Below, piece by piece: positions 1 to 64,000 of a stretch of DNA of 64,000 nt. This DNA comes from Podarcis liolepis (lineage: Eukaryota): the NCBI GenBank assembly GCA_965112155.1, contig OZ218112.1; one strand, 5' to 3'. Both the position numbers and the translations under genes were made by a program. Each line of letters begins with the position of its first letter. Positions within the stretch are counted from its first letter, which is position 1. A model generated the notes under the pieces. The model saw only the letters and a program-made list of their open reading frames with translations. It was not told the origin of the DNA and made no database searches.

Positions 1-1051
1 CCCTAAGATCAGGGTGAGCGAGAGGAGAAAGGGGAGGGACTTGCGTAGTAAAAGCAAATGAGCTGTGGCAAACTCACTTTGGGTGATAAATCACCTGGCC
101 GGTAACATCTCATTTCATGCATGCCAAATTTTACTCTCCTTACAGTGAATCCTAGTAAGGATTCAATTTTCCAATTACCACTCCAGCATTCTTTAAACTG
201 ATGATCAAATCAAATTCTCTCTCATAACTTTATTTAAATCTTTCCTCCTCCACTGAGCTATAAAAGCATTTTTCTGGGAGAAAAGAAAATGTACCAAGGC
301 AGTGGTGTGCTGCATCCTAACTAACCTGTGTCTGCATATGATCCTGGCTGGGTTTTCTTCCCCCCCTCTTCCTCCTTCTCCTTCTTATTAGACATCATGA
401 CTATATTCTGGCCTTTTAAAAGACAGTGGCTTTCTGTTTGTTGCATGATAACTAAATTGTGTCTCTATATGAGCCTGGGAGGTCTCCTCCTCCCTCTCTC
501 TTCCTACACATTAAACTAGTTTGGGAATTTCATTCTGTTGTCAAGATGGGCATGGCATGCTTTGACTAGCATCAGATCAGAATCAGAACAGAAAGTGGTC
601 TATAGGTCAAGCACATGTTTTGCATGAAAAAGGTATCCGGATCATATCAAAACATCTCCAGGTTGGGTGGGGAAAACCCTGTCCAACAGTATAAATGATG
701 GCTGGTCAACACAATATCCTCCAGACATTGTAGATTACAACTTCCACCATCCATGGCCTTTGGCCATGCTAGCTGGGGCTGATGGGAGTTATAGCTCATA
801 ACATCTGGAGTGCAGCACATTGACTAGCTCTGGTGTAGACAACACTGAGCCAGTGAATGGCCTCAGTGTAAGGCACTGGCCTATGCTCTAGAGGAGACAG
901 AACTAACCACCCAACGGGTCCTTCTACCTCCTCAGGAACAGCCAGCATGGTGCCTTTACAACTCCAACTCCCACCAGCTCCTTCCAGCATAACCAATTTT
1001 CATAGCTGGACCCAATAACTACAGCGGGGTGTAGTGTTGGCTGTCTCCATT

Positions 1052-1174
1052 GCTAGAAAAAGAGGTGTTGGAACTCACCATGAATGCTTCCCTTGTTCTC
1101 CCATAATGGCAATGGCACCCACCTGAGAGGTGCTGGAACTGAGTTCTGGCAGGTTCCCACTAAAAAAAGCCCTG
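1052..1174. mobile_element. Non-autonomous hAT-like MITE, ~130 bp family (other copies 15726-15860, 52167-52301)
   Basis: All three loci share the core 'ataatggcaatggc(a/g)cccacctgagaggtgc' (slightly variant) and the end 'aaaaaagccctg'. The 52167 copy has CAGTGCT...AGCCCTG termini and a 6/8 flanking repeat (gttctcca/tttcacca). Confidence 0.65.
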
Positions 1175-3115
1175 GCTGTCTCCAACCTAATCTTAAACAA
1201 CATTCTCCATTGAGGGCCTTGTTCTGGCATTATCTTTGCAGTGTGGGAATTTTTGTTGCACTTCTCCCTCTTCTACCACAAACACAATGCCAGAATAGCC
1301 CAACCGCATGGCAGGAGTCCATGGGAAGGAGTGTATGAATATATAAAGCTGCCTCCCATTGATAAGACATCAGATTTTTCTCCTATAATTTTATTGAAAA
1401 CTTTCTGCCCTTGCTGAATAAGAGAAGCATGGTAAAGCTAGTAGGTTGATAGTCTTCCTATATGAATGACTGTGAAGGAAGTCAATGATACAGAGGCGAG
1501 AACTCAAAGCTTCCTTAAAGTGCTGGTTTATGAGCCTATCAAGCCCAGTATTTATTGACTACTCTGCCAGGTAGTGGTTCTCCAAGGCCTTCAAGGAGAT
1601 GTTGGGGACTGAACCCAAGAACCAAATGCATGGGAACCAAATGCTATCCCCCTTTTAAGTTTATTAATGATGGGGGCAGGGGCAAGAAAAATTGCATCAC
1701 ATTAAGTAAAATTGCTTTGCAAAGGGGTGCATTGAGGAAATTGATTTTTTAAAAAAAACAACAGCACTTGCATATTGGGAGAAGTTCACACCAGAATGCT
1801 TTCATGAAGTCTTATTTTTAAAACCCATAAACTGATGGAGAAATATAGAGAACTAAACTTAAGGCTGTAAAAATGAGAAACAGAGAGAAACCCAAATTGA
1901 GAGGTTCACCCATCCCAACCCAGTAATTTTTAGTCCCTGGCTCACGCGCGAAGCCAGAGGGTGCTCCCCTTCAGTTCTGGATCCCAAGGCAATTGGTAGT
2001 TGGAGGCAAATGTTCTTCTGCCTGAGCGGGGAGAGGCAAACTCCCTTCAACTGCTCCTTCTCTGGCTGGATAGGGCCAGGTTGATCTCCTCTTGCTGTGA
2101 GCAACACAGCCTATCAGTCTCCTAATGGAAGAACCAAAAGGACACACTACATCACACACAGTTTGGCTTTTCCATGCTCAAAACATAGATTTTCATTCAT
2201 GGTCAGATCCTTGTGACAAAATGACTTTTACTATTCACAGATGTGAATAATGTCCATAATGTTCAGAGGCCCAGAATATTCTACCATTTCCAGTCCTGAG
2301 TGTGCTGTATTTTTGAATATAGGACATGTCCCCCAACTCCTCTCTTCTTGACCTTACACTCTGATGTCTTTCCATTCCAATTTACCCTTCTGAGCTGTCC
2401 TTTTTTATCTTTCTTACAGCACAGACACAATATTATTATTGCAGCCTTAAGAGGATTTGCTGAGGCATTTGAAAGTGTCTTTTATGCAGATTCCCACACT
2501 CCTTTTCCCATTTGTGCCAGACACAGCTATAATTGCAGCTTAATGCGCTTTCTCTCCTCAAAATAAATAAAAATTAAAAATGGTCTGTAACTGTTTCCAA
2601 CTCTGACCAATGTTATTATTTTAAAAAGGGAGGTAAACTTAGTATTTTAAAGTGTAAGCAAATGGAAGCATAATTCAAGACCGCCAAAGAGTTATGCTAC
2701 TCCAAGGAAGTCAAAATGCACTCATTTGCATTTCAGCACTCAGCAACAAGGGATACAAGGTGTCGATTATGTTCCATGTGTGACCTTTTTAGTTTTTAGG
2801 TAATGTGCCTCAATTAATTGTCTGTGGCATCATAAAGAACCCTTTTTGCTGCAGCATGACTCTGAAAAGCCATAAAATGCTTCCCGTACAGCTGAAGTAT
2901 GAAATGCACAGCTGACCTTAGCACTTAGTGATAGCTCACCGAAGCTAATGCAGACTTTCTATTGGCATAAATTACAGTGTAACCCAAACTGAATAAGCTC
3001 AGCTAAAGCTTTCTTAGCCAACGTAGCTGGGTTTGGTAAAGTCATAGAAACCATCAGGCTTTTGAATTTGTTTCTCAGCCCATCTGTGGAGCTGTACCCC
3101 AGGATCTACTAAGAA

Positions 3116-3255
3116 ATAGCTCAGTTGGTCATGAGACTCCTAATCTCTGGGTCATGGGTTCAATCCCTACATTGGGCAAAAAGATTTCTGCATTTCAGGG
3201 AGTTTGGGCTAGATGACCCCAGTGGTCCCTTCCATCTCTACAATTCCATGACTTG
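3116..3255 (+). mobile_element. tRNA(Lys)-derived SINE with CR1-type 3' tail (Squam2-like)
   Basis: A-box-like 'tagctcagttggt' and B-box-like 'gggttcaatccc', then 'ctagatgaccccagtggtcccttccatctctacaattccatga', which resembles the CR1 tail at 28535-28584. Confidence 0.65.
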
Positions 3256-3294
3256 ATGATCAAACAAGTTTGAATGTTAGAATATAGGGCAGGG

Positions 3295-3440
3295 GAAGGG
3301 GGAAAGTTCAGTGGAAGAGCACATGCTTTGCATGTAGAAGTTTGGGTTCAATCCCCAATATATCCAGATAAAGTTGAAAAAGATCACAGCCTGAAATCCT
3401 GCATACCTGCCTACAGCCAATATAGACTAGCTTCCTCCAA
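3295..3440 (+). mobile_element. Degenerate tRNA-derived SINE (related copies near 600, 24535, 48088, 59495; minus-strand copies near 1560-1650, 47300-47390, 52740-52800, 59030-59140)
   Basis: tRNA-like head 'gttcagtggaagagcacatgctttgcatgtagaagtttgggttcaatcccc'; decayed versions recur across the window. Confidence 0.55.
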
Positions 3441-3727
3441 ACTGCATTAGTAGACTTTGGGCTCTCAAATTTCGGTGACCCCGTGTGACAGTAAAATTTG
3501 GCATCCCCACCTCTCGTGCTCTGTTCTACAACATCATTGTGGTGCCCTTGCAGCTTGATGTCTAGTATAGCTGCATCACTCATGCTACCCTAAAACCGAC
3601 ACTGCAAACTGGTACCCTTCAGATGTTTGGGAATGCTACTTCCATGATCACCAGCCAGCCACATAGCCAATTTATGATTTTTTCAAGCTAGTTCTCTAGC
3701 CAAATAATGTGTACAAAAATGCATATA

Positions 3728-3969
3728 CAGTCATACCTTGGTTGTCGAACGCCTTGGTACTCAGACGTTTTGGCTCCTGAAGACCGCAAACACGGAAGTA
3801 GGTGTTCCGGTTTGCAAACATTTTTTTGGGAAGCCAAATGTCCTTTTCGGCTGTTGGCATTGTTTCTGGGGCCAATCAGCCAATCAGAAGCCGCACCTTG
3901 GTTTGCAAACGTTTTGGAAGTCAAACAGACTCCCGGAACGGATTCCATTCGACGACCAAGGTACCACTA
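3728..3969. mobile_element. Tc1/mariner-pogo (Tigger-like) MITE, family 1
   Basis: TIRs 'cagtcataccttggttgtcgaa' / 'ttcgacgaccaaggtaccacta' with TA on both sides. Internal sequence is the reverse complement of the 10844 copy. Confidence 0.85.
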
Positions 3970-6900
3970 TACTAGGGTACTAGTGTTCATATAGATGCAT
4001 ATTTATTAGTGAGAATAAAATGAAAAACTTCATAATATTAGGGAAAACTGCTTTGCAAAAATGTGTATATTAGGAAAAATTGCATAGAGAAATGTGTACA
4101 TTAGGGAAAATTTGCACTAAAACGCTGGTAAATTTTCATGAGCATTTTTTTTACATTGCAAAATGATGTGGAAAACTTCACCTGAGACTGGAAAAGTAAG
4201 AAAACAAGAGAAACAGAAATGAACATAGTCATCCATGCCTAATCCTGACCAACACACTTCCCACTAAGCAATTGTGATAATATATAAAATCACTTTTCTT
4301 CCTCAGTGCTGCATGTGACATTGGAAAATGTTCGTCTAACAGAGGAATCAATGCGGGCAAGTAAATGGCGTGTAAAATTGAGTCGAAAGAGCTTTACTTT
4401 TTCCTCCATATTTATTGTCACCAAGTATCCTCGGAATGGCAATGGGTTGACAAAGCATTCAGGTGAAGCCCTCCATCCATCTGTGGCTTGTTTTCATTAA
4501 ACACTATAATTTCATGTCAACAGAATTTATGCCCAGTTCTGACATGCATCATACTATATGTTTAAGGAGGATTTAAAAAATGTTTTTGATCATTCAAGTT
4601 TCACTCATTCAGCTTTCTCCACTCAGAATATGACCTTCACTCCATAATGAAAGCTAAATCTTCCTTCCCTCTGAGAGCAATCTGCTGCAATTCTGTTGCC
4701 CCTTAATTATGGAAATCCTATTGCCTGAAGTGTGTATGTGTGTGCATGTGATCAGAAACAACACCATTCACACATTCAATGAAAAGCAATGGCAAAATCC
4801 TCTCTTTGTGTCTCTAGTCACATGCGTTTAAAGAGCTCTTGCGATACTTTAACAGTCATGGCTTCCCCCAAAGAAGCCTGGGAACTGTTGTCTGTTAAGG
4901 GTGCTGAGAGCTGTTAAGAGACCCGCTGCAGAATCACAATTCTCAGCACCCTTGACAAATACCATCCCCAGCATTCTTTGGGGGAAGTCATGACTGGTTT
5001 AAATGTGATTTCAATGTTTGGTGTGGCTCCAACAATATGGCTCCAACTTCTGACTGTACTGGCTTAAGATGCTTACACAGCTGGGTGGTCCTCTGCTTGT
5101 AGCAGACTTCTTCAAGGGCACAGTGACATTCCAAAGGACGAACTGGTTTGCAGTTGACAGAAACAAGGACAAATGTTAATACTCCAGAAGCTATGCATGG
5201 CATATTTTTTCCATAGGCATTCATAGACCACACTTCATCATGTAGTCCCAGAGTGAACTAAATACTGCTCAATGTAACAGGTCAACCATTTATTAGATTA
5301 TGAGACCATAAATTAAGCTGACAGAAGTCAGAAAAAGCAACAGCACTACAAGTGGGAGGGGTGTTCCAATCTCATCTTCACCTCCCCCCACCCTGTGAAA
5401 ATGGTGCATCTTCTTCACCTGATGTCAAAACAATGTATACTTCTGAATTCCAGTTGTGGTGACCACTGGAGGGGAGAATGCTGCTGAGCTCAAGACCTGC
5501 TTGTGTCTTTCCTGTAGGCATCTGGTTGGCCAGCAGCACAATGATTTGAGTCCAGGTAAGGATATGGCTCCAAAGGAGCAGCCAGGAACTGACAGGGTAC
5601 TCCACTGGGATTGGCCCCACTAGGGACTTTTCCATCAGTGTCAGCCAACCCCACAACTCACCTAGGCATACAAAGTCCTGGGCTTGCCCATCTGTCTGAG
5701 AAAACTCTTTCTTATGAGTAGCCGCTGCAGAATGTCATGAGTCAGGGATCTTGTCTTGCATGGCAGAGTTGTTTGATGAGGATAAGACTGCTTCTTTCGA
5801 GGGAGAACAGAGAGTTTCTCATTCACACAGCTCTGCTGTCATCCTGTGGCTCAGAGGATGACTCCCTTGCAGTGCCTCCACCTCTCCAGCCTTGCAGAAA
5901 CCAAAGACTACAAAATAAGACAATGTTTGTTACAAGGAGCTGGAGCCTACCACACTCCAGGGCTCATCAGCTCACATAAGGCACCAGCGAGTTCTAGCTC
6001 TCTGTAGATAATAGTTCTGTCCAAGGTCCAATGTGGTGGCTGCTTGGCAGATGCTTCCTGCTTTCCCTGCGAGTTCCCAGTTCCCACCAAACTGGACACA
6101 GACTTTGGGTATCTTGCTTTGCCTTGAACTGCACATTTTAACAGGGTCCCCCCTGGTTCCTTCTGCTCTCATCTCCTTTCTCTGTCCTTAGCCTTTGGAC
6201 CTGCTTGGGCCATGTTATTTTTTTCCACCTGACAACCCAATGAGGCCTCAGAAGAACCAGATAAATCCTTAAGGGGGTCAGGCCCTCACAGCTCCTGGCC
6301 TGGAATTCTGACCCTGCTGATTTCTCTGTGTACTGTAGCGCTGCTGCTGCAAGGTGAGGTGTCTATGGAAAACTACTGTGTTTGACATGATTAAGCATCC
6401 ATAGCTCTAAATGCATTGATTACATTTATTAGGGAGGTTTGAAGGGATGGTTTGGGGATGAGGAAACAATGAAATTTTAAACTTGACATTCAGTGCCAGT
6501 GTTGAGCAAAACTATGCATGGGGAAAAGGTAGAGAGAAAATTAATTGGCTGTGTCCATTACCACTGTGCTTGCCTAGGAGTCCCCTGAAGCTATCGCTGT
6601 AGCAACTGTTATGGGAGGCTGCAGCAGTGATGAGAGGCCTGGGCAGAGCTATTATTATGGAAACCACTAAGGCAGAGAGTAGAACAGAGAATCCAGAGGG
6701 GCTAATAGGCTATTGGTGCATACCTTATATTCTCATTTGTGATTCTGGCAATAAAGAGATTAGAGAATATAATAAAAAGGGCTCTGTTTCTTCTAATGAG
6801 CTGCTGAATTTCTTTCAATGGACTTTGGGGACCTTAAGTGATACAGCTGAAATAGAAGCAGAGGCTCTATGAAAAGACTTTTGGATGGCTCATCTCCTGT

Positions 6901-7429
6901 ATTTTAAAATAGAATAGAATAGAACGATTTGTAAACATTGCCAAGTGCTGGTGACCTAAAGGAAAGCATCAGAGGCTACAAAGCTGAAGGAATTTAGAGG
7001 ATAGGCCCCCAAATTGAAAATGACCTAAACCCAATAGACAACTTGGCAGAAAGAAATGTTCTGGTTGTCTTCAAATGTTTGTAGATATTGGAATCAAACC
7101 GTTGTGATAATTTTTTTGAAAGACGAGAAAAATGATACAGGTTGGACCTTCTATAACACTCTTTATTTAATCCATTGCTCCAGAGATGGGGAACCTGTGG
7201 TCTTCCATATGTTTTTGGACTTTAGTTCCCATCACACAACAAAGACAATGGTCAAGGATGGTGGGAGTTTAAGTCCAGCAACTCTGGGTGGGCAGTGAGG
7301 GGACCACACAGGTTTCCTATCCTGCATTAATTCATCATCCTCGGTAATGTTCACTTTGATGGACAATAGCTCTTCAGGATGTTCCTTGAAATATTTTAAA
7401 TTGAGGATGCTTGGAATTGAACCATGGAG

Positions 7430-8400
7430 AATGTAAGAAAAGCCTAATATATCAGACTGCAGGTAATCTAGTCCAGCATTCTGTTCTCATAGTTGTCGAC
7501 CAGATGCCTATGGGAATACCACAAGTAGGACATGAACACAGCAGTCCTCTCCTCACATATTTCCAGCAACTGGTACTCAGAAGCATACCTCTGATGGAGG
7601 TAGCCAAAGCCGTCATGACTTATCCTCCATTAATACACTTTTAAAGGTATCTTAGTACCAATTGTGACATCTCATGGTAGCAAATTATTACAGTTTAGCT
7701 ATGCACTGTGTTAAAGAAGCGCTTTCATTCGCCTGTCCTGAATCTTCCAACATTTCCCCCCATAAAATTTATATACTGCTTGACTGTGGAAAACAACAAC
7801 CCTAAAGCTGCTGTTTATAAAACATCAACAACTATGAAGTCATGAGTCAAAAACAGCTGTTGAAAAACATACAAGCTATAAAACCAGGTTAGAACATATA
7901 TTCAACATTCTACATGCATGAATAGGCTTGCCCAAAGAAAAAAATGTTTTTAGCAGACACCGAAAAGACTAAATGAAGAGACTTGCCTGGTGCCAATACA
8001 CAGGGAGTTACAAAGTGTGGATGCTGCCACACTAAAACTATTTTTATTTTTACAAATTATTGGATGACGCAGGGTTCTCCAATCCATTTCCGGCACACCA
8101 TGCATAATACTGTATACTTCCAAGATGCCCCACTTTAAATTTGCTTACACTGAACTGCAACTGCCATTTCAGCACTCGTTCACCCAATTTGGAGCTCAAA
8201 TCTTTCTACAGCTCCTCATAATACCTTTTTGCTGTAGCCACCCATGTATCATTAGCAAATTTAGACATGTCATTATTCACCCCTAACTCAGGATCATTTA
8301 TGAACAAGCCCAAAAGCACTGGTCCAACTGCAGATCCTTGGGAGATCCAACTTCTTACATCCTTCCATTGTGAGAACTTTCAACTTTCTGCTCTGTGTTC
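7430..8400 (-). mobile_element. Old fragmented CR1 LINE (RT motifs plus 3' UTR), interrupted by an L2-like fragment at ~7770-8030
   Basis: Minus-strand translation of ~8245-8345 gives QGSAVGPVLLGLFINDPELGVNNDMSKFANDT (CR1 PQGSVLGP...KFADDT). 7440-7760 resembles the reverse complement of the CR1 3' end at 57690-58090. Confidence 0.7.
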
Positions 8401-8420
8401 TTTAACCAAGAGCATGTGTT

Positions 8421-8941
8421 CTATGGTATGCCCCATGGAGGACCTTATGGTCTGCAAATAACAACATCTTGGAGGTCCCGAGCCTCAAGGAGATTAGACT
8501 GGCCTCGACCAGGGCCAAGGCCTTTTCGGCCGTGGCCCTGGCCTGGTGGAAACGCTCTGTCACAAGAGACCAGGGCCCTGCGGGATTTGACATCTTTCCG
8601 CAGGGCCTGCAAGATGGAGCTGTTCTGCCAGGCCTTTGGTCAGGGTTCAGCCTGACTCCCCCTCCCCTTTCATAAGAACTTGCATGAAAGTGGCCTCCTA
8701 ATTTTTCTCACAGACTCATTTAAGTTCAGCACAAACAGTTGAGCATTTAAGGTCCCCAACCCTAATCTGCGGGTTGCCATCTGATTGGGTTTTATTCTGA
8801 TCCTGATCTGATTTTAGGATGTATGTTAATTGATTGCCTGATCTTATGTTAATGTGTTATACATTTGATGTTAGCCGCTCTGAGACTGGTTTTGGCCAGG
8901 GAGGGTGGGGTATAAATAAAAATTATGATGATGATGATGAC
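8421..8941 (+). mobile_element. L2-clade LINE 3' fragment
   Basis: EVPSLKEIRLASTRAKAFSAVALAWW is homologous to AVPSLREAKLQGTRQRAFSVVAPSLWNALP at 46 kb. Ends in 'gggtggggtataaataaaaattatgatgatgatga'. Confidence 0.8.
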
Positions 8942-9789
8942 TGAGCTCCCAAATCCAATTTCTGCCCAGACACTGCTTCTGACTGCGGTATTCCGGATAT
9001 GTCCGGGAAATTCTGGACATATGGCAATCCTAGATTTAATCTTCTCACAGACATAGGAAACCCACAATATTCAAAGTCAGATGAACAAATATTATAGCTT
9101 GTTCATTTATCCATTAGATGGCAGCATAAGCTAATACAAAGAGAAATTCAAAGCTAGCCCCACCTTACTTCTGGTGCAATCTGGTTATTACAGAAACATA
9201 ATGCCATTCTGTGTACATTTCTATATGTAACCGCAGTATTATGTCAGAACTGTCTAAACCAGACTGGAAAATACATTGTTTACAAGCAAACATACTAATA
9301 AACTGGTTTTCAACTCTCGTTTCCATTTTTCTTCCTTCATTTAAAAACAACACACAATTTGGGTGACTTCCAAGTCACCCAAAAAGAAGGGGGAAAATCC
9401 CAAACAAAATAAAAATATTTCACATGACATTCTGACTAGAAATAAGAACATATTTACTTACAGTAAACCAATACATTGTAAAAATTGTTACCATGCACAT
9501 CTTTACGTAGAAATTCGAAATCTCCTATCCCAAATTTACAGGACTTGCTTGAATATAGAGTTTGTCTTCATTTTCTGGTTGTTTTATAATCTGTGGACCT
9601 GTTTGCTGCCTTGGGCTCCTTTGGGAAGAATGGCAGGGTGTAAATTCAATAAAGAAATAATAATACATCATTGCATTTCTGTAATTCAGTGTATGATAAC
9701 ACTGAGAACCAATTTTTTTCTTTAAAAAACACACTGATTTAATACATCAGCCCTCCTCAGATGTCACAATGAAGTGTTAAGGTACCATG

Positions 9790-10085
9790 TGTTGGGGGGC
9801 ATGTGTGAATGCCTGCAACAGATAGCCTGTTGTAGCTGTGGAGTCAGAGGGATGTTCATTCTGTGCTGGAATTTGGGGCTCCCATGGGAACCTAATAGGG
9901 AAGTAAGATGTGTTGAGGTGTTAAAGCTGTGAGCCCCTCCATCCTATCCCCAGGTTGTATATATGTGTAAATAAAACCATACATCCTAAAGACACCACAG
10001 TCTCCATGAACCTTCATTCCAAGGAAACCAAACACAATAACCCTTTGAGTGTCTTACCACTTGGAGATTGGGGTGCTGCATAACA
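9790..10085 (+). mobile_element. LTR-like repeat, probable solo LTR, copy 1 of 3
   Basis: AATAAA, then 'taaagacaccacagtctcca' (9987-10006) and 'gagattggggt...aaca' 3' end, shared with the 30 kb and 41 kb copies. 5' boundary uncertain; no TSD found. Confidence 0.55.
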
Positions 10086-10189
10086 GTAATGAACTCAGCA
10101 TAGGCCAAACCATGGCTTATACTACCCATAGCTGGCAACCCAAGTGAAATCTTGAGCTTTGGGCAAACCATGGTTGCTTGATTTCATTC

Positions 10190-10770
10190 TTACTCCTCCC
10201 ACTTACGACCTGATGACTAAATAAAGTATCAGGCACATCAGATTGGGATGAACTAGGGTCACTTTATTGACTCTGAACCAACCAACTAGCAGAATTAGCT
10301 CGAAATATCAGGCAAAGCCTGCAGCCAATAGGACAACCAACCCCAACCTGTGGAAAGTGGGGATACTGAAGTACTGCCTAACAGGCCTCAGGCCTCACCC
10401 TGAAGGTGAGTAGGTAGGATTTCCCCATATCACCCCTGGTTGGGGCCCCAGAGCTCTAGGTGGCTGAGGCAGGTTGGCATCAGAGGCAGTCTCTATCCAG
10501 CCCCAGGGACCACTGTCCAAAAAGCCAGCTTTGGGCATTTCTCTTATCTTGAAAGGGGCCTATGGGGTGCACCTAGCTGAAACCTCCATTCCGCTTTCCC
10601 AAAGTGCCCAAAGAAATTGCCCAAAGTGACCAAATAAATCTATTTACAAGATTTACTGAGAAGAGTAATAAACAGTCAGCTCCACTTACCCGGTGTGATT
10701 TATTGCTGGCTAGTTCCCTGGCACTGGCAACATTTCTCCAAGGCCACAGGAGGCATCCCCCCCCCGCAAC
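10190..10770 (-). mobile_element. Unclassified ORF-less LTR-like or DIRS-repeat-like element
   Basis: Minus-strand AATAAA at ~10263-10268. Right end 'cccgcaaca' is identical to the right end of the 56726-57469 element. Confidence 0.3.
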
Positions 10771-10843
10771 ATCCACTACCAGATAGCCATTTCACCTACT
10801 ACAGTGGCAAGTTCACCTGGTTCTCATACTGAAAATGAATGTA

Positions 10844-11094
10844 CAGTGGTACCTTGGTTGTCGAACGTAATCTGTTCTGGGACTCCGTTTGACTCTAGGA
10901 ACCATTCAAAAACAAAGGTGCAGCTTCCGATTGGTTGTAGGAGCTTCCTGTACTCAGTCGGAAACCACAGAAACCGCCTCGGAAGTTCAGCTTCTCAAAA
11001 ACTTTCGCAAACCAGAACACTTACTTCTGGGTTTGAGGCGTTTGGGAACTGATTTGTTTGGGAGCCAAGCCGTTCGACAACCAAGGTACCACTG
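10844..11094. mobile_element. Tc1/mariner-pogo (Tigger-like) MITE, family 1
   Basis: Perfect 24-bp TIR cagtggtaccttggttgtcgaacg / cgttcgacaaccaaggtaccactg; TA TSD at 10842-10843 and 11095-11096. Confidence 0.92.
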
Positions 11095-11949
11095 TACCTG
11101 GGAAGCAGAGAAATTTCCTGAACCTTCTTTCATTTTGTGCTGCATTCAGCTCAAACTTCCTTTCCCCCTTTTTCACTTGCAGGGACCTGTTTATTCTATT
11201 CTTTTCACAGTGCTTAGCAAAATTTAAAGCAACATCATAAATAATAATGATAATTTAAAAAGGGTTTGCTTCACTGCTCCAATTTCTTAAGGTTAGATCA
11301 TTTTCATAGGATGTTTTTTCAAGTGATACGTGCTTGGTACGAGTGATGATTGCATAGGCTGGATTCTGCAAGAAGACTGAATAGATCAACTTAAGCACAA
11401 ATGGGTAGAGACCTAACATGTATAAAATAAAAACAAACATCTATTTGTCATGATATTTCACAGACCCAAGTGATCCAGTATGGAAGCACAATAACAAATT
11501 TGGATACTCACAATTTTGGCACGAAGTGCATGCAAATACTTGGCAATTCCAGCAACAAGACACAAAGTTTAGTGAAGCATCTTCAGGGTCCCTGCCAAAG
11601 GTTTTCTTTTCTTTTTCAATATCCCACATTTCCACTGGTTAAATATTCAATATGAAGCTTCACATAAATGTTTCAAGTCTCCAGAACAAATGAACTCTCT
11701 AGAATGCATCTCTATAATTGTTCTTGCTTCGGATAACTGACTCTAGCTCACGCTGTTGCCAAGATTAAAAAGTGCTCCATTATATTCATTTATTAGTGGG
11801 GATGGCATCCAAGTTCATAATGAACATCCAACTAGGGCTGAAGAATTCAACTTCTTCATTTGGACGCATGTATCCAGAAAATTAGCAAGCCAGGTAAATT
11901 CACATTTTTCATTTATTCTTTCTCAGCATCTCTGTATCTGACATATTAT

Positions 11950-12695
11950 TTACTGGTAGCTAATTAAAGGGATTCCTTTTGAGCCTAGGGGCCAAATTCC
12001 CTCCTGGGCAACTTCCCAGGGGTCACGTGCCAGTGGAGGTGGGTCCGAAAGTAAAAGTGGGGAGAGCAACAATGTAAATCCCTCTCTAATCCTCCATCCA
12101 GACATGCAAGTGGTATTGTCAGAGGTGAACGACATGTTCCAGCCAGGCAAAATCTTTCAAGGATGATGCAAAGAAGTGGGGGGGGGGAGAGGGGTGAATG
12201 GTACAGGGAGAATCCCAATGCCCAGATATTGATGATTGGAGGACTGGATTTGGAGGGCCCACTTTAAGACAACTTGTTGTTATCAGACCCATCAGAACTT
12301 GGGGGGGGGGCTGTGGCCCTCCCAGAGAGAGTCGTGTCTTTGGAATCCCCTCTCCCCCGCCATTGTCTCTATACTCAAGGAGGGGCTTGAAGTGATGGGA
12401 ACAAATAGAGCTGCTTAAGGAGTAGCTCTCAGGTGCTTGAGCAGTCTGTCAAACAAGGAGGTTTAAGAAAGCAACACGGCAGGAGCGGGGCTACACTATT
12501 GTTCCAATTGCCCGAAATGGAGCATGGGTTCTACAGCTGTACGTTGCCTAGACCAGCTGCGTAGCGGAGAGTGTTGTTGTACATCACTTGCACAGTAGGA
12601 GCTCATTTAACTGAGTGCTTTGCCAATAAAAAACTCAAAGTCCAGCCACTTGTCCTCATTGGTCTGGGTGTGTTCAGGACGGAAGGTGCCTTTCT
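11950..12695 (+). mobile_element. Unclassified LTR-like repeat abutting the Ngaro element
   Basis: Abrupt shift to G-rich sequence; AATAAA at ~12626 followed by a U5-like GT-rich stretch. Termini and TSD not resolved. Confidence 0.3.
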
Positions 12696-13907
12696 GGGGA
12701 TTGGATGGGAGGAAGGTCTCCCCACCTTTTTCAGTGGGCAGCCAGGCATCTGAGCCCCTGCAGTGATCCAGCATGGTGGTGGGGAATTGATGACCCCCTC
12801 ATGCCAACCCGGTCATGTCATCAGTGCAGGGCGGGGCCCCACTGGCCAATCAGTGCCAGTAGGGGGCATGGTCATGGGAAATTTAACTGCTGCGTGGCCT
12901 GGGGGTCCTTTTCTCACGCCCTCTCACCAGATCTTGCCTTTCATCATTGGACACTGTGGTGATCCTCTTTTGCAGTCTTTGGATTGAGCCTTTTGGTTTT
13001 GCCTTGGATCGAGCAGCCTGGTGGCTGGGAAGTTCCTTGCCTGCATAGCCTTGCCAATCTCTCTACTGCTTTTAGCTCCCAACCTTTTGATTGTGAGGCA
13101 GCGTGCTCGGGAAGGGAACTAAAAACAACTGCTTGGTGGAGGATGTTTCTGCATTGATTCCAGCCTCCACAGGGAGGAGTGGGCAGCCAAGGTTCTGCTG
13201 TGAGAGTGATCAGCAAACTTGGCGTGGGCTGGTGTGGTGTCGTTTTGTCAGCCACGTGAGTGATTGAATTGTGTGTGCTGCTTCTCCTGGGGTTGAAGAG
13301 GATAAATTCCGTTCACTTGTCACCTGAGTTCCCTAGTACATCAGCTGTTGTCTTTAGCGACTCTCAATTCCACCAGTTGAAAATCATATACTTTTTGGGA
13401 CTCTTGGTTCGGCACCAGCTTTTCCCGTTCACCTTCACTTGCACCCATCTTCACCTCAGGCCCCGTCAGGAATGCACATATCACCTGAGCTTGCAGGCCC
13501 TTCTCACCCCAGCCCCCAAAGTTCACATAATTACAACCTGCCCCCTCCCCGCCCTTTGCCTCATCAGTCGGCAACAACTTCTTCCATTGTCTTGCAGGGT
13601 GCACAGACTGACACACACCTTTCCACCAGTCTGCCGCAGGTGGTGGGTAGCACTGGGGTGGGGGGTACTGGAGCCGAAAAGAGGGGCAAGGCTCTGACAC
13701 CTCCAGCTCGGAGGAGGACGGGCAACCTCAGAATAGTGGGTCTAAATCACCAGCGAAGAAACAGAAAAGGCAACGTCCCCCCCCCCAAAAGGGAAGAAGA
13801 GTCATAAGGATGACACTGACGAGGAATCAGGTACATCCAGTTTGGAGTATGATAGCGACGCCTCGCTGGATTGTTAGTAGGTGGATGGGGAAGATTCAGA
13901 TTGCCAT

Positions 13908-14349
13908 CTGTTCTCTGCAGCCTATGCCACTGCATTCTTTGGGGCCATCAGGGTGAGAGAATGTGTCAGTTAGGGTGAGCCTGGTGTCTTCTCCAGAGGG
14001 CTATTACAAAAGGGCATAAACCTTAGCCCCTCTGCATTGGTAACCCACATCCGTCACCCTAAAACAGACCAGTCAGGTAAAGGCATGCTAATCAGGTTCC
14101 TAGCTTCAAAATACAAGGGCCCTTGTCCAGTAAAAGACACCAGAAGATATCTATACCTCAGGTCTCCTGGCTCGACCCCCCTAAGATCATTCCCACAAAG
14201 AAATATGGACCTATGGCCTCCCGGCTGTGGACTTCACAGCTCATTCCTTTAGAACTGGGGCCGCCATGGTGGCCACACATTGGGGTCTTCCTACAGACAG
14301 GATTAAAGATATGGGCTGTTGAAGTTATAATGCATATAGAAGATACATC
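13908..14349 (+). pseudogene. Tyrosine recombinase catalytic domain remnant (DIRS/Ngaro)
   Basis: Frame 3: LFSAAYATAFFGAIRVRE (catalytic Arg 13950-52), then PKTDQSGKG...GPCPV. Frame 1 from 14230: DFTAHSFRTGAA (HxxR), then IKDMGC*SYNAYRRYI (GRWxS...Y; Tyr 14344-46). Contains stops and a frameshift. Confidence 0.9.
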
Positions 14350-14364
14350 CACAAGAACCCACAA

Positions 14365-14888
14365 TATCTGGATTGTCAGACACATTGGGCCCGCATGCAT
14401 GCCATTGCTACCGGCAAAGGATGCAGCCTGGGGTCCCTTGGCTGACAAGACATGTTCATGAAATAGCACAAATTCATGTCCATCATGACAATGCGAAATG
14501 CATTGAATGGCCTTTATGATTAATTGGTCATTCAGCTTGGTGAAAACGACTTAGTTCTAAGGAAGGGCATTGACCTAACCTGGAACATTAAAGAGGACTT
14601 TGATAAGCTTGCTGCCCTGTACCCGGCTGAACCATAATTTGGTCCCAGCTGCTGGAGAAGCCTTGCTGGCATGATTGTCCTGACCTGGTTGCCAATAATA
14701 GAGCTAGAAAGAAAGCAAACCACACAGTTGTGCAAAAGGTACTTTAAAAGCTGTGTGATACATCACCCTGCCATCACCTTCAACCAGGAGGCCTTTACTG
14801 TAATGACAGGGTACACCTTTCTGATGTGGGCAATGATATCTGGTTGAATGACATTACAGAGAGCATCAGGGATTGGTTGCAAGTGTGA
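14365..14888 (+). pseudogene. SGNH/GDSL hydrolase remnant of the Ngaro element
   Basis: IWIVRH..HWA (block I with the Ser segment deleted), LVIQLGENDL at 14524-14553 (block III GxND), TIIWSQLL, and NDRVHLSDVGNDIWL (block V DxxH, His 14814-16). Stop at 14886-88; several frameshifts. Confidence 0.85.
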
Positions 14889-17004
14889 GGGTGTTGGCGG
14901 TGAGCCGTTTGGGCTCAAGTGGCAGTTAGGCATTGGGTAAGCCTTCGTTTGGATGGAGAGGAGGTTGTAGCCTCCACCTGCCGGTCCCGACCATGTCCCC
15001 ACCAGCCAGCGGATTGGCTGACATGGCCAGGACCCCCCGAGCAATGCGGGACTTTGTTTCCCGCCCCCGGAGGAGAGTGGGTGGCCACACGGTCCACTGC
15101 AACTCCTCCCCACAGTGAAGTGGAGCAGACTTGTAGCCTCCGCCTGCCCCTCCTCATTAAGAGTATCATGTAAAAGGGATCTGGGGGTGTGGATCCTGTC
15201 TGATGCCCGGACGTGGTCTAGGACCATGCCACAACCCCAGTAGGGACACCTCAGGGTGCCCCTATTTGATGTAAGTCATAGGGCTCCCCCTATTTGTGGT
15301 TTATCCTTAGATGGATCCCCAGAAGACAAGCGGGAGTCGAGATATAGCCTCGCTTCACCCAATGCCTAAGCCAAACTGCTCACATCTGTAACCAATAAAG
15401 TTGTGGCCTATTTGAACCCATAAACCAAAATACTCGTGCCCATGTGTTTAGTAATCACTAGGGAACTGTGGGTCACAGGGCCTGGGCGCCCATTAGATTT
15501 CTTGTTTGTAGGAGTGCTTAAGCTTGAGGTGACATGCAATGTAAAGCAATGCGGGCTTCCAGTAAGGGATGAATGAGAAATTGTTTTCTGTGAATTTTGT
15601 TGGGAATTGACTTGGTCTGCCTCTCCCAAATTAATGTGCAGATCAGAATAGATTTATACTTCAGATTTTCCCCTTCAAACTTCCCCTTAATTTGTGATAC
15701 AGATCTCCACCTAACAACAACAAAAAGTGCTATTTTTCTAGAAGAAAAGGGGCCGGAACTCACCACAAACACTTCCCTTGTTCTCTTATAATGGCAATGG
15801 CGCCCATCTGAGAGGTGCCAGAACTGAGTTCTGGAGAGTTCCAGCTGAAAAAAAGCCCTGACAATACTACTACGACTAATAATAATAGTTGCCGCAATGC
15901 GTGACAAAACATATGTCCAGAAATGAGTACAGTGAGATAAAAGATGAATTTAAATGCATATTTAAAGGCAAATTTAATACAGTTTTTTTCTAAAACAGGA
16001 ACCAGGACAATATGTATTTATGAATGAATAAATATGAAAATTACACAGTCGGAAATAGATTGATTTCTCTATCCCTAGCTTCATCATAATACTTTTTCTC
16101 ATCATCATAAATGAAGCAAATGAGGCGGGTTTGATCCTATAGTCATTTGCCGGAGTGTAAACCTTTACTTCTAAACTGAGAACATATAAACATCCAGGAG
16201 AAACCTGGGTGGGCAGGAGAAGAGTTAACTAAGAGAACATCAGTTTAAACCAACATAATTCGTCTCACCTGGGTTGTGAATTTGGTTGTACGTCTGTGAT
16301 TTTTGGATGGGCCATAATTCATTTTCTCCCATTAAAAATCTAATGGAAAACACAGGGCATTCTTTAGCAACCAATTTCCAAGGAGCAGCTAATGAAGGCA
16401 GCACAATGATCCTATGTAGGAGCTGAAAGCAATACCAGCAGACTGAATGTCATCACAGCATGAGCCTAATTATTCAATTTTTAAACTAATTTTGAGGGCT
16501 TTCCAGTGACTATGGAGTTTAATAGTTTTAACGTGCTTTAGTTTAATGTATTACTCAGATAGGAAAGACTGATTGTTTTTTGGGCACTGGAGGGGGAAAG
16601 AAGCCCTAGCATGACAAATGGACCTTAATGCTTTACAGAATGTTTTTTGCCTACTATCTCATTATCTCATTCATAAAAAAACCCCCAACCCACCACGGTT
16701 AGATCTTGTGACTCCTGCCGAAAGCTTTGCTCCCTGTTTCTACACAGCTACCAAATTCTACTCAAATCATTGCGTCCAAGTCCTGCTCTAAGTACTGTAG
16801 ACCAGTTTAAACCAAATGGACATGCTCCTCCACACCTGCCCATTTACTGCAGTTATCTGCAGGTGGCCTTCCTTGCGGTGTCTCACGTTCCTTGGCAGCT
16901 CAGGCTAGATCCTTCAGTGCAGCAGCAACTGCCTTGAGGAAGGTACTGCCCATTGTAGTTAGTCAAGCTCCAACACCGTCTACAATTTGTTGGATGCTAA
17001 ACAC

Positions 17005-17352
17005 GGGTGGCACTGTGGTGTAAACCACTGAGCCTAGGGCTTGCCGATCGGAAGGTTGGCGGTTCGAATCCTCATGACAGGTTGAGCTCCCGTTGCTCGG
17101 TCCCAGCTCCTGCCAACCTAGCAGTTCGAAGGCATGCCAGTGCACATAGATAAATAGGTACCGCTGCAGCGGGAAGGTAAACGGCATTTCTGGTTTCGCC
17201 AGAAGTGGCTTAGTCATGCTGGCCACATGACCTGGAAAAACTGTCTGCGGACAAACGCCGGCTCCCTTGGCCAGTAAAGTGAGATGAGTGACGCAACCCC
17301 AGTGTCGTTCGCGACTAGACTTAACTGTCAGGGGTCCTTTACCTTTACCTTT
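17005..17352 (+). mobile_element. Sauria SINE, near full length
   Basis: tRNA-like head 'gggtggcactgtggtgtaaaccactgagcc...ggttcgaatcc', body 'tagataaataggtaccgct', and (ACCTTT)n tail. Possible 'aaacac' TSD (16999-17004, 17355-17360). Confidence 0.92.
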
Positions 17353-17560
17353 TCAAACACTCCCCTCCCTATTTACAAGTTTTCCCAGAAGCTGGGGGCA
17401 GCAGGCATTTTAAAATAATTAAATAAATCCAAACAGTTTTATCTGTTTCCACTTGTTTTCTTTTATTGCTTTATTGTTGCACAACACTATGGTATTTTGT
17501 AGAGGTCTGTGCATATACCAACTGAAGAAACCATCTGCATTAAAAAATAAATAAATTGGG

Positions 17561-18273
17561 TACTGGAAGACACAAGATTTGCCCACCCTGGAAGAATGGC
17601 AGACGCAAGTGATAGACTACATGGAATTGGCAGAAATGACTGGCAGAATCCGAGACCTGGGAGAAGAGTTTGTGGAAGAGGACTGGAAGAAGTTTAAAGA
17701 CTATTTGCAAAAACATTGTAAAATGTTTGAATGTTAAATTGATGCAGGATATAAAGACAATATGGCATTAGTGACATAGTTAAAAGGAATATGTAAGAAA
17801 TGTTTCAAAAGAATAAGGGTGAAAAAAACAAACCAGAACAATATTATGTCAAATTTAAACAAAATGATACAAAAGGATTAAGTTATAAAGAATCAGGTAA
17901 AAATGGATTTAAAAGGAAAGGAAAATTGGAGACATAATAGGCTGAAATGTATAATATAGAACAAGATTTGAAAGAGGGTAAGGAACTGCTGAACATGATT
18001 GTGTAAAGGGGAATACAGAAAAGGGAGATGTGAGGAAGTCAGGAAGGAAGGTTATAAAAACAATAAGTAAAAAACTGGATTTTTCTGTTTTTTTTTATTC
18101 TCTTTTTCTATCTTTTTATGCTTTTTAGTGTATTCTCTTGTTTTTGTTTGATTGTGATAATGCTTACTGTTTCTTTTCTTTTCTGTTTCTTTTGTGAAGA
18201 TTGTTTTATTATACAAAATCTCAATAAATATCTTTAAAAAAAATAAAGGTAAAGAACCCTGAGATGGGAGAGC
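17561..18273 (+). mobile_element. L1-clade LINE 3' fragment (ORF2 C-terminus, 3' UTR, polyA)
   Basis: YWKTQDLPTLEEWQTQVIDYMELAEMTGRIRDLGEEFVEEDWKKFKDYLQKHCK, near-identical to the 50.6 kb copy. AT-rich UTR, AATAAA and A-tail at ~18223-18247. Confidence 0.8.
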
Positions 18274-19417
18274 AAAAAAATAAATAATTAAAATTGGGAT
18301 GGTCATACAGACTTGTGATTGATAAAAAATAGGCTAATCCATCCAGCCCTAACTGTGACATGGAAACCAACCCATGTCTTAGAAGCCTATTTGTTGCTGG
18401 AACCATTATTTTATATTATGAGATTTTGTATAGAGGGGTCTGCTCTTCTGTTCCATCAGTGGAAGGAAGGAGCTTTTTCATGACTTGACTCTTTTTAGAA
18501 GATGGTAGTGGTTTAGTTCAATTGAAAGCTGGCTATAGGGTAATAACCTTACACTCAACACAGCAACCAAAGGGAGCAGCCAAAAAAAGAAGACGCAAGA
18601 ATGAATCAGGCAAACTTTCCAAAACAGTCAGATGAAATTCTGTGTACCCACAGATTTTTTAAAAGTACAAATGATAAAAGATTGACTGGTGGTGGATAGT
18701 ATAAGTAAAGACTCTCGCATAAGCCTTTGACTTTGTACATTTCTTGACCCACTTCAGCAAATATCTTAGTATCCTAGTTCCAAAGGCTTCTGATAGTTGG
18801 AGGGTAGTTAGGTGTTGCATCAACTAACTTTGAAAACTTCTGTGCCGACTTAAAATGCCAGCTGAAAGCTTTTTTATTCCACTGGGCCTATGCAGGCAAT
18901 AAAGCATACACCCTTCCATAATAGTCAACTGATGTCTATTTTTTGTTTTATTGTATTGTATTCTGTTTTTATGACACAGCAATATACAATTTTTTTAAAA
19001 GTAAGTAAGTAAATAAATACTCTTACACTGTACCCCCACTTTATTTTAAAGCATGCAAGAGTAAGATAAATATATTCCTAGGATCTGGGCACAAGTCACA
19101 AATTTTGATGTGCCTCCTGACTGGAGTGTGGCGAGCCTAAATAATTGACTTGTGGAAAGGAGAACAGGGACCTCAGGTATGGGCTTGCAAATCTACATCT
19201 TTGCAAGGAAAGAGCAATAGAACAGTAATAATTTGTCCAATACAAAGAGGAATCAGCATTACCCATCCAACTGGAATCTAACTGAACAGAGGGGAAGGAT
19301 AGAGCAGTGAATCTTCCGTAAAAATGGACTCTGATGTGGAGGGGTAGGTTGCACCCAGAGAAGGCTTTAATTATGTGATTTCATTTCTTGTGGCAGAATT
19401 ACATGCCTCATGCACTC

Positions 19418-19839
19418 GAGAAGGGGGAGAAATTTGATTCAGTTTGCATTTAAAGGTAAGCCTAACTAATTCACGCATCCCAAAACAACATGAATACTGA
19501 AACACGGCCATCCTTTGAAATTCATACATTTCTGAATTTTGCAATGTAGTTCTCCAGCCGAGTAATATGTTGAACAATTCACATACAGAGATAAAATGTA
19601 CATAAAAGTGCACGCATCAGTGAACATAATATAAAAATGCATTATTTCTGGTAACTAGCTTTGTAAAAAATGTATCATGCAAAAGTTCATAGAAATGTAT
19701 GTATTAGGAGAAAACTGACACCAAGATACTGATGATTTCTCATGAGGACTTTTTAAAAAGTGGATGCTTAGATGGAAATGTGGAGAAGAAAGAAAAACTG
19801 AGAGAAACCAACACTGACCAATCCACTCATCACTCCTTA
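19418..19839 (+). mobile_element. Unclassified AT-rich ~400-bp dispersed repeat, probably DNA-transposon derived (others near 1672-1920, 3975-4240, 15900-16077, 20045-20427, 35850-36070, 52330-52720, 55020-55262, 62065-62490)
   Basis: Recurring blocks similar to 'ctgaattttgcaat', 'gtatattaggagaaa' and 'gagaaacagagagaaacc...catccct' in both orientations. Confidence 0.6.
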
Positions 19840-20044
19840 GCTCATAGATGGGAACTAACACGAATGAGCTGCAACACAGGGGTGAAGCACATGCACTATA
19901 TTCAAAAGATCCAAAATTAATCTATGACATCTCTGGTTGAAACTGACCCTAGGAAGGAAGAAGTTGTTGCTCTCTAAGATGCTCTTGATCTCATCACTTT
20001 GCAAACATCAGCACATTGGTCAGGACTGGTAGCAGCTTACCATG

Positions 20045-20427
20045 TAGGCATGGAAGAATCCATCCATTTTGGTCTATCTCAGCTTCTTAGTTTCAAAATC
20101 TTAAGATCAGTTTGCCCCATTTCCTCCTCAGAAACTTGTATGCATTTTCATGTGCCTTTCCCCTAATACACACATTATTTGTGCACATTTTTGCCTAATA
20201 TAAAGCATTTTTGCAAGCAACTTCTTATCGCATTTTATGTTAACTTACTGCATGCTTCCACTTCATTAACACAATTTTTGTATGCATTTTTAGGCTGGAG
20301 AACTGGACCACAACAATTCAGAGAAGAGTGAATTTCAAAGGATAGCTTTGTTTTACTTTGCCATGGTGTTTGAAAGTGTGAAAAAAGCAGATTTGTATTA
20401 AAATGTACAAAATTCTCCCTCACCCTT
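20045..20427 (-). mobile_element. Same AT-rich repeat family, inverted relative to 19418-19839
   Basis: Reverse-complement blocks ('ttttggtctatctcagcttc', 'aaattcagagaag', 'aaattctccctcaccct'). Confidence 0.55.
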
Positions 20428-21379
20428 ACTACAACGTATCAGAATAATTTCTGGGCCAGCAAAAATCCTGACATCATCTATAACATTCCTACAAAAAAGC
20501 ATCACTAGAGGGGCAATATATTTCACTGCTGTGACATGCTTAAGGCCCACTAATGAACTAATCTCTCCTATTTTAAAAACTCCCAGTTTTGAATTTTGTT
20601 TAATTAAATGAAAACCACTAAGGCATATGTTCCCCATCATCTTTTCTCTGCTGACTTAGAAAGGCTTCTGGGATTAGGAAGCCCTATGGGGAATTGTTGT
20701 GAGATTAAAATTTAGAAAAGGATTTTCCATTATGTAGATACTTATAATTAATATTTTGTCATGTTCAGGGCTCAGTGGTGCTGCCATTAGCTACTGCTCA
20801 TAAAGACAAGCAAGAAAATGAGGTTTAAACTTGATAACTTCATTCCTCCAAATATAGCCCAGTATTAGGAACTTTGTGCAGTTTTCAGCAAAGGCTGCCA
20901 CCAAATTAGCAGAGAGATGGACAGCAGCCAATTCAATTAAAAGGCCATGATCAGGAAAGAAGAAAACCCACCAAAAACATAATTTGCCTCCATGCCGCTT
21001 GAGCTTAGACAGATAACTTTTGGGAGAACATTGGAGGAACTGATTAGATTCCCTTCAAACCTGTTTAGTTTTTCATTTAATTTTTTTAGGGGTAGTTGCA
21101 CCTGTCTGCTCCCTTGTGTACATTGAACTCTCAGTAAGGTGGACATGTTGTTAAGTCACACTGAGACAAAACATTTTTATAAAGTGATTAACAGATGCAA
21201 TGTTTGTTAACATTTATTTATTTAAGACATTTCCAAGTGGTTATGTAAAATCAAACCATACATAGAGTTATCATAAAACCGAACACTGCCTTAAAATGCC
21301 TTTTGGAATAAGAAAGTCTTTGTCATACACCTGAAGTTCAGCAAGCAGGGTACCTGCATAATCTTAATCAGGAGAGAGT

Positions 21380-21829
21380 ATTGTTAAAGCTATGGTTTTC
21401 CCAGTAGTGATGTATGGAAGTGAGAGCTGGACCATAAAGAAGACTGATTGCTGAAGAATTGATGCTTTTGAATTATGGTGCTGGAGGAGATTCTTGAGAG
21501 TCCTATGGACTGCAAGAAAATCAAAGCTATCCATTCTTAGGGAAATTGTGCTCATCAGAAGGACAGATCCTGAAGCTGAGGCTCCAATACTTTGCCCACC
21601 TCATGAGAAGAGAAGACTCCCTGGAAAAGACCCTGATGTTGGGAAAGATTGAGGGCACAAGGAGAAGGGGACGACAGAGGGCGAGATGGTTGGACAGTGT
21701 TCTCAAAGCTACCAACATGAGTTTGACCAAACTGCAGGAGGCAGTGGAAGACAGGAGTGTCTGGCGTGCTCTGGTCCATGGGGTCATGAAGAGTCGGACA
21801 CGATTAAACAACAACAACAACAAAAACAA
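21380..21829 (+). mobile_element. Bov-B (RTE clade) LINE 3' fragment
   Basis: VKAMVFPVVMYGSESWTIKK...LKLRLQYFAHLMRREDSLEKTLMLGKIEGTRRRGRQRARWLD, ending 'gagtcggacacgattaaac(aac)n'. Has a stop and a small internal deletion near 21545. Confidence 0.92.
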
Positions 21830-22146
21830 CCACAGGATTAGTTTTTCAGCACTGAGTACATTGCATTGCAGCCATGGGGAACCACCAACAGACTCCTCCA
21901 AAGATCTCAGGGATCATACTGTCTGTAAGATATCGTGGACCTAACTTGTTAAGGACCTTGAAAATTAATACAAGAACCTTGAATCTGATCTGGTAACGTA
22001 ATGGTCATGCCAGCTGGGGTTGAATGGAAAGAGTGTGCAAATGAACTGCAATGAAAACATTTCTATTAAAAGTTGAACTTTCCTCAGCAGAGAATTCTGC
22101 AAGTGGAGCATCACAACCAGAAAGTCACCCACTTTACTTCAGAAAG

Positions 22147-22481
22147 GCCACATGCCTTAAAGCACTATTATGATGTGACTTTAAACAGCCATGGCTCCCC
22201 CCCCCAAAAAAAAATAATAATCCTGGGAGCTGTAGTTTGTTAACGTGCTGAGAGTTGTTGGAGACTCCTATTCCCCTTACAAAGCTACAATTCCCAGAGT
22301 TTCCAGTGAAAAGAGATTGACTGTTAAACCATCTGTGAATTGTAACTCTCTGAGAGGAACAGGGGTCTCCTCACAACTCTCAGCACACTTAACAAACTAC
22401 AGCTTCCAGAATTCTTTTTGGGGAAGCATGGCTGTTTGAAGTCATATCACAGTGCTTTAAATATATGGTGTGAATATGACC
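22147..22481. mobile_element. Long palindromic MITE (related copies ~4815-5025, 30195-30330, 34970-35140, 37237-37450)
   Basis: Arms are reverse complements along most of the length ('ttaaagcact...gctgtagtttgttaa...gtgctgagagttg' vs 'caactctcagcac...ttaacaaactacagc...agtgctttaa'). The 37237 copy has ggtcacatccacaccat / atggcgtggatgtggcc termini. Confidence 0.75.
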
Positions 22482-25230
22482 ATAGTGGGATATCTCTGGG
22501 GAGTGTGATCCTGTAATTTGTAAACCATCATTTAGATACAGTTGCTTTACTGCATCTGCACCAGTTCTTAGCGTGCACTGATCCCAACTTACTGTGCTAC
22601 TCTCTGTTATGTAGAGAGTCACCCCAAGGAGATTTCTATAGCAATAGCAAAAGTCAGTAAAGACCTGCTCTATTTTTCCTTAAAAACAGGAACAGCAAAA
22701 TTCAGCAAGAGCTTGCTACCTTTTTGTTTTTTATTGCTGAAAGAAATGGGCCATGACATTCCTGTCGCACAGCTGATGGTTATCAAAGCTCTCCATGATT
22801 AAGAGCCAATGACTAGCAAACTTTCAAAGTGTCACTTGAAATTATCAAACTGGAATGGATTTTTCACAACCACATCAAGGTAGCAGCAGTTGATAAGAAA
22901 AGTGCAATCCAATTTTCCTAGATGAATTAACTTCAAGCCGTCAAAAGCTGCTAATTTGAGTACACATTTCCCCCTCTTCCAAAGGAAACAGTTTAACCCC
23001 CTTCAAAATGTGCGCAAGGTAGCAGGTGTATTGTACATTGAATAGATAGTATTATTATTAATATGCAGCTGAGTAATTTACATCCCATCAGTCCTATGAA
23101 GATTCAGAAAACTAGAGCTGAACTACAGGTTATGAAGACCATAATGGTATCCCCACACCAGTCTCACCATTCTTCTAAAGAACTCAAAATGTTATATACA
23201 GTTCTTCTCCATCACAACAATATCTGGGGATCTGGGGATTATTGTTACTAATGAATTTGTGTACTGCTTAATGGACAACAGACCTCTAGGTGGTTGCACA
23301 AACATTAAAATGTAAGCTAGGTGAGTGCACAGTGCCCCTACTCAGTGAGGCTGACTTACACTGGGCCAACCTTAAAACCACCTGCCTTGTTCTGGATCTG
23401 GTTCCCAATTAGTTTGGAGGTCAGAACATTAGAAAAATCTGGTAATAATTTAGCCCTTGGGTCAGCATCTAGGTCAGGTTCAGTATCTAAGGGATGGTCT
23501 TCTTATATTAAGTTCTGTCTCAAGTTCTGGGACTCCAATTTGGATGTCTGAATAGGAGCCTTCCCACAGTACAAACCTATTCCTAAGTTATGTGTGGATA
23601 ATGCCATTTGTTCAAACAACAACAGTGAGTTAATATGAGATTAACGGCACAATGAGCAGATTGATTTTTTTGTTCAGTACATCCCACCTTCTCCCAAGAT
23701 TCAGCTATGCTGAAGGAAGTCTGCATCTTCAGGCCTCACTGTCTGTTTGGAAATGCAACCAATGAGTAGGGTTCTTATGGACACACAGAATTTCACAGTA
23801 GTGCAGTAAGGAACCCCAACCAGCAAGTGAGAGCAGAGAGGCTGCAGATGCAACTGGGATGTATTGTAAGAGGGAACTCCATTGCAAAATTAGGAGAGGT
23901 GCAAATTTTGAAGGATGGGTGTCCATCAGTTGGTGGGCTTTTAAAATGTGAATTATGTAGGTTGCCATTAAATGTGAACTGAATCAAAATTTCACCATCT
24001 CTACCAACAGTAGAAACGGTGGAGCCACTGGTGGCTGCTATTTTATCTCCCCCACCATGCCCTTGGAGTGATGCTATATCATGATATAATGTTAATCCAA
24101 TGGGGTTTTTTTGGAAAGAAAATGGCAGCTCTCACTGGGGACAGCCTTTTAAAAACAACAACAACAACAACACAAAAAGATGCCCCCTTGTGGCAGAACA
24201 TTCTGAGACGATAAAATTGAGTTTTTCATAAGGAGCTTCTCTGAAGCAAAAATATGCAACAAAATAAAAAAGGAACCACCATTTTACAACCCAGCTCTCC
24301 CAATCACACTTTGTATTCATGAGTGACTGCACTTCCATCTTCCAGTCTATTGGATGAATCTCTATTCCTTCAGGGCTGCCTTGGTCTAGCCAGCTACATT
24401 ATTCAATACAGTTTGCTATAGAAGTCTGTGTTTTCTGAAAAATAAGGGATGACAACAGTGATAAGAGAAATTGTGTCTCACAAGCAGGACTTGCTGTCAA
24501 GCCCATCACACCTGCCAAATCCAAGGGATTAGGGATGGGCCCCATAGTTCAGTGGAAGAGCACCTTCTTGGCATTCCCTGAGAGCCCCTAGAAGGTTTAG
24601 CGCTTGTGTAGCTCCAGCTAAAAGGAACAGGTGATGGGTGAAAGGCAGAAAGAGGACCTCTCACAAAGCTTTAGCTAGCTCTTGTCATGGGAGACAATAT
24701 TGGGCTGGATGGGTAAATGGTTGACTCAGCATAAGTACCTCAAGGACCGCCTCTTCCTATAGGAACTAACCCAGGCCCTGTAATTGCTTTCTATGGGTTT
24801 TTATTAGTTGTGTATGTTGTAATTGGTTGTTATTGTACGCTTTTTTCTAGTTAAGCAATCTTTAAAAAAATTAAAAATTTATAAAGCATATTTTCAAAGA
24901 GAGGCAGCATAAGGCAGCATACAACACAGAAATCTAATTATATAATTGTAAGATCAGTTTTTTTAAAAAAGGCATTGATAAGCTGCTTGGTAAATAAATA
25001 AATAATCACACTCACCAGTCTGAACAGTGCAGTTTTCAAAGCAGAAAGAAAGTGAGGATGACCCCTGCCAAAGTACTAGTGGCAAGGAATTCTACAGGGC
25101 TGGGCCTGCCATGCTAAAGGTTTAATCCCAGTGCTTTTTTGTTTGTTTGTTTTACATGAGGTGCCTGTAATCATAACTCGATAAAAGTGCTGCAGCTGCC
25201 AGCACAAAATAGCACTGCCTTGGGTGTCAG

Positions 25231-25404
25231 CAGGGCTGGCCCAAGACATTTTGGCACCTGAGGCAATCCATCAGGTACTGAATGAGTGGAGATCTACATC
25301 AGGAGCAAAGGGAGAATAAAGAGGTACACTGGGATCTGCTGCCCCTATGGATCCTGCAGCCTGAGGTGGTCTCCTCACCTGGCCTTTTGAATGGGCAGGC
25401 CCTG
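25231..25404. mobile_element. hAT (Tip100-like) MITE nested in an older hAT-like MITE (~25129-25460)
   Basis: CAGGGC...GCCCTG termini; perfect 8-bp TSD GGTGTCAG at 25223-25230 and 25405-25412. Confidence 0.88.
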
Positions 25405-26311
25405 GGTGTCAGTATTCAGTACTGGTGAGTACCACCACAAAAACAAAACAAAAACTGAGTACAACTCCCAGCAAAGCACGAGTATGTTGCGTTTAGCCTG
25501 CACTGCTGTGAATACACCCTGCACTGCTTGTAGTACCAGGTATTGGGTTCCCATACCCCAACCCATGCAAATAAGAGACCAATGAGGCTGGTATTTGGAT
25601 CTAAGCAGGCCACAACTTTGTTGAATACAGATGAAAGAGGTTTGGCTTGGGCATGGGACAATCAAAATACTTCCGGCAAGGGGTGGATCTGAGGGAAGCC
25701 TACCTGCTCCGTCGGCTCCACCCCCTAATGCAGCCCAAGCCCCATCCTGCATCCCCATTAGCCTGGTGCAGGCTAGGATCCAGTTCCTGATAGGCAGAGG
25801 GGGGTTAGGCCCCCACCGCCTATCAGGAAGGGCACCACTGTTCCAGTTCCCTCGTCAGGGTAAAGCCTCTGGGGTCCTGCAATGCCGCAGCACTGAAAGG
25901 GGTGAGGGACTTGCAGATTCCAGTCTTCACTATTCACTACAACCACATTTCATCACTTAGCTCTCTCAATTTTCTGGGTTAAGTGTTATCCCCACCCCAC
26001 CCCCGGAAGCAATAAACATGGAAATGAGGACTAAGCTTCCACTAGATTCTGCTAGATTTCCAGAACTGGCTTTTATGTTCTGTGAAAGCTCAAATATAAT
26101 GTGGAAATTTACAGTTAGGGAAACAGAATAAACTGCCGTGTGAATGCAGTCATAAATGTACTAAATAAATACAATATCACCTTTCAATTAAAAATAAAGG
26201 CCTCAGTGTGAAATTCAAGTTCTGGAAATCATTCTGTTGCTTAATGTCGGTCAAGATCTTTTCAGCATAAAACCTCAGTGTTAACACCATGGGCTAACTC
26301 ATTCTGAGAAA

Positions 26312-28584
26312 GCCAAGTTAGATCTGGTCCTAACCAATGTTGATGACCTGGTTAGTGGGGTAGAAGTGGAAGGATCATTAGGCGCGAGTGATCATGCTCT
26401 TCTGAAGTTTACTATACAGCGGAAAGGAGCAGCCAAGCATACTAGGACTCAATTTCTTGACTTTAAGAAAGCCGACTTCATAAAACTTAGGGAAGTGCTG
26501 GGTGAGATCCCATGGACAGTAATACTAAAAGGAAAGAGAGTTCATGATGGCTGGGAGTTTGTTAAGAGGGAGATAGTAAAAGCACAACTTCAGGCAATAC
26601 CAATGAGACGGAAACATGGAAGGTGCCTAAAGAAGCCAGGGTGGCTATCTAAAGAACTTTTAACTGAGTTAAGATTAAAAAAGGATGTGTATAAAAAATG
26701 GAAAAGGGGGGAAACCACCAAAGAGGAATTCAAACAAATAGCCAGCACATGTAGACACAAAGTCAGAAAAGCTAAAGCACAGAATGAACTCAGGCTTGCT
26801 AGAGAGGTTAAAAGCAACAAAAAAGGCTTTTATGGGTATGTCCGTAGCAAAAGGAAGAACAAAGAAAGAGTGGGGTCACTCAGGGGAGAAGATGGTGAAA
26901 TGCAAACAGGGGACACAGAAAGGGCTGGACTCCTCAATGCCTTCTTTGCCTCAGTCTTCTCTGATAAAGAAAACTATGCCCGACCTGAAGAATTTGGAGC
27001 AAATGATTCAGCAGAGGAAACACAGCCCAGAATAACTAAGGAGATAGTACAAGAATACTTGGCTAGTTTAGATGTATTCAAGTCTCCAGGGCCAGATGAA
27101 CTGCATCCAAGAGTATTAAAAGAACTGGCAGATGTGATCTCAGAACCACTGGCAGTCATCTTTGAGAATTCCTGGAGAACAGGCGAAGTCCCGGCAGACT
27201 GGAGGAGGGCAAATGTTGTCCCTATTTTCAAAAAGGGGGAAAGAGAGGACCCAAATAATTATCGCCCAGTCAGTCTGACATCAATACCAGGGAAGATTCT
27301 GGAGCAGATCATTAAGCAAACAGTCTGTGAGCACCTAGAAAGGAATGCTGTGATCACCAATAGTCAGCATGGATTTCTGAAAAATAAGTCATGTCAGACT
27401 AACCTGACCTTGTTTTTTGACAGAATTACAAGCCTGGTAGATGAAGGGAACGCAGTGGATGTAGCCTACCTTGATTTCAGCAAGGCATTCGACAAGGTGC
27501 CCCATGATATTCTTGTAAACAAGCTGGTAAAATGCGGTCTTGACTATGCTACCACTCAGTGGATTTGTAACTGGCTGACTGACCGAACCCAAAGGGTGCT
27601 CATCAATGGTTCCTCTTCATCTTGGAGAAGAGTGACTAGTGGGGTGCCACAGGGTTCTGTCTTGGGCCCGGTCTTATTCAACATCTTTATCAACGACTTG
27701 GATGATGGACTCAAGGGCATCCTGATCAAATTTGCAGATGACACCAAACTGGGAGGGGTGGCTAACACCCCAGAGGACAGGATCACACTTCAAAACGACC
27801 TTGACAGATTAGAGAACTGGGCCAAAACAAACAAGATGAACTTTTTTGCACTTGGGCAAAAAAAATGAGAGGCACAAATACAAGATGGGTGACACCTGGC
27901 TTGAGAGCAGTACATGTGAAAAGGATGTAGGAGTCTTGGTTGACCACAAACTTGACGTGAGCCAACAGTGTGACACGGCAGCTGAAAAAGCCAATGCAAT
28001 TCTGGGCTGCATCAATAGGAGTATAGCATCTAGATCAAGGGAAGTAATAGTGCCACTGTATTCTGCTCTGGTCAGACCTCACCTGGAGTACTGTGTCCAG
28101 CTCTGGGCATCACAGTTCAAGAAGGACACTGACAAACTGGAACATGTCCAGAGGAGGGCAACCAAAATGGTCAAAGGTCTGGAAACGATGCCTTATGAGG
28201 AACGGCTAAGGGAGCTGGGCATGTTTAGCCTGGAGAAGAGGTTAAGGGGTGATATGATAGTCATGTTCAAATATATAAAAGGATGTCATATAGAGGAGGG
28301 AGAAAGGTTGTTTTCTGCTGCTCCAGAGAAGCGGACACGGAGCAATGGATCCAAACTACAAGAAAGAAGATTCCACCTAAACATTAGGAAGAACTTCCTG
28401 ACAGTAAGAGCTGTTTGACAGTGGAATTTGCTGCCAAGGAGTGTGGTGGAGTCTCCTCCTTTGGAGGTCTTTAAGCAGAGGCTTGACAACCATATGTCAG
28501 GAGTGCTCTGATGGTGTTTCCTGCTTGGCAGGGGGTTGGACTCGATGACCCTTGTGGTCTATTCCAACTCTATGATTCTATGAT
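26312..28584 (+). mobile_element. 5'-truncated CR1 LINE, young
   Basis: ORF2 starts in the endonuclease C-terminus (LDLVLTN...SDH) and includes the full RT. 3' UTR ends in '(t)ctatgat' repeats typical of CR1. Confidence 0.97.
26366..28511 (+). pseudogene. CR1 ORF2 reverse transcriptase, disrupted
   Basis: [46 protein letters not shown]. Frameshifting deletion near 27843 and a premature TGA at 28416-18; the frame continues QWNLLPRSVVESPPLEVFKQRLD to a stop at 28509-11. Confidence 0.95.
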
Positions 28585-29723
28585 TTGGCTTGATAGATAT
28601 TGCCTTTCACGCAACAAAGATGATATTGGCAGAAGGGAAAATGCAATGTCAGTTGCACTTTTGTCTCGCTTTGTTTGCTTGTTTCTGCACTATACATAAT
28701 GGTTAGAGTTGGAGATCTATTGGCAAGAATTCCTGACAATTAAATGGAAGCCTGTGGGTGGGGGTGGGAGTACCACAGAGACTAGAAGTTGTTCACTGCT
28801 TATTTATATTACAGTTCAGGGATTTCACTAGTCATTAGAATGGTGCAATGCTCCCAACGGTGTACAGCAGTTATCATCTTCACACCGCGATCATAGAAAG
28901 CAATGGCATAACATTTTTTCCAGTCTGGTTACATCCCCAGGTAGACATGCTGAGGGCTGACACTTGCAAAAAGGAACTGACATTTGTGTGGCTAATTAGC
29001 ATTCATTTACCCTTAGGCTTTGCCCAAAGTGAGAGAGAGGAAAAAGCCCCTCATAGTGTTGTCTTAATGACAGCTATACAAATTTCGAACTCTGATATTA
29101 ATGGGAAGTAATTACTCAGCTTCTCTGCTAAACAGTTTGTAAACTAGCTAGCAACTATGATACTACCAATTAACTGTAAATTAAAGGAGTGGGGAAAATG
29201 GGTTTTTCCATTTGAATTCCAAGCCCCCACCCTAAATAAATCATCATCATCATGTTTTATCCAAGTAAGTCTATAGAGTAGATCCATTGAAATGAATGTA
29301 AGTTAGTAATGCCCATTCATTTCAATGGTTCTGCTCTGAGGAGGACTAGTGCTGGATACAACCTATTATTATTATTTCTCAGGCACCTTTTCCCATATCT
29401 ATATCTACACACACACACAATCATTATCTATATCTATATATATATCATTACATATAATGCACAAATATATTTACAAACAGAAAAACAGAACTAGTTACCT
29501 ATATAATCCAAAATAATCATTTCCCACAAAAATGACACAATCAATATCTGCACAATCAATAATGAAAGATTGTCAAAAACTGAATAAAAAGGTTTTCTTG
29601 TGGGCTTTTTTTTTAAGTACTTCAAAGAACTATCCAAAGTGTTTGAGTAGAGATGATGGTGAGACCCAAGCTCCATTTGCACTATACATTTAAAGCAGTT
29701 TCTTACCATATTATTATGAATTT

Positions 29724-30185
29724 TGTGTGGGGTAGGTTGTTTGCCTGGGTGCCCTTTAATTCCTGAAAAAGCCAGAATAGCTTCTTGGTGAGCTGAGCCT
29801 AGATAACAGGCCATTAAGGGAACAAAGAAAGTGGCTCTGTTCTAGATGACAAATGGGTGGGATCACTCCCTCAACTGCCTGCTGGTTAGAAATACAAAAG
29901 CCAGAGTTGAGAGTTGAATGATGTGAGCTAGAAGCTGGAAGCAACAAGCTAGGGAGTGAGAAATTCAGAGTAATGCTTGATTTCTGTTTGAATATAATAC
30001 TATGGCCATTGGAGAAGCAAGGCTCTCTTGAGGTGTCAATGCTGTGAACCCCTCCATCGTAGGCTCAGGTTGTATATGTGTTAAATAAACCAAATATCAT
30101 AAAGACACCACAGTTTCCATTGTCACTCATTCTGAAGGAGCCCCTGGAATCTTGCGCCTCTCAGAGATTGGGGTAGCAAGCAACA
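29724..30185 (+). mobile_element. LTR-like repeat, probable solo LTR, copy 2
   Basis: 'aataaac...taaagacaccacagtttcca' (30100-30119) and 'gagattggggt...gcaaca' end. 5' boundary approximate. Confidence 0.55.
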
Positions 30186-33100
30186 ATGTGAAACATTCAT
30201 GGTTTCCCCAAGAATCCTGGGAACTGTAAGTTCCCTAAGGATGCTGAGACTTGTTAGGATACCCTTATTCTCTCCACAGTGCTACACTTCTGAGTGGTTT
30301 AAACAATCAGCCTCTCTTCCTACAGGTGTGTGCACACTTTTCCAACCACGCCCTGCTCCCTTGGCACCCCATATACCATATACTTCCACCCCAAGCAGCT
30401 TTGCTGGGTTTTCATGGGCAGTTCTTCTGCCTTTGAAACTGCATGCCAACACATTTCCTGACTTGCTCTGGTGGCTTATAGAAGAGCAGTTTGCATGCTA
30501 AACTTTTTTTTTATCCTTTAATAACATTTCCCCAAAGTTATAAACCCTTGAGGTTGTGGCAAGAAAAACAACACTTTCAATAATAATAAAAAATAGTGAC
30601 AGAGGTTTAACTCCACTTTTGTGAGTTGTGACATTATAATTACAGGTAAGAATCTATTGAAGTAAACACTTCATTTGTGCAAGCATCAGCCTTCACAAAA
30701 GTATGTTGCAGTGCTGACATTTCAGCACAAGGCAATAGGCTGACAACAGGACTGACTGACAACAAGCCACTCTACGGCAGAGAAAGAGGGAACAACACAG
30801 AGACAAATGGCTTTTAAGCACATAGATGTATGGATTTTCCTTTCTCCTTCCTCTTTCTCTGCCCTCCAGGATAAAATGGTTAACAAGGGCAATTAAGCGA
30901 GGCAGGCCCATCGTGCTATCTTTAATTAACCCCTGTGTCTGAATTGTCACTAGCGGAGGCAGGAGAGTGGGTCATATTCATCTGATGGCTAGAGCCCAAA
31001 CAAGAGCAAAAGGAAGTGATGGAATACCGCTGCCTCTCCATGTAACCTAGAACTAGAGATTGCTAAGAAATTCATTTTTTATTTTTATTTTTTGCATTTT
31101 AATGAGAAACTACCTAATACAGCTATCCTTCAAAATTCTCACCTCTCTGAATTTTCTTATGTGGTTCATTCTCCAACAAAAGAATGAGTACAAAAAATGC
31201 ATACATTATAGGAAAATGTGCCTAAGAATATTATATTAAGAAAAAAAACATGTGGGAAATTAAATACAATCTCCATTCCATACAATTCAAAATTTAAAAC
31301 AATAAAATACAATATAAGAACTAAAAGAAGCAATAAAAATACAATGACTATTTCAACTGGGCATGCCATGGGCCACTTGAAACAGAACACAAACCAGTGG
31401 TGGTTCATGAACCACAGATTGGGAACTCCTGGGATAGTTCATTTTATGTTTTGGAATCTTAACCAGGGATAATGCAACAGACCACATTTAGTGTTAACCT
31501 TTGGATAATATCAGCCTTCCCCATCCTAGTGCCCTCCACATATTGCAGAACTGCAAACCCCCATCAGTCCTGCTCATGGAGCTGGAGCATATGGAAACTG
31601 GAATCTGGCACCATTTGGAGGTCACCAGTTTGGGGGAGGCTGAATAAAAGTTGTTTACCAGGGTAGTGACAAAGTCACTCAAAGAGTTTCCTGTTTGATC
31701 AAGTATTATAACACGGTTCCCTGCAACTGAACATCGTACCATACCAATCCTCTGAAAACTCAGCAGGGGCTTTTACCCTTGCTGTCAGTATGAGTACTTA
31801 CACACAGAAGGGAAAAAATGAACACAAAACCCATTAAGGCAACATGGGCCTGAACTATTGTGGGGAGGGGGAAAGCAATTGTAATAACCTGAAACTATTG
31901 TCTTATCCTTTTGACCTTAAAGGTTCATAGCCATTTCTCCATACAGCAAAAAAATAACCTGAAACATTCCATCTTCCTATGACATGACGAATGAGCTTCG
32001 ATTAACAGCAGCTAAAAGAAGAAAAAGCCACTAATGTGTTTTATACAGTCACTGATCAGTTCCTGACATGTAATATTTCATTGGTTTGAAGACATTAAGA
32101 GATGTTGTGTACCTAGAAACAACAGCTTGCATGATGGTACATCTATCATTACATGTGTCATAAAAACAAGGAGGACATAAATTTGTTTCTGCCTGTTAAA
32201 GTCTAATTACCTGTAAAATCATTACTTGGCACTTTAGCAAATTGACACAATCAAGTTAATGATCCTCAACATACTAAAAAACTCACAACGTGTTTCCTGC
32301 TTGCTCACATGCCCTCAAATGCCAAAACATGTTTGCTGGGACAGATGACATCATATGCACAACTGTGTCGTTTCTAAATACAGAGGCAGGACCACACCAA
32401 CTGAGGACAAGTGACTGCATCTCCAATCAGTGTGAGAGACAGATGTATGAATGTGCTCCTTCCAGTGGTATGCAAGTATGGTTCCACCAGATGCATTGCT
32501 TATTTTCTTCTTTCTGTCATAGATTTGGCAGCAAGGTCATTTGTGAACGTGAGAAATACCGAAAAAGTGGAAGAAGTGTCTGTGAAGACCATCTCAGCTA
32601 AGGTAAAGCAATGTAGAAAACTCAGGGATGGGGAGGCTCAAAAGCTGGGATCTGCCCAGCATCTGTGAAGGTATGATATTGCTACTAGCAATATATAAAA
32701 ATTTATATATAAAACCTCTAAGCAGCAATATGAACAAACTACTTCACACCTGCCTCTCCTCGCAAGGGGGCAGCAACAATCCATCAGGTGTAGTTGAGTC
32801 AGTGGTGCCAGGAGTACATGGCCACTGGGTATCCATGCTAGCCTCCATAACCAGGTCCCCTGTAGGAGACAGAACTACTCACCCCACACTAATTGTAGCT
32901 AAGAATGGGTCAAAAGTAACTGCACACAAGCTGTCATCTCACTTGCAGGTGGTGGATTGAGAATCACAGTTTTGAGGGTCATGGTTAGACCTCACTGGTT
33001 GAGAAAAGGTGAAGCTTTTGACATGTCTTACTTGTTCTTTCTTTCTTTAAAGCCTCTTAACATTTTTTTAAATTTAAAGACGGTCTATTGTAAATGAAGA

Positions 33101-34286
33101 CAGCAAGCAGAGATGAACTTTTCTCCATGGGTAAGAAGGGGAGTGGGGTTTTTTTGGACAATGATGGCAATGGCGGCATTAACAGTGGGTGTCTCTTTTA
33201 CACCTGTGAAATGGTAAGACAGCATGGAAGGAGAGAGGGAGGAATTTAAAATTAGGAATTTCCTAGTTTCTAACATGCACTGGTATCAACTGCCAAAGAT
33301 AACAACCCTGTTCAGTTGATCATCTAAGCCAGTATTTTTGTGCCCCCTAGATAATCAGTGATTATAGGAGTTATAACCCAACAACACCTGAAATGCTGAT
33401 CTAAACCATGGTTGCAGTGATCACAAATGATCCCGCAAAAGCTTCAGGCTTACATGCTCCACTCTCCTGTACCTTCACACTTTCAGTTTAGAACAAACTT
33501 ACAGAACTGCTTTGTTCTAACTTCAGTTAGTTAATAAGCCATGGTTAGAACAAACACAGTTCCCTGAGTTCATAATAGGGAACTGTGGTTTGCTCAAAAG
33601 TGAAACCAAAGCAAAGGAAGAGGATGGGGAGGGGAGTACAGGATCCTCAGGCATGTAAAGTCTTTCATAATAATTAAAGTGATGGTTTGGCTAATCTGAA
33701 TTGGGTCATTATTTTGGGAGGGAGCGGCTGCAATGACGGAAATCAGGGATGGGGAACCTGTGGCACCCCAATTGTTGTTGGACTCCAGATGGTATCAACC
33801 GCAACCAGCATGGCCAGTGGTCAAGGATGGTAGGAGTTGCAGCCTAGCAATTTCCAGAACTCCACAGCTTCCTTGCCCCTGACTCACATTGCTAATATAT
33901 TCTGTTAGAATATATTTTAGTAGCTACAAGTGTAAGAAGGAAATTGTTGTAAGACAGTCTGAAGTGACAGGAGCATGGAACAACATGTTGAAAAGCATAA
34001 AGTGAATATTGTCTTGGTGCCTGAACAATATTATTAGCATCTGACACTAAAGATATGCCGCCAGCTTTTTAATCTTCCTTTTTATTTGCATTGCTTACCA
34101 AAGGGAAGCTGTCAGACAAAATGAGATGACTGAAATGCCAGAATGTTTCTCCCCCACTTACCCCCAAAATGAAATTATTGAATAGTCTTCACCTAGTTTT
34201 CTGACACATTTTAAATGGAAATCAGTTAACACACTTAGTGATTGATACAGACAGAACTTCAGAACACATAATAGAACATTATGACC

Positions 34287-34289
<3 letters not shown>

Positions 34290-34319
<30 letters not shown>
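34290..34319. repeat. (TA)n microsatellite
   Basis: Directly visible perfect TA run. Confidence 0.95.
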
Positions 34320-34323
<4 letters not shown>

Positions 34324-35362
34324 TGAAGGAAGCACTGCATTAAAGAAGACAGCCAAGATTTAATAGAACACAAGGGGCATAATAACAAAATTAGCAATTA
34401 TATGAAGCTTATTTGTACAGTCTGGTGGTCTGCTCATAAGTTATATTGAATTCAATGCAACTTATTCCCAGGTTCTCCATCCTGTCCAGACTACTCAAAT
34501 GCAATCTATGTAGGTCTGTCCTTGGACAGGAAGCTTCATCTTGTGTGGAATGTGACTGCTATCTTAATTAGGGGGTGGTGGCCATTATGTGTCGCTGGTT
34601 CTTATAGTGCTGCACTGTCTGCCAGTGAGCTACTGGGCCCAATTAAATGTCCTATTACTGTGTATAAACCCCTAAACAGCTTGGGAGCCAAGTATCAAAA
34701 CTAGCAAGTCTCCTGTATCAAACACCTTGTACCCTACAACCAGCATGTGAGGCCTTGTTTGTAGTTCTGCTGCTGTCTGTTGCCTAGCCAGCAATGATCC
34801 ATGGCAGAGCCATGCCAGTGGTGACTCCTAATTTGTGTAATGTTCTTTATGGTGAAGTGTACCTGTCTTTCTCATTATTAACATTCAGGAGGGATTAAAA
34901 AGCATTTCTGTTCATTCAGGCAACTGATGTCTGAAATATAATTTTCCCGCCAAGCTTGAAATTATTAACTTTGAGGAAACTTTGGGAACTGTAGCTCTGT
35001 GAAGGGGATATGCGCCTCCTAATAACTCTTAGTAACCTTAACAAACCACATTTCCCAGAATTCTTTGGGGAGGGGTGGGGAACCATGTCTGTTAAAAGTG
35101 GTCTGAGACTACTTTAAGTGTATCATGCAGATGGGACCCAGGAAGATGGAAAGACAGTTTAAATTACTTTCTAAAAAGTTAGGTGTAACTGTTTATTTTA
35201 AATATAAAGCACAGTCTTGAGCTTTTGAAGTCAGCTGTCTTAACAATACCAACAATGATGGTGGGGGTGGAGGTGGTAATAAGCACGAGGAATTATTTTC
35301 CCATGCTGCCTCTGGAAGGCAGATAATCTCTTCCTACAATTATTAGCTTTTCACTCACTAAA

Positions 35363-35498
35363 CAGGCTTCCTCAGCCTCAGCCCTCCAGATGTTCTGAGA
35401 CTACAATTCCCATCATCCCTGACCACTGGTCCTGCTAGCTAGGGATCATGGGAGTTGTAGACCAAAAACATTTGGAGGGCTGAGGCTGAGGAAGCCTG
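35363..35498. mobile_element. Palindromic hAT-like MITE, 136 bp (decayed relatives near 715-830, 7188-7325, 33745-33880, 48215-48320)
   Basis: Perfect 26-bp TIR caggcttcctcagcctcagccctcca; the interior is also self-complementary; 'cactaaa' is repeated on both flanks. Confidence 0.88.
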
Positions 35499-36726
35499 CA
35501 CTAAAGTATGGTTGCTTTGCCACACAGGCATTCCTTCAGTTTTTCATTCCTTATCCTCCAAGAATGATCCACATTCTGTGGCCACTGAGCTCAGCCTTCA
35601 TTGGTCTACTTTGGGGCTTGCCTCCCTCATTTTTCCCCTAAATATTTGTTGTACTTCTTAGGGCTCCTCCCTCCCAAGCCTTCTGATAGCCCCCTCCTGT
35701 CTTTCCATTTTAGGTAAGTATGCAATGGCACTCATACTATGAACACTGGAAATAGAAGGAATGATATGTTTGAGCTACTGGATTCTGAAAGCAAGGTCTG
35801 ATGTGTTAAATCGGCGCTAATACTGGTCAGATAAAATGCCATGCTGGGGTAGGGATGTGGTGTAAATGAAATTCCATTAAGATCTAAAAGTGAATCTATC
35901 TAATTTGCCTTTCCTGAAGTGACATGTAAACAGAAATGCAGCCTTTCCTCAAAATTTGCACTTTTCTGAATTTTGCAATACAGTTGCCTAATTACCTAGC
36001 ATTTACAAAAATGCAAACACTGGGGTAAAGTGTACAGAAAAATGCATGTAAGTGAAAACAGCATAAAAATGTAGGTGGCTCTCACAACAGTTGTTACCTT
36101 TGCACCATCCTTCTGGACCAGATAAATATTCAGTGCTAAGAAGGAAAAACTTGAAACATGCATCCCTGCAAACATATAGATTTGCAGTGAGAGAAAACCA
36201 GGAAATAATGTTAGATGCCTGAAGAGGGATCAAGAATCCAGCCTTGTGGTTCAATAGGTTTCAAAAGTTTCCCTCCGGCTCTGCAATAAGTTATTTATAA
36301 GGGCTGTTAATACCACTGTTTGTTTTGGAAACAAGTGCATTATGAATATTCATTCCAACCAGTTTCTAATTGTGAACCACTTACATGATTGGCTTGATGC
36401 ATATCAAAATGATCTGAGATTTGTTTAACTAAATGCCCCTGGCTTAAAAACTTTCCATGACCAGGAAAGTTAACAGATTTCTCAGATTGGAAATGTGTCC
36501 CTTAAAAAAATTATATTTAGAGAAATAGAAAGGGCAAAAGGAGAGTGAAATGATTTTTATTATATATCACATTTGTATCCCAACCTTTATCTAATTAGCT
36601 CAAGCCCCACTGTCCTGTTCCCATGCCCCCTCTTAGATTAGACTGAGAGAGAGCTGACTTGCCCAGCAAGACCAACTAGCAAGTTTCATGGCTGATCAGG
36701 ATTTGAATTCAGGTCTCTAGAGTTTG

Positions 36727-36964
36727 CCAACCTAGCAGTTTGAAAGCACATCAAAGTGCAAGTAGATAAATAGGTACCGCTCTGGTGGGAAGGTAAACGG
36801 CGTTTCTGTGCGCTGCTCTGGTTCACCAGAAGCGGCTTAGTCATACTGGGCACATGACCCAGAAGCTGTACGCCGGCTCCCTCGGCCAATAAAGTGAGAT
36901 GAGCGTCACAACCCCAGAGTCGGCCACGACTAGACCTAATGGTCAGGGGTCCCTTTACCTTTTA
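36727..36964 (+). mobile_element. 5'-truncated Sauria SINE inserted in an older minus-strand SINE
   Basis: Sauria body and 'ccctttaccttttac' tail; 12-bp TSD ctctagagtttg at 36715-36726 and 36965-36976. Confidence 0.92.
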
Positions 36965-39742
36965 CTCTAGAGTTTGAGGCCAAGAATGGCTCTTTCCTAC
37001 TCCCCTTGACAGTCACTCCTGCATGAATTAATGGGTCTCGCATCCGAGTATGCATGTGCTTCTGCCAATTTGCCACTCATTTCATTGTGCTTTGGAGTTA
37101 GGAAGTTCCCAGTGGGTTGAGTCTCTGAGCTACCTCAATATATTTAGCTGAGCATGGATGTGTTGGCTAAGGCTGATGGGAATTAGAGGACAGCACTGGG
37201 TGTCCTGAGTACATATAACTCATGATTATGGTTACTGGTCACATCCACACCATATATTTAAAGCACTCTTACACCAAAGCACTTTGCTTCCCTAAAGGAA
37301 TCATGAGAACTGTAGAGCTAGGATTTGTAGCTCTGCAAGGGGGTCTTCTAACAACTATCAGCACCCTTAACAGTTTCCAAGTTTCTTTGGGAGGAACCAT
37401 TACTTTAAAGTGGTATAAGAGTGCTTTAAATGAATGGCGTGGATGTGGCCAAGTTGTGTGTTTACACACTGCAATTAACTTATAGACCAAAGGCAGAATT
37501 TCTGTTGAGGCCAAATCTACTTGTCATTTTCTTCAAGTGTCTATATAGCTCCAGGGGAGAGTACATGAGAAGGATGTAAGCATGTGTTTGTAAGTGTGTG
37601 GTTTTAGAAAGTGTTATTGGAGATAAACTATTTTTCAAGAATCCATGCAAATTGCTAGTTTCTTTGTTTAATCAAGCTCAGCACTGATATATTGCCAACT
37701 CATCATCTAATTAAAAAAAGACAGCACCCTGATCAACAATTAATCACAGGGAGCGAGCATCAATATAAGTAGGTCATTACATGATTGGATTTGTAACCTC
37801 TTTGAGTCCTCATTTCTTCAGCACCACACACACTCAAATGAAGTAGCATGATTTCAATGGGAACTTCCTCTTTAAAGCTGCCTATTTATCACAAGTTCTT
37901 TTTAAAGGTTAAGATAACCCTAAACACATTGTACAGTGTTGTTACAGTGTTGTTATTGTTCTAATTAGCTGCGCGCGCACACACAAAAATCCATTCAACA
38001 GAATCAACAATTTAGGTTGCAGTCTGGAAAGGGTGAGAAGTGGAGGGGGGAGGAGGAATGAAATCAGATGAACTGTCATTTCCAACACCCTGTGAGACTT
38101 GTGGCAGCAGGGAGGAAGTGTGAGTGAAGAGGCATGATTGTGCTATTCCATAATTTTCTGGTCCTCTGTCACAATTCAGCAACACCGCTCCCATTGAGAA
38201 TAATGGGAAGGAAATGTCCTACATCAGCTCTGGGGCTTTTGCAGTTGTCTCCCTGGTTTTGGTGGCATGTCCGGAAATTGGAATAATAGAATTGCAAAGT
38301 TGGAAGGGACTCTGAGGGTCATCTTGTCCAGCCTCCAGGAATATCAACACTTGCTCCCCCACCCCACCAATCTAGGGTTGCCATATTTCAAAAAGTGAAA
38401 ATCTGGACACAAAGGTTGTTGAGCTCTTTTTGTTGTTGTTATATTTTGTTTGGGACAAAGTCGTTGAGCCATACGCCCAGATTTTCATGAACATTTTAAC
38501 TGATTTCTGAAAATACTGCCCAGACACTATGGTTCTTTTGACTCCATAGTCTTCTGCAGATCTGCCTTGGAATACCACCTTTTCAGCCTCTCCTAATGCC
38601 CAAGCTTCACGCCCTACAAAAATGTGATTATTATTTGATTGTCAGGGCTTGTATAGCTTCATGCACTGCACAATGCAAGCACCAACATTGAGCTAACTGT
38701 CAGCATTTGCAAAGCTCTGAATGTGAGTCATTTAATTTACTTCCCTCCAACAATTATGTTATTAAAGACCCAAAGTGGCTAAAAAGTAATGCAAGAGAAT
38801 GAACTTGAAGACGGACTAGAAGACATTCAAAGTTCTATTCCAAAACCAATTTAACTCATGTTCACCTGGCAGTTACGGGATTTCCCTTCAGGTGTAGTTC
38901 AGAAATTTTCTAACTAATTCAGTGAAGTTCATTAAACTGAACTAATTCATTCCAAGCATTGCTAACAACTGGAATCTCATGAGCTAAACATCAGGACCGT
39001 CAATATATTTGGAAGGCCTTTGTTAGCTGTACATTCTATAGATAAGGTCATTATTATGGAATTATTTTCCTATCTCACAGCAGCCTCATTGACTTTAAGA
39101 GTCTGCTGTCTCTCTTTTCCCGGAACAACCTATATACATTTTTTAAAACTACGTGAGGGATCTATTTATCCTTCTGTGACATGCAAGGGTAATTTCCATT
39201 AACATTAATGAGACGTGCTCAGGCCATGGATGTATCAAGAGAACAGGTCTCTAATTAATATCTTGATCCCATCTTTAACCTATCCACATTGCACCTCCTG
39301 CTTCTCTCATCATTAGAAGTAGGTGAAGACAATTAGATCTCCTGAAACACCTAGGTGCTGTGCAAATTTATCACTACTCAGGACAAAGCCTCCCCCGCCC
39401 TGGAAACAAGCAATTAATTTCTGGTCAATGAACTGTTCTCTCCCATTTTCTGGGAGGCAAAGAAAGGAATTAAGCTGAGCACAGCCATGGTCAATTGCAG
39501 GGATGGAGAACCCTTTTTTTCCAGCCTGAGGGCTACTTTTTCTGCCAGGCAGCCATTTGGGGGCCACATCCCAGTGGTGGGTGGAACTGGAGCAAATGTT
39601 ATCTTTGTACAGTTGGCATTTTTAATATCCTCCATCCAGGCATTATCAGAGTACAAGGACAGGCACTGTCTCGGCAGGAAGAAACACCCAAGGAAATTGC
39701 AAAGCAGGGCTGGTGAAGGGACTGGTCTGGAGAGGGTGTGTT

Positions 39743-40250
39743 GGTAAAGGTAAAGGTAAAGGACCCCTGACAGTTAAGTCCAGTCGTGGATGACTCTGGG
39801 GTTGCAGCGCTCATCTCAGTATACCTGAAGAAGCGTCTCCACCCCCATCGTTCTGCCCAGACATTGAGGTCCAGCGCCGAGGGCCTTCTGGCTGTTCCCT
39901 CACTGCGAGAAGCAAAGCTACAGGGAACCAGGCAGAGGGCCTTCTCAGTAGTGGCGCCTGCCCTGTGGAATGCCCTCCCATCAGATGTCAAAGCGATAAA
40001 CAACTACCTGACATTCAGAAGACATCTTAAGGCAGCCCTGTTCAGGGAAGTTTTTAATGTGTGACATTTTAGGTCTCTGTGGAAACCGCCCAGAGTGGCT
40101 GGGGAAACCCAGCCAGATGGGCGGGGTACAAATAATAAATTGTTGTTGTTGTTGTTATTTATTATCTTACTTTCCTGGCCGAGGGAGCCGGCATTTGTCT
40201 GCAGACAGCTTCTGGGTCATGTGGCCAGCATGACTAAGCCGCTTCTGGCA
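39743..40250 (-). mobile_element. Sauria SINE 3' part, split by an L2 insertion
   Basis: (GGTAAA)n tail at 39743; the SINE reads '...gcgctcatctc' and resumes at ~40164 'atcttactttcctggccgagggagccggc'. Confidence 0.88.
39817..40163 (+). mobile_element. L2-clade LINE 3' fragment nested in the Sauria SINE
   Basis: VYLKKRLHPHRSAQTLRSSAEGLLAVPSLREAKLQGTRQRAFSVVAPALWNALP; 3' UTR 'gccagatgggcggggta' and (TTG/TTA)n tail; near-identical to the 46 kb copy. Confidence 0.9.
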
Positions 40251-40999
40251 CTGTGTGTTGGGCAGGTTCCTGAGGACCAGTCAGAGAGGCTTGGAGGGCT
40301 GCATTTGTCTTGAAATTCCCCTGCAGCCCATTTTCTGGGAAGACCAGTGGCTGCATACTGGGAACCAACAATCTGAATTCTTAACTACCTGACCGGTGCT
40401 TGTTTAATTAGCATTCTCCTGCAAAAAAGAGGGAGAAGAATGAGAGCAAGAGGAAGGGACAGAGCTTAGGGTATAGCGGGAAACAACAATGTGTATTTTC
40501 CTTGACTATCTGTTAGTCTCAAACCTTCCCTCTGCTGGTTGCAGACATGTAAGGTTGCTTATACCCAATACAAATACTGAAATGCTTGTGTTAGCAGCTA
40601 GTGCTTCTTGTTTCCCATGGTAGGCATATGCAAACAGATGCCTCTCCCCTCCCAGAGCTCCCTCTGTCAACAGCTTTTCTACCAGGTTGCTATCTAAGTT
40701 CATTATGCAAATGGATAAAAAGAGCTGGTACGCAGATTTACTTATTTTCCCCGTTCCCTCTCCATTTGTTCCCTTTCTTTTGTATCCTGTCTCCTAGATT
40801 GTCAGCTATTATTATAAAACATAAAGCATCTAGAATTCCTTGGCAGGCATATATGCATTTCCATTTTTTGGGTGGGAGTAAAACCCAAGGTACTGGTATG
40901 CATATCTTTATAAAAGTGCCATGGGTGCCAGCAAACAACAAGTGGGGAGGAGTGCTGCTGGTTCTCTCTCTCACACCCACCCACCCACCCCATGTGTAC

Positions 41000-41416
41000 A
41001 CATTCTTATGAGTCTGGGGGGTTAGCTTGCATGATGCCTGAGTCCCTTTAATGTTCTTGGATCCAGCAAGGGTTAAAATCTAATGGAGGATCCATTTGAT
41101 TAAAGTAGTCAGAGCTTTTGGGTAGTCAGTTAATGGGTTAAAGCAAGGCTGTTAGTATAAAAAAGGAGGTTGCTCTGTGACAGAGGGCAAATAGGTGGGA
41201 CTCCTCCCTCACCTGGCTGCTGGTGAGAGTGACAATAGCCCGAGTGGAGTGTGAGAGAGGTTGGCTAGAAGCTGGCAGAATCCAGAATCCATCCTGGTAT
41301 GCATATCATATCATAAAGACACTACAGTCTCCACCGTCCCTTATTCCCAGGCCCTGGGCAAGTGCCTGGAACCCCTGGAATCTTGCATTGCTTGGAGATT
41401 GGGGTGGCATGCAACA
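41000..41416 (+). mobile_element. LTR-like repeat, probable solo LTR, copy 3
   Basis: TATAAA at ~41156, 'taaagacactacagtctcca' (41314-41333), 'ggagattggggtggcatgcaaca' end. 5' boundary approximate. Confidence 0.55.
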
Positions 41417-41440
41417 GTATAAACAAATGTAAAATATATA

Positions 41441-41876
41441 CAGGCAACTCCCAATTTACATGGGGGTTATGTTCTGAAGCACCACACGTGTCAGTGAAGC
41501 TGTCCCTATTTGAAACGCCATTGGGAAAAGTCTGCACACACCCTCTAAACCTCTGGAAGCCCTTGCAAAACCCCTTTTAAAAACCAGCAGCACTTACCAG
41601 ACTGGCAAGAATGGTGCCAAACTCCATCACAATCACTCCCTCCAAACCTTTCTCACACTCCAACTCATCACAGGCCTCAATGGTTGGTGCAAGGGCTCTT
41701 GGGATTGCACTTGCAAAGGCTCGTGGGATCGCTAGGTACTGTTTTCACACCTTTTTGCCCTTTCTGGGTTCTTTTAGGACTGTTTTTACCATTTTAAAAG
41801 TCACTTCCGGCTTCAGAGTGATGTGAGCATGCACGGTTGCACATCAGTTGTACAGTCATAAATTGGGAGTTACCGT
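41441..41876. mobile_element. Tigger/pogo-like MITE
   Basis: Imperfect TIR caggcaactcccaattta / taaattgggagttaccgt with TA on both sides. Confidence 0.75.
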
Positions 41877-42175
41877 TAAATAAAATGAGTTATCCTAACA
41901 CTCAGTGGGGCTTACCTTTCTAATATTGCTCTGTAAGTTGAGGGTTGTTGTTTGTGTGTATGTGCGTATTTAACAACTTTAACAATAAAGCAAGTCATCT
42001 GAACATTTAAAAATTACTGCTTTAATCTAAGTTCAATTAAGCAGGAATCAGCACATATGTTAATGATTCATCCCACACCCATTCTAGCCAATTTATACTT
42101 GTAATCCAGCATGTCTCAAAAGTACCTTCTCAGCCTCTGCCTTGTGGTATATGGCACCTAAAGGGTTGAAAGGAG

Positions 42176-43048
42176 CAGGGCCACCTGGGCGGCACCAGGC
42201 ATCCGCCACTGAAGCCACCTAAGCTCTTAACTATCTACCTGTTATGAAATAATAAATAATTTTCATCAAGCTAGAAAAACAAAATACATACATACATACC
42301 TAGATACAGTGGTGCCTCAGGTTAAGTACTTAATTCGTTCCGGAGGTCCGTTCTTACCCTGAAACTGTTCTTAACCTGAAGCACCACTTTAGCTAATGGG
42401 GCCCTCCCGCTGCTGCCGCTCCGCCAGAGCACGATTTCTGTTCTCATCCTGAAGCAAAGTTCTTAACCCGAGGTAATATTTCTGGGTTAGCGGAGTCAGT
42501 AACCCGAAGCGTATGTAACCCGAGGTACCACTGTATTACTGAAATCTATACCTACTGTTTCACTAAAGGATTTTTGACTTTGTGCGCTCATTTACCAAAG
42601 ACGCGCCACGCCAGCCGTGGCACTTGTCATTCACAATGGTGGCGCTTGTCAGACTCAACGACGGACCTTGTCATTCACAATGGCGCCATGCACACAAAAT
42701 TAACTCTTACATCAAAATATTATGCTACATATTGTATTGAGCTGCTATGCGGCAGCAGGGTCAGCGGCACCTTTGACACAAGTGATGTTTCTCCTGAGTA
42801 GGTGCCTAAACAATACTTATAAGTTTAAGTGTGGTGGTGTTGTATACTTAAGTATAAGTGTATTGTAAATAAATGAGCAAATAAAAAAGTTTGTTTCTTT
42901 TTCCTCCCTTCTTTCGTAAACAAGAGATAAGGCATAAGCGTGGTGTCTGACATAAGCATAATAAAAGTTGATTTGGGGGATAAACTAAATTTGGGGACTC
43001 TGGGCGGATCTTTGCACCCTGGCAGCGCATATGCTAAAGACAGTCCCG
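42176..43048. mobile_element. Non-autonomous hAT (Tip100-like) element containing a nested Tigger-like MITE
   Basis: Starts CAGGGCC, ends 'aagacagtcccg'; 7/8 TSD gaaaggag (42168-42175) / gaaatgag (43049-43056); CpG-rich interior. Confidence 0.6.
42307..42533. mobile_element. Tc1/mariner-pogo (Tigger-like) MITE, family 2
   Basis: TIR cagtggtgcctcaggtta / taacccgaggtaccactg with TA TSD; reverse complement of the 46973 copy. Confidence 0.9.
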
Positions 43049-43485
43049 GAAATGAGATTGACTGCAACCATCACCATTCCTCTGACTCAGTGGGCGGGAT
43101 CTACGTGATGTGTGCTTTGACCCTCTAGCAAGGCAGTTCTGTGTAAGCTGACCTTAGAGCTGGCACTGCTTATCATCTGTTTTGTTTTTTAAAACAAAAC
43201 AACCATTCTGCTGCACTCTGCTGTTGTGTGCAATGAACAGGAAGGCATGAAGCCATGTGCGCTAGATGCACAAGGGACCCAATCTTGCATCCCAATGCGG
43301 TTTGGTGCTACTGGAGCAGCCTGTGACTGCCAAATTTTGATAAATCCACTGAAATTACTTCTGACCATACTTAATTGGAATCCATTTATTATGCTCATGG
43401 GCCTAAGAGTTATAAAGTGAGCAGCACTGCAGTACATCAGCAGTCAGGGAAAATTAAAGGGGAAATCCAGAGAGCTTTTTTTTCC

Positions 43486-43488
<3 letters not shown>

Positions 43489-43563
<75 letters not shown>
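43489..43563. repeat. Compound (CA)n(GA)n microsatellite
   Basis: Directly visible. Confidence 0.95.
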
Positions 43564-43568
<5 letters not shown>

Positions 43569-44930
43569 TACTTGAAGAGTTTATGAATTTGAATTAGCCC
43601 TAAATTAAATAAAAGTATCTGAATTTGTTGTGGGAAGAAACCTTGCACTAAAATAAGCATTTAATTAGACAGGGAAAGTTCAACTAATTCATTAACTTCT
43701 ATTTGCCTTCTGCTGTAGCCCAATGGTTCAGGGTAGGAACAATATTTTTACCCTTCTCAAAAATTATGCAACTTGTATAAACAGTACAAACTGAGTGGCT
43801 CTGTATAATTTCTCTTATGCTGCATAATTTATTCTGTCATTTTGCCCAGCTTATTCTGCATAATTTAATGATTGCGAGAGGGAAGGAGCAGGGCACTGTC
43901 TTATTCAGCCAAATCCTCTAGTCTTTGAGAAAAGAAGCATGCATAATTTCATGCAGACCTGAAACATTTTTTAAAAAATTAAAAAAAGCTAAATTCGGAA
44001 CTTGTACCGCATTTTATCATTTTCTTGCACATTCACAAAGTTCTGGCATAGGCACAGCCCTATATTTAAAAATATGACCTAAATTAAAAGATAATGCCCT
44101 CCTGTTTCTTATTTGCTGCAATTCTTGTGATCTTTCATGTTGGAAACATGCTGTAAAGTTTATGAGACACAGGTATAAACAGCTGCAGCTGCCATGGCAT
44201 ATCCCCTGGTGAGCAAACAGCCTGACAAAAGTAGCACAACCACATCTTCAGAAATAAAGAGTTGCTAGAGCTCCACATGTGTTTTGAAGTATATTTGGTG
44301 GTCCTGAAACATTATGAGCTTCTTCTATTCGCTACCTTGAAGGCATAGCTCAAGAGATTTGTAGCTGCCAAGAAATGTGTGCAGACAGAAAACTATCCAC
44401 TCCAGTTAAAAGGAATGGAGGAGCTCTCAAAGGCAGGGACTTATGTATGTACACAGGATCCTCTTCAGGACATGATGGACAGTCACATGTTTCTAATGCA
44501 GGAATGCCACGTCAAACTTGTGTTCATCCTGAGATTTGTCTATCTAATCTTTGTAATGCTTCAATTTCTGTCTAAGGAAAATCCATCAGACAGGTCTTTC
44601 TAAATTGCATAACAAATTTGCTTGGCAGCTCTATCTGGCTCTATCCTGCAACCTAGAAAGATTCATTCACTACTGGACAATCCATTCCAACCTGGTGGCA
44701 AATCCAAATATACCTGTTCTTACATAGCAGTAACTTTATTAGATTTAAGGAGAGAAGAATGAACACAGCAGATGAGGGGTGACACCACATACCCAACCTC
44801 ATGGCAGTAGAGTCGCTGCCACTTATTGGGGGTAGGGGGACACTGGTTGTGTGCAGGCATATCAATAGGAGCACTTGACTGGCTACACTTGTTTGCAAGC
44901 ATGTCACTGACATGCCCACAGCTTCCCACT

Positions 44931-45185
44931 GAGAGCCAGTGTGGTGTAGTGGTTAAGAGCGGTGGACTCATAATATGGTAAACCGTGTTCGCCTCCCCGC
45001 TCCTCCACATGCAGCTGCTGAGTGACCTTGGGCCAGTCACACTTCTCTGAAGTCTCTCAGCCTCACTCACCTCACAGAGTGTTTGTTGTGGGGGAGGAAG
45101 GGAAATGAGATTCTTGGCCACTTTGAGACTCCTTAAGGGGAGTGAAAGGCGGAATATCAAGTCCTAACTCCTCCTCCTCCTCCTT
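44931..45185 (+). mobile_element. tRNA-derived SINE (Squam3-like)
   Basis: Head 'gagagccagtgtggtgtagtggttaagagc', CORE-like 'gtgaccttgggccagtcac', (CTC)n tail. Possible TSD cttcccact/cttccccct. Confidence 0.85.
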
Positions 45186-45727
45186 CTTCCCCCCTGCTTG
45201 GTAAGCAGAAGTGACTCTGCTATGGGGTCAGGTTCACAGGGGCGCCCTTCCCACTACTTCTTGCTACTCACATACGGTGAATGGTGAACACTCTGAAACA
45301 AACGGCAAGTCCTCAATGCAGAGATCACAAATGCCAATAAATTTACAACTTGCAAGTCGCTTGCCAAGTGGCTCAGAATTCTGAAGGCAGAGTGAAAAGA
45401 AACATCTGTCCATATGGAATGGTATCATTGACATTTGTTACTTCGAATCATTCCCTTTTAGTACTTCCCAAATGTTGTTGTTCCATTCATACATATCCCA
45501 AACCTGTGGCCAGGTCCAGAAATCTGTTCCCAGCATTGACACAATCCACTGGCCCCACTAGCTGTGCATTCTGTAGGATGTGTGGAAAGGGGCACCTTTG
45601 TACACACAGCTCCAAGTGATTGGGAACCCTAAAAGTGAAATGGAGCATGTGCAATAGCACTAATATATGTGCATGTGTGTATGGATAATGTATTAGCAGT
45701 TCCATCCCTCACCTATGCTCAACCAGT

Positions 45728-45857
45728 TACAGATAGGTAGCCGTGTTGGTCTGCCATAGTCAAAATAAAAAAATTCCTTCCAGTAGCACCTTAAAGACCA
45801 ACTAAATTAGTTCTTGGTATGAGCTTTCGTGTGCATGCACACTTCTTCAGATACACA
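45728..45857 (-). mobile_element. Penelope-like element terminal-repeat fragment, 130 bp
   Basis: 10-bp TSD ctcaaccagt at 45718-45727 and 45858-45867; contains a minimal PLE-type hammerhead. Confidence 0.85.
45817..45854 (-). ncRNA. Minimal type I hammerhead ribozyme, Penelope-type
   Basis: Minus strand reads GUAU-CUGAAGA-A-GUGUGCAUGCACAC-GAAA-GCUC-AUAC: intact core, stem I GUAU/AUAC, palindromic stem II, palindromic AGCU stem III, CUC cleavage triplet. Confidence 0.85.
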
Positions 45858-46024
45858 CTCAACCAGTCACCTGTTACATGCAAAAGGCCTCTAAGTGACT
45901 TTAATGTTTTAAGAGGATAAGCATACACAACCCTCACAAAACCCTCAACAACATTGTAATAAAACCATGCAGGGTTTTATTTTAATCCGAAGAGCAACCT
46001 CCAATAAAGTAGCAAAAAACACAT

Positions 46025-46544
46025 GTGGGGCTACCTTTGAAGGTGACCCGGAAACTACAACTAATCCAGAACGCGGCAGCTCGACTGGTGACTGGGAGCG
46101 GCTGCCGAGACCATATAACATTGGTCTTGAAAGACCTACATTGGCTCCCAGTACGTTTCCGAGCACAATTCAAAGTGTTGGTGCTGACCTTTAAAGCCCT
46201 AAACGGCCTCGGTCCAGTATATCTGAAGGAGCGTCTCCACCCCCATCATTCTAACCGGACACTGAGGTCCAGCACCGAGGGCCTTCTGGCGGTTCCCTCG
46301 CTGCGAGAAGCCAAGTTACAGGGAACCAGGCAGAGGGCCTTCTCGGTAGTGGCGCCCTCCCTGTGGAACGCCCTCCCACCAGATGTCAAAGAGAACAACT
46401 ACCAGACTTTTAGAAGACATCTGAAGGCAGCCCTATTTAGGGAAGCTTTTAATGTTTGATGTATTACAGTATTTTAATATTTTTTGGGAAGCCACCCAGA
46501 GTGGCTGGGGAAGCCCAGCCAGATGGGCGGGGTATGAATAATAA

Positions 46545-46607
<63 letters not shown>
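46025..46607 (+). mobile_element. L2-clade LINE 3' fragment with (TTA)n tail
   Basis: Open 144-aa frame LQLIQNAAARLVTG...HITLVLKDLHWLPVRFRAQFKVLVLTFKALNGLGPVYL (L2 ORF2 C-terminus); long perfect (TTA)n at ~46546-46607. Confidence 0.93.
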
Positions 46608-46972
46608 TACATAAAGCAAGCATTGTTACTGTAATCCAGCAAAAGTCTAGTAAAAGAGGTCAGTTTCTACCTGGATCTGAAAAGATTTCAGGAGAGGCAT
46701 CAGGTAGCCCTCACTGGGGAGAGCTTTCCACAAATGGGGAGTCAGAACCCCTCTACAAATCTTCACATGTGAAGGGACCCAGAGAAGGGCCACAAATGAA
46801 GATTTAATGGTCCAGGCTGGTTTGTATGCATTCCAAAAGACATTGAGGTCTGTGAAGGGCTTTATAGGTCAACCCAGCAGTGAGACCAATCTGCTTGATG
46901 GAAACATAGAGCACATCTTCCAGTTGGGGAATGGAGCCTGTGGCTGCAGTTCCAGTTTCCTCATTCAATATA

Positions 46973-47220
46973 CAGTGGTACCTCGGGTTACAGATGTTTC
47001 AGGTTACATACGCTTCAGGTTACAGACTCCGCTAACCCATAAATAGTACCTCGGGTTAAGAACTTTGCTTCAGGATGAGAACAGAAATCGTGCGGCGGTG
47101 GTGCAGTGGCAGCGGGAGGCCACATTAGCTAAAGTGGTGCTGCAGGTTAAGAACAGTTTCAGGTTAAGAATGGACCTCCAGAATGAATTACTGGTAAGTT
47201 CTTAACCCGAGGTACCAATG
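46973..47220. mobile_element. Tc1/mariner-pogo (Tigger-like) MITE, family 2
   Basis: TIR cagtggtacctcgggtta / taacccgaggtaccaatg with TA TSD. Confidence 0.9.
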
Positions 47221-48466
47221 TACCCGCACTGATGGTCAGAGCAGGGATACCTTATGAGGTTATTGTTCCATGTAACACAATGGCTCTTACAGGTCAAAGG
47301 CAGAGATATTTTCCAGCCCCATTAAGCTACTGGGGATCAAGTCTGGGACTTCTAAGTATGTGCTCTGCCACTGACGTATGGGCCTTCTCCAAGTATTTTT
47401 AGTTTTCATTCCCCAAATTTCTAGTCCTTATGTTCATGCAGACATGAGAGCAAAACTGTCCAAGGGTTGAAAAGATGAAGGTTTGTTTAAATGCTGGGCA
47501 TGAAGACACCTGAAAAACCAAATCCTATTTTGCTGCTGGAGTTTGCAGGAACCAAAATAGGGTAAACAGTATAAAAACATGGCTTGAAGTTCCTGGCACA
47601 GCCTTTGCTTTAATTAGCAGTTTAGCTGCCACTGAACGAAAATACATTTCACTTTTTATTAAAAAGCAACCAATGATTCATACATTTTTAAATTAAAAGT
47701 GAAAGATGAAATAGACGCCGTAACAGTCAAAATGGTAATTAAAACGGCATTCACTTCAAAATACAAAGCACCACAGCTTGGGAGGCGGGATGGAAGAAGG
47801 CTAGAGGCGAAGATCTCATTGAAAATGTGCCAGATACCCAGCTCTTTGCTCTTGATTTAGGGAGCCGGCTGATTGCTCTAGCAAAATGAAAAAAAGAAAT
47901 GGGGGGAGGTGTATGGCTCAGAGAGTGATGATCTATGATGTAACAGGCCAAACCATTCCAAAATGGAGCATTTACATTCCTAAAATATAGGGTCTGCAGG
48001 GGTTGCAGCACAGACTTCCTACACCTGAGTACGCACACACACGGGAGCCCACACAAATAAAATAATTAAGTGTGTGGAAAGCACCATTGCTCAGTGGAAA
48101 GAGCATCCGCTTCTGCAAGGTCTCAGGATCAACCTCCAGATAGAATTCAGGTAGGACTCAGAGGGAAAACCTCTCTGGAACCTTGAAAAGCCACTGGCAC
48201 TCACTGTAGACCTGGGGTAGCCAATGCAGTTCCTTTCAGATGTTCTGAGGCTGTAACTCCAATCAGCCCTAGACAACATGGCCAATGGTCAGGAATGACC
48301 AACATCATCTGGAAGGCACCAGATGCTGAGCTTTATGGTTCTGTGTTCTGCTTGGTATAAAGCACCTTTCTGTGTTACAAGCCAAACCATCTACACCCTC
48401 ATCGTCTTGTTTGTGGTCAACCTCTTTCACTTTCACAAAGAAAATAGATTATAAATAAGGGCCAAG

Positions 48467-48743
48467 CCAATGGATGCTAGTCCATTTGGGAAAATGGAGC
48501 AGTGCCTCACCAGCCTCATCCTGCCCCACTTGCCTGTATTCATACTTACAACAGTGTTGGGGGGTGGCCCTGCCTGTTAGCTTGGTCTCATTATTGCCTT
48601 TGTAGAACTCAGCAAGGAGGAGGATGTGGACAAAACTAGAATGAGCTGGCTTTGCCTCTCATTGGCTCTGGCTCCACCTACTGTTGCTCTCTTTGCCTTC
48701 TACTCTACCCTACAAGTGCCAACAAGGACCCTGGCACCACTGG
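48467..48743. mobile_element. Unclassified dispersed repeat, probable MITE (second copy ~60421-60740)
   Basis: Shared 'ttgtagaactcagca...ggacaaaac.agaat...gctctggctccac' in both copies. Confidence 0.55.
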
Positions 48744-50232
48744 ACCAACAGATTGTACAAAGTTACCAGCCACCTGTTCAATGCATTCTCTTGCCCAACA
48801 ACATTCCACTGGTACAAGGCATTTCTTCAGTAGAACAAGTAAACCACTAAGTGACTTTAAGACAGATGTTTCCTTTGTCACTGTGTCCTTTGTCATGGTG
48901 TTCCTGTGTTGCTACCTGCCCCACACCTGAATCACATATTGATTGCCTCACCACCCTCAGAGGCTTGGGCAGGGGTAGCAGTCAGGAGAGGGCATTCTAT
49001 ATAGCATTCTCCCCTAAGTTGTGGAATTCCCATACCACAGAGATGTATCTGGCATCTTCATTATACAGCTTTCAGTGAATGCTGAAAATACACCTCTTTA
49101 TTCTAACCTTTGACATCTGAAATATGATGTCCCAAAAAATGGAAACCAAAGGTCCATTTTGGGGACCCACCATATTTCTGTAATGGTAAGTCACTTAAGC
49201 CTGTTTTCAACCTTGTGTTTTAATTGTTGTAACCTGCCCAAAACCATATGTGTGGAGGTGGTTTAACAACAACAACAACAACAACAACAATGTGGGTTAG
49301 GTGAGGGAAATGTCCTTGCAGACCAAATTGGGACCCATGCTGAGGTCTATTTAGGCCCACAGGCTGGAGGCTCTCCACCCTTATGATAAGAAATGCGCTT
49401 ATACCTGCAGTTGTCATTTTTCACAGCTCAGTGTCAGGAAAGGCCATCTTTAGAGGGGTTTTTAATGGACTCCCCAGGAAGAAGTATTAGCACAGCAGTA
49501 TGTCTGGCTGCAGCAGAAATACAATTATGCAAATGAGACATGCTCCCTGAAGAGTCCTAACAGGATTTTTGTCCCATATACTGTTTCAATTTGTTCTCAT
49601 GCCCTCTTTCTCTTCATTGTCTTCCAGATGCACAAGAAATTGAAACTTTTAGCTGAATTGTTTCCCAATTATATATCAAAAGGGGCTGCTGTCTGTCCGC
49701 GTCAAGAGCAATTAATTGTTTGCTCGCTGCTTAGATCAATGTGCCAGCTTCCAAATAACAGCAAATTGTCTTATAAAGCATCTCAAATGCAAAGGAAACT
49801 GGGGCCATCTTATTGCACTGTAACTGTAACTCTTTTTCTGCTGATCACCCTAATAATTAAGTTTTGAAGAGGTGAGGAGATGAATGATTGGTTGCAATTT
49901 CAAGAATGTATGGTTTCAGTTACGGTAAAAACAGGCAGCATTCCACTGAATTATCTATATTTTCTTTAGGTGAGATCATGTAACTCACTGGGGGTGATAT
50001 TTTTGTAAACACACAACACAATTATCGGGCAGATGGCTCTATAGTGGTGTAGTGATTAGTGTGGGATATTATTGCAGTCAAAGCAACAATTCATGTTCTG
50101 CCAGATAGGCACATGAAGGGTTAAGGTTCACAGAGCTTTCTTGTTAGAGAGAATTCTGTGACATCGCTTCCTTTGTCTGCCTTGGGCAGCCTTCCTGCCT
50201 GGGCAGCCTTCTCTTTCTTCCCCATGCTTCCA

Positions 50233-50764
50233 TTTTTTAAATATATATATATATATTTATTAAAGTTTCAAAAAAAGGAACTGCATAAAAACAAAAAATA
50301 CAAGAATAACATACAAGAATAAAAAACAAAAATAAAAATACAAGAAAAATACAGAATAAGTACACAGATTAAAAAAATAAAAATAAAAGATCAACCTTTC
50401 CATATCTTACATTCATATCCTTGTTTCCTTGACCTCCTCATACCTCCTTTTTTTGTATTCCAATTCAATTAATTTAATTCAGCAATTTCTTTCCCACCTT
50501 ATTATCCTGATCTTTAATCTTAATATATTATAACATTAAATTTTTACCTATTTAAAAATCCAATTTTCCATATTCTTTTATATCATTACAGCTAGAAACC
50601 GCTTAACTTCATTCAAACATCATTCTAACATTCATTAATTTTACAATACTTCTGTAAATAGTCTTTAAATTTCTTCCAATCTTCTTCCACTGACTCTTCT
50701 CCCTGGTCTCGGATTCTACCAGTCATTTCCGCCAGTTCCATGTAGTCCATCACTTTCATCTGCC
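50233..50764 (-). mobile_element. L1-clade LINE 3' fragment with 16-bp TSD
   Basis: Perfect TSD cttccccatgcttcca at 50217-50232 and 50765-50780; T-rich/TA tail and TTTATT at the left end; minus-strand peptide QMKVMDYMELAEMTGRIRDQGEESVEEDWKKFKDYLQKYCK. Confidence 0.9.
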
Positions 50765-50956
50765 CTTCCCCATGCTTCCAAGCTGACCACACATGCCTGT
50801 CTGAGCTCTGCAGCTCGGACCCCATTTTGAACTTAGATTTTGTACTTTTGTAACTTATAGTAGCTATAAATCTGCCTAATTTTGCTTCTGTAATCACTGC
50901 TTCAGTACCTAGATTATGTAAGTAACTACTACCTTTATTGCTTCACAAACAATGTA

Positions 50957-51217
50957 CAGTAATACTTTGGATTACAGACGCTTCAGGTTGCGTGTTTTTG
51001 GGATACGGATGCACCGAAACCCGGAAGTACTGGAACGGGTTACTTCTGGGTTTCCGCGCTTGCGCATGCACAAAAACACTAAATCGCGCTTTGTGCATGC
51101 ACAGAAGTGCCCAATCGCAACCCGCGCATGTGCAGACACAGCGCTGTGGGTTGCAGACACTGCAGGTTGTGAACGTGCCTCCTGCATGGATCATGTTCGC
51201 AACCCGAGCATCCACTG
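50957..51217. mobile_element. Tigger/pogo-like MITE, family 3
   Basis: TA-CAGT...ACTG-TA termini with imperfect TIRs; CpG-rich interior with 'aacccggaagta/tacttctgggtt' inverted blocks. Confidence 0.8.
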
Positions 51218-51396
51218 TATGTTTGATTTTAAGGGGCAGAAAAGGAGTAATACTGGGAAAAGTCTATCTTAAATCACCCTGGATTATTGTTTCTAGAAGG
51301 TTAAATCAACCTTGTCTTAGTTTCCCAGTTTAAGCTGCAAAGGATGATACAGCAGGACAATATATCCTCTCCTAGTGTATAAATCCATTCCTACAG

Positions 51397-51605
51397 TTAG
51401 AATGTCAGACTAGGACCTGGGAGAAAAGGACTCAAATCCCCACGCAGCCATGAAGCTCCCTGGGTGACCTTGGGCCAGTTACTGCCTCTCAGCCTAAGCT
51501 ACCTCACAGGGCCATTGTAATGATAAAATGGGAAGAAGGACTACGTATACCACTTTGAGCTCTTTGAAGCAAAAGTGGGGTATAATGTAGTAACATAAAT
51601 AAATA
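51397..51605 (+). mobile_element. Older CORE/MIR-like tRNA SINE
   Basis: 'gactcaaatcccc...gggtgaccttgggccagt...cctcacagg' and an (AAAT)n tail. Confidence 0.65.
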
Positions 51606-51810
51606 ACACTGTTATTTCTTAAATCCACACCCACTCTTCCCTCAAGGAGCTCAGAATGACACAGGACTCTTCAGTAGCAGCGAATCCAGTAGGGTGAAGT
51701 GGAGCAACGTGGTTCAACTGGCTTTCCAGTGCTGGGGCTGCTTCTGGCCACTGAGAGGGACATGGGTATGAGAGCTTTGTCTGGTGCAGCTACAATAGCA
51801 GGAAGCTCTC

Positions 51811-52132
51811 TGTTATGTACTGAGCTGAATCCTAGAACAATGGGATCCAGATTGCAGCAGTCTGATTGGTCCGCATGAGCCACCCAATCCAGCTCCAGGT
51901 GGAAGTGAATCAGCGACCTGATTGGCCTGCAGGAGCAGCCAATCAGGTTTCTAGAGGAAGTGAATCCGCAGCCTGATTGGCCTACAAGAGCAGCCCGGAA
52001 TTAGCCAATCATGCAGGGCCCATTGTGTAAATAATGTATATATAGCTAGACGTTTTGGGGAAAGTTTCATTCATTGCTACTACGAGCTGAATAAAGAGCA
52101 TGAAATTCACATTCGACTCCGAGTATATTTCA
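51811..52132 (+). mobile_element. Solo LTR, 322 bp
   Basis: TG...CA termini, perfect 5-bp TSD CTCTC (51806-51810, 52133-52137), TATATATA 52037-52044, AATAAA 52090-52095. Confidence 0.92.
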
Positions 52133-54479
52133 CTCTCATATTCCTGCTCTTATGTTCAGTTCTCCACAGTGCTATTTATCTAGGAAAAGAGGTGCTGGAA
52201 CATACTACAAACGCCTCCATTGCTCTCTTATGATGGCAACGGCACCCACCTGAGAGGTGCAGGAACTGAGCTCTGGTAAGTTCTGGCTGAAAAAAGCCCT
52301 GTTTCACCACATTTCACCACCAGTTTGTGATCGTTATTTTCCTTCAAAAATCAAAAACAAAAACAAGTACTCATGAAAATTCCACAGGATTTTAGAGTGG
52401 ATTTCTGCTAATATATGCATTTTCTTAAAGCAGTTTCCCCTTATATAATGCATTTTTGTGAACTACTTTTAGTAATATATGCATTTTCATATGGGTTTTT
52501 TTGTATACACTATTGCACTGGAGAAGTACAATGCAAAATTTGGAGATGCGTGAATTTTGAAGAATGATTGTGTTTCATGCCCTGAGATCTACGGATGAAG
52601 GGCAGTATGCAAATTAAACAATTAAATAATAAATAAAACATAATGCATTGTTCTGGAAAGCGAAGGTTAGGTAGGTTCTCCTATAAATGCAAATGGAATA
52701 GAATTCCTCCCCCATTCCTACTTTTTCCCAGTCCTATCTGAAGAAGCTGCGGTTGAACCCGTGGCCTTTGGCATGCAAATCACTCGCTTTACCGCTAAGC
52801 CATGGTACTTCCTGTTAAGTTCATTTTCCTAAAGGAAAGTAGCCCACTTCACTAAACCCAAAGAAATTATCTTCCAATAGCCTTCTTTAAATAGAGGCAG
52901 ATTGGCCATCTGCTAATGATGCTGTAGCTGCAGATTCAGACTGTGGGGTTGAAGATGTTGACCTCTGATGTCCCTTTTATGACTAACCTCTGTGATATTG
53001 TCAGCCGTTATCACTGATGCCCTTAAAAGAACTAAGTTCTGTAGCTGAAGTTGGAAAGTTTTTCCAAGGACATTTACAAATAAATATTTTCTCCCCCAAG
53101 AACATTAAGGAGGTGCATCCCAGAGAGTCTCCTTTGGTTCTACCTGCGATTGAACCCCACACGGCACAGCTTTCTCCAGAGCCTCTGATGAGCCTTGGAG
53201 AGCACGATGGGAAGGGATGGAAGCACTTCACCTTGATTGAGCTGTGTTTTGCCGCAGATCATCTTTAATTGAGTACGACAAGTTTCTCCCTAGTCGAGTG
53301 TGCTTTGATTCACATTTCAAAGCTCTCCTGTCAGGTGTGTCTCAGAAGATACCATTGAAGTCTGTTGCTAGTCTCAGGCAAGTTCTCCTGTGTGTGTGTG
53401 TTGTTCTTTTCTTACAAAAAATTATTTATTTATACACTTAGAGCATACTGCACCCTGTTTAGATAGAAAACTGAGATGGAAGAGACTTCTGTTGCTTAAT
53501 AGGGAATCTGCTGAGGAATAGATAAGACTTTGTTGTTTTTGTTATCCTTGGAAGACCAAAGATGCAGCGGACAAACATAAATGCATTAAAGCTTTTTTTG
53601 GAGTGGGGGGCAGTAGTACAAAGTAATGCAGAGAAATGGTTTTGGCACACATTATCTCTATTTTTGAGCAGACATTAGTTCAGATTCTGAATATTTTGTG
53701 CAGAGTAGAATGACAATGATTATTTGCAAATACTCGACAGTCATCAGGTTTTTTTTTTTATTTTGGCAATCTCACATTCAGGATTTCAAATTCACTTTAG
53801 GAATAGGAATTTGTAAATATCAACTTTTTTGAAAACAGGTCCTCCTGCAATGCTTGGTTGTGGTGGTGAACGTCAGATTTGTAAAGTCACATGCTGCTGG
53901 TAATCCAAAAGTAAATTTAACTGTAGTATGTTACCTATCAAATGCTGCCAGGTATTAAATACTAGGGATGCACACTAATTTCAAGATTTGGGTCATATTT
54001 CAATTTGGTGCTTTGATTCAGCTCAGATGGGTATGGAGGGAGAGGGCATTTTTAGCTGTGGCTCCACATCTGTGGAATGCTCTACTCAGCAAGGTTTGCA
54101 TGGTCCCTTCTCTGAGTTTTTTTTTAGCTGTTGTATGTATCTTAGTCCAACTCAGAGTCAACCCACGGAAATTAATTCAGTCATCAGTTTACTCTGGTTA
54201 GGACTAGCATTGAATACACACTTGCGTGTGTGCGCGCGTGTGCACCCCCCCATAAGTTAATGGAGATGACCCATTGAAATTAATAATATTTTTATGAGGC
54301 CCTCTCCCTTATTAACATCCTCTGAGACTCCCTCAGAGGGGGGACCTGGAGAAAGGTCTAGGTAGGTTCTAGGGTCTATGTAGGGCCCTATCAGAAGAGA
54401 CATTTCAGAACATATTGGGGTCTGGAGCCATAAAGAATTGGGCTGAGAAGTATACAAATAGCCAACGTAGTTGTAACAG

Positions 54480-54915
54480 AAGAGGTGCTACATGATCTGT
54501 TCACCTCAAACCTGTCAACAGTTGGCAGCTACATTCTACACTGAACCATTTTCAAAGGTGGCCTCATGTAAGGCACATTGTATTAGTCCTATCTTGAGTT
54601 AGCCAGAACATAAGACTACTGTAGCCAAGTTATCCCTATCCAAATAAGGCTGCAGTTGGGCCACCAGCCCAAGCTGATGGATGGTACTCTGTGCCACTGA
54701 TGCCGTCTCTTTCTCAAGTAATAGCAATGGATCCAGAAGAACCTCCAAACTACAAACCCACTTCTTCAGAGGGAGTTTGATCCCATTTAGAGCAGGACAC
54801 GTGTCACTCAGCAGGTCAAAGGAACCTTCTACTAACAACATCTCAGTATTGTCTGGATTCAGCTGCATAGTGAATCCAGAAGCTGTAGAGCTTATTCTGG
54901 AGCTGGCATCCAAGT
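54480..54915 (-). mobile_element. Old L2-clade LINE ORF2 fragment
   Basis: QLNPDNTEMLLV...VCSLEVLLDPLL...LQPYLDRDNLATVV matches the L2 LNPDKTE...LGVLLD region. Confidence 0.75.
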
Positions 54916-56031
54916 AGATGTGGAACCACTCTAATGTAGTGCCCCGAATACCAACTCAGACTGTTGCCACCAGAAGAATGGTATCAAAAGCTGAAAAAAC
55001 AGCAGAGCTATACACCCCTTGTTTCTTTCACAACATAGGCCATTTTGCATGCTTTTCAATTCATTTCCCCCCAAAATATGCATTATGGTACGCACTTTTC
55101 TTGCAAAGCACACATTTTAAAAACCAAAACTGCACCACAAAATTCAGACTGATGCACAACCTTATAGTTAACTATTTTCTAATTTGCATATAAATCTGAG
55201 AATTTATAGTCTGGGCTGATTTACTTTAAAATGCGATCTTAATGAAATTATCCTTCATCCTTAGTCTACACACACAGGAACTGACACAGGTTGGACCCTG
55301 GCACTCTGAAATCAGAGAGACCACCTGTAAACGTGAAGTAAAGAGCCAAAGATGCAAGATAAAATTAATACCTGTTTTGGTGATTATGCCTGTCTAATTG
55401 GTATTACTGCTGTTACATATCCGTTAGACATAGAACTGCCCAACAAAATCTAATTAGCTCTTTAAACTCATTTATGTGCCACATTAAATCTTGTGCTTGT
55501 CACATTCAAAATTTGTTTAAACCTTAATAATATTCAAGATCATGTACTTGCATTAAAAGGCAACATGTGTTGGCGTTATAATGGATATTTTAATCCTGGC
55601 AATTCATTACTGCTCTAACAACTTTTTATTTATTTATTTATCTATCTAGGCAAATCATTTATCTTTCCAGTAAGATTTATGAGACAGTTTGATTAAAAGT
55701 ACCGAAAACCTGGAGCTAGTTATTTATTTTGTGTTTATTTCCAGGTTGTTAATTCAGTAAAAATTTGGACACTGAGCCACATTTATTTCAATGAGGCAAA
55801 CTAATCCACCATCTAGTAACAAATGCTTGAGTTCATGTATGGACAAATATTTAATTTGAATGCAGGAGAAAGCAGGCTATAATTTAGAAAAAGAAGAAGG
55901 AGGAGAAGAAGGAGAAGAAGGAGAAGTCTTCAAATAAAAATGACAAGCAACATAGTTTTAGCAATAACTTGCAGCTATCTTTTCAGATGCAAATTATAAA
56001 GGTATTATTACAAGCACTCTCATACTAAAAT

Positions 56032-56095
56032 CCATGTGCCTCACTGATGAGTGTTAAATACAAACGAGACCTAGTAGTTCAGAGTCAGACCATGG
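56032..56095 (+). ncRNA. Degenerate HH9-like type I hammerhead ribozyme, probably inactive
   Basis: CCAUGUGCCUCA-CUGAUGA-GUGU-UAAAUAC-AAAC-GAGAC-CUAGUAG-UUC-AGAGUCAGACCAUGG. All three stems and the core are in register, with four substitutions including A14G. Confidence 0.55.
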
Positions 56096-56329
56096 AACTG
56101 TCTGACAACCTCTTTCCCAACAGCAACCAACCACTGCTGCAATGTGCTGTTACTTGCAGCTGCCCTTGGTGTGGAATGCAGTGGCTAGGCTACTGACCAG
56201 GGTAGATATCTGATAGCATGTGACACCTCTGTTAAAACATCTGCACTGGCTGCCCATATACTACTGGCAAAGGTTCAAGGGACTTGTGTGAATATACAAA
56301 CCCTGAGCAACTTGGATCTAGGAAAGCTT

Positions 56330-56660
56330 AAGGGTTCCCCAAACCCTTATATTCCAGGGTGATCACTGGCATCATCTGGGAAGGCACAATAAACTTGCCT
56401 CCCCCCATGTTACAGAAACTTGACTGGCCTCAGCTAAAAGTCAGGCATTTATTGTTGTTGGTCCTGTGCTGTGGAACAATCTTCCCTCTATGATTCAGTA
56501 GGCACCCTCGCTTTTGAATTTCAGATGTCTATTGAATACCTTTATATGCTAATAGGCCTTTGCAACTGTTTCATTTTCAGTTTTGATTAGACAGTCATCT
56601 TCATAACCTGCATTTTTAAAATAACATTGTACACCACCTTGATGTTTTATGACATGGAGG
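56330..56660 (+). mobile_element. Old L2 3' fragment
   Basis: 'caggcatttattgttgttggtcctgtgctgtggaacaatcttccc' encodes QAFIVVGPVLWNNLP, the L2 RAFSVxAPxLWNxLP motif. Confidence 0.6.
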
Positions 56661-56725
56661 TACAGAAATACTCTTCCCCCACCACAAAAAAGAAAAAGAA
56701 ACAAAAGCTATGCTTTTAGGAAACC

Positions 56726-57469
56726 TATTGCGTGACAAGTTCCCTCCCCCAATGAAATGAAGACACAGGACACGTTAGTTAAGGTTAATGGGCGTAAATG
56801 GCCACAACTTTATTGATTACAGAATTGAAGGTATTGGCCTTAGGCATTGGACCCTATCACTACCCGGCATGGGAACCGGGAAGGGTTGAACACAAACCGT
56901 GAGTGCCCTGCTGAAGTACGCCAGCTAGGACCCCCACGGGTGTCACCGCTCGTGGGCGTGCCGGCGGCCCTCACCTTACTAGGTCTCGGACAAGGCAAAC
57001 GCCCCCGGAGTCCTCTACCGGACTACCCTTTCCTCGGGGGAAGGAGATGGCGTGTCCTTCCCCCACCTCCATTTGCATAACAATAGACCCCAGCCAATGC
57101 CTAACCGCCAAAACCACGAAAGTTGTGACGATTTGCTACGAGGTAGGCGAAAAAACCAAAAGGCAGAAAAGTTGCCAACTTGGAAAAATTCCTACCAGGC
57201 CCCTTGCGGCGACCAACCGAAGTCCATAGCAAGGTCAAGACAGCCTAACCTAAGGGTGGGTGGGCTGGGAAAACCTCTCCGCTGGCTAGGAGTGACTGAA
57301 CGAAAGGGGAGATCCCGGGGGCGTGCCTGGCCTTAAATAGTCCAGGCCACGCCTCCAGGGTCCGCCGATTGGCGGACAGGGAAGCCGGGGAGGCACGCCC
57401 CCGGGGATTCCCTGGCTCTCGCGGGGCTAACACCAGCCCCGCGCTTGTGGGAGGGGCCAGCCCGCAACA
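56726..57469 (-). mobile_element. ORF-less promoter+polyA unit related to the Ngaro element's repeats
   Basis: Matches 'ctgtaa(c/t)caataaagttgtggcc' of 15386-15408 at 22/23 and shares the ttaggcattgg/ccaatgcctaa inverted repeat. Minus-strand CCAAT (57368-72) and TATTTAA (57333-39). CpG-rich; no TSD. Confidence 0.7.
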
Positions 57470-57689
57470 CCCTCTCCTCCCTAGGCTCGGAAATGGCTTA
57501 AGCAGATGATGGACAGATCCAACCAATGATGGCTGTTTCTTCACTGCCATTTGCTTCTTCTCAAACTACCCTGTAAAGTTAATGATGAAGGATGAAGCAC
57601 ATTACAATGTGAGACCAGACTGGGGCTCTGTCTCTACATGGTTTCTACATTCCTTGGTTATCAAAGAAGCAATGGGGTGTCCTTAAATC

Positions 57690-58090
57690 TGGTGTATGTG
57701 TCACCAAAGCAAGATGACATGGATATGAGAACTCAGGGCCACCCAACGAAGCTGATTCAGGACAAAGGAAGTACTTCTTCATCCAGCAATGCATAATTAG
57801 ACTTTGGGGGTTTGTTTCCACTGGAGTCAGTCATGGCCACTAATTTGGATGGTTTGAAAAGAGGATTAGACAAATTCACGGAAGATAAAGACACTAGTGG
57901 CTACCAGCCATGATGGCTATGTTTTACCACCACTTTTACAGATGGCGTACTTCTCAATGCCAGTTGCTGGAGTTGCAGGTAGGGAGGGTGCTGTGGGATT
58001 TCCATGGGCATCTATTTGGCCCCTGTTATAACAGGATGCTGGATTGGTCAAGCCTTTGGCCTGACTGAGCAGCCTCTTCCCATGTTCACA
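57690..58090 (+). mobile_element. Old CR1 3' end (ORF2 tail plus 3' UTR)
   Basis: 'actcagggccacccaacgaagctg...aggaagtacttcttc...ttgaaaagaggattagacaaattc' corresponds to the TRGH...RKYFF...FKRGLDKF CR1 C-terminus. Confidence 0.7.
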
Positions 58091-61000
58091 GGGCAGAAGC
58101 ATCTATGTGGCTGTATCCCATCTTTCCCAGTAACAGAATGGCATGGCTTTTACTCCAGCCTTTGTTGGTCATCCCTGAGGTATAGTCCTTACGGGATTAT
58201 TTGCTTTGTTCCAAAGCTAAGTCAATGTGCGAACACTCCAAACATGAACGCCAATTATCCCACTTCTGATCTCTCTTGCAAAGCTGTGGTATGTGGGACT
58301 ACTCTGAGGAAATGCTCTGAGGATTGCAACCAGAAAAAAACCATGCGGGCCTTTGGGTTATCATGAGCTCCGTAGAAAATTCTGTCACACGTTGTCATTC
58401 ATCCTGAGATATCCATTTGTCTAAAAGCAATTAAAGCTTAATTGCTGCATAACCTGAATAATTTAGGAAGGCAAATGAGGAGAGCAGGCAAACAAGTATG
58501 TGTTCATTAATTTCTTTGTTATCGCCATCTGTTTAATTAAAAAACTACTTTTACTGAATGAGAGTTTACTATCTAAATGTTTTCTTAATTGAAAATATCT
58601 CCACCAATGGAGGTCAGCAGCCAGTGAAATATATTTGAGCTTGTACATAAACATGGGTGTTAAAGAAATTCTAAATTTCATGGGAGCAGGGGAAACTGTC
58701 CCAAATGGAAAAGTGCAGATAGCACCATAGTCAATAATTTTTCTTCTTCCCCAAACAGTTGAATGGGTTGAATGGGTTATTATGAGAGCTGTCATGCTTG
58801 CTTGCTTGCTTATTTATTGACAAATGGTCCCAGGGCAGAACACACACATCAATAAAATAATTAATTAACACTCTTTTCAGACACGTGAAACATCACAAGC
58901 GCTCTGCTCCTTCTTGCCGACTCACCGCAGGCAACAGTACTGGATAGGCCAACAACTGACTGGCCCTTGGGAACCTTCCTGCGAGATGCCCCTCTCAGGC
59001 CATGCTCATTACCCATCTCCTCTAGCTAACAGTGGCTCTCCAGGGTTCCAGTCAAGAGTCTCCCCCAGCCCTACCAGGGATTGATCCTGGGACCTTCAAC
59101 ATGCAAAGCAAAAGCTCTACCACACAACTACAGTCCTTCTTGCTCTGTGGTCCAGATTCCTGTCTTGTTCTCTGGGTCTGTGCTCTTGATTTGTTCTGTT
59201 CCTGCTTATCATGGTGAGAGGTTGAGAAGCAAGCACTGATTCTGCAGGATGGACCATGGAAATTCTATCCATAAATCTCTCTGGGATTGTGTGATTCTGT
59301 GGGATGTTGCCCACACAATTTCAAGAATGTATTCATAGCTCTTATGAATTAGTAACATTCTTAAAAATAAAAATAAAGATGGGAATTCAAAATGTTAAAC
59401 TTTGCAACCAACCTTTTATGCTGTGCCTTTCTTCTCCTAGAAGATAACTGTGGCATAACTATAACCCTGGTTGGGCCTGATAAGGCAGCTGTTATGGGGA
59501 AGGATGACAGCTCAATGGCACTTTATGAAATCCCAGGTTCATCCACTGGCTGGGGAGGTGTTGGGAAGAAAATCTCTGCCTGAGATCCTGGGAACCACTG
59601 ATATACTGAGCAGGCTGTATTGGACTTAATGTATAACTAGTCTGCCATGGTTTAAGACAGCATCCTATACTCTATTTGACATAAAAACTTAAGAGCAGTT
59701 CTGCTGGATCAGATCAAGCAAAAGCCTTTGAATTCCAGCATTTTACTCTCACAGTGGCCAAACAGATGCTTGCGATTAGTGCATAAGGAAGATTTGAGTA
59801 AAGCAGCTCATTTCTGATCATGTCTTCTGAATTCAGAAGAAGAATAGGCTGGGCACCTAGATTCAAAATGGGGGTTTTGCACACTCTCCAGCAGGAGAAA
59901 GCCCTCAGCAGAGTTAAAAACACTATCAGAGTTAAGCAGCATCATAGCATGGAATACAGGTTGTCAAATCCTTTTGCATACCCCATTTAGTCTGCTTGGA
60001 AACACTTACCCCTCTAGCAATGAGCATACCGCACAATTTTTTTTACTTACTAAGTCCAAAGGTCTGGTTCATGCATTATTCCTCACAGCAGAAAGGAACA
60101 CACAGGCACATTACTCCTGGGTACAAAATACAGCATATAGTTTCAAATATGTAGTCTGAACTTGGATTAATTTCAGACATGTCCATCCTGGTTGGTTTTA
60201 TAGTTGGAGAGAGAGAGAAGAAGCTTTATTTCCTTCATCATGGACGTAAGGGTGTGTGACCTAGCTGAGTCTAAGAACAGACCTCTCTGGTCTTAACCCT
60301 TTCATGCACTAACTATCACTTATGCATAGTTATGTTTCACTTCCATCTTCCATAGTGAGGAGTTTCAGAGGGCCCCAGAGGGGAATGGCTCACAGATTCC
60401 AAGAAACAAATGGTAGGTAACCAATAGGGGCTAGTTCCCTCAGTCTGTATTCAGTCAGCCCCCCCTTTCCTGCCTTCTTACTTACAACCAGTCCAACAGG
60501 TGGCTATTGACCCGATCCAGCAGGCTCTTTGTATTTTCTTATGTTATCTTCCTCTTCCTCCTTAATCTTAGTGTTGCCCTTGTAGAACTCAGCAGGCAGG
60601 AGAAGAAGGACAAAACCAGAATTAAGTGGCTCTGCCTGCCATTAGCTCTGGCTCCACTTACCATTGGGATTCGACTCTTCCCACCAGTCCCCACGGGCGC
60701 CAGCCACCCTACCTAACACAGCAGAAAACATGATTGGCCACTGTAGGAAACAGGATGATGGACTAAGGCTCTTCTTTTATTTTTACCTTTCAACTGTTTC
60801 AACACTGTTCATCCCCCAAACCAAGCCTTTCAGATACTCACAACTGTTTGAGTGAAGGTTAGACTCCACATGTGCTGCTATGTTGTAAATTGATTTAGAA
60901 ATCTAAACAAAACACCCCCCCCCACATGTACTAGAAATGCTCCATATTTTACACATTTGGCTGCATTTTAATGGGCGACGTTTTAATGGGCAATGGCTGG

Positions 61001-61722
61001 GAAGTAACAATCATACTGCTGTTGATATGAATCAAAGAGAGCATCTGCACTTAACCCGGTGCTTCATTGACAAAACCATATATTTTAGTAATTTCACTAG
61101 ATGGCAACATTGCATCAAGCTTGCATGCCTAGCAAGCAGCCAAGAGTCCCTGTGTGTTTGTTTGTGTGTGTTTTTAAAAATGCTGCTTTATTTGAATTTC
61201 TTTAAATGCCTAATTCATAGGTAGGTGATGGGGTTTTGACGTCAGTATTTTGTTGCCTTTTTGTTGTTGCTGTTTATAACCTTTCAGCCAAAGACACTTG
61301 GTTTTGAAAAGTGGCATAGAAATTGAAAGGTAATAACTGCAGTAGCTATAAAAGGCGAAGTCCTGGAAACAGAGAGGACTTTTCAACTTGGAAAACCAAG
61401 CGCACACATGGCCCTCTTGGCAGTTTTGTTTTGTTTTGTTTTAGCTAGTATATTCTGCAATCATAGTGCATTAGTGGTGGATGATACTTGACTGTCCACA
61501 TATAATTTCCTGTAGTTACTGCTTTATTGCTTTCTGGAGTGGCACTGTTGTGCTATAGCTCAATGAAAGTGGGGCAAAAAATAAACTGGAACATTTGTGG
61601 TATAAATAGCTACAATATTTCAGCAGGAAGTTATGCAACATGCACTGATTGGAAAAGAAGAAGTACATTCACCCCAAAACTTTTGCGAGTGCAAGCAGTG
61701 CTAAAAGCAGAATTGTGTACAA

Positions 61723-61983
61723 CAGGGGTCAGCAACCCATGGACTGGAAGTGGCCTGCAAAGGTCGTTTGACTGGTCCACAAGCCGCCCCTGAACTGACC
61801 CTCCTGCTCGCGTGCTGTGCTAAACCGGAGCAACGCGGCACGGGGACCTGCTTCCGTGGCACCAAAAATCGCATCTGCACATGCTCAGACGCCCAAAATT
61901 GCGGGCACGCATGTGATCTGGCACACAGAGGGATCTCTGCAGAACCAATCCGGCCCGGGCAAGATAAACCTTGCTGACCCCTG
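61723..61983. mobile_element. hAT (Charlie-like) MITE, 261 bp
   Basis: 13-bp TIR caggggtcagcaa / ttgctgacccctg; perfect 8-bp TSD GTGTACAA (61715-61722, 61984-61991); CpGs retained. Confidence 0.93.
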
Positions 61984-63004
61984 GTGTACAACTATCTTCA
62001 AATTTATCACAAATAATCATGAATGCATAGTAAAAAGGATGTCGGAAGGACACACACAGAGAGACACATAGGATGAATATGTCAATTTCTCTTAGCTTCT
62101 AATTTTTCAAGTCTTAAATTTGGTTCTCCACATTTCCTCAACAGTTTGTGATTTTTCAAAATTATTTATTTAGCGTGCTTACGAAATTCACCAGCATTTT
62201 ATTGCTCATTTCTCCTAGCAGGCACATTGCTGTGTGCAGTTTTTGCAATATGCACATTTTTGCAAAGCCATTTCCCCCAATAAATGCATTTTTGTATGTT
62301 GTTTTCACTAACACATGAAAAGTACATGCACTTTGGTACACGTTACTTGGCCGGAAAATTGCATTGCAAAATTCAGAGAAGTGCAATTGTCAAAGGACGA
62401 CTGTGTTTCGCCATCTGTAATTTTCCAGAAAGTGCAAATTTGGCAAGTTCGCCTTTAAATGAGAACCGAACCAATCGTATCACTATCCTTAAACACACAC
62501 ATGAAACAGAGAATAATTAAAAGAGTCCAGCAAATCAGATTTCCTGGGTCCTTAGGTTTTAAAATGACATGAAGTAAATAGGCCCCACCCCTTGATACTG
62601 CTTTGGAAATGTTGCTGGAACAGCTGAAGGGCAGAGCGGCTCCGTATGCAAATGTGATGTCCAGTACTGGGAGGGACATGAGGAAATGCAAAAGGAACAG
62701 ACAGCATTAAGTCTCCAAAGAACTAAACAGCCATGATGTTAATTATCTGCAAACTCACAAATGCATTACCAATTAGCCTTCTACACCCCCCTCCCATCCC
62801 TTCTAGTGACAAGCAGTGGATGCTGGCGGCGAGGAATTGCCTTTGGGACCTGCAATCCATGCTCTCTGTGCCAACTGTGCTTCTTTTATGAAGAAATTAT
62901 AAGAGTTTAATTGTTTTTAATTCTCATCATGAGCGTCCCTGAGAACTCTTGTCATAGGACGATCTACAGACACTGTTAACAAACAAATAAATAAAGAAAT
63001 AAAT

Positions 63005-63540
63005 GTGTAACTGGGCCAATCACAGGGTGTTACTATTAGTATATGAAATCCTCTGTAGCTTGGGGCCAGTTTACTTGAAAGATCACATTATCCCATATTT
63101 TCCCACTTGGCCTCTTCGATCTGAAGAATGGGCATTTCTGCAAGTGCCACATAATGTTTGTTCCACACCTGCAAGAATTCAATCCTTTAGGTTGGCAGCA
63201 GCTACACTCTGGAACTTCCTTCCTGCAGATAGCAAGCAGGAGCTTTGGCTGTACTGTTTTTCACCTCTGATCAGACCTTTCTTTCATTTTTTTTAAAGAA
63301 AGCCTACCCAGATATGGAATTTTATCATGTATATTTGCTTTTAAAGCTGCCGATAGATAAAATAATTTGATGGTTCTGTCTCCTGGTTTAAAGTCTGCTT
63401 TGACTGCTATTTTTAATCAATATTTTATACCAATATAATATCAATAGAAGCATTTTGTATTTTTTGTATTATAATTTTATGTTGTGAACTGCCCTGATAT
63501 CTATGGATGTAGGGCGGTAGGCAGTTTTTTACAACAACAA
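63005..63540 (+). mobile_element. Old L2 3' fragment
   Basis: RVLLLVYEILCSLGPVYLKDHI...SFRLAAATLWNFLP; 3' end 'gtgaactgccctgatatctatggatgtagggcggta'. Confidence 0.75.
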
Positions 63541-64000
63541 TTTTATACCATGTAAGACCACACACGCACACACACACACACACATATATAAATCAAGCTT
63601 CATATAAATCTTGTTAAATAAATAAATGGAATGAAAAATACATATAGTATCTGCATTTCCATCATTCCTTATGTAACAAGTGAAAATCAATAAAATCTTC
63701 TTCTTCTTCTTCTTCTTCAGAATTTCAGTACAGATGAAGACTGGGTTTAGCTTAAAAGGGTTGTTGAAAGAGGAAGATTTTCAGTAGACTTTGAAAAGAC
63801 AACAGAGATGATAGTCCAATAGTCCAATAGCAGATACTGTCCATCTTTAGAGAACTTTGGAGTTTGGGGTGTCATGTTTGAATTACTCTCTGGACAGCTG
63901 TCAAAGCAACTCCTCTCTTTAAAGCAAGAATCCAGGCACCATTCTTTTAAATGTAAGTGTACACGTTTCATAGCCTGCTAAGGTTTCAATCACCTGTTTT

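Follow-up and report, generated by a model that had tools for sequence, protein, structure and literature searches.

A hammerhead-bearing 130-bp insert in Podarcis liolepis is probably a 5'-short Neptune-type Penelope-like element copied from uncut RNA

The 64,000-nucleotide stretch of Podarcis liolepis DNA analysed here (the window) contains a 130-bp insert with a hammerhead ribozyme motif, which raises the question of whether so small a unit is a self-cutting element in its own right or a piece of a larger one. A reading made from the sequence alone had described it as a recently retroposed unit, like a retrozyme or SINE, carrying a minimal type I hammerhead of the kind found in Penelope-like elements (PLEs). 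The hammerhead string given in that reading for minus strand 45854-45817, GUAU CUGAAGA A GUGUGCAUGCACAC GAAA GCUC AUAC, matches the sequence letter for letter, and the core that it called complete is present in full (C3-U4-G5-A6-N7-G8-A9, G12-A13-A14, A15.1-U16.1 and H17). An extra base before G10.1-C11.1 and a palindromic stem III strand are both found in this motif, and the claimed PLE kind fits the description in the available text of PMC4209133. This copy is the only hammerhead in the 64-kb window, with no second one near it, and 0/100 shuffles gave a match. A search of the insert with the Rfam hammerhead models, which the sequence-only reading had proposed, matched no family at E<=10, as expected because the motif is without stem III. 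The 130-nt insert folded no better than its shuffles (z -0.05); its predicted fold nevertheless contains stems I and II. When two copies were co-folded, the palindromic stem II formed a duplex of -25 kcal/mol, versus -2.5 through AGCU, and this ability of the stem II palindrome to duplex is without conservation in older hammerhead families.

The insertion could be followed in four DNA runs. The perfect 10-bp TSD (ctcaaccagt) reported for the two flanks is indeed there, with 130 bp between its copies (Table 1). In runs X3, X4 and X6 the contigs omit precisely 140 bp, and 10 letters can be assigned to either flank, which shows the TSD to be genuine; as this empty site is present in three of the four other DNA runs, the insertion is real and recent, and the recent retroposition that had been claimed is borne out. 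The contig of the fourth run, X1 (possibly the source sample), passes from the flank into the insert, and because X3 and X1 share an organism label, the locus appears to be polymorphic inside a single labelled species. In all four runs, loose ends whose flanks are unrelated lay at 45853/45854. The repeat stretches to 13 bp with one mismatch, and its 10 exact bp are shorter than the family mode of 12-13. Six-frame translation revealed no evident host exon adjoining the insert. The window also holds long open frames at 26285-28415 (+) and 46013-46456 (+), which resemble LINE reverse-transcriptase remnants (CR1-like and L2-like), and run X6 has about 16 extra bases relative to the window at 45475-45478. 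By itself, the single insert is useful at most as a presence/absence marker.

Table 1. Positions of the insert, its flanking repeats and its internal features in the window.
Feature	Position	Strand	Remarks
TSD copy (ctcaaccagt), element 3' end	45718..45727	+	Present once at the empty site in X3, X4 and X6
130-bp insert	45728..45857	-	+2..+130 of Neptune-type PLE leader (3' part of pLTR plus tail) after one non-parental T
First ten ORF codons, MADQHGYLSV	45728..45757	-	Parent ORF begins MADQHGYLS
PLE tail	45728..45761	-	+97 to about +130-135; tail-bearing copies begin here; TSD starts at +127..+139
U-rich tract	45762..45773	-	+85..+96; tail-less inverted partners begin here; loose ends at 45761/45762 in four runs
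Minimal type I hammerhead	45817..45854	-	Sequence; covariation in older families of the genome; 9,879 exact copies
Hammerhead stem I, GUAU/AUAC	45854-45851 with 45820-45817	-	
Hammerhead core CUGAAGA, then extra A	Extra A at 45843	-	
Hammerhead stem II, GUGUG-CAUG-CACAC	45842-45829	-	Then GAAA and palindromic AGCU; predicted cut after 45821 (between 45821 and 45820)
TSD copy, element 5' end	45858..45867	+	Sequence and empty site

A DNA search with the insert returned many copies of 95-100% identity, often beside an inverted partial copy, and some of them extended upstream into a GIY-YIG coding end. The parent is an array of 3,008-bp tandem units, two of which have an open 910-aa ORF with the hammerhead leader in front. 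This ORF matched the Pfam models RVT_1 (E 9e-12) and GIY-YIG (E 2e-5), both over cut-off, and the NCBIfam search gave only weak bacterial reverse transcriptase matches, all under cut-off. It also encodes a Cys-rich linker or Zn finger, with C-x4-C-x2-C and a further CxxC where GIY-YIG starts. By this linker feature, as defined in the available text of PMC8557442 and common to Nematis, the parent would be placed with the Neptune-type elements. The insert is 96% identical to the leader of an intact tandem element, L121, and is colinear with an element encoding reverse transcriptase as well as a C-terminal GIY-YIG domain in one ORF; the tandem units or pLTRs, inverted 5' partners and optional 30-40 bp tail of EN+ PLEs were all found. 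The claimed PLE link therefore holds, down to the linkage with RVT_1 and GIY-YIG coding sequence, found in the 3,008-bp units, that the sequence-only reading had suggested looking for. L121 (L121:792-6850; G000:C4, near 88.61 Mb) carries its two open 910-aa ORFs, which are identical, at a spacing of 3,008 bp, together with a 5'-truncated upstream unit and a last unit without the tail. The family looks currently active. A further locus, L082, was considered as a tandem full-length element and rejected, as it contains two unrelated short insertions.

With positions numbered so that +1 is window position 45857 and the cut is followed by +38, the first insert base is a T on the minus strand where the parent has A. 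The reported distance of 3 nt from the 5' end to stem I holds for the insert as a unit; its parental match begins 2 nt before stem I. At the other end, five bases of the TSD, its first on the minus strand (ACTGG; 45723-45727), are shared with the continuation of the parent sequence, a 5-nt microhomology that leaves the 3' boundary ambiguous by 5 nt. These ends make it extremely unlikely that the insert arose as a solo pLTR when recombination or deletion shortened a longer insertion, an origin suggested for such units in a rotifer in the available text of PMC3846280: the window copy is without that part of the pLTR which comes from the upstream 3' UTR, it begins with a non-parental base as many independent copies do, and its clean TSD has an exact empty site.

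How many such pieces exist was asked of the whole genome, where the 38-nt hammerhead has 9,879 exact copies and a 28-nt piece of the tail has 8,383, with reversed-pattern controls of 0 for each; the copy-number search that had been proposed thus yielded about 10,000 near-identical pieces. The youth of the family explains the near-invariance of the motif (9,879 exact copies). Likewise, the core was intact in 113/125 sampled hammerheads, so the intact core of the window copy is typical and reflects young age. Older families in this genome retain stems I and II through compensatory change. In 25 aligned motifs, made up of the window copy and 24 of the 30 relatives retrieved (six being dropped as near-copies or of odd length), pairing was 75.6%, 9/10 pairs had two-sided change and stem covariation was 0.48, versus at most 0.15 in slid controls; the core letters of this set were fixed in advance by the search pattern. 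Hammerhead families that are older and decayed, with a CUGAUGA core, different stems and low copy number, also occur in the genome (48 matches; L125-L154) and point to earlier PLE waves.

Family anatomy was described from 95 of the first 100 tail matches listed, lying in 90 stretches of the first 8 Mb of contig C1. A TSD of at least 8 bp was present in 82/95 of these copies (12-13 bp, the mode, in 56), and an inverted partner in 66/95. The inverted partners were without the tail and started at the U-rich tract near +96, about 35 nt before the tail ends, and this tract is likely a second reverse-transcription start site. The TSD overlapped the tail by at least 3 nt in 18/79 copies (5.6% expected), the overlap of the window copy being 5. 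Copy lengths were continuous, from under 40 bp to ORF-length, and short solo copies of about the window length made up 4-5 of the 95, so that a few hundred would be expected genome-wide. In the inverted pair L034 (G000:C1:439722-439945), which has a tail on both halves and a 12-bp TSD around the pair, both target strands appear to have been primed at the tail. The sole variant of the window copy relative to the bulk, T at +52, occurred in 56/15,176 copies. We considered it as a subfamily marker and rejected it, as it is sporadic and, in inverted pairs with T in one half (L155-L184), the partner has C in 16/20; differing halves of one insertion could reflect separate reverse transcription errors, separate templates or later mutation.

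This anatomy bears directly on the possibility that the 130-bp unit propagates itself as a retrozyme- or SINE-like element, whose RNA would be released or circularised by cutting of hammerhead dimers. Such a reading could draw on the very high copy number, the TSD of the unit itself and the core intact in 113/125 copies, on the existence of rare head-to-tail dimers (L097, with a 101-bp period, and L106), on the proposed derivation of animal retrozymes from PLE pLTRs (10.64898/2026.07.22.740005, as far as the available text goes) and on the fact that a Penelope promoter can be internal (PMC2377424, available text). We nevertheless regard it as very improbable. The unit is a piece of an autonomous element that includes the parent start codon and ten codons, and it is one of about 10,000 pieces whose lengths form a continuum and most of which, judging by the sample, sit beside an inverted partner. 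The tandem copies expected of a retrozyme array do exist, but same-strand hammerhead pairs within 500 nt were found in only 2/90 sampled stretches. Young age would by itself account for the intact core, and the sporadic T at +52 marks no short-element lineage; none was evident from this one marker. We would accordingly file the insert as a truncated Neptune-type PLE copy and not as a retrozyme. One of the rare dimers, L097 (G000:C1:5348646-5351673, minus strand), consists of two short leader units 101 bp apart, head to tail, each with a full hammerhead and both with the same private variant, and it is a natural candidate for a dimer-cleaving, retrozyme-like seed.

The retrozyme-like reading also predicts where copies should begin, as a cut or circular template would give starts at +38 or circular permutation. 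We mapped the 5' ends of 161 segments anchored at +60..+75 in the 90 stretches, which had not been chosen by 5' end, with the proviso that segments of the same insertion are not independent. None of the 161 began at the cut site (+37..+39), and only four ended at +35..+42 (0.0035 per base at risk), whereas 61 ended at -2..+7, just before stem I (0.080 per base at risk), a per-base rate about 23-fold higher. A weaker second peak lay at the stem II palindrome (+15..+26; 19/161). Apparent ends at -94 (29) and -89 (3) are artefacts of reference polymorphism; the former were counted as running on, and the latter raise the upstream rate slightly. Exact counts over the genome gave the same picture: extending the hammerhead pattern by six upstream bases (-3..+3) reduced the matches from 9,879 to 4,190, a 58% loss, and the next six from 4,190 to 3,490, a 17% loss that includes a known variant base, while six bases spanning the cut site cost only 7% (15,120 to 14,041). 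Because the end distribution and the genome-wide counts agree, we infer that most templates were uncut RNA, many of them ending just before stem I, and the absence of any start at +37..+39 among the 161 indicates that cleavage did not make the window copy or most others.

Why the ends should gather at that point is suggested by the parent, in which the first base of TATATAG is at -30 exactly and +1 falls within TTCAGT; this TATA-like box and initiator would place a transcription start at about +1, just ahead of stem I. A similar combination of TATA and Inr is described for rotifer Penelope pLTRs in the available text of PMC3846280. Against such a start, the one Penelope promoter mapped, that of D. 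virilis, is internal and TATA-less (PMC2377424, available text), so the window copy may keep some promoter activity. We predict that in this copy the hammerhead is no more than an inert passenger, because the copy has no upstream TATA-like box and the window holds no second hammerhead. The ends themselves peak at +2 (22/161) and +4 (13/161), with only 2/161 at A+1, and T replaces the parental A in 16/22 of the ends at +2, as it does in the window copy (p 5e-4). The peaks at +2 and +4 weaken the reading of +1 as the start, as does the finding that 30 of the 61 piled-up ends adjoin an antisense piece of the element at an inverted-partner junction, where fold-back or joining bias could also set the position.

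The same element and the same insertion are compatible with another origin of the pile-up, namely a 3' splice site, a reverse transcriptase stop, or preferred template switching or fold-back beside the palindromic leader. The bases just upstream of stem I in the parent do resemble a splice acceptor (...TTCTGTTTCAG|TGTATC fits a polypyrimidine tract plus AG), and an intron of D. virilis Penelope ends at the 5' side of helix I according to the available text of PMC4209133; however, 0/61 ends were joined to one consistent upstream exon piece. Bias in joining would account for the antisense pieces at 30/61 ends and for the weaker peak at the stem II palindrome, but partnerless solo copies end at the same place (L046, L048, L070, L110 and the window copy), the TATA spacing is exact at -30, and four copies (L094, L097, L106 and L116) continue from an end at -2..+7 by a jump to a different sense position in the element, which is what a genuine RNA end would give. 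On balance, we consider an origin of the pile-up in processing or joining bias unlikely.

We favour, with a probability of about 0.72, the explanation that an autonomous Neptune-type PLE gave rise to the insert as a recently integrated, 5'-short copy, likely reverse-transcribed from uncut RNA from the tail to the RNA start. In tandem parents, the upstream unit, through its 3' UTR, would supply the TATA-like box at -30 and the initiator (TTCA+1GT). The GIY-YIG endonuclease would make a staggered cut of about 10-13 bp, and priming by the target end would take place internally on the RNA, at the tail (+130-135), with the 5-nt microhomology as an aid in this copy. Still uncleaved, the hammerhead would then be copied through by reverse transcriptase as far as the end of the RNA, where an extra base reading as T would often be added; the cDNA end would be joined with no switch to a second template. 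The window copy and similar stumps are, to judge from their ends, likely run-off cDNAs from uncut RNA starting before stem I. A broader proposal, for which we hold the odds to be about even, is that thousands of stumps are run-off (strong-stop-like) cDNAs that map the Neptune start to 3 nt before the hammerhead, and that jumps from this end give rise to pLTR tandems and to rare short dimers (L097). If true, this would provide in vivo evidence, on the scale of the genome, that RNA undergoing reverse transcription carries the conserved PLE ribozyme in uncut form, and rare short dimers such as L097 could seed retrozymes.

The window insert is thus an ordinary copy of a known kind and not a new self-cutting element, and the family-level pattern matters modestly, as it bears on the role of the PLE hammerhead and on the origin of pLTRs and inverted ends. 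With its intact masters, its 5' ends gathered sharply ahead of the ribozyme and the lack of any at the cut site, this young family lends itself to a direct test. Compared with the EN+ Neptune-type PLEs described in the available text of PMC8557442 and PMC3846280, no structural difference was apparent: both have a single ORF with reverse transcriptase plus GIY-YIG and a Cys-rich linker, tandem units forming pLTRs, a TATA plus Inr-like motif in the pLTR, heavy 5' truncation, an inverted 5' partner, TSDs and a 30-40 bp tail overlapping the first codons. The sharp pile-up before the hammerhead is absent from those descriptions, and no paper reporting such ends at a PLE hammerhead was found in the part of the literature searched; we regard it as a refinement of the published PLE picture.

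The minimal type I hammerheads described in metazoan PLEs (Cervera and de la Pena 2014, PMC4209133, available text) share with the present motif the 4-bp helix I, the extra base between 9 and 10.1, G10.1-C11.1, the palindromic 15.2-16.2 and the lack of stem III, whereas here A occupies position 7 and the 14 nt of stem II form a perfect palindrome. According to the same text, metazoan PLE hammerheads are mostly single motifs from truncated PLEs, reptiles included, and the minimal forms cleave weakly as dimers and not at all as monomers. Non-LTR retrozymes (PMC7229834 and 10.64898/2026.07.22.740005, available text) have the same short, non-coding-sized type I hammerhead unit related to PLE pLTRs; they form tandem units of 150-450 bp with at least two consecutive hammerheads and are expressed as circles, unlike the window insert, which is a 130-bp monomer colinear with its autonomous parent. 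The protein of Poseidon from Anolis carolinensis (PAc) starts reverse transcription at two internal sites bounding the tail, with unprocessed RNA as substrate (Frangieh 2024, PMC11167929, available text), and the present family likewise appears to have two internal starts and no need for hammerhead cleavage. The PAc ORF starts at stem II, whereas the first ATG here lies about 60 nt past the hammerhead, and PAc primed without homology in vitro, whereas junction microhomology is modestly enriched here (the 18/79 at 3 nt or more). In its main point, the result from this genome agrees with the in vitro work on Anolis Poseidon and does not overturn it.
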